A stretch of 62,991 nucleotides of DNA, counting the filler, from Collodictyon triciliatum (lineage: Eukaryota): assembly GCA_043381765.1 (NCBI GenBank). It is 17 parts of 17 records of this genome, joined end to end, with 100 filler letters (N's around TTAATTAATTAA, not from the genome) between each part and the next. Parts side by side here need not be neighbours in the genome. Positions count along the whole stretch, not along the records: positions 46,404 to 50,194 come from JBHJMP010006874.1; 16 more parts are not named here. One strand, given 5' to 3'. The notes under the pieces are model-generated. The model saw only the letters and a program-made list of their open reading frames with translations. It was not told where the DNA came from and did not search any database. The position numbers were made by a program, and so were the translations under genes. This document shows, in pieces, positions 1 to 62,991 of this stretch (the first letter of the stretch is position 1; the number at the start of each line of letters is the position of its first letter).

Positions 1-12072: not shown

Positions 12073-15000
12073 ATGGAAGGCAGCCCAACGGATGCATATT
12101 TCCCTTTTAAACCCTATGAGACACAAAGCAAACTCGCGGCAGCCATCGCGCAGAGACTAGAAGCCGGTGGCGTGGGTATCTTTGAGAGCCCAACAGGCAC
12201 GGTCAGCGACACTATCTCAACATATTCCTCTCCTTGCTATCGCACTACTCATTCAAGACTCTCATTGAATCCTCCTTTTTATGCCCAGTCCCGCATATCA
12301 TGTGAGGGCCTAGTCAAATTACTCCGCACGGACCACTTTCATACTATACATCAATAATGTAAATTCTAAAAGATGCAAAGATTCACCAAGCGAGCCAGCC
12401 TTGTAACAAATCAATCATTTGTCTGCATCTTAATACCATAGGGAAAGACCCTGGCTGTTCTCTCTGGTTTATGCCACTGGCTCGAAACTCGCCCTTTTCC
12501 AATTCATCCACCGCCAGATATTGCCAAAGAAAACGAGTCTGCAACACACGCACATATACATCATGATGATGGTTCATTTATTTCTTGTCTAGCAATTCAC
12601 ATCTTATTCATTCAAAATTAGAGACGATTTTTATTTTTATTTTATTTCGTTTATTTATTCGTTCATTCATGTGAGTGTAGCAAATATCTAGTATGCTTGT
12701 ACGAGAGAGTGGATATTTTGTTTTATCATATAATCCCTATCAAATAATCCTCATCAATTGGCCCTTATGTTCTATGCTCTTTTTCTTTTAAACTTATTGA
12801 AATTCGTATGAATCCTTAATAAATAGATGAACCTCTGTGGGTCCACGAACAAGTCTCTCAGTCACAAGAGCGATTGAACGAGCACCGGTTAACTCAAAGA
12901 AAAAATGATTTCGTAAAACTGATCGATTCATTCCAAACAAAAAAGACAAAAATCCTCGATGAAATGTCGCATAAGACTACTAAAAGGCACAAGACATCTC
13001 AATTTATTAGAGTATATACTTTAATTATTTTTTCTCAATCGACTCAATTTTCATACAATCCAAAAAAAAAGCAAAATTATGAAGCAATCAAGTGACACAA
13101 TTATTACAAAAACGATGGCTTATTTATAATTACCAAATCATTTCCCTCAATCATAATGCATCCTTAAAAAATCGCTTCTCTATTAATGAGTAGCTGGAAG
13201 GATATTAATGCATATTAAACGAAGTAAAAATATACGAGACTTTGTACCAAATCTTTTCTAGTATTTTTTGTAATGCGTTATTTCAAACAAAATATTTTTC
13301 CTTTATTCGATTCAAAGTGCCATTTCAAACAGAATATATTAATGATATCTTTTCTTTGTTGAAAAGGGCATACTTTAATCATTTCTATATTAATTATGAA
13401 TCTTTCATTCCATTGGGCTATTTATTTATTAGAGTAATGACAGGGATGAGCCATATACTTCAGAATCCTCTGAAGAATCAACCGATGATGTTGCTGATTC
13501 AATTAAAGTCTAGTTTTTTTTTTAAAAAATTTCTTTTAATCTTCGTCTCGTTTGAAAAAATGGCACGTCTATTGTTTCCCTTCTTTTAAACTCTTTTTAT
13601 TCATTCATTCATTCGTTCATTCATTCATTTATTTGTTTATTTATTTACTCATTCATTCATTGCTCTTGCCAAAGAGTTGTCAACTTTCATCCCATAATAA
13701 ACAATTTCACCACAATAATTCTAGGTTTACTACTGCTCACGAACCCACTCACAACTCTCTCAGATCATGTCGGAATGTAGAAAGCTCAATTCAAGAAAGC
13801 CTCTCCGTTTGCTTTGCCTTGGTTCCAGGAAGCAACTTTGTATCAATACAAATATCAATGATGGAGCCTCAGTTTTAGTTGTGAATGAAAGATGCACTGA
13901 CTTACAGAAAAAAGCTTCTTCAGCAAAAGGTTTTATTTATTTATTTATTTATTTATTCATTCATTTATTTATTTATTCATTCATTCATTCATTCATTCAT
14001 TCATTCATTCATTCATTTATTTATTAAATACGAATGTATACCCAATTAACATAAGTTTACCTTATAATTTCTCTTTCCACCCTTCAAACACTATGGTATA
14101 CATACACGCTCAGAACGTAAGAAGGGTGGATGTCCTTTCCTCTCAAAAGGGAAGCGTAATTTAATTCAAAGTCATGTCATGGTAGGATTGAATTTATTTT
14201 TGTCTCTTCTATTTCATTCTTGTGCTCCATTATGCCAGATTGCCAATACATATATCTGTTACTTCTTTACTGAAAGTGCCCATAAGGTGGCTTCAATCAA
14301 TCCTTCATATTAGTGAATATGCAAATTGCACGTAGACTGAATACTTTGATATCGAAGATTTACACAAATTGGGAAAGTCTTTAGATGCATGTCCATATTA
14401 TGGTACAAGAGAAGCCATAAATAAGGCACAGGTGGCTGTTCATTCACTCCTTGAATTATTATTTTGCTGTGATAAATCTAATTTCAATAAATGAATGCTA
14501 TTTATGTTTATTAGGTCGTTATTTTGCCTTACAACTTGATTTTGTTACAATCAGCGAGGGAGTCTTTGGGAATTAATTTAAAAGGCAACTGTGTTGTAAT
14601 TGATGAGGCTCACAATTTGATGGATACAATAAATGCGATTCATTCAACTCATTTATCACATGCACAAGTAATTTTTTTTCCAGTAATCGCTAATATAAAA
14701 TTATCACTTTTCCATGTCAACTATGTCTTTCTACCTACATGAAGAGACCTATCTTGCAGAATATTGGATTAATGTGACCAAATAATAACGTAGCTGGACT
14801 TATCATTCAGTATGCTTGATGAACACATAAGAAGATATGCTGAGAAATTCAAAGCAGAAAACTACCAAAATCTTCAACGACTGACCAATTTTATTAAACT
14901 TTTAAAAAATGGAATATCTAAACACTTCTCTTCAAAAGAGAGACGTATGTAATATTACTATTATATACATGAATAGAAATGCTCAATTACGGTTTGCTAA

Positions 15001-15310
15001 TGTAGTGAAACATACAGAAAAGGATATGCATATCATCACAGAAACATCTGAGTTTATTCGCTTCATTGGGGCTGAGCACTTTAATATTTTTGAGATTGAA
15101 AAATTTGCTCGCAACTATGACTTGAATAAAAAAGTAAGAGCTATCCATACCTTAAATATTTTCTGGTGTTTTCCCGAGAATTTACTCTATCAATAACTTT
15201 CATGACATATGTTTCCCCTTTCATATATTCCACTCTAGTGTTATGTAACCCATGTTATTTGCCCCAGATTCATCCAGATAGTGCTGCCCAAAGTACAGAA
15301 GCGGTTGGTA
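12073..15310 (+). CDS. DDX11: DDX11/Chl1 Fe-S DNA helicase, N-terminal multi-exon part (3'-partial)
   Basis: FPFKPYETQ (Q motif), GIFESPTGT|GKT, YYCSRTHSQLSQ, LGSRKQLCIN, NERCTDLQ, GCPF, DIEDLHKLGKSLDACPYYGTR and LPYNL...ARESLGINLKGNCVVIDEAHNL. Confidence 0.93.
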
Positions 15311-15589
15311 AGTCAGTAGCCCAAATTAAGAAAGCACACTGTTTCGTTATGTACGCATACAATCATTACATAAAAAAATGAGCAAACACTCAAAAATAAA
15401 ATAAAATAAAATAAAATAAAATAAAATAAAATAAAATAAAATAAAATAAAATAAAATAAAATAAAATAAAATAAAATAAAATAAAATAANNNNNNNNNNN
15501 NNNNNNNNNNNNNNNNNNNNNNNNNNNNNNNNNTTAATTAATTAANNNNNNNNNNNNNNNNNNNNNNNNNNNNNNNNNNNNNNNNNNNN

Positions 15590-17400
15590 ACGCGTCGTCT
15601 TCTAATGCCAGAGGGAGAAATCGCGACAAGACACCCATGGATGAAGTGCTCGAAGTCTCAATCAAGACAAAGGTTCAAGAGCGGCCCCAAAATCAAGAAA
15701 TGGGATATCGAAATGATGGACGAAACACCAGGCGATTTTCCCGAAAGTGCTTCATCAAGTTCACCATTGAACACAGAGGAAGCAATATCAATCGTGGAAT
15801 GGCTTCAACGAAGTGGAGGAAACATCGCATGCCTCCAAGATTTCCAACCTCCTCAAGCCGATGATATCTCACCAAGCTCTTCTCTTAATCATGGAGAGGA
15901 CGCCGAGGAAAGGGAAGCCCAAGCCAACTCGGTAACAGAATCGGGAAACAGCATAATGGCACCCAGCAAACCACACCCGCCTACCTCCTTAGAGGTCATG
16001 GCTCCTGGGACCACTCAAGAGACTCCTTCTTCAGCAAGTACTGCGCAATCCATAAGAAGCGACGTACCAGACTCGGGATTGGAAGAATAACAGTCCATCC
16101 AACCTGTCGTCATCATAGAAGATTCTGCTGAAGAAGACAGCGAGCACCTTGAAGCTTCGGGATCGACAAATTACTCCTCAAGTACTTATGGGAACAGACC
16201 TGCTGTCGAAATTCTTGCGACTCCCCAGCGGGAAACACTTTTCAACCCAAGAAAAAGAAACGTAGACGAATATAAAACACCGGTTACTCATGCTGCAATC
16301 ACTGGCGCACCAAAAAAAGACCAAAACCGTCGATGATAAAGCCTCGCTCGATGAAAAGAGAGTAAATCAGTCAAGTACACCACCGAATATAGCGAGCCAG
16401 AAAGCAAGCCAGAATGAAAGCGGAAACATGGGTTGGCCCTGCCTACCGCGTGGATGAGGGGGGAAAATTGGAACCGAGGGGTTGCCGATGACCAACAGAG
16501 TGCATCTCCCAACACACCAGCTACAAAGGGGCTGCAGCCAAAAGCCCAAGACCATCCGACAAATCCTGGCCGAACCGCGAGCAATCATAACACCGGCCAA
16601 ATGAAGAATAACTCGAGTATACCATCCCACTCTGAGCAACCCAGCTCCAGCGGGGAGGGCCAATCACCGGAGGCTATGGCCTCCAAAAGCCAATAGATTA
16701 TTAATGCGTTTTAACGTTCTGTCGTGGAACGTTAGGGGGATTAACGACCCCCAAAAAAAGAAAAGAGGCCCTAGACACTGCTCTTTTCTCTCACGCAGAT
16801 AATCTGCCTCCGAGAAACGTGGCTCAGCCCTGACAATCTAACCAACAACGAAATATGGAAACGTCCACAAATGTGGTCCTGTGACGATAATCAGCAGAGA
16901 CATGCAGGTGTAGCGTTTATATACAAGAAATGGATAGCCAAACTCAATCCTCGCTTCAGAGAGATTATTCCTGGTCGATGCATAAGTCTCGATATCAGAA
17001 TCGATGGAGCTGACACTCGTATAATGACGACATACATGTCGCTCCAAACAGCAGGTTCAAATACTAGAATACACGAGTATGAGCTTATCTCTAAGGAGAT
17101 GGATTTTGCGAAACATATCGTCATATGTGGATACTTCAACGCTCTTCTTGATGCCAGCACCGAGTGGTATGGACTTAGAACAGTCTGAAGAGTTGCAAGA
17201 GAATATGCTGTGGTTCCTTTTGATTTTTGCGTGACTGTGTCCCGTTCAAACGACTCGACCAAACAAGATATCCATCCATTCGGACTGGAAATTCTTGCGC
17301 AACACGGAATGCTGGGTGACTGATCGAGAAACGCCTACTCTCTTCGCTGTTGATACCAAGAGCAAAGAGGGATGTGGGTAAATCTTGTAAGATATCACTC
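15590..17400 (+). mobile_element. Decayed non-LTR (LINE-type) retrotransposon: low-complexity ORF1 tail plus disrupted APE endonuclease
   Basis: From 16704: MRFNVLSWNVRGINDP, ICLRETWL, AGVAFIY, GRCISLDI and IVICGYFNA (GDFN decayed), with frameshifts and stops. No RT domain is visible. Confidence 0.8.
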
Positions 17401-17952
17401 ATTCATAGTCATTCTCCGCTGCCCTCGCAGCCAATCAACCGCTTGTGTCGACCACCTGACTAACCCGCTATCATAAGTTGTTTCCGGTGGTGGCTTCTTT
17501 TTGCTAGTTTCTAGCCTGTATCTTCCGCGACTATTTGGACTTAAATTCGTCTCATCTCTGGCTAAATGAGTGAATTTCGAGTAGAATAAAAATATATAGT
17601 TAAAAATAAGTCCAGTCACAAAGAAAGTGAATCTATGCAGTAGATTGGTGTACCTATTTGGGTGCGCGTAGTGCGAATGTAACCACCCAACCGATATATG
17701 AAGCATATATTTAGGAGATATGCACCTAGTACTCTGCCAAACTTGTTTTTTTTTTTCTTTCACTTGACTCACGTTCATGAAAGAGGGCTATTGTTCTCTT
17801 TTCACGTGATTTTATCTTAATATGTTGGCTCTGTGAGGAAGTGGAAAAGAAAATAAAAGTAAAAAAAAAAAAGCATGAAGCATAAATCTTAAAAAGGAAC
17901 ATTTGGTCGGTTCTGGCATCACCTCGAAGCTACATGTGCGCTTGTCTTGGTA

Positions 17953-19075
17953 TCATACACTCTCGTATGAGTAGTTGCATCCAGTCTCACAAAAGGTGGT
18001 GCCGCCATCCATACTGATGGTGATGTATACTGGACTGCCAATGTGCGCTCGGTATGGCGGAATCTCAATCAGAACCCATCCTATTTCAGCGTGTGTTGGA
18101 CGCAGAATTTGCCCTCCGAATGACACGACAAACTCTGGGCTGGGTAAAAGGTCGCAACCGAGTAGAGCAGCCGTTCCTCCACCTGAAGCTGGTCCATGAT
18201 CCGGCAATATCCCCGATATGACAGGTGTTCCTTCCTCACGAATGTCTATGCACAGACAAGATTTTGTGATTCAAAGTGATGAACAACGATGATGTACCTT
18301 TTTTTTTGGTTTGCATCTCTTTCTTGTATATGTTATGGCTCTTGCACGATTTTGATAGACACGATTCGGCTATAGTTTTTGAGACCGAACAAAAAAGAAG
18401 ACAGAGAAAAAGGAGAAAAGAATATATACTTCCATGTAGCTGACTGGTGTGTGAAAATACTTCCATAGCTATGCTTGTGATTTCAACCCCCGTGGGTTCA
18501 AATGAACCGTTTTCCGTTTGTCGCATTAATTGGAAGTGTATGGAGACTTGGTGGCAATTGAGTTGCTTGCATGTGTGCTTCAATTTTAATTTTTTGAAGT
18601 TGACGAGTCGGCTGGCTGATACCTTGTGAACATTAATTTGAGCAGAGATTAAGACATGATGACGATGATGTATCCACCAGCATAATTCAAATTCATTCAT
18701 TTTTACTTTCTTATGTTGATTATAATAATTTTGAATATAGTCTATTCTTTCATACACTGTTTTTTCTTTAAAAAAATACAAACCCCTTTTATCTCTTAGA
18801 TAAATAAAACTATATCAGATAAAGAAAAGAATAAGTATTATTATATTCTTACTTGATGAACAGTACATCCTTGCAGGCCATCATCGATCAAGCTGCCATC
18901 CGACGTTTTCAAAAGGGACGCCTTAACTACAAAGACATCCTGTTCCTCATCCCTTAAGCCATCCACCCGAATTCCTGGGACGGGATTCAGTATTTTATCT
19001 TTAATGGTTTCCTTTGGAGGCTGCCGCACAATCTGAAGAATGGCGTTTACTGGTGGGTAGTGACTTCGAACAGAC
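17953..19075 (-). CDS. CudA/STAT-like DNA-binding domain + IPT/TIG domain protein, putative transcription factor (5'-partial)
   Basis: Exons LQIVRQPPKETIKDKILNPVPGI...VKASLL and NFKKLKLKHTCKQ...IHFQL...ITSIAMEVFSHTSQL, then an IPT/TIG exon PVISGILPDHGPASGGGTAALLG...VSFGG...ITISMDGGTTF. Confidence 0.72.
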
Positions 19076-19291
19076 CTAAAGAACAGATCCATCACACAGT
19101 CGACCAAATAAATAGTAGAATACTATTATTAGTTGCTGTTGCTGTTGTTGTTTTTCGGGAGCAAGAAAATTTGTGCGAATAGCATATATAAACCAAATAT
19201 GATTCGACAGTTAATACGGGGGAAGGAGAGAAGCATAGGAGAGAAGGCAGAATACACACATGCATGTATTACATACATAACATACATTATG

Positions 19292-19384
<93 letters not shown>

Positions 19385-20016
19385 NNNNNNNNNNNNNNNN
19401 NNNNNNNNNNNNNNNNNNNNNNNNNNNNTTAATTAATTAANNNNNNNNNNNNNNNNNNNNNNNNNNNNNNNNNNNNNNNNNNNNTTTTTTTTTTTAAAAA
19501 AAAAAAAACCTTTTGTCCGTTTTTTTTTTTTTTTTACAGCACACCGCATTTGTTCTTGAGCTATATCATTTAAAACAATTATTAAGTATCTGAAAAAATC
19601 AAGATATATCATTTTTCGTTCTCTGAAAACAAAAAAAAAATAGGTTCATTTGCTCTTTTTCGATGTATAAATATTATGTAAACCTACTTTCAATCGCACC
19701 TGCTGCATATCACCATCATTCTCTCAACAGCTCTTATATTTCCAGTGCTGCTATTTAATCTCTTCAAAAGGCATCGCTCGAGTATAACGCAACTCGTCTT
19801 TTACTTTTGCTATCACGAAGAAAATATCAAGACATTGATGGGGGAAAATATAAGAAGCACGCTGATGCAGACCCGTTTTTTTTTTTTTTTTTTTTTTTTT
19901 GAATAATTTTCACAATACTGTCGCACACCAAATGTCCCATTTTTTGGTCATATTTATTTGCGTTTAAGTCGTAATGGAATAACTCTTCATTGCTTTGAAA
20001 TGAGCTAATCACAATA

Positions 20017-22999
20017 TCAGCTTCTGCGTGCTTGGCGATGCAAATCACGGTTCGCAGTGTTCTGTTGCTGTGACTCGGTTCCAGCAGATGTGCGTTCTGG
20101 TGTGCCGCTTCGGTTTCGGTTACGAGGCTGAGCCTGCATATTGGCCTGCATTTGAGGTGACGCTGCGCTTTGATTTGCGCTTGATGAACGAGTGGCTTTG
20201 CCCGTCGATCCCGATCTAAGTGTAATCCTCTGTGAATCCGATTCCCTTTGATGGGATGTTTGGCCAGTGGCTTCGCGCGGTAGTGTGGGAGGACCAGTAT
20301 GGTTGGCCTTCGTCGATGAGATGTTTGTTGTTGTGGATTTTGGGGGTGTTGCTGGCCTATTCTGAGAGTGAGCTTGCTCCGTAGAAGGAGACCTATACGG
20401 GATTAGCTTTATCAGGTGACTGTATGGTTGTGCACTCCATCTATATCCAACACCGTAAAGATTTTTTCTATAATAGAGGGACTATTTCGTCTCGGTTAGC
20501 TTCAACTTGTATTAATTTCGTTTTCATGACTATTAGGTGCTATTTGATATTTCATGTAAGATCTATGATAGATAATTCATGACAAATGGTAATTTTGAAT
20601 TGTTAAAGGAACGAGACTCGTTGTCAACTTTAAGATAAAATAAAGAATGATTGTACCGTGGAGTTCCTCGGGTGGCTCCAGGTTGTTTTTGATTTTCTAT
20701 GCGAGCCTAAATAATTATTCGTTAGCTTTTATTTATTTATTTTTTTCATCTACGTGGGTGAAGTTAGCAAGAAAGAAACATGTACAAAAGAATACCTCTG
20801 CATACTTTGAATTGCTCGGAGATACTCTTGATGAAGTAGTTCTCTTGTCATCTGCCTCTCTTGAGGAGACAACTCTAGAAGAAGAGTTGACGAATGAACC
20901 CGTCCTTTTCACTGGTGCGGAGGATGTGTGTTTCACAAGTGACAACGACGGTTTCATATCTGCTCTGACTCGGTTGGATTGAATATCTTCGTCGCTATCC
21001 TCTTCGTCGCTTATTACGATTGTGTGTTTAGATACTTTTGGTGGGTAATTGGATGTCATCACGCTGTTTGTTGGTGTTGTGCTAGTCTTGAAGTCGGCAC
21101 CCAAGGACGGGCGATGATGGCTACTGCTTCCATGGATGACAGGGGATTTTGGTCGAGATAGACTTCTTTGGCTGCTTTCTTTCTTTATTTCGGCATTTCT
21201 AATGTTGGTCTCCGCACCTGTGATTGGAAAGTTTGGCTTTGGAAATGACCTTCTGGACGATGGTAAATTTGTTGAGGTGATATCTGAGACTACTTGTTCT
21301 GTTCTTCTTGACTTTGATGAGCTAGTCCCCTCTGCCTTTCTTACCTGAGGTAAGTGATTTTCGTGCTGCAATCTACCTTGGTGCCTTTGCATATTAGCCC
21401 CGGTTCTATGCGCGGGAGAGCAAAGAAAGATATTGATTGCACTTCATAACTGGCACAATATGAAAAAAAAATAAAGAATTGACACTGAGTGCAAACAAAA
21501 CATGTCGTTTACAATTATTATGTCGAAAATATGAGCCATAGCAACCGTGTTCAAAATGAATTATTATTTTTTCTTAATCTCAAATAGCGTTTTTACATGA
21601 ACCGCTCGTAGCTTGCATCCCCTCGACTCGTGCGACACAGCATTTCGTGGTCTTGGAAGGAATCGAATGGGATGTGTGCTTTGCATATTTCGCATGGAAT
21701 CAAAAAGCTCTCTTTGCCACGCGACAGCGGACTGAGGAGACTATGGCGATCAGGTGTTGGTGGCACTATGTCACTATGTGCCTCTGATAGATGAATGACA
21801 CATGACTCTTCATTCGGATACTCTTCATTACAAAATGGACACGTTGCGGGAGTTGACAGCTACATGAATCGGTAATTACTTTCTAAGCACAGAGAGACGA
21901 TGCATCGGTATTACGCATTACCTTCGTAATGGATTCTCGACTTTGAGTACGTTCGTGCCGGTCAGGGGTGGTGACGCTCGAGTGGACACTCCGAAAGTGT
22001 GTCTGAAGCGCTGAGAAATCTTGGAATGGCGCGTTACACGCTGGACACAAAAGCAACTCGGCTTGGTAAAGTGAAGTTCAATATATGTTGTGAGACACAA
22101 ATCATAGAATATAGCGGTTTTGTTTGAACATTTCATTTGTAAATAAAACAAACTGATCATTGCATTGTAATAAAAACATCAAATAGGAAATATAGGCGAT
22201 TGCAATGTCAAGAAAAATGATAGAATAGTCATATATCCCATCTTCATGAGTTATTCTAGGATACGGTCAGAAAATGGGCTTGAATGGCCATATCTGAGTG
22301 ATGCATTTCCAGATAAGAAATGAGACGGGAAGAAGTCACCCATCGCAATAGCCCGAGCAAAGTCTAGATTATCTTCGTTCCTTTAGGTTTTATAAATGAT
22401 AAAATTAGCATATCGACCTTTTGTTTTGTACAAATATCGAAGAACACATGTGAAAATATACATTACTTGCTTTGAATATTAAAAGTAATGCAACAGTTAG
22501 ATTATCTCTTTTATAAAGCAACATTAGACATCCAAAAAAAATTAAGAACAGGTATGATTGCTTTATTTTGGCTTTATTTCATTTGTGCGAGACTATATAG
22601 GGATTGGCTTCATAACCATGTTTGATAAACACTTACGTTTGTGCTCTATGAGGCCTGGGAGCCTCGGGGTATGTACATCCGGATTCCGTGTGGCGCTCGA
22701 GATCTGTTTCATGCATTTAAGTGCAGTTGACAGTTTATATATGTATCAGATATATGGCTTGAGCGGTACGGGATGCGTACATAAAAAATGGTGGTATGCT
22801 CCCTGCACTTTTTTTGGCGAATCATACCTATCAGCTTTATGAAGCGCTTGCAAAGGACACATTCGTCTGTTCTGTTTCCGCAATAACTTACATGGTCACT
22901 GTATTCTCTGGCCTCAACTTCTAGAGTGCAGACAGGGCAAGAAATTGGGCGTAAAGGACAAACTTTTTTGTGTGCCTCGTGAGCAGATACTTCAAATTC
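20017..22999 (-). CDS. TRAF-type zinc-finger protein, TRAFD1/XAF1-like (5'-partial)
   Basis: HKKVCPLRPISCPVCTLEVEAREYSDHVSYCGNRTDECVLCKRFIKL, TCPFCNEEY...HLSEAH and LIPCEICKAHIPFDSFQDHEMLC, followed by a long Ser/Pro-rich tail ending at 20017. Confidence 0.75.
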
Positions 23000-23078
23000 C
23001 TTGATAGACATAAAAATGGTTCAAATGATAGTAGAATAAGTAGATAATAATATTATTATATGGTGAATATGATTCATA

Positions 23079-23279
23079 ATGAAGAGGAAGAGGAAGAAGA
23101 ACAAGAACAAGAAGAACAAGAAGAAGAAGAACAAGAAGAACAAGAACAAGAACAAGAAGAACAAGAAGAAGAAGAACAAGAAGAACAAGAACAAGAACAA
23201 GAACAAGAACAAGAACAAGAACAAGAACAAGAACAAGAACAAGAACAAGAACAAGAACAAGAACAAGAACAAGAACAAG
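23079..23279. repeat. (GAACAA)n/(GAA)n microsatellite
   Basis: Tandem repeat at the contig end. Confidence 0.95.
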
Positions 23280-23503
23280 NNNNNNNNNNNNNNNNNNNNN
23301 NNNNNNNNNNNNNNNNNNNNNNNTTAATTAATTAANNNNNNNNNNNNNNNNNNNNNNNNNNNNNNNNNNNNNNNNNNNNAGAAAAAAGAAGAAAAAAGAA
23401 GAAAAAAGAAGAAAAAAGAAGAAAAAAGAAGAAAAAAGAAGAAAAAAGAAGAAAAAAGAAGAAAAAAGAAGAAAAAAGAAGAAAAAAGAAGAAAAATCTT
23501 TAC

Positions 23504-25660
23504 CCGAACGGCGTTCATCTTTATCGAAGCGAGAAGGGATTGTCGAGGTTGATTCGACTTTTATTTTATATAAAATGAACATAACCGATATTAGGGTTAA
23601 TATACATAATGACATATAGGAAGTTTCCTCGTTCGTTATCAGTCATTTCCGATATTGTATATTGCCGTATATTGCCATTTCAGAGCCCAAAAGCAGACAT
23701 ATATATCAATATCGTCGAAAAGAAAATATAAAAAACAAATAAAAGGGAAATGAAGCTTTGATGACTAAACGCATGGTAGAAATATAAACAAACTTTCATC
23801 AGAACTCTGTGGTGACGGAGGCCGTTGAATATGCACAGTGCGGACTGACTTTGAACTAGATTGGTGCCTGTTCCCAGAGTCGACACTCATCACTGCGGGA
23901 GGTTTAGAACCTGGCAACAAAATGATATTTTTGTTAAGCTATTTCGTTACTTTTATGTCCACTATGTCAAAACTGGTCGTCTTGCTCGAATCGAAAGGAA
24001 CCGCACAATATACACAAATAAAAACATATCCAAGCTATCTTCATTTAAATACATATTTCGTATTCTCCAAAATTCTTGCTTGAATATCTATTTCATATCT
24101 TCTATCTTCAGCATAAAAAAACAAACAAAAACAAAAACAAAAACAAAAACAAAAACAAAAACAAAAACAAAAACAAAAACAAAAACAAAAACAAAAACAA
24201 AAACAAAAACAAAAACAAAAACAAAAACAACCTTTTAATTCGCGTATTAATCGCGGTTCAGGAACTTTAGTGACACCTGAAGAATTGCTTTGTGATAGTG
24301 AAACTTGTGGCAGTGGGGCTAGCAAAAGATGGGGACTTTGTGAACGGAATGAAAGGATACTTACTGTTTGCAGATAAAAATCGTCATGGTATACATATAT
24401 TGGAATATTGAAAATACTTTCCCATACTTTCAAGAATCCGAGGTGATTGCGATGGAGATTGTTTTGCTGCGCTCATGACCTAATACAAAATACATTAAAC
24501 AACGCTTTTGTGGAATTTGTAAATGATACCTTGCATATAACCAGGAAACCCTTAGGAAATGAAGAAAAACCGAAGAATCTATTCAAGTCTAGAACAATCA
24601 CCTTTGTGAGATTTGGAAAAAACTCTCTGAATTTGACACCTGTAGAGAAATCTAACAGAAAAAAAAAAGATAAAGTTATTTTTTTTTCCAATGCTTGTAA
24701 AACAGTCGGCGAAGATTTTAGCTGGGGGAATTTGAGAGGGAAAAATTACACGAATTGTGGGATTTCAGGTATTCGATTATTTCTGCCCATATTGTTGAAC
24801 GAGAAAGCGCAGTGGCATCTCCTATCACATAACATCCATATCTAATACATACTGTCAATACCATATATTGACTTATACAAAAGTGTCATACAATATACAC
24901 ATACTTGGCCCTCGTGATGGAGACGTTAATTCTTCTTTTGTCGGACAGAAAACCAATCGTTTTTTCTGAGTAATTAATCGAGGAAGAATTAAGATGCTAT
25001 CTTAATCGGAAACCACATAGAGTCATAGCCTTTTTTTAAATAATAGTAATAAATAATAATAATAAATAATAATAATAAATAATAATAATAATAAATAATA
25101 ATAATAATAATAATAAATAATAATAATAAATAATAATAAATAATAATAAATAATAATAATAAATAATAATAAATAAATAATAATAATAAATAATAATAAT
25201 AAATAATAATAATAAATAATAATAATAATAAATAATAATAATAATAAATAATAATAATAATCAATTAATCTACGCTGTGCGAGGATATGCCATTTACCTT
25301 CTCCTGATCGAACGCATGAAATAATCATGATGTCATTTTCTCGTCCTTGAAATCCATCCTGGTGAGATATTGGTCATGAGCGACATTTATACCACAGATC
25401 GAACGAACGGTGTTCTGTTTTGCTAATTCATCGCTTTCTTTTCTATCATACTTTGAAGTTATAATGTTTATAATGTTCTGCACTTACGACAGTATTGACG
25501 TCAATAAGTCCGTAATCTCCCTTCCTGGCTCTCAATTCTCTTCGAATTAAATCAACTTGAGACCGATACGGAGATATTATCCCAATGCTTTTGTGAACCT
25601 TTTGATATATTGATATCAATATATACTTAATTTTAAAACATTCTGTAATACCTATATCGC

Positions 25661-25759
<99 letters not shown>

Positions 25760-26974
25760 TTGAAAATATTGTCATTCTTTTGAGCCTTGAAGTAAATTGA
25801 TATCTAGGAAAAATAAGATGGACAATTACCGCAAGGGTCGTGTCTTTCTCCTTCAAGAAGCGAATCAAATCGAGTATTAGGGCTGCTTCCACTGAACTTG
25901 TGTGAATAGTCACACTTGTATCCTTATTGGCTTCGGATACATCCAGAAATACTAGATTTCGTATGTTTAGTTAATGATATGCTAAACAAATGACCAAATG
26001 AAGAAATAATGTAATCTCATATCACATATAGATTATCTAGATATAACGACAGCGAATAAAACACAAATAAAGATGGTAAATGAAGTAATATGATGTTTAT
26101 ATACAATAATGATTGATATAAAACCAAAACAAAAAAAATGAGGGGAATTTCGGACTATTTTGTGACGAAAGTAATCCATCATGATGATGGCCAGAGTTGA
26201 GCCATCGCTTACCGAACGGAGGGAGATTAGGGAGGTGGTAAGGTTTTTGCCAAGAACTAGATCTGACTTTCTCATCGTCTCGAAGTTTTGACTTTGACAG
26301 GGAAAGATGTAATTATTATTTTATTTACCTTCTCCAATAAAAAAAATCTGAGGAACTGAAAACAAACAAAAACAAACAATGGAAATTCAATATACCCTTG
26401 AAGATACAAATAGACCATATGTATTTATCAAAATGCAATATATATATATTTAAATAAAGGTAAATAAAATATGAAAGGTAAATGAAAAAATCATTTCCAA
26501 AATAAATTACATCATAGAAGAATTTCGATGAAACTCTAGATATGCGAGGGTGCATTCGGTGTCTATGGGTGTTTTTTTTTTTTTTTAAAATGAGTCATTA
26601 CAATATTTTTTTTTTTTTTTGTTAAAAGAGACAGTCCTTACTGGATATCGAGGAAGTGATACGGGTAACGACATTCCTGATACATACAGATTTTCATTAA
26701 GTCGACTCGAAAGTGAATTTTTATTTCATCGGGATGAAGCATGAATACATCATATTTCAATAAGCTGGCTTTGAATGTAATAAAGGGAAAAACATTCCAA
26801 ACATTTCTACAAAAATAAATAAGAAACCATCATCCTAGCGAATAGACTCCGGTCGTAATTCTTTGATTTTAGATTCGTGGATATGATTGTGGCCGGCAAT
26901 TGACACGGATCACCCACCAATATAAAGTGTTTAGCTCCATAAATCAAAGGTTGAATACAGCTAATCTCAACTGC
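23504..26974 (-). CDS. Senataxin/Upf1-like SF1 helicase, C-terminal helicase exons and tail (partial)
   Basis: AVEISCIQPLIYGAKHFILVGDPCQLPATII, FLDIQ|..RMHPRISRVSSKFFYD, IGIISPYRSQV, IDVNTV|DGFQGRENDIMIISCVRS and IGFLSDKRRINVSITRAK. The 3' end is uncertain. Confidence 0.88.
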
Positions 26975-39083: not shown

Positions 39084-42000
39084 ATCAGAGAACTCGTACT
39101 TGGGTTTGTCTCCAGGGAACTTGAGCAAGTAGAGAAGAGAAACGCCAAACATCACGACTATGGTGTAGAAATAACCCTTGTAGAAGTAGCGGATGAAGCG
39201 GAGGTAGCGAGCTTGGACACCAAAGATACCTGCATTGTTTCGTATCCGTAAGGTAGTTGATATGAATGAGAGAAACCCAGAAGGAGGGTTCGGTAATAGT
39301 AGACTCTTCTGCGTGACTCGCAGTACAGTTTCCTCGCTGTTTTTATTTCGTTTTGTACTTTGCCTTTGTACTTGAACTCTTAATAAAATTAGAAGTTTTT
39401 TTTTTTACACGCAGGATAAATAATAAATAAGAGTCATGCTTACTATCGATCGCTGTCAACCGGGCGTAATCAGCGAATGCGATCGTGCATAATTGTGTGA
39501 CAGTGATGGAACAGAGCGCGATGAGGCCGATGTTGAAGACAAAGGAGTTCATCATCGTGCCCCCCACCCTATTAGAAACGTATTGATTGAGTCGTTTGGG
39601 TCATTCGCTCGTCACACCTTGATGATAATGTTCAAAAATCCTTCATTATCACACAATTCATTTGTTGGTGGGAGTACACCCGTACTTCATGGGGTGGATC
39701 TGGAACCATGCGAAGCGCATGCCAAACTTGACGTTTCCTTTGACGATGGCCCAGACAAAGTACAGTGCAAATGCACTGTTAATGCGTTAAATATTGTTTT
39801 TTTTTTAGCTTAATGAATATTGATTATTACTATTTACGTTCATACTAGACCTTTCATTTCTTTTTTAGTTCATTATTTTGATCGGTCCTATAGTCGGCAG
39901 ATTAGAAAAGAAGCGTAATTTAGTATCGAATATTCTGACCCATAGGCGAGCGTCCCCATCAAACCGAACACTTGGTCAAGGTCGATGAGCATTTTGTTCA
40001 AGAAAAGATCCTTCGGCTCATCAGGCAATACGTAGATGCAAATGTGAACGATCCAGAGCAGTGATGTTGAAATACTTTATTGGAAAGAATTAAAGAATGA
40101 GCAAGAGTATGTTATCAAGCATTGTGTAATTTTCTCCACTCAATACATGAATTTATTGTTATATGGATTCCAATATGTGAGCGATAATGGTGTGTATACC
40201 ATCAATTATACCAAAGGGACGAATACAATTTAATTCGTGCCCGTTTAAAGAGAGGATGGATTACGTGAAGGATGGGTAAAAATGCAAGATTTACCCAAGA
40301 ATTCCAACAAAGAGGCTGAACCAGTACTTGAGGATATTTCCTCCACGCTCCTTGTAAGCCACCTTCAGTTTCTCATAGTCCTCCTCAAGGAAATAGACGC
40401 TCTAAAAGTGTTTTTTTTTAAAAAAATAATAATAATGAGCGAATCAGCATAATCTAAATAAGTGAGCAAAACATATACATCTAACAGTTTATTTTAAGGG
40501 TGACATGCCAACGCGCTAATTTCTTTTCGGACACGTAAATTAAGGAGTGCAAAGGAGCGGTACAGAAGTATATCTAAAAAAAAAAACCTTCTTAAACTTA
40601 TTGAAAGCCTTGATTTGTTTGCGGCTTCGCTTTGTGGTCTTTCGAACCTAGAGATAACCCGAAGTTACCAAGTGATTAATGGAGGCTTACATGCAGAAAT
40701 TCTGACTCAGAGTCTGCATGTATAGTCTTCAACGTTAATCATTTGACATATGCTTTGCTCAGAAGGATCAATCTCACCTCTTCTTCGTGAGCGCGTCCCA
40801 TTTCGATGAGGCGCCCAGCGCGCTCGTGAATACGGAGCTTCTGGCGAGCATACTCGTCCAGCTCGATGCGCTTCGGGCGGTTGCGATAATAATTGATAAG
40901 GTCCATGGGCAGAGCAGCGAGGCCGATGCTTCCAAACAACACAAGAAGGAACCAACCGAAAAAGGCCATCATGGCGATGATGTAGATCACACCGGAAACA
41001 CGAAGCTCCACATCGGTTCCTTTACTAGAGCATGTGGAGTTCAAAGCATTTTCATCTGGAGACTAAAAGAAAATTAATTGATAAGCGGGATACTGACTCT
41101 GTAGATTTCCTACCCTGCTTTCGTGCGAATGTTCGATTAAACCCTCGAATGTGAAGTAAAAAAATAGTAGGAAGAAGGGATAAGGGAATATATTATTTAA
41201 AAAAATAGGGATTATATATGTTTTTGCATACGTAGCAGCTGCGGTCCAGGTAAGATAGTTCTGTGGGGACATCTAGGAGGGATTGTAATTCTTCAACGGG
41301 GAGGTCAGCAAATCCAAGGAACGCATACATAAGACCGATGATCAATGCAGATACAACAAGGGTCAGGAAAGTCATCGTAAGGGCACTACGAAGCTGACTC
41401 CTGCAATGGGAAGTTCAAGTAGTATTTATAAATATTTCCTCAAACTATTGCGAGTCCTTCTACATGGATAAAAAAAGTATATGCATGTGTTGATGTATGA
41501 GGGGATGCATTATAGAATACTTTTCATCCATGGATTCATAATAGTAGACAGTGAATGGGACGATAACAACAACATAGCAGGCCATAAACATGTAAACAAA
41601 CTGCCATAAATTGGGAAGATCGAGTCCTGAATGGAATTAGAGAGAGGAAGTGTTATTAGCGAATCTGGCGTGATTCTTTCACAATTTTATCGAAAGTGTG
41701 TACGAACTGCGAGTTTTTTTTTTCTGGAGCTACCGAGATGAATGAGCTTAGGCAATGGGTAAGAATGTTTCTTGTGTTCATATGTAATATGTAATTCAAC
41801 TATGTGTCTTTATGATAAGAGACTAAACCTCCGTCAGTCCGCGTGTTCGCCACGTCGAAAGGCAGCAACAAGACACTTAGAACAGAGAAAGTAAGTCCAA
41901 CCACCTATAAAGAGCAACGCATGAAGTATCAGATTTCGATTGCGCAACTGGGTAGCATTCACTGAGTAGCATTCACTTCAGATTGTTTTCTTTTGAGTGA

Positions 42001-42236
42001 AGGATAAGTAGAGAATTAAGCTCAGCGAAGGAGGGGAAGATACTTGGCCGCCTCCTCGAAAGAGCAAAGGGAGAATGGATTGTGTTGCCCAAAGCTTTTC
42101 TTACCACGACGATCTTAGGGATCCAAGCGGTGTTTTTGTCCTCTTCGTGTTGGAAGTAAACCAGGAAATAAACGCTTCCAACCAAAACCATCACAGCCAT
42201 ACAGATGGCGATGATGATCAAGAACCAGTTCAGCAT
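39078..42236 (-). CDS. LMBR1/LIMR-family membrane protein, apparently complete, multi-exon
   Basis: YFLVYFQHEEDKNTAWIPKIVV, LLPFDVANTR, IAMMAFFGWFLLVLFGSIGLAALPMDLI..RPKRI, KGNVKFGMRF..IHPMK and GGTMMNSFVFN. The stop is at 39078. Confidence 0.92.
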
Positions 42237-42512
42237 TTTCCTGAGATAAGAGGATGAAATTGGTCATAATGACAGCGAAAAGCTTCGGTTTGCTGCTTCT
42301 TTTACTTCTGCATGTCTTTGTTTGTTTGTTTGTTTGTTTGTTTGTTTGTTTGTTTGTTTGTTTGTTTGTTTGTTTGTTTGTTTGTTTGTTTGTTTGTTTG
42401 TTTGTTTGTTTGNNNNNNNNNNNNNNNNNNNNNNNNNNNNNNNNNNNNNNNNNNNNTTAATTAATTAANNNNNNNNNNNNNNNNNNNNNNNNNNNNNNNN
42501 NNNNNNNNNNNN

Positions 42513-42602
42513 TTTTTTTCTTTCTTTTTTTCTTTCTTTTTTTCTTTCTTTTTTTCTTTCTTTTTTTCTTTCTTTTTTTCTTTCTTTTTTTCTTTCTTTT
42601 TT

Positions 42603-42699
<97 letters not shown>

Positions 42700-42895
42700 C
42701 TTTTTTTTTTTTCTTTTTTTTCTTTCTTTTTTTCTTTCTTTTTTTTCTTTCTTTTTTCTTTCTTTTTTTCTTTCTTTTTTTCTTTCTTTTTTTCTTTCTT
42801 TTTTCTTTCTTTTTTTCTTTCTTTTTTTCTTTCTTTTTTTCTTTCTTTTTTTCTTTCTTTTTTCTTTCTTTTTTCTTTCTTTTTCCTTTTACTTC
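42513..42895. repeat. Poly-T/(TTTC) pyrimidine tract
   Basis: Low-complexity run at the contig start. Confidence 0.9.
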
Positions 42896-43252
42896 CTCAG
42901 TATATGATTAAATTATGTATATGTATATAGTAGGGACACCACGCATATTCATCCACGCTTAGGCTCTACTCTTTCCGGAGAATGTTTCCCTCTTATGTAC
43001 GCAATCAATCTAAGTCCAACAATATATTCTTTGTCGATTGAAAATGAATAATCCTGTGACTTGACGCTCACCGACACTAACATTACAGTCACTCAATATT
43101 TTTATTTTACTACAATTAGAAAAAGACATTCTTCTTCGTCTTTCCCTGCTGCTCTTGGTTAGCATTTCACTAGAGATGATAATAGTGTTTTTGTTTTTGT
43201 TGTTTTTGTTGTTTTTGTTTTTTCGTATTCTAATTAAAAATTGGAACCATAG

Positions 43253-44782
43253 AAACAAATAATGGGAAAGATTACGTTTCCTTTGTTTATTTATCTGATA
43301 CGCATGGGCTACATGACCGAGTAAAGGTTCCGCCTGGTGATGTGTTGATACACGGAGGTAAAGCCTTTTTTTTTCTTGTCATTTTATTTATTCAGGAAAA
43401 AAATCATGTATGTTAAAGAAATGTCTCAATTACAACCTTGGAAGGATGATCGGAATGTGTGATTAATATGGAAAATATGAACTTAGGTGACTTTAGTGTA
43501 TCGGGAACTGAAGATGAGATAAGAGGGTTCAATCAATGGCTTGTGAGACAGCCACACAAAATCAAGATTGTTATCTCAGGTGATTTATATATGTGTGTTA
43601 AAATCGCTTTCATTTACATCACGCGAGAAAACATGTGTACCATGTTCTGAAAATGAAGGAAATCATAGGAAATCACGATATCACCTTACAACCAGACTTC
43701 TACGAGCAAAACTGGCACAGGTAATCAAATGCAATTTTAAAAAACTAGATTACTTTACCAGATATTTAACGATTTTAACTTAAAAGGACCTTTAAGCTAA
43801 ACGCATAGATTATTTCTGGCAGATTTCATACTGAAAAGCAAAACTGCATTCCACCAACAAAGTGTTTAAGTGACGCTTTCTATCTCCAAGATTCGGGTGT
43901 TCAAATAGATGGTATCAATATATGGGGTTCACCCTGGCAACCCACTTATTTCAATTGGTAAGAAGAAAACATATTTTCTGACACCCTTTATTTTACCATT
44001 TGTACGAGATTTACTTCTCCAGAAAAAAAAGATAAAAAACATGCATCTTACGTTGAACTTCTAAGGGCCTTCAACCTGGACCGAGGACCGTCTATTAGAA
44101 AAAAATGGGAGCTCATTCCCTCTGGGACTGATATTCTGATAACACACGGACCGGTATCCAATGATTAACTCGATATAAAAAATTATTTGGATACGAATTC
44201 TGTGATTTTTATTCTTTTCTCTCTTCTTTTCTCTCTTCTTTTCTCTCTTCTTTTCTCTCTTCTTTTCTCTCTTCTTTTCTCTCTTCTTTTCTCTCTTCTT
44301 TTCTCTCTTCTTTTCTTTTCATTTATGCCCCAAGTTTGCTATGTAATAATTCTTTTCTAAAATGCGGTGGTGTGAATCACAGCCATGGAACATTTTGGAC
44401 CGCAATTTCCAGGGTATTCGCGCTGGATGTGAAGACCTTCTTGCGGTTGTCAAAAAGTAAATACGTTCTTCCCACCACTTCAATCGCCGTGCGTAACATA
44501 ATCTTAGTCTGCATTTAGACTCAGCATGAACAAACTTCAACGGATGGATTAAATCTGTGTATTCATAACCAATTTTTATTAATTTATTTTGATAGATTAA
44601 AACCGCAATATCATCTCTTTGGGCATATCCATGAGGGTTATGGTGAAGTGGACCACTTTGGAACTGCCTTTATGAACGGCTCCATCATGGACACGAAGCG
44701 AAGACCTTGGAATAGACCACTCGAGTTCCAGATTTCAAAAAAGCCCGTCAGTCCATACCTGACTGCTGAGGCTCTCTTCTGA
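43253..44782 (+). CDS. MPPED1/2-like (239FB-type) metallophosphoesterase, multi-exon, 5' end uncertain
   Basis: LSDTHG, PPGDVLIHG|GDFS, PHKIKIVIS|GNHDITL, YLQDS, IWGSPWQP, WAFNLDRG, WELIPSGTDILITHGP, GCEDLL and HLFGHIHEGYG. Confidence 0.92.
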
Positions 44783-45164
44783 TATATTGATTGGGTCACG
44801 CATTTCCACTATCTTTCTTTACAGCCCTGTCATGATACAAAAAAACAAAAAACAAAATATATGATAAAGAAAATGCCTCTGACAAGCACTGAATTCATGC
44901 CGAGAGCATATGAACTTGGGAAAGGTAACTCGTCGCTTGATTTTTCTGGGCATTTATAACGAGCTATAAGCGTAGTTTGAAAAAGTAGAGCATAGTACCG
45001 CAAGTGTGATACAACCATGGACCAGCTTATTTTCTCTTTCTGTCCTTTATCATGTGGAAGTTTATGAATGAGGTAAAGAATGAAAGCTAATTGGGAAAGC
45101 GAAAGGAGATTCCTTTCAGCACTTTGGGATTATACCCACGCACCCCATGGTTGAAGTAGATTTA

Positions 45165-46119
45165 CATGAGAAGAATTCCCCAATATTCTCGGCCATTGCC
45201 GGCACTCATAGGAAAGAGGGTCTCTCTGCGAGTTGAAATCCATTAATTGTTTTAGACACCATGACCCCCTGATCCATAGAATAGACGGATTTGTCTGGGC
45301 ATGACGGATTCATTTCCGCGAGTCCTGTAGAGAATTAAGGCAGGTTTTATCTTTTTGCTGCTCTTTAAAAAATACATATGGTAGCTACATATTTGGGACT
45401 GGAAAGAGTCATCGCTTATATCTGACCTGGTCCTATGGCTATTGCATAAGCATGAGAGCGTCGATTCACATAGCCAGAGCCATTGTCAATCAGCCAGTAC
45501 TTTTGTGTGGTATGGCATCGATTCTTGCACGCTATGCGTGTGGGGTCCTATGTTCGAAAGATAAGGTGTTGTTTGTTGTTGTTTTCATCATATGTTGCAT
45601 ATGTGCAAAGGTTGGCTCTGCCCATCTGTGATACCTCAAGATTGACCAGAACGATTCGATACTCCTGTGTATACGTTTTCATGGAACAAAGCAATACTAA
45701 CCGAATCAAATGGAAGAGACGTATTCTTCATTATAGGCGCCTCGTTTGTAAAAAGCTCTACAGATATGTGACCTATGCCAAATCATTTAGATGATGAGCT
45801 GTTGGCGCCACACTTATGAATGAAGATATATTACAATATTTTCATCTCGTTATCTTCTATCTTGAATAAATGAAAGAAAAAAGTATATTTAAGAAGAGCG
45901 AGTGTACATCGATTGACAATCTTATGGCAACTAGAGTTTGTTGGTTTGTTTGTTTTTAAAATTTACGAGTTGTCCCCCCCATCACTTACTCAAGGAGCCA
46001 GGAAACAAATAATACTTTTTTAGGCGCAGATACAAAGGTATTTTGCAGACTCCACATATCACGTCGACGGTTGGATGCCGAGTCAATTGCTCCATTTTTT
46101 CTTGCCCAAACGAGTTCAT
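45165..46119 (-). CDS. Possible small multi-exon gene of unknown function
   Basis: GT-AG bounded segments can be joined in frame (MNSFGQEK...FPGSL|SHISVELFTNE...|EYRIVLVNLEVSQM|DPTRIACKNRCH...|LAEMNPSCPDK...GILLM*). No family was recognised. Confidence 0.35.
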
Positions 46120-46259
46120 CTTTATATATGTTTGACTTTGTTTATTTCCGCAAGATATGCAACAAGCCAACACAATAAGAAATATACTGCACTACTCCGT
46201 AGATGCTTAACTATTTGCCTTTTTTTTTTTTTTGGCTTTTTTTTTTGGTTTTTTTTTTG

Positions 46260-46303
<44 letters not shown>

Positions 46304-46547
46304 NNNNNNNNNNNNNNNNNNNNNNNNNNNNNNNNNNNNNNNNNNNNTTAATTAATTAANNNNNNNNNNNNNNNNNNNNNNNNNNNNNNNNNNNNNNNNN
46401 NNNTTTTTGTTTTTTGTTTTTTGTTTTTTGTTTTTTGTTTTTTGTTTTTTGTTTTTTGTTTTTGTTTTTGTTTTTGTTTTTGTTTTTGTTTCTGATGAAA
46501 CCAGACGCAGTCTAATAAAGAACCCTATATGATTGCTTAAATGAAAC

Positions 46548-46742
46548 CTGATAAAAAGCATCTTCGAACAAGCTGGAGGAGCGCACAGCAATCGGTGTTT
46601 TCACGTAGTACAAGAAGTGACGAAGAGAAGTAACCACATCCTATTGAAAGAACCACGTAATCAATGACCTCTAAAATTTATTGATATAATCAGTTTGTTA
46701 AATTAACAGGGCTCTCAAAACGAACGTATACACATATTTTTT

Positions 46743-46775
<33 letters not shown>

Positions 46776-49700
46776 GTACGGCGTCAAAATTGTGCGATAC
46801 AAAGGCCTTAGCAATGGCTTCGTCGGTGGCATCAGAATTGGAAAGCTAAATTCAGGATAGAGTCAAGGTTATGTTTAATTCTCGCAAATGAACATCATCA
46901 ATATTCTTGTGAAACCGGCATCATTTCTATTCAGTAAATCGCATATAAACCTCAAATAAAGACTCGCTCAAAAAGCTGTCAAACACAGATGTAGTGATGA
47001 CTAATGTACGAGGGACGGACACACGGAAATGAGGAAAAGCTCTCTCCAAGTCGTAGGCCTATCAAAATGACATAATTAGACATATTTCTAATTTTGCTGT
47101 TGCCTTATATCCAATTCCTCGAATGATTTTTGAATGAGCTTTCATATTAGACGTACTCGGAATACCATCACAGTCGATAGTGAATAAGTAGTACTATCAT
47201 AAATAAAAATGCATATGGTTTGCGACGTATTCAGCGCTTTAGATATGTAAATTTCTCGACTAACCTTCAGCAGGGCATTAATGAAGCCAATACCACGACC
47301 TTTTCCGCCTAAGGAGCCTTTACCGAGTCTGGCAAAATGTGTGGCAAGGTCAAAGTTATCCACAGAAAAGTCAGATACCTATCGAATAAAGCGAAAAAAA
47401 AACGTGTTTCCTGTCAATATTTACTATATTAAATGAATAGGTGATTTAGTTTCTTTCATATTGAAAAAATAAATTAAGAATCATATTCGGAGCATACCAT
47501 TCCTTCTTGTTTTTCCTCTCTTAACTCCAAGATACTCCGAATAATAAATTCTCGAATGTCAGACACAGATGTAAATTCANNNNNNNNNNNNNNNNNNNNN
47601 NNNNNNNNNNNNNNNNNNNNNNNNNNNNNNNNNNNNNNNNNNNNNNNNNNNNNNNNNNNNNNNNNNNNNNNNNNNNNNNNNNNNNNNNNNNNNNNNNNNN
47701 NNNNNNNNNNNNNNNNNNNNNNNNNNNNNNNNNNNNNNNNNNNNNNNNNNNNNNNNNNNNNNNNNNNNNNNNNNNNNNNNNNNNNNNNNNNNNNNNNNNN
47801 NNNNNNNNNNNNNNNNNNNNNNNNNNNNNNNNNNNNNNNNNNNNNNNNNNNNNNNNNNNNNNNNNNNNNNNNNNNNNNNNNNNNNNNNNNNNNNNNNNNN
47901 NNNNNNNNNNNNNNNNNNNNNNNNNNNNNNNNNNNNNNNNNNNNNNNNNNNNNNNNNNNNNNNNNNNNNNNNNNNNNNNNNNNNNNNNNNNNNNNNNNNN
48001 NNNNNNNNNNNNNNNNNNNNNNNNNNNNNNNNNNNNNNNNNNNNNGGATGTAATTACCAGACTCTTAAAATCATTAGCTTGGGCCAATTTAGAGCCCTTT
48101 TCATCACGGAAAATGAATGGACCAAAACCCAAAGATTCTGACTGTTTGTTCAATATGTAAATAAAGCTGAAGAAATTGAAATTTTGGAGAGAAAAAGGCT
48201 GCTCATACAAACCATAAAATTTTTGAGGGCATGAAGGACATTGTGTGATGACTTATCAACAAATACAACACCAAGGGCTTTCGCTTCTTCTCTGTATCAC
48301 AAGATTATTATTTTAAAAAAATAATGCTTGACTGATGAAATCATGAATAATCTTGTCTTGTTGCCTTATATATAAAGACACAAATTAGACAAAAACATAG
48401 GAAGACAAACTTAATAGACACATCGCCAGTCTGAAACAAAATGGGAACAGTAGGAGTTAATTGTTTCACAAGTTTGGCCAATTCCAGACCAGCTCTGGTA
48501 TGGTGCTTGCCTACAAACGTAGAGGCCTTTTCAGTTTAAGGAAATGGTGTAATAGGCGAATCAAACAAGTAGAAGAAAAACAGCTACCATTCTTTGGAAA
48601 GGCGTTGTCAGTAATAACAGCCATAATGTTATTTCGGTATCGTTGATAGATATCCATGGCCTACAATTCATAATGATTTGAACCATGAATACAAATTTGA
48701 TCTTGATTGTTAACTTGGTTTTTCATTTATATTTATGGACATAAATTTTTCACTTGAGAATCTTCTGGATGAATTATTATATTTTGATAACACGAGCAAA
48801 AATAGTATTATCTAGAACTCAGCCGAGCTAATGGCAAATAAAACACTGTGTAATGGTACCTCTTCAAACGATGTTGTCAGCAAAATCTTTGGACGGGCGT
48901 TGATGCGAGCTTTACTCGCGTCTATGGAATAGTCATCTGCCATGCTCAACTGCATCAATAAGTATTTAATAAACTGGTTATGTTTGGGGTGCATTTGATG
49001 AATAATAGTTTTGAATAGATATATACCTGAGTTTGTTTGATTAACTCTTCGTAGAGAAGCGGGAGATAACTTCAAAAGAGGGAAAAAAAGTGGGGTAATT
49101 AAATTCTAACTCTGGCCACAGTTCTTTGTATTGCATAATGAAGGAAAAATCTGACATTAGCTGAAATATCGTTGATATTAAAAGACAAATAATATGTTTC
49201 TAGAGTGTAGAATGTCCGAAAGAAAACTATTAAAATCGCATACAAAGAGTAGAATTTAACTCCATCTTCGACGACGATTATGATTTGAAGGTCAGGGAAT
49301 ATTTGGATATCATGAAAGACATTCAAACGGTCTTCGACAGTCTGAGAGAAATTATAGATAGAATCACAAAATAGCTTTCTCTGGCGTCACATTATGCGAA
49401 TCCCATGAGTATCATAACTGAAATGGTGGATGTATCTACATTTTAAGAGTGGCAAATATTTCTGCTCCAATCGTTTCCTTCTTTGTCTTTTTTTTTTTTA
49501 GTGTTACTCACTTTCACCATTGCCAGTAGGAGACGAGCATCTCCGGTCCAGACGAAAGGCCAAGTCCAAATATGTTGCTCGTTAACTTCTTTGTGGTATT
49601 CCGCTGCCTCCCATAAAATTCTTTTGTGAACATTCAGACGAAAAGCCTGCCATTTGATTGTTATCAATAAATTGGGTGGCACACACCTCCGTTTTATATA

Positions 49701-49974
49701 TTTTTTTTGATATAAGTGCGAATAAAAATTTCTTCGGGCATATTGGGATATGAAAAGGGGACCAGTGAAACGAAGAGAAATAAAACTGTGATAGAATTCT
49801 CTGTCATTTTTCAAAATAAAAATATAAGATATTGGCGAAAAGAAATAAAAGTATGATGCGTTTTTCATGATATACCTGATCGACTCTGGGGTCAAGGAGC
49901 GTCAATTCACGTGTGTTTGATGCAAGAAGCAAGACGGGGACGTTTGATGCGACTCTCTTAACATCCAACAAAAA
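46548..49974 (-). CDS. Bacterial-type PEP/pyruvate-binding (PPDK_N / PEP-synthase-like) protein with N-terminal receiver-like domains; intron-rich, partial
   Basis: PFVWTGDARLLLAMVK|TVEDRLNVFHD, IIIVVEDGVKFYS, ARPKILLTTSFEE|AMDIYQRYRNNIMAVITD, LGFGPFIFRD, FARLGKGSLGGKGRGIGF, VPRTLVITTSVFDSFL and PIAVRSSSLFED. Confidence 0.85.
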
Positions 49975-50607
49975 CTATAGCACATTATGGTTAATGTTTA
50001 ATCAACATAGTGGTGAATAATCAGTGAGAGTGCCTATATATTATATTATATTATATTATATTATATTATATTATATTATATTATGTTTTTTGTTTTTGTT
50101 TTTGTTTTTGTTTTTGTTTTTGTTTTTGTTTTTGTTTTTGTTTTTGTTTTTGTTTTTTTGTTTTTTTGTTTTTTTTTGTTTTTTTGTTTTTTTGNNNNNN
50201 NNNNNNNNNNNNNNNNNNNNNNNNNNNNNNNNNNNNNNTTAATTAATTAANNNNNNNNNNNNNNNNNNNNNNNNNNNNNNNNNNNNNNNNNNNNTTTTTC
50301 TTTTTTTCTTTTTTTCTTTTTTTCTTTTTTTCTTTTTTTCTTTTTTTCTTTTTTTCTTTTTTTCTTTTTTTCTTTTTTTCTTTTTTTCTTTTTGAGCTCA
50401 TAGAACTCAGATTCACACATCATATCGTTTTCCTTTTCGATAAATATAACCACCTCATTTTATCTGTTGGACACACTTTGACGCAGCAACTTTCGAAGTT
50501 GTACTTTCTTAAAATATATTAGGCGTTTGAGCAAGTTTCATGCCTTTGCAAGTGCTTAAATAACATCTCTACAATTACGAATAGCTTTTCATGATAAACC
50601 CCGTGAC

Positions 50608-51762
50608 ATGGATTCAGGCACATCATCCCCATCAAATGAAGACCTCCAGGTATGGCTATGAGACCAACTGCGCTTCTTCTTTTTTTTTTTCATGTTTATG
50701 TTTTTAAACCGACAATCACACTAAGCTTAATCATTCCGGCAAAATGTTATTGGAATTTAGCAATATCTGGATGATGTTGAGACACAGAATAAAAAGGAGA
50801 AGCCAACAAAAGGTATTTACAATTTTAAATACTGATAATGTAAAATGTGATCTTTTTATCAATTTCGTTGTGCTGTTTTAACGCAGATTGTTTACAAACC
50901 CTCGGTCATCTCGGTTTGTTTCCCATATTTTGTAGAAAGAAAAAAGCACAGTAAATCCCATGGAAAATCCCACAGAAAATCACACTTTGACCTAGAGTCG
51001 GTGAGCCCATAAGCTTTTCTTATTATGTAGTTTATTTCACTTCACTGCAATTTATTCATATCAAGACCAAATACCCTACAATCTATTGTTTTTCCGATAA
51101 GTATTCCTATTAAATATAGAAGGGGGATGATGAGAGTCGATCGAAAAAGCGGCACTACCATCACGAAAGAAAACATGTAACTAAGTGCATTATATCATAT
51201 CCCACTGTCTGAAGCAAACAGTCTTTTTGGTCATACATTTTTTTTTTGGAACAAGGAATCGAATTCCCAAAAGCGCCATCGTAGAAGAGAAAAACACGTG
51301 GTAATTCTCCACAAATAACATGGCATTGCTATTAAATGACCACTCTCCCGATATATGCTGTTGTGAACACTCTCATGCGTCATACATGGTCCTCACTCTC
51401 TAAATCTATCAGCAAGAGACATGCTATTGCAAGAACCCTGAAATCACAGACTTTATGATTTCGTGCGATATGTGCGGGAAATGGTTTCATGGCAAATGCG
51501 TGGCTATAGAACCTGAGGATGCGCAGAAAATCGACGATTACTATTGTCCATTCTGTCAAGACAGCATCAGTGAAGTAAGAAAATATGATGCATCTGGGCC
51601 CATATAAATTTCAATTCAATTAATTTCCTTTTCTCCCCTCTCGATCGTACAAGAGGAGAGGGTTTGGCCTTGGCTCCAATGTCCTGTGCTCATTTTCAAT
51701 AATTATCACAATGCTATATATATTCCTATCATTATTATTATTATTACTATTATTATTACTAC

Positions 51763-51843
<81 letters not shown>

Positions 51844-53799
51844 CATCATCATCATATCTAAAAGGCATCAAATTCTTAACATACACTGGGAATATGATCC
51901 CACCAAGACATTTATATAACTTCTTTATACATAGACCACCAGATGCCAGAATTACCCCTGTGAACAAAAGAGTCGCCCTTATTCAAAATATTGCTCAGAC
52001 AACTGTGGTATTCGAAAGATGAGAAAGGTTCTGCTTATGTGCATTGAAACCAAGTCTCTCAGAAGAGCTGTAGATTATGTTATCAAGAGCGAAAGAGACT
52101 ATGTACCCGCAAAATCGTTTGATTTTAATCATCCTGATGTCAGCCTTCCGTTTGAAAAAGAGTTGACTGAGTACTTGACCACAGATGAATTAGAGCAGGT
52201 GGATTTAATTTTATCAGATAAAACCCCCATCGATAGATATTAGTAGTAAATATGTAATATAATTACCCGTCTTAAGTTTCTTTTTTAACTAATCGATCTA
52301 TCTCGTTGATGATAATTCACAATTCATATTTATTAATTCTTTTCCATCGGGCAATTGCATTCCATTCCTCTTATCCTCCTGATACACCACAGCTAGAGAG
52401 CTATGAGGGTATTATCCGAGAGTCCAACGTCAAGATGATTAATTTCCAGGAGATGAAATATCAATTGGAAAACTATATATCGTCTTTGGAGCTGACGAAG
52501 GCAGTCTCATCAGAGGTGCTCCTTTCATATGGGCATTTTGAATCCCCATGTACCTCTCAAATGAATACCATATACAAACTTTTGAATTGAATGGACATTC
52601 CCGTTTTTTAAACAGGAGCAAGAGCGTGGCAATCACCAAGAGGTCAGTAGGAGAAGAAAAGCAGGAAATGAAGAAGTTGAGTGTGTTTCTTGTAACCGTT
52701 CGGTTCCTATTGCAGATTACCAGCGACATGTAGAGAAATGCATCGTGTCGGTATGATTCCTTTCACTTTTGGCGCATTTTTTCAATTCTTCCCTTTTCCT
52801 TTTTACCTTTATTTCTATTATTATTTCTATTTTAATATGCTATTTTATGTGCAACCAAAAAGTAAACAAACAAACAAACAAACAAACAAACAAACAAACA
52901 AACAAACAAACAAACAAACAAACAAAGAACTCAGTACTATCACACCACCAAGTAAAAGCTAAAAATCTTGTGACAATAAATACCAAGGTCGCAATAAAGA
53001 GTGAAATTTATGGCAACTTTCCATCAAAAGCTTACAACGGTGACAAGTATGGTCCCTTTTGTGATACCTTTGATGCAAAAAGTCGTAAATTCTGCAAGAA
53101 ACTTGAAGCTGTCTGTCCCAATCATGCTGGACTTGACTCTAACGTAATCTCACTTTTGGATACACATATACCCTTATATCATCTTGATTTGTGTTTATTT
53201 TAAAATAAAATAAAACTAAAAAGTAGATTGAAGAATATGATTTTTAAAAGATGAGCATATCTCTATTTGTTCAAATGCACATGTATAATACGAAAGATTA
53301 AAAGAGAAAATAAACAGCGCCCTAGTGATGAACCTTGCGGATACAGAACAGATATCAACAACCCAGAGTCAGCATGTTTGAAATCGAAGAAAGACTGTAA
53401 CCTACATGTTGGTTGGGAGCGTTTGAAAAGAGCTGAAATTGTATTGGAGTTATCGGCGCAGGTTTTTAATATCAAATTTTAGTTATATTCAAACTCGTAT
53501 TGTATTTTTTTTGTCAGATATAATTTGTCTCTGTCTCTTTCCTTTCTTTTTTTTTTTTTGTCCCTTTTGTTGTCCCATTTATGTCCTTTATTTTTTTATT
53601 TTTTATTTTATTTATTTATTTATTGGTTGGCTGTTTGGCTACTTTCAAGAGAGACAGAAAAAAACATGCAGTAACTTTCATTTGTTAGAGAGACCTGATT
53701 CTGTCCAACGAAATTGAAATCAAGATACTGAAAGGTAAGGCAAAAAGAAGGCAAGCGAGTTTGAGGTCACAGGAGAACGTTGTGATTGAAGTTGATTAG
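50608..53799 (+). CDS. COMPASS subunit CFP1/CXXC1/Spp1-like PHD-finger protein, multi-exon
   Basis: PHD finger [27 protein letters not shown]...YYCPFC. The C-terminal Cys/His region is CVSC...RHVEKC, FCDTFDAKSRKFCKKLEAVCPNH, CGY...CLKSKKDCNLHVGWERLKRAEI. Confidence 0.85.
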
Positions 53800-54184
53800 A
53801 TCGTGCAAAGTGCTCTTTGCGCAATAGTGTGGCATGACTCACAAATAAAGAAAAATGCATCCTTCGGATCAAATTGAATGTGACATTCTGCTTGGAGGGC
53901 ATAATGCAACTGATACTATTTCATGCTTTCTCTTTTCTTGGTATCTCTTTTCCTATGTTCGATTCGATTCGATTCGATTCAAAATGCAGCGAGGTTATGC
54001 CATACAAAGGGGCGGGATGGGAGCGCATGGGAGAGAGCAAACGCGAGTAGGAGAAGACACTACCGTGGAGAGGCTAGCACCGGANNNNNNNNNNNNNNNN
54101 NNNNNNNNNNNNNNNNNNNNNNNNNNNNTTAATTAATTAANNNNNNNNNNNNNNNNNNNNNNNNNNNNNNNNNNNNNNNNNNNN

Positions 54185-54360
54185 ATCATCCCATCATCCC
54201 ATCATCCCATCATCCCATCATCCCATCATCCCATCATCCCATCATCCCATCATCCCATCATCCCATCATCCCATCATCCCATCATCCCATCATCCCATCA
54301 TCCCATCATCCCATCATCCCATCATCCCATCATCCCATCATCCCACCAACCCATCATCCC
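54185..54360. repeat. (ATCATCCC)n octamer repeat, in a PCNA intron
   Basis: About 20 near-perfect units ending just before the TAG acceptor at 54369. Confidence 0.95.
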
Positions 54361-54369
54361 ACTGTTTAG

Positions 54370-54851
<482 letters not shown>

Positions 54852-55453
54852 GCCCCTTCGCCTACCCTCAACAGCAGCCAATCCAAATGCAGCAGCAATC
54901 GATACCAACACAAAGCCCATAACTTTGACACTTACTCCCCACTCTCTCCCTCCCCGCTCTATGTTCCTATATGTACATGCGTGAATCTGTCACGTCACCA
55001 TCGCTTCGAGTTCACTCCGCTTTGCCTTGCCGCATTCCAACCAAATCCTGACCAAAACCACAAGTTTTGGAGCGAACGCCTCCGCACCACACTGCATCAA
55101 CGAAGCCATAATCTATTTCTTGCCTTTGCATCCTGCTCTCACCTCTCTATCATCGCATTTGTCGCTTCCGCCGCAATGGGCGCAGCATCAAACCACTGCC
55201 TTCTCACAGAGACCTCCTCTCTCTTCCCCTCTCCTCTACGCGCACACATCCACCACCCTGACCATAAAACCTGCCTTAGCCCTTTCCGTTAACCGCCGGT
55301 CTGCATGAACAAATCAGTCCAGCCATTTGCACATACACGGCGAATCCAATCACGCCTCCTTTTATTAAATCAAGCAGTCTAGAACACACCACCACCCGTC
55401 TGTCCTTCCTTCCTGCCCTTATTAATCAAAACACACAAACCAAACAACCAGAG

Positions 55454-57223
55454 ATGCAGACTCTGCCTCGATCAATTGCCGAAGCCCAGGGCCTTGTCTC
55501 CAGTCTGCTCCATCCTAATCGACGCGGGCAGCTTCTTGTGTCTTTGGGGCTTTTGTTTCTGCTGGCTACTTATATGAATCTCCAGTCGGGAGTTTCCAGC
55601 GGGTCCCAAAGTGGCGCAGGCGACTCATTCGATCAGAGTCTAGGCAAAGCGCCGCGTGCAGAGGATGATCCCAACTACCGCCGGGTGCAATTCTTTGAGC
55701 TGCTCAAGGCTGCCGAGAAGGAAGCGATTCAGCAGCATTTTAGGGAGCGTGTGCAGAGTCTCTATGAGCCACCGGTCTCGTGCGTGTTCAACTGCTCGAC
55801 CATCCCAAAGTTTTCCTTCCGCCTAAGCAAAGGCATCCAATGCCAGCCAAGGACCCTGTGCACTTTCACGGCTTTGCGCTCGTTCCACTATAATCCAGAC
55901 GAGTATATTCGCTTCCACAAGCGCTCCAAAGTGGCCTGCCGAGAAGGTGGGACGCTCGCAATATGCAACTTCCCCCGCAAGAACGACTGTGATGAGCATG
56001 GCTGGCGCGAGTGGATTCTGCGCTACCGTCAGAACGACCAAGCAAACTATACCACGCGCTTCTTTACTGCCCAGTATCTCCCTGGGCGTCCCTTCATGAT
56101 CAATAACATCTTTGAGACCAACGAGTATCCATCCCATTGGAAGGTGGTTTCGTTCTTTCAGCCCGCGGGGCTCAGTCCGAACCGCTGCAATCAGATGTAC
56201 TGCTTCTATGAATATGCAGACGGCCTGATCGAAAGACACGAAGCCAAGCCTGGGGACATGTCCTTTGTTTACTGTCCAAAGCCTCGAAGGACTCTCGAGG
56301 ACATATCACACAGTATTCAGTCCAACCGCTCCCGTGCCCTAATGAGGCTCTCGTACGACCATAAGGTATTCAGTCATCCTTTTGGAGTCACAGTCGACCG
56401 TACGATGGAAAAGCACCTACCCAAAGTGTTTTTGAGTCTCTGTACGATTGTAAAGAGAGAGGGAAAGAACCTCAAGGAGTGGATTGCGTTCCACTTTATG
56501 ATGGGATATGACAGAATCATTCTGTATGATAACAACGAGCCTGGTGATGTTGACCAAGAGATGGAAAAATACATTCGTGCACATCCCAATCGAATCATTC
56601 GTTATCGCTGGCCATTTCTCCATGCTCAGACTGAGCAAAGCACTGACTGTGTTCTTCGATTTGGCTCCACAACCACATGGATGACCTTTATCGACGTAGA
56701 CGAATTTCTTGTCCCGAGCCCGCCTCATGAAAATATCCGCTCCCTCCTCACAACAAAGTACAAAAACGACATCATTCTACAGGCGACTTGGATAGTCTTT
56801 GGGCCGTGTGGGACAGAAAAGAGAGGGGAAGGGACACTGACCATGGAGCGGTGTAAAAATGTTTATCCTTATCCGTTTCCCCTTCACAAAACTACGTTTC
56901 AGCCGGCCTATATTGCTGGAATGCAGGCTATTGGACCTCATTTCCCGAGACTAAAGACCGATATCGGTACGCGCCTGAGAAGTTTGTATCGACTTGTGAA
57001 TGAAGACATGCGAACATATCATTACAGATTCCGCACGCTGCCAGAGTTTATCGAACGTCGAATGGGCTCCGCAGCTGACCGAATAATAGTCCAGGATTTG
57101 GATTCTCTGATGAAAGATTGGAAAAATGGGGTGCGGTTGAGCCACAACTTCTCAGATTCTGAAAATCACATGCTTCGTTTCATTCCAAAACTCAAGCGCG
57201 AAATGGACAAATACCATGTTTGA
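55454..57223 (+). CDS. Type II membrane glycosyltransferase, GT92/GT-A fold, intronless
   Basis: N-terminal TM anchor; LSLCTIVKREGKNLKEWIAFHFMMGYDRIILYDNN, DCVLRF, WMTFIDVDEFL (DxD) and YHYR. Confidence 0.88.
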   Translation: MQTLPRSIAEAQGLVSSLLHPNRRGQLLVSLGLLFLLATYMNLQSGVSSGSQSGAGDSFDQSLGKAPRAEDDPNYRRVQFFELLKAAEKEAIQQHFRERVQSLYEPPVSCVFNCSTIPKFSFRLSKGIQCQPRTLCTFTALRSFHYNPDEYIRFHKRSKVACREGGTLAICNFPRKNDCDEHGWREWILRYRQNDQANYTTRFFTAQYLPGRPFMINNIFETNEYPSHWKVVSFFQPAGLSPNRCNQMYCFYEYADGLIERHEAKPGDMSFVYCPKPRRTLEDISHSIQSNRSRALMRLSYDHKVFSHPFGVTVDRTMEKHLPKVFLSLCTIVKREGKNLKEWIAFHFMMGYDRIILYDNNEPGDVDQEMEKYIRAHPNRIIRYRWPFLHAQTEQSTDCVLRFGSTTTWMTFIDVDEFLVPSPPHENIRSLLTTKYKNDIILQATWIVFGPCGTEKRGEGTLTMERCKNVYPYPFPLHKTTFQPAYIAGMQAIGPHFPRLKTDIGTRLRSLYRLVNEDMRTYHYRFRTLPEFIERRMGSAADRIIVQDLDSLMKDWKNGVRLSHNFSDSENHMLRFIPKLKREMDKYHV

Positions 57224-57714
57224 TACGCTACCCTCCCTTTCCCTTTCCCTTATCTGTTCTCAAACTCTCTTGATATCATATTCGGACAGTAGTTATGCCA
57301 TATGAGTTTTACATTTTATCTCGCTCTTGAAGCTTTCTTCTCTATCACTATTACCCCCTCACCCCACCTTAATGATTTGTGGAATGAAATCTAGCTGGTA
57401 GGGGTCGCTACGTTTTGCTTTCAACAGCTCGCTTTCCCCTCTTTTTCTATCTCTCTCTTTCTCTCCCCTCATTTACAATATCTGTGGTGGGCCATGAAAT
57501 GCTGTCATGCCTGCTTCTGTTGTCTCGCATCTATTCTGCCCTTTCCTCTTCACCTATTGCACAAACAACATGCTCTTCTGCAATGACGCTTTGTGATTTG
57601 ATGTGATTTTTGATTTGATGCGGTATGATTGGTGAATCATTTCGCTACAAAGATTGCCCTTTCTCGCTTATCCATCAAGTCACCAGCTTTGCTCGTTCAC
57701 TCCCGCGATAAAAC

Positions 57715-57974
57715 AAACAAAGAAAAGGCAAACAAAAAGGAAAAAAAAAGAAAGGAAACGAAAGGAAACGAAAGGAAACGAAAGGAAACGAAAGGAAACG
57801 AAAGGAAAAGAAAGGAAAAAAGAAAACAAAAGGAAATAAGAAGGAAACAAGAAGGAAACAAGAAGGAAACAAGAAGGAAACAAGAAGGAAACAAGAAGGA
57901 AACAAGAAGGAAACAAGAAGGAAACAAGAAGGAAACAGAAAGGAATCAAAAAGGAAACAAAAAATAGGAAAAGA
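57715..57974. repeat. Compound (GAAAGGAAAC)n/(GAAGGAAACAA)n minisatellite
   Basis: Tandem 10- and 11-mers at the contig end. Confidence 0.9.
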
Positions 57975-58074
57975 NNNNNNNNNNNNNNNNNNNNNNNNNN
58001 NNNNNNNNNNNNNNNNNNTTAATTAATTAANNNNNNNNNNNNNNNNNNNNNNNNNNNNNNNNNNNNNNNNNNNN

Positions 58075-59200
58075 AGACAAGGTTTACATCCTATTTCATT
58101 CCACTGGATTAGTCTTTTGAGGGGACAAAGGGTCACTTTCCTTGCGTTTCTTGCTGGGCGACTCAGACAAAAAGCGATACATCGTTGTTTGTCTGGAATT
58201 ATAGGAAGTGGCGCTTGACCGTCCCCTGGTTTCGGAACCATGCGTAGCCGGCAGTGGACTTTGCTTAACGGGAGTATGGATATGCGTTTGTGGTTTTAGA
58301 AACATACGCTCCTGCTTGCTCGGACTGTCTTTGGTGAGTGAAGTTCCCAGCTTGCATTCGACTTGTGCTGTTTGCTCTTGCTTCCTTGGTTCTCAGTGCG
58401 ACGGGCTGGAGCAGAATAAACGGACTATATTGTGTGGGCGCTGGTTCTTGTGTTGCCTTCGCTTTGGGGTATCCATTCGGATAAGTAACGAAGACTGCCT
58501 TGAGGCCTCCTATGTTAACCATATTCACGTCAGTCTGAATGGTTAGTTTAAGGGGGAGATTTATTTCGGGGTTTGGAGATGCGCTGCTCTTGGGTCTTGC
58601 GATGTGCGGGCTTGTCCGATGTTGGTGGTGGAGGGCTCGAGTGCGAGGATTCTGAAGAGGAACCGTGATTTCTTTCCATGTCATCGTCGCTGTTGCTGTA
58701 TGCGCGTATCTGCTCTGAGTCTTGCGGGCTCAGTTGTTGCCTGGCCTTGGCTTCCTTGACCCCGTTGCTGCTTGTCTGCTTGGTAAGTGTATTCTTTTGC
58801 GGGGCTTTTACTTGTCATTCGTTGTTCGCGGCTGGCGAATGCTCTTTAAGGATGCGCTTTGAACACTTTTTTCCCATGACTGTAAACTTTGCAGGGAGCT
58901 GTTTCTTGTTGTAAACGACTTGCTCGACCCCGTGCAAGAATACTGTACGCTCAGATAGACTTGCTGACGACTTCCTTGTATGGGTCTTCCTGGGCTTGCG
59001 TGTAACTCGAGATTCTCTGCACTAGTGTTTGAACCAGAAGAACTGGCTGTATCTTACAAAGATTTTCTTATGACAGATTGCATCCTGCATCAATCTCTTC
59101 GTCTCGGCTTGTGCTTTGCACCAGATGCGAGCAGCTTGGTTGAGAATCAGGCGCGTGCATTACAGGCACCTTTTTAGCTTTGTTCTCTTACTTGTGGTTT
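58075..59200 (-). pseudogene. Fragmented coding-like sequence, possibly a decayed retroelement ORF1
   Basis: GC-balanced, intronless, coding-like fragments broken by stops and frameshifts (TVFLHGVEQVVYNKKQLPAKFTVMGKKC; WKEITVP; SPSKKRKESDPLSP). No diagnostic motif. Confidence 0.3.
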
Positions 59201-59971
59201 CCTTCACCAACACATACTATTCACCATGCGCAATTTACCTTCTCGTGTATGCCTTAACCAGTTTGAACTATGAATTGAATAACGGAGAAAATATAGCATA
59301 AGAATGACATAACTGTGAATTTTCTTTTTGTTCTGATCAACGAATTCCAAATTAACTTTGAATGTCATAATTAAGAGGATTATGTAAAACACCCATTCCT
59401 TTCTCGGGAAATTGCAAAGGAAAAAGATTGGGCTCCAAAATAGAATCCATATTTTTATGACTCTTTTGAGCCATTAAGTGATAAACTTTAGAATTAATTT
59501 TTCCCTGTACATAAGGAGTTTGTGGTTTTTTACACATTTTCATAAAATGTATCAATCCTGCACAAATAAGAGGAAAGGATGACATGCTTTGATCATCACC
59601 CATCTGTCTGGTCTCGACCCTCTCTGGTGCAAAGTGTTGAGCCCTGAATCCAGCCTCCTACCTCGTGGCCCTGCATCCTTAACTGACACGCTTCACTGCT
59701 TTCAACCAAGGCGTAAAAATAGTTGCGTCGCGCTATATAAAAATCTAAAAACCTTTCCTTCCCTTGAATCGAATAAAGGGAAAAATCATATATCAATCCC
59801 GTGATTTCAAGACACAAAAACAAGACTAAGAGGATGCTTATCTGTATTTCCCCATCGAGAAATAATTTTTATCTATATAGATTACTTTGCTTCATTTTAT
59901 TTTGATTTTGAACGCTTATTATAGACGATGTTTTTGGAGTGAGAAGGATAATAAGGCAGTTCAAGAGTCAT

Positions 59972-61558
59972 TCAGGAGAAAATAAGTATCCACCACATTA
60001 TCAGAAGGAAACATAAGCTTGACAAAGAAAATAGTAAAATTCTGTTCATCGGTCTCCATTTTTGGAATCCATTCTCACTGATATGACCTTTGTGTATTTC
60101 AATCGAAAGTATTGTGATGTCTGAAAAAATCTCAAATATTAGTTGTATCATGATTTGGTAAAAGCATTCCAAGAACGATTCAATAACTTGAAACTTCGGT
60201 TCTTCTACCAATGGATGCACAAAATACATGAGCAAGGGTGCAAATACGATTGAATAGAACTCGGATATGATGCCATCATAGATGTATTTCACTTTGAATG
60301 CAACCGATTGTTTCACATAACTTACTTCTTTCTCTGGTAGTCTCAATTGATTTTCCAATGATGGCCCATTCGGTTCTTGACATTTCTGCGCTTCATCTCC
60401 AGGAACGATGGGTGCAAGTTTTCTTGATTTTAATCGACAGGGTATGTTTGAGTAAATAGTGGACACTATATTTTGGAGGCGAAACGCATATTTCATTCTT
60501 TGCTCGAAAAATACTGTCGACAGTATCTCAATCACAGAGGCTGCAAAGTTGACCAAGATGAATTCAATGGAAAGTGCACCGCCTGCGGATATATTTGAAA
60601 TTAAAACTCTTCCGGCCAATTGAATGTAGTGATTGCTCATCTTATTCACAGTTAGTCTTTTATCCATGTGCTCTTTTGACAAACCATAAATCAGCTTTAT
60701 CTGAACCCAATTAGAAAAGCTGAAGCACGCAGGAAATACAATGAAGCGAAATATGAGCTGAATGGTGAATGGTGAATCTAAATATGTGATCAATGTATTT
60801 AGAAGAACAACTCCTACCACAATACAGAATATAGCTACTCCTTTCAGTAAAGCAGAAACTGAGCCGTCTTTTGTTGCAGCGTAATATTTCTCTTCCTCAT
60901 CGCTCAATTTCTCAGGTTTTTTAGAAATATGAACTATGAATGATCCAGCTGCAACCCAGAAGAATCCATTCATCCAATAAATGTTGCTAAATGTTGTGTT
61001 TGATGGTAGCAAATAATTAAAGCTATTATCTAATACATATCCAGGTATAAGGGCATAAAAAACTGCATTCCTTGTGAACTGGAAGCTGAAAATCTCAATA
61101 GAGGCAAGGCCGAAGGATAACCAAACTGTGAATGTACTTAGCACACTTCTTATTTTATAATAAAAAATGTCCTCCACAACTCCGAGTAAACTTGGAGGGA
61201 GGATAATGGTCGGAACAAAGTAAATCCACAGAGATAAAAGGTTCACTGAAAAGACTGGTAATATACTTAACACATATTTGAACCATAATATGAGCGCCAG
61301 CCTAACCGAGCTAATCCATGATATTTGCCTAGCTTCACTTGCATGTATTTGGTGTTCGATGTTTGCAACTGAATTTCCTTCACCATTCATATTTTCATTA
61401 TTGCTTTCGAGGTCACCACCATTGTGAGGACTCTCTGGTTTTTGACTGCAGTTCGATTTTGAGTATTTTTGTCTTTTTTGCTCAGCATTTTTGCAAGCTT
61501 TTAGTTGTCCCAGTTTGATCTGATCGCCTGAATTTTCTTTGATGTCCTCAACTTCCAT
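59972..61558 (-). CDS. Uncharacterised multipass membrane protein (528 aa, intronless)
   Basis: Complete ATG-to-stop ORF with a polar N-terminus and roughly 10 hydrophobic segments. Confidence 0.82.
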   Translation of the reverse strand: MEVEDIKENSGDQIKLGQLKACKNAEQKRQKYSKSNCSQKPESPHNGGDLESNNENMNGEGNSVANIEHQIHASEARQISWISSVRLALILWFKYVLSILPVFSVNLLSLWIYFVPTIILPPSLLGVVEDIFYYKIRSVLSTFTVWLSFGLASIEIFSFQFTRNAVFYALIPGYVLDNSFNYLLPSNTTFSNIYWMNGFFWVAAGSFIVHISKKPEKLSDEEEKYYAATKDGSVSALLKGVAIFCIVVGVVLLNTLITYLDSPFTIQLIFRFIVFPACFSFSNWVQIKLIYGLSKEHMDKRLTVNKMSNHYIQLAGRVLISNISAGGALSIEFILVNFAASVIEILSTVFFEQRMKYAFRLQNIVSTIYSNIPCRLKSRKLAPIVPGDEAQKCQEPNGPSLENQLRLPEKEVSYVKQSVAFKVKYIYDGIISEFYSIVFAPLLMYFVHPLVEEPKFQVIESFLECFYQIMIQLIFEIFSDITILSIEIHKGHISENGFQKWRPMNRILLFSLSSLCFLLIMWWILIFS

Positions 61559-61669
61559 TCTTTGGGTCTGTCTTTTTTATTCCTTTTCAAAGGACCAGTA
61601 TATAAGATCGCTTAGTTTTTCTTCTTTTATTAGATCATGTTGTTTGTTATGCTATAATGGTTTTCATAA

Positions 61670-61863
61670 TTTTTATGGTTTTTTATGGTTTTTTATGGTT
61701 TTTAAGGTTTTTTATGGTTTTTTATGGTTTTTTATGGTTTTTTATGGTTTTTTATGGTTTTTAAGGTTTTTTATGGTTTTTTATGGTTTTTTATGGTTTT
61801 TTATGGTTTTTTATGGTTTTTTATGGTTTTTTATGGTTTTTTATGGTTTTTTATGGTTTTTTA
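61670..61863. repeat. (TTTTTTATGG)n decamer repeat
   Basis: Tandem repeat at the contig end. Confidence 0.9.
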
Positions 61864-61963
61864 NNNNNNNNNNNNNNNNNNNNNNNNNNNNNNNNNNNNN
61901 NNNNNNNTTAATTAATTAANNNNNNNNNNNNNNNNNNNNNNNNNNNNNNNNNNNNNNNNNNNN

Positions 61964-62100
61964 TTCCCTCTTTCCCTCTTTCCCTCTTTCCCTCTTTCCC
62001 TCTTTCCCTCTTTCCCTCTTTCCCTCTTTCCCTCTTTCCCTCTTTCCCTCTTTCCCTCTTTCCCTCTTTCCCTCTTTCCCTCTTTCCCTCCCTCTATCTC
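61964..62100. repeat. (TTTCCCTC)n octamer repeat
   Basis: Tandem repeat at the contig start. Confidence 0.92.
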
Positions 62101-62991
62101 TCCCTTTTAGTCAGCTTTCGAGTAGCGAGCAAAGGGAGTCAGAGCGTTGGTGAAGTGGCAAGAGAGCGCAGAGAAAGAACGGGCCCATGTCGACAACGGG
62201 GCGGGATTGAATCTTTGCCCAAGCCGATGCGATAAGGTTGTGCCCAATCGCACCAGAAAATTGGCCCTGGGCCAGGAAGACTTACGAATAGGTTCTAGAA
62301 AGAAATCAAAGCAAAATACATTTCAAAATGAGGCCGTTTAAGAATCCTTCGATTCTTTTCTTTGGCGCCACAGCCAAGTGAGTCCAAAAAAAATGTGTGT
62401 TCACAATTTTATACATATGTAGACAAATAAACAAGTTGTTATGTTAATAAATCTTTTTATAGTATAAGATCTGAATTTTCGATGAAATCGAAGTGCTCCG
62501 TGGTGCAAAAAAATGCAAATTTGGTAAAAAATTTGTATCAACGCGAGAAATTCGGGTTTCGGAGAGAGATGTATTATTCATAGAAATATTCTAATTGTGG
62601 GTATTATTTACGATTATATGTGGAATATATGTATTTAATCAATTTATTGGCTATAGTGTATAGATGAAAATCTCCATTGGTATGCAAATATTAGCAGTTC
62701 CAAATATTTACTAGCTTTTGGTGAAACATCCAATAAACTTGTCCACGAATTTACCCGAATCACACAGCGGGGCTCATTTGCAACACTGTGTGATGTCTCT
62801 GACTCCTGGGCGGTTTTTTTCTTCACATTTTACTTCTCATCTTCCTCAGCTCGAGCTGAATTAGATATTGCCCTGTCCTTGAGTGATCATTGTCTAAATT
62901 TAAATTTGGTTATAAAGTTCTTGTCTTTATTTGTCCCCCCCCCCCCCCCCCCCCCCCCCCCCACCCCTCTTCACCATCATCCACACACCAT

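Follow-up and report, generated by a model that had tools for sequence, protein, structure and literature searches.

Does a contig from a protist assembly carry a true nuclear gene of bacterial ancestry, and if so, what might its product do? The contig in question lies in a window of 62,991 nucleotides (the whole stretch of DNA analyzed here, from the Collodictyon triciliatum assembly GCA_043381765.1) that consists of 17 short contigs with spacers N44-TTAATTAATTAA-N44 between them. An initial annotation had read it as a bacterial-type receiver joined to a PEP-synthase-like gene, split by many introns and acquired by an old lateral transfer. Based on our results, we consider it likely that the contig holds the central portion of a nuclear gene that is spliced and functional, and whose receiver-dikinase-like family came from bacteria and entered eukaryotes once; its product may be an ATP/His regulator.

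Exon-intron structure and transcript support

The gene lies on the minus strand of its contig, which is broken at both ends, has an internal gap and carries no second gene (Table 1). Fourteen exons of 43-135 nt join in frame and are translated without a stop. The outermost exon ends match the limits given in the initial annotation, which was right about the short GT-AG exons and their in-frame joins and had put their number at about ten; all motifs quoted there were found, in exons 2/3, 3, 5, 6, 9, 11 and 14. Each of the 12 fully read introns (71-229 nt) starts with GT and ends with AG, and the 13th, intron 9, starts with GTAATT and enters the assembly gap. Intron phases are mixed (ten of phase 0, one of phase 1 and two of phase 2) and the density is about one intron per 100 coding bases, or some ten per kb of coding sequence. 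GC content is 43% in exons versus 24-38% in introns, and GC3 is 0.43 versus 0.40 for a ROCO-kinase contig in the same window; GC among the window contigs ranges from 30 to 58%. An Rfam scan of the whole window gave no matches. Residues are numbered along P0123, a transcript protein of 1110 aa; 689 of its roughly 1110 codons fall outside the contig exons, and the last 517 residues lie beyond the contig, past exon 14.

Table 1. Features of the contig bearing the receiver-dikinase gene (positions along the window, residues along P0123)
Feature	Position	Strand	Description
Gene-bearing contig	46404..50194	.	3.8 kb; artificial spacers at both edges
Microsatellite (T5-6G)n	46404-46490		contig end
Exon 14	46548..46640	-	residues 563-593, PIAVRSSSLFEDAFYQ including AVRSSSLFED; donor GTTTCA
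Exon 13	46780..46845	-	residues 541-562, PPDK_N
Exon 12	46951..47058	-	residues 505-540, PPDK_N
Exon 11	47265..47378	-	residues 467-504, PPDK_N ATP-grasp start, GSLGGKGRG
Exon 10	47498..47578	-	residues 440-466, 5' end in gap; linker domain end
Assembly gap, 466 N	47580..48045	.	covers rest of intron 9, exon(s) for residues 397-439, exon 10 start
Exon 9	48058..48141	-	residues 369-396, GFGPFIFR, start of OrfY/DUF5752-like linker; donor GTAATT, then gap
Exon 8	48213..48291	-	residues 342-368, FVDK with receiver Lys K355; both neighboring introns absent from RNA contig X7
Exon 7	48411..48510	-	residues 309-342, receiver strand 4 ILFQTG; RNA contig X7
Exon 6	48588..48660	-	residues 285-309, MAVITD with phospho-acceptor Asp D302; upstream border crossed unspliced by DNA contig X1
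Exon 5	48860..48949	-	residues 255-284, RPKILLTTSFEE; holds RPKILL
Exon 4	49027..49069	-	43 nt, residues 240-254, YLPLLYEELIKQTQ; both neighboring introns absent from RNA contig X15
Exon 3	49244..49341	-	residues 208-240, TVEDRLN and receiver strand 1 IIIVVED (E232 D233); carries IIVVEDGVKFYS; phase 2 end, donor GTATGC; RNA joint 49069->49244 at border with exon 4
Exon 2	49512..49646	-	residues 163-207, clade-specific insertion and FVWTGDARLLLAMVK; 100% identical to P0001
Exon 1 of part seen	49876..49974	-	residues 130-162, pseudo-receiver end VPVLLLAS and insertion start PRVDQ; acceptor AG at 49975-49976; upstream exons beyond contig
Microsatellites (ATTAT)n and (T5G)n	50026-50194		opposite contig end

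The joined exons align without gaps to the Diphylleia rotans transcript protein (P0001/P0123), with 379 of 421 window residues identical (90%). Chance cannot be the source of this match. Part A (residues 130-396) is identical at 253 of 267 positions and part B (residues 440-593) at 126 of 154 (82%), the latter value being compatible with an orthologue, a paralogue or a copy from another species. The host is a collodictyonid-like protist, a near relative or a divergent strain of D. rotans.

Splicing was seen directly in environmental data. Introns 3, 4, 7 and 8 are removed to the base in two RNA contigs from separate studies, one of them a polyA library, and a 15-letter loose end in RNA agrees with intron 6, while three DNA contigs cross exon/intron borders unspliced. 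This RNA support covers 4 of the 13 introns (5 with the loose end) and comes from runs containing only 5-7% of sampled words; the other 8-9 introns are placed by the protein alignment alone. The best run reached at most 0.16 of the sampled words, and in the four runs mapped cover was lacking over most of the stretch and throughout 46500-48033, so these runs are uninformative on expression there. A scan of metagenome_contigs with P0123 as protein gave 58 pattern matches, none confirmed, and a scan of the same collection with a 41-base exon-2 pattern found none. Pfam searches of 15 single-exon frames gave nothing above cut-off and PPDK_N at E 0.04-0.12 in two of them, single exons being too short for detection. 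Together, the GT-AG ends, the in-frame joins and the loss of introns from RNA yet not from DNA identify these introns as spliceosomal (U2-type). Because in-frame GT-AG exons and exact RNA joints occur together, we conclude that this is a spliced, expressed eukaryotic gene.

Domain order and conserved residues

The protein is ordered as pseudo-receiver, receiver, OrfY/DUF5752-like linker, PPDK_N ATP-grasp domain and a C-terminal domain whose His (H1022) is invariant. PF01326 is the sole Pfam domain above cut-off in P0123 (E 1.2e-33, residues 488-902) and was also above cut-off in all nine clade relatives. The family motifs FxWxGD..K..EDR.N, GFG.F.F, GGKGRG and RSSS..ED are present in window exons 2, 3, 9, 11 and 14 and invariant in 104 sequences. 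The C-terminal motifs GPGRWG (G981-G986) and PS.G.HFF.N (H1022) were read from P0123, as the window contig stops at residue 593. Residues D302, K355 and E232/D233, together with GGKGRG, RSSS..ED, GPGRWG and H1022, are invariant in the 104 sequences and in all seven clade members.

Both receivers of P0123 fall under the Pfam cut-off (15 bits versus 30.2 for receiver 2). In the second, E232 D233, D302, T336 and K355 lie where model strands 227-231, 296-301, 332-336 and 351-354 end, and its matches to solved receivers reach Z 13-15.6; the receiver Asp sought in the initial annotation is thus D302, in the AVITD motif of exon 6. The first receiver lacks the acceptor Asp (consensus FDLVISM.RVG; Diphylleia QLVISLLRVG), and because Met or Leu replaces this residue we designate the domain a pseudo-receiver.

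The full-length structure model has a pLDDT of 85.4, and its ATP-grasp domain aligns with rifampin phosphotransferase 5hv1 over 282 residues (Z 26.2, rmsd 2.6). The PEP/pyruvate TIM barrel, PF02896, gave no match in P0123 (E<=0.1) or the nine relatives (E<=0.01), and the approximately 200 residues after the ATP-grasp domain are wholly taken up by the His domain. Since the PEP/pyruvate-binding barrel is missing, the protein is not a PEP synthase or PPDK. A model of the C-terminal fragment (pLDDT 78.2) has phospho-His carrier domains as seven of its nine best chains (RPH, PPDK, enzyme I and a pyruvate kinase end domain; Z 5.4-7.5), with all matches below Z 8. Sequence searches did not recover this likeness: PF00391 was found by Pfam in none of 34 C-terminal segments and in neither P0123 nor any of the nine clade relatives, hhalign of the C-terminal domain against PEP-utilizers gave a probability of 0.4%, and a PDB profile search returned chance-level matches alone (E>=0.25). 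Similarly, none of nine PF00391 matches in five host genomes lies at a locus of this family, and Foldseek with the fragment model gave nothing at E<=0.001. An ESM Atlas search with the C-terminal domain returned solely fragments of the same family, with scores <=0.89. One wide PDB search with the whole 1110-residue model was filled by receivers and is uninformative for the C-terminal domain.

Bacterial relatives and the origin of the eukaryote clade

The bacterial relatives of P0001 are proteins of about 1000 aa with PF01326 and PF00072 (E ~1e-200, 42-46% identity), labeled in databases as 'PEP/pyruvate-binding domain-containing protein', 'histidine kinase' or 'CheY-like'. Against them, P0001 and P0123 are covered over 88-94% of their length, and parts A and B of the window protein share 38-46% of their residues with P0011, P0019, P0129 and P0132. 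The family spans at least 808 genome species and 3942 cluster representatives at E<=1e-3. The bacterial loci fetched are each a single uninterrupted frame. An ELFV dehydrogenase (glutamate dehydrogenase) gene lies within 4 kb in 36 of 80 bacterial loci, with 37 of 37 flagged ORFs confirmed by Pfam. Literature searches found no published function for the bacterial REC-REC-PPDK_N family, nothing on a receiver-dikinase gene in work on collodictyonid HGT, nothing relevant on DUF5752/PF19027 and OrfY of Thermoproteus tenax, and nothing that connects GDH with response regulators, ATP-grasp domains and phosphohistidine. On transfer of receiver-dikinases to eukaryotes, only Galperin et al. (2018) was relevant; it reports that three Heimdallarchaeota have REC in fusion with pyruvate phosphate dikinase.

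Eleven eukaryote-type rows form one clade with SH-aLRT 100 (LG+G4, 68 rows), as do ten of them with SH-aLRT 99 under LG+C20+F+G4 (40 rows), in trees that are unrooted, come from quick searches and hold no Asgard sequences. Its sister is P0011, from a Bradymonadales MAG (support 96 and 95), within an enclosing bacterial clade supported at 99-100. The next nearest bacteria are Myxococcota, Aegiribacteria, Acidobacteriota and Eisenbacteria, whereas the branches of Bacteroidota are distant. Three protein searches recovered about ten 90%-identity clusters of the eukaryote clade, and because these stand against at least 808 bacterial species, we take the direction of transfer to be from bacteria to eukaryotes. 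Named sources are EP00002_Diphylleia_rotans, EP00320_Phaeocystis_rex and MMETSP transcripts; the further sequences are mRNA-sized or intron-split, and we infer a eukaryotic origin for 6 of the 10 clusters. Between pseudo-receiver and FxWxGD, all seven clade members have 32-50 residues versus 14-20 in 103 of 103 bacteria, all of which lack the motif RVD..R.N..KR.GWE of the insertion. Additionally, one clade member lies in at least three pieces on a 376-kb contig, with an exon break at the position of window intron 3, within 1 nt. Branches inside the clade measure 0.4-1.3 changes per site. When at least 808 genome loci were ranked against P0123, the best 80 included no Asgard record, and the single archaeal locus (L064) falls far from the eukaryote clade.

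These observations have to be weighed against other accounts of the gene's history. In keeping with the initial annotation, we give practically no weight to bacterial contamination or to an assembly artefact, with a broken bacterial gene passing for exons: the GC spread of the window contigs means that the assembly may contain foreign DNA, and the family is overwhelmingly bacterial, but the 13 interruptions lie in an AT-rich setting, are of mixed phase and have GT-AG ends, four are dropped exactly from RNA contigs while DNA contigs retain them, the product is 90% identical to a protist transcript versus 38-46% for the bacterial proteins compared, and the bacterial genes are uninterrupted. Vertical descent from an Asgard-type ancestor or LECA, with loss from most lineages and no bacterial transfer, would suit a clade that reaches two distant supergroups, CRuMs and Haptista, and would draw on the Heimdallarchaeota fusions. 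The nesting of the clade in one bacterial subclade under two models, the lack of Asgard among those best 80 loci, the distance of L064 and the mere ten or so eukaryotic clusters make this very unlikely. It is likewise hard to credit that each eukaryote lineage acquired its copy separately, the collodictyonid one being a private transfer; the patchy distribution and the long branches within the clade would allow it, whereas the single clade (99-100), its common insertion motif and the exon break near intron 3 argue against it.

Transfer from bacteria to eukaryotes is therefore supported by the nested clade, as far as trees can indicate, with a patchy distribution. The gene most likely has bacterial ancestry and is an old acquisition, with related copies in several other protists that are not akin to one another. 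The donor probably stood near Bradymonadales/Myxococcota, with one entry into eukaryotes and a subsequent gain of the insertion; the present patchy spread includes at least CRuMs and haptophytes. In the collodictyonid lineage, the gene has taken up introns to their present density and a host-like base composition. The lateral transfer of the initial annotation is thus upheld as an entry into eukaryotes, not as one directly into this protist. A broad, vertically inherited set of eukaryote orthologues had been named there as counter-evidence; a clade with Phaeocystis rex and MMETSP transcripts does exist, but it is patchy. The family was correctly described as about 1000 aa and mainly bacterial; Bacteroidota, given there as an example of its holders, are not the nearest bacteria. 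The hint of a low-oxygen lifestyle found no support: the named holders are Diphylleia and Phaeocystis, both aerobic, and the bacterial family is not limited to anaerobes.

Proposed function and comparison with known systems

We infer that the protein functions as a receiver-gated ATP/His phosphotransfer regulator. The predicted ATP-grasp domain very likely binds ATP, and the odds slightly favor its phosphorylating the C-terminal His, from which the phosphoryl group would move on to a partner. The receiver Asp, once phosphorylated, probably gates this activity. Glutamate dehydrogenase or nitrogen metabolism may be the target, a tentative and rather doubtful proposal for a eukaryote that is drawn from the bacterial gene neighborhood, where the adjacency holds for 36 of 80 loci, not all, and has no direct bearing on a eukaryote.

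Two other readings of the activity were considered. A metabolic dikinase of a canonical kind, be it PEP synthase, PPDK or glucan-water dikinase, that makes PEP or phosphorylates starch might be suspected from PPDK_N as the one domain above the Pfam cut-off and from the PEP synthase models of NCBIfam, which match at E 1e-10 to 1e-14. The latter score 12-55 bits, however, far under their cut-offs of 456-1350, PF02896 and PF00391 are absent from P0123 and all nine relatives, and the chain has two receivers before the ATP-grasp domain and stops after the His domain, making this reading highly implausible. The initial annotation was accordingly correct to separate the protein from eukaryotic PPDK and glucan-water dikinase, and too strong in calling it PEP-synthase-like, as the likeness goes no further than the ATP-grasp domain and a swivel-like His domain. 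Alternatively, the chain could be a self-contained phosphorelay, in which the ATP-grasp domain loads the C-terminal His and this in turn phosphorylates the receiver Asp of the same chain without a separate histidine kinase, an arrangement well suited to a eukaryote host. The His and the acceptor Asp, both invariant, do occur in one chain in all 104 + 7 sequences, the protist has no known cognate kinase, and VadK, a PPDK derivative, is reported to act as a histidine kinase. We nevertheless consider this relay improbable: the conserved GDH neighbor suggests an external target, and bacterial receivers fused to enzymes are usually inputs. A bolder composite is less probable again, namely that a single gene from a Bradymonadales/Myxococcota-like bacterium entered eukaryotes once, gained introns, and then either crossed between distant protist supergroups or was retained since a very early ancestor, keeping one or more intron sites intact, its product being a self-sufficient ATP->His->Asp relay that controls GDH, possibly in an organelle.

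The locus offers a clean, checkable case of a bacterial signaling enzyme fully naturalized in a deep-branching protist, and its intron load bears on the rate at which transferred genes gain introns. One clade of CRuMs, haptophyte and plankton sequences, with a common insertion and a hint of a common intron site, makes eukaryote-to-eukaryote spread or a very old acquisition testable. That the key residues are all kept in eukaryotes argues for an activity that transfers well and is of use without an operon, and the eukaryotic members provide a second system for the suspected glutamate dehydrogenase link. If the bolder composite were true, eukaryotes would possess a bacterial-style metabolic switch without a classical histidine kinase.

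Among known proteins, glucan-water dikinase is eukaryotic and has a nucleotide domain of the PPDK_N type. It is marked by starch-binding modules and by a His domain that precedes the nucleotide domain, a domain order unlike that of the receiver-dikinase. Pfam scans of P0123 and nine relatives found no starch-binding or carbohydrate-binding families, and the region upstream of the ATP-grasp domain consists of receivers, unlike glucan-water dikinase. PEP synthase and PPDK are similar in the ATP-grasp domain and in the domain directly after it, which in the receiver-dikinase is a putative swivelling-type domain (2ols, Z 25.9, model 479-1094; 1dik, Z 18.6, model 469-1110), and differ in having the PF02896 barrel and PF00391 signature and no receivers.

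The closest ATP-grasp structures are rifampin phosphotransferase (5hv1, 5fbs) and HpeI (9goj), at up to Z 26.2, which also give the closest PDB sequence match (E 1.4e-7); the C-terminal part of RPH is the top match of the C-terminal fragment model (Z 7.5). Compared with rifampin phosphotransferase, the protein lacks the rifampin-binding domain, has two additional receivers and carries a His domain that cannot be recognized from sequence. VadK (Rv1127c) of Mycobacterium tuberculosis is reported to be a PPDK derivative outside central metabolism that autophosphorylates and regulates metabolic enzymes by interaction. It thus offers a functional analogy for a dikinase turned regulator, itself without receiver domains. 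Tandem true and degenerate receivers before an enzyme domain recall PleD (Foldseek E 8e-6; 3luf, Z 12.3, model 53-374), with the differences that here the first receiver is degenerate, not the second, and the output is ATP-grasp/His, not GGDEF.

The bacterial REC-REC-PPDK_N proteins share the full-length domain order and invariant residues of the eukaryote copies. The latter differ in an extra ~17-35 aa between pseudo-receiver and FxWxGD, in N-terminal extensions in several members and in their spliceosomal introns, and the ATP-grasp loop of P0123 is 45 aa longer than in the bacterial family.

Gene structure, splicing and expression

The window, 62,991 bases, comprises 17 short contigs, each about 3.8 kb long, separated by N44-TTAATTAATTAA-N44 spacers. 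The contigs are nearly equal in size, from 3798 down to 3789 nt, except for one of 3459 nt and the cut last one. Since the spacers are artificial and GC varies from 0.30 to 0.58 between contigs, adjoining genes are not genomic neighbours. The receiver and PPDK_N gene lies on the contig at 46404-50194, which carries microsatellites at both ends and a 466-N gap at 47580-48045.

All peptides quoted in the initial annotation were found on the minus strand of the window. The exon at 49512-49646, queried alone against longer proteins, had a sole match, P0001, an 843-aa transcript-derived protein labelled EP00002_Diphylleia_rotans that is 100% identical across the exon. A tblastn search with P0001 returned 14 collinear minus-strand pieces, all on this contig, and no significant match elsewhere in the window. 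Exon borders were set manually and then checked by script. The gene is indeed built of GT-AG exons that splice in frame, and its outermost exon ends are exactly those first proposed (46548 and 49974), while the exon count rises from about ten to 14 (43-135 nt). All 12 fully read introns (71-229 nt, of mixed phase) have GT..AG borders, and the 13th begins GTAATT and runs into the N gap. Exons have 43% GC and introns 24-38%. The joined exon frames contain no stops and align without gaps to P0001 residues 130-396 (253/267 identical) and 440-593 (126/154 identical).

RNA and DNA support was drawn from two metatranscriptomes and two metagenomes, the best public run containing 0.16 of the sampled words. 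RNA contig X7 is joined at 48141->48213 (intron 8) and 48291->48411 (intron 7), and its loose end of 15 letters agrees with how exon 6 begins. The polyA-library contig X15 is joined at 48949->49027 (intron 4) and 49069->49244 (intron 3), the latter with its GTATGC donor in phase 2. DNA contigs of X1 and X2 cross exon/intron borders unspliced. Because RNA contigs are joined at introns that DNA retains, the introns claimed from the genomic sequence are genuine, and natural populations express the gene, as demonstrated for 4 of 13 introns, or 5 with the loose end.

The Diphylleia transcript assembly holds three isoforms, P0001 (843 aa), P0122 (695 aa) and P0123 (1110 aa), which share the same sequence up to each one's stop, as would fit intron retention in a gene so dense in introns. 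Judging by 90% protein identity, the window organism may be a close Diphylleia relative or a divergent strain, or the gene may be a paralogue.

Other contigs differ in character. One (3900-7694, plus strand) consists of one open frame, 1265 codons long, without stop or intron, in sharp contrast to the intron-dense gene; its product is a long coiled-coil protein, rich in Ser and Pro at both ends, and the frame has a GC3 of just 0.20 and gave no match in a Pfam scan. On the GC-rich contig at 7796-11593 (0.58 overall, rising to 0.67 at 8-10 kb), long open frames overlap on the two strands and a stretch of (GT)n lies close to 10,500; this contig likewise gave no Pfam match, and may be repetitive or of foreign origin. 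On the minus strand at 35063-38480, a Roc-COR frame (36765-38480) and a protein kinase frame (35063-36700) together form a ROCO/LRRK-like gene, typical of eukaryotes, whose GC3 (0.40) is similar to that of the receiver and PPDK_N gene. A plus-strand frame of 647 codons at 55280-57220 encodes a family 92 glycosyltransferase domain and has a higher GC3 of 0.55.

Domain architecture

Residues are numbered on P0123, the longest Diphylleia isoform. Pfam assigned PPDK_N to residues 488-902 (E 1.2e-33), with DUF5752 and Response_reg under their cut-offs; the NCBIfam models for PEP synthase, PigC and rifampin phosphotransferase all fell far under theirs. The domain map was taken from an alignment with 103 bacterial relatives and a structure model (pLDDT 85.4).

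Domains outside the ATP-grasp region, in P0123 numbering
Domain	P0123 residues	Window exons	Features
Receiver-like domain	~52-160		Acceptor Asp replaced by Met or Leu
True receiver	224-377		E232 D233, D302, T336 and K355 at expected strand ends
Small linker domain	375-461	9-10 (48058-48141, 47498-47578)	Weak DUF5752
End domain	200 residues, C-terminal		Invariant GPGRWG and H1022

The modelled true receiver matches solved receivers at Z 13-15.6, and the receiver Asp is present in it. The modelled linker resembles OrfY of Thermoproteus tenax (PDB 4cso; Z 11.9, rmsd 1.9 over 87 residues), which the family profile also matched by sequence (E 0.007); a literature search found no paper on OrfY. The ATP-grasp domain is closest to rifampin phosphotransferase, both in the model (Z 26.2) and in a PDB sequence search (E 1.4e-7). 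The PEP/pyruvate barrel is absent, and 'PEP-synthase-like', as first described, overstates the resemblance. The window exons cover the tail of the pseudo-receiver, the true receiver in full, the greater part of the linker and 100 residues from the beginning of the ATP-grasp domain.

By sequence, the end domain is not a PEP-utilizers domain: PF00391 was found in 0 of 34 bacterial end-domain segments, hhalign against eight true swivel domains from five family-holding genomes gave a probability of 0.4%, and a profile search of PDB returned chance-level rows alone. A fold model of a natural 383-aa fragment of a clade member (pLDDT 78.2) was compared with 48,161 chains, and seven of the nine best matches were phospho-His carrier domains, from rifampin phosphotransferase, PPDK, enzyme I and the Bacillus pyruvate kinase end domain. 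Lower-ranked matches were other domains of the swivelling beta/beta/alpha fold. The carrier scores (Z 5.4-7.5) lie under the stand-alone level; they are suggestive, and we regard a phospho-His-carrier-type fold as likely.

Relatives and origin

The search with P0001 retrieved bacterial proteins of about 1000 aa at 42-46% identity, and an exhaustive search gave 3942 family representatives; the gene occurs in the genomes of at least 808 species of bacteria and archaea. The best non-self matches were longer proteins from mRNA-sized contigs, some linked with MMETSP transcripts and one with EP00320_Phaeocystis_rex. At least three pieces of one clade member (P0282-P0284) lie on a single 376,560-base ENA contig; they correspond to residues 1-159, 179-375 and 622-765 of a clade member, with diverging ends of the sort expected from a gene caller that ignores introns. 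The break after ...VKFYSS, the first of them, falls at the site of window intron 3 within one base, which hints at an intron position common to distant eukaryotes.

Trees were built with FastTree (128 rows) and with IQ-TREE in quick LG+G4 (68 rows) and quick LG+C20+F+G4 PMSF (40 rows) runs. Eukaryote-type rows formed a single clade in all three, with support of 100, 100 and 99, respectively. Both IQ-TREE trees pair it with a Bradymonadales MAG protein as sister (96 and 95), and the two are nested in a Myxococcota/Aegiribacteria/Acidobacteriota/Eisenbacteria clade (100 and 99). Bacteroidota, initially named as an example of the bacteria in which the family is mainly found, are distant. Furthermore, an insertion encoded by window exons 1-2 measures 32-50 residues in all seven clade members examined, versus 14-20 in 103/103 bacteria. 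From the one clade, its bacterial sister and the common insertion, we read that the gene probably entered eukaryotes once and then either descended patchily or spread from one eukaryote to another. An ancestral origin of Asgard type, for which Galperin et al. 2018 provide the basis, would dispense with bacterial transfer; we consider it improbable. No Asgard record occurs among the best 80 genome loci of the family. On this reading of a single entry, the lateral transfer proposed in the initial annotation keeps its bacterial origin, recast as one entry into a clade that includes other protists.

That a protist should carry a naturalised bacterial gene is a familiar kind of finding; the particulars here are new and modestly interesting. 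Literature searches found no paper on the function of the family or on its eukaryotic members. A 2026 preprint presents collodictyonid draft genomes, and the words 'intron' and 'horizontal' are absent from its main text.

Possible function

Glutamate dehydrogenase was examined as a possible conserved neighbour of the bacterial genes. A gene for an ELFV dehydrogenase lies within a flank of 4 kb or less at 36 of 80 family loci tested. Five of the eight loci closest to the eukaryote clade have one, and Pfam confirmed all 37 of the frames flagged. From gene counts, the chance rate of such a neighbour is under 1%. At six Bacteroidales loci (L022, L032, L046, L051, L053 and L065), a second full-length family member directly adjoins the first; tandem copies are common in that order.

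Three eukaryote-type proteins (P0141, P0276 and P0154) have N-terminal extensions of 71-114 residues upstream of the conserved start. The first 40 residues of P0141 include 5 basic and no acidic ones, and resemble an organelle presequence.

Based on anatomy, conserved residues and bacterial synteny, we propose that the receiver would gate phosphoryl transfer from ATP to His and on to a partner. A precedent is VadK, reported to be an autophosphorylating regulator of metabolic enzymes, which indicates that a PPDK derivative can take on such a role.
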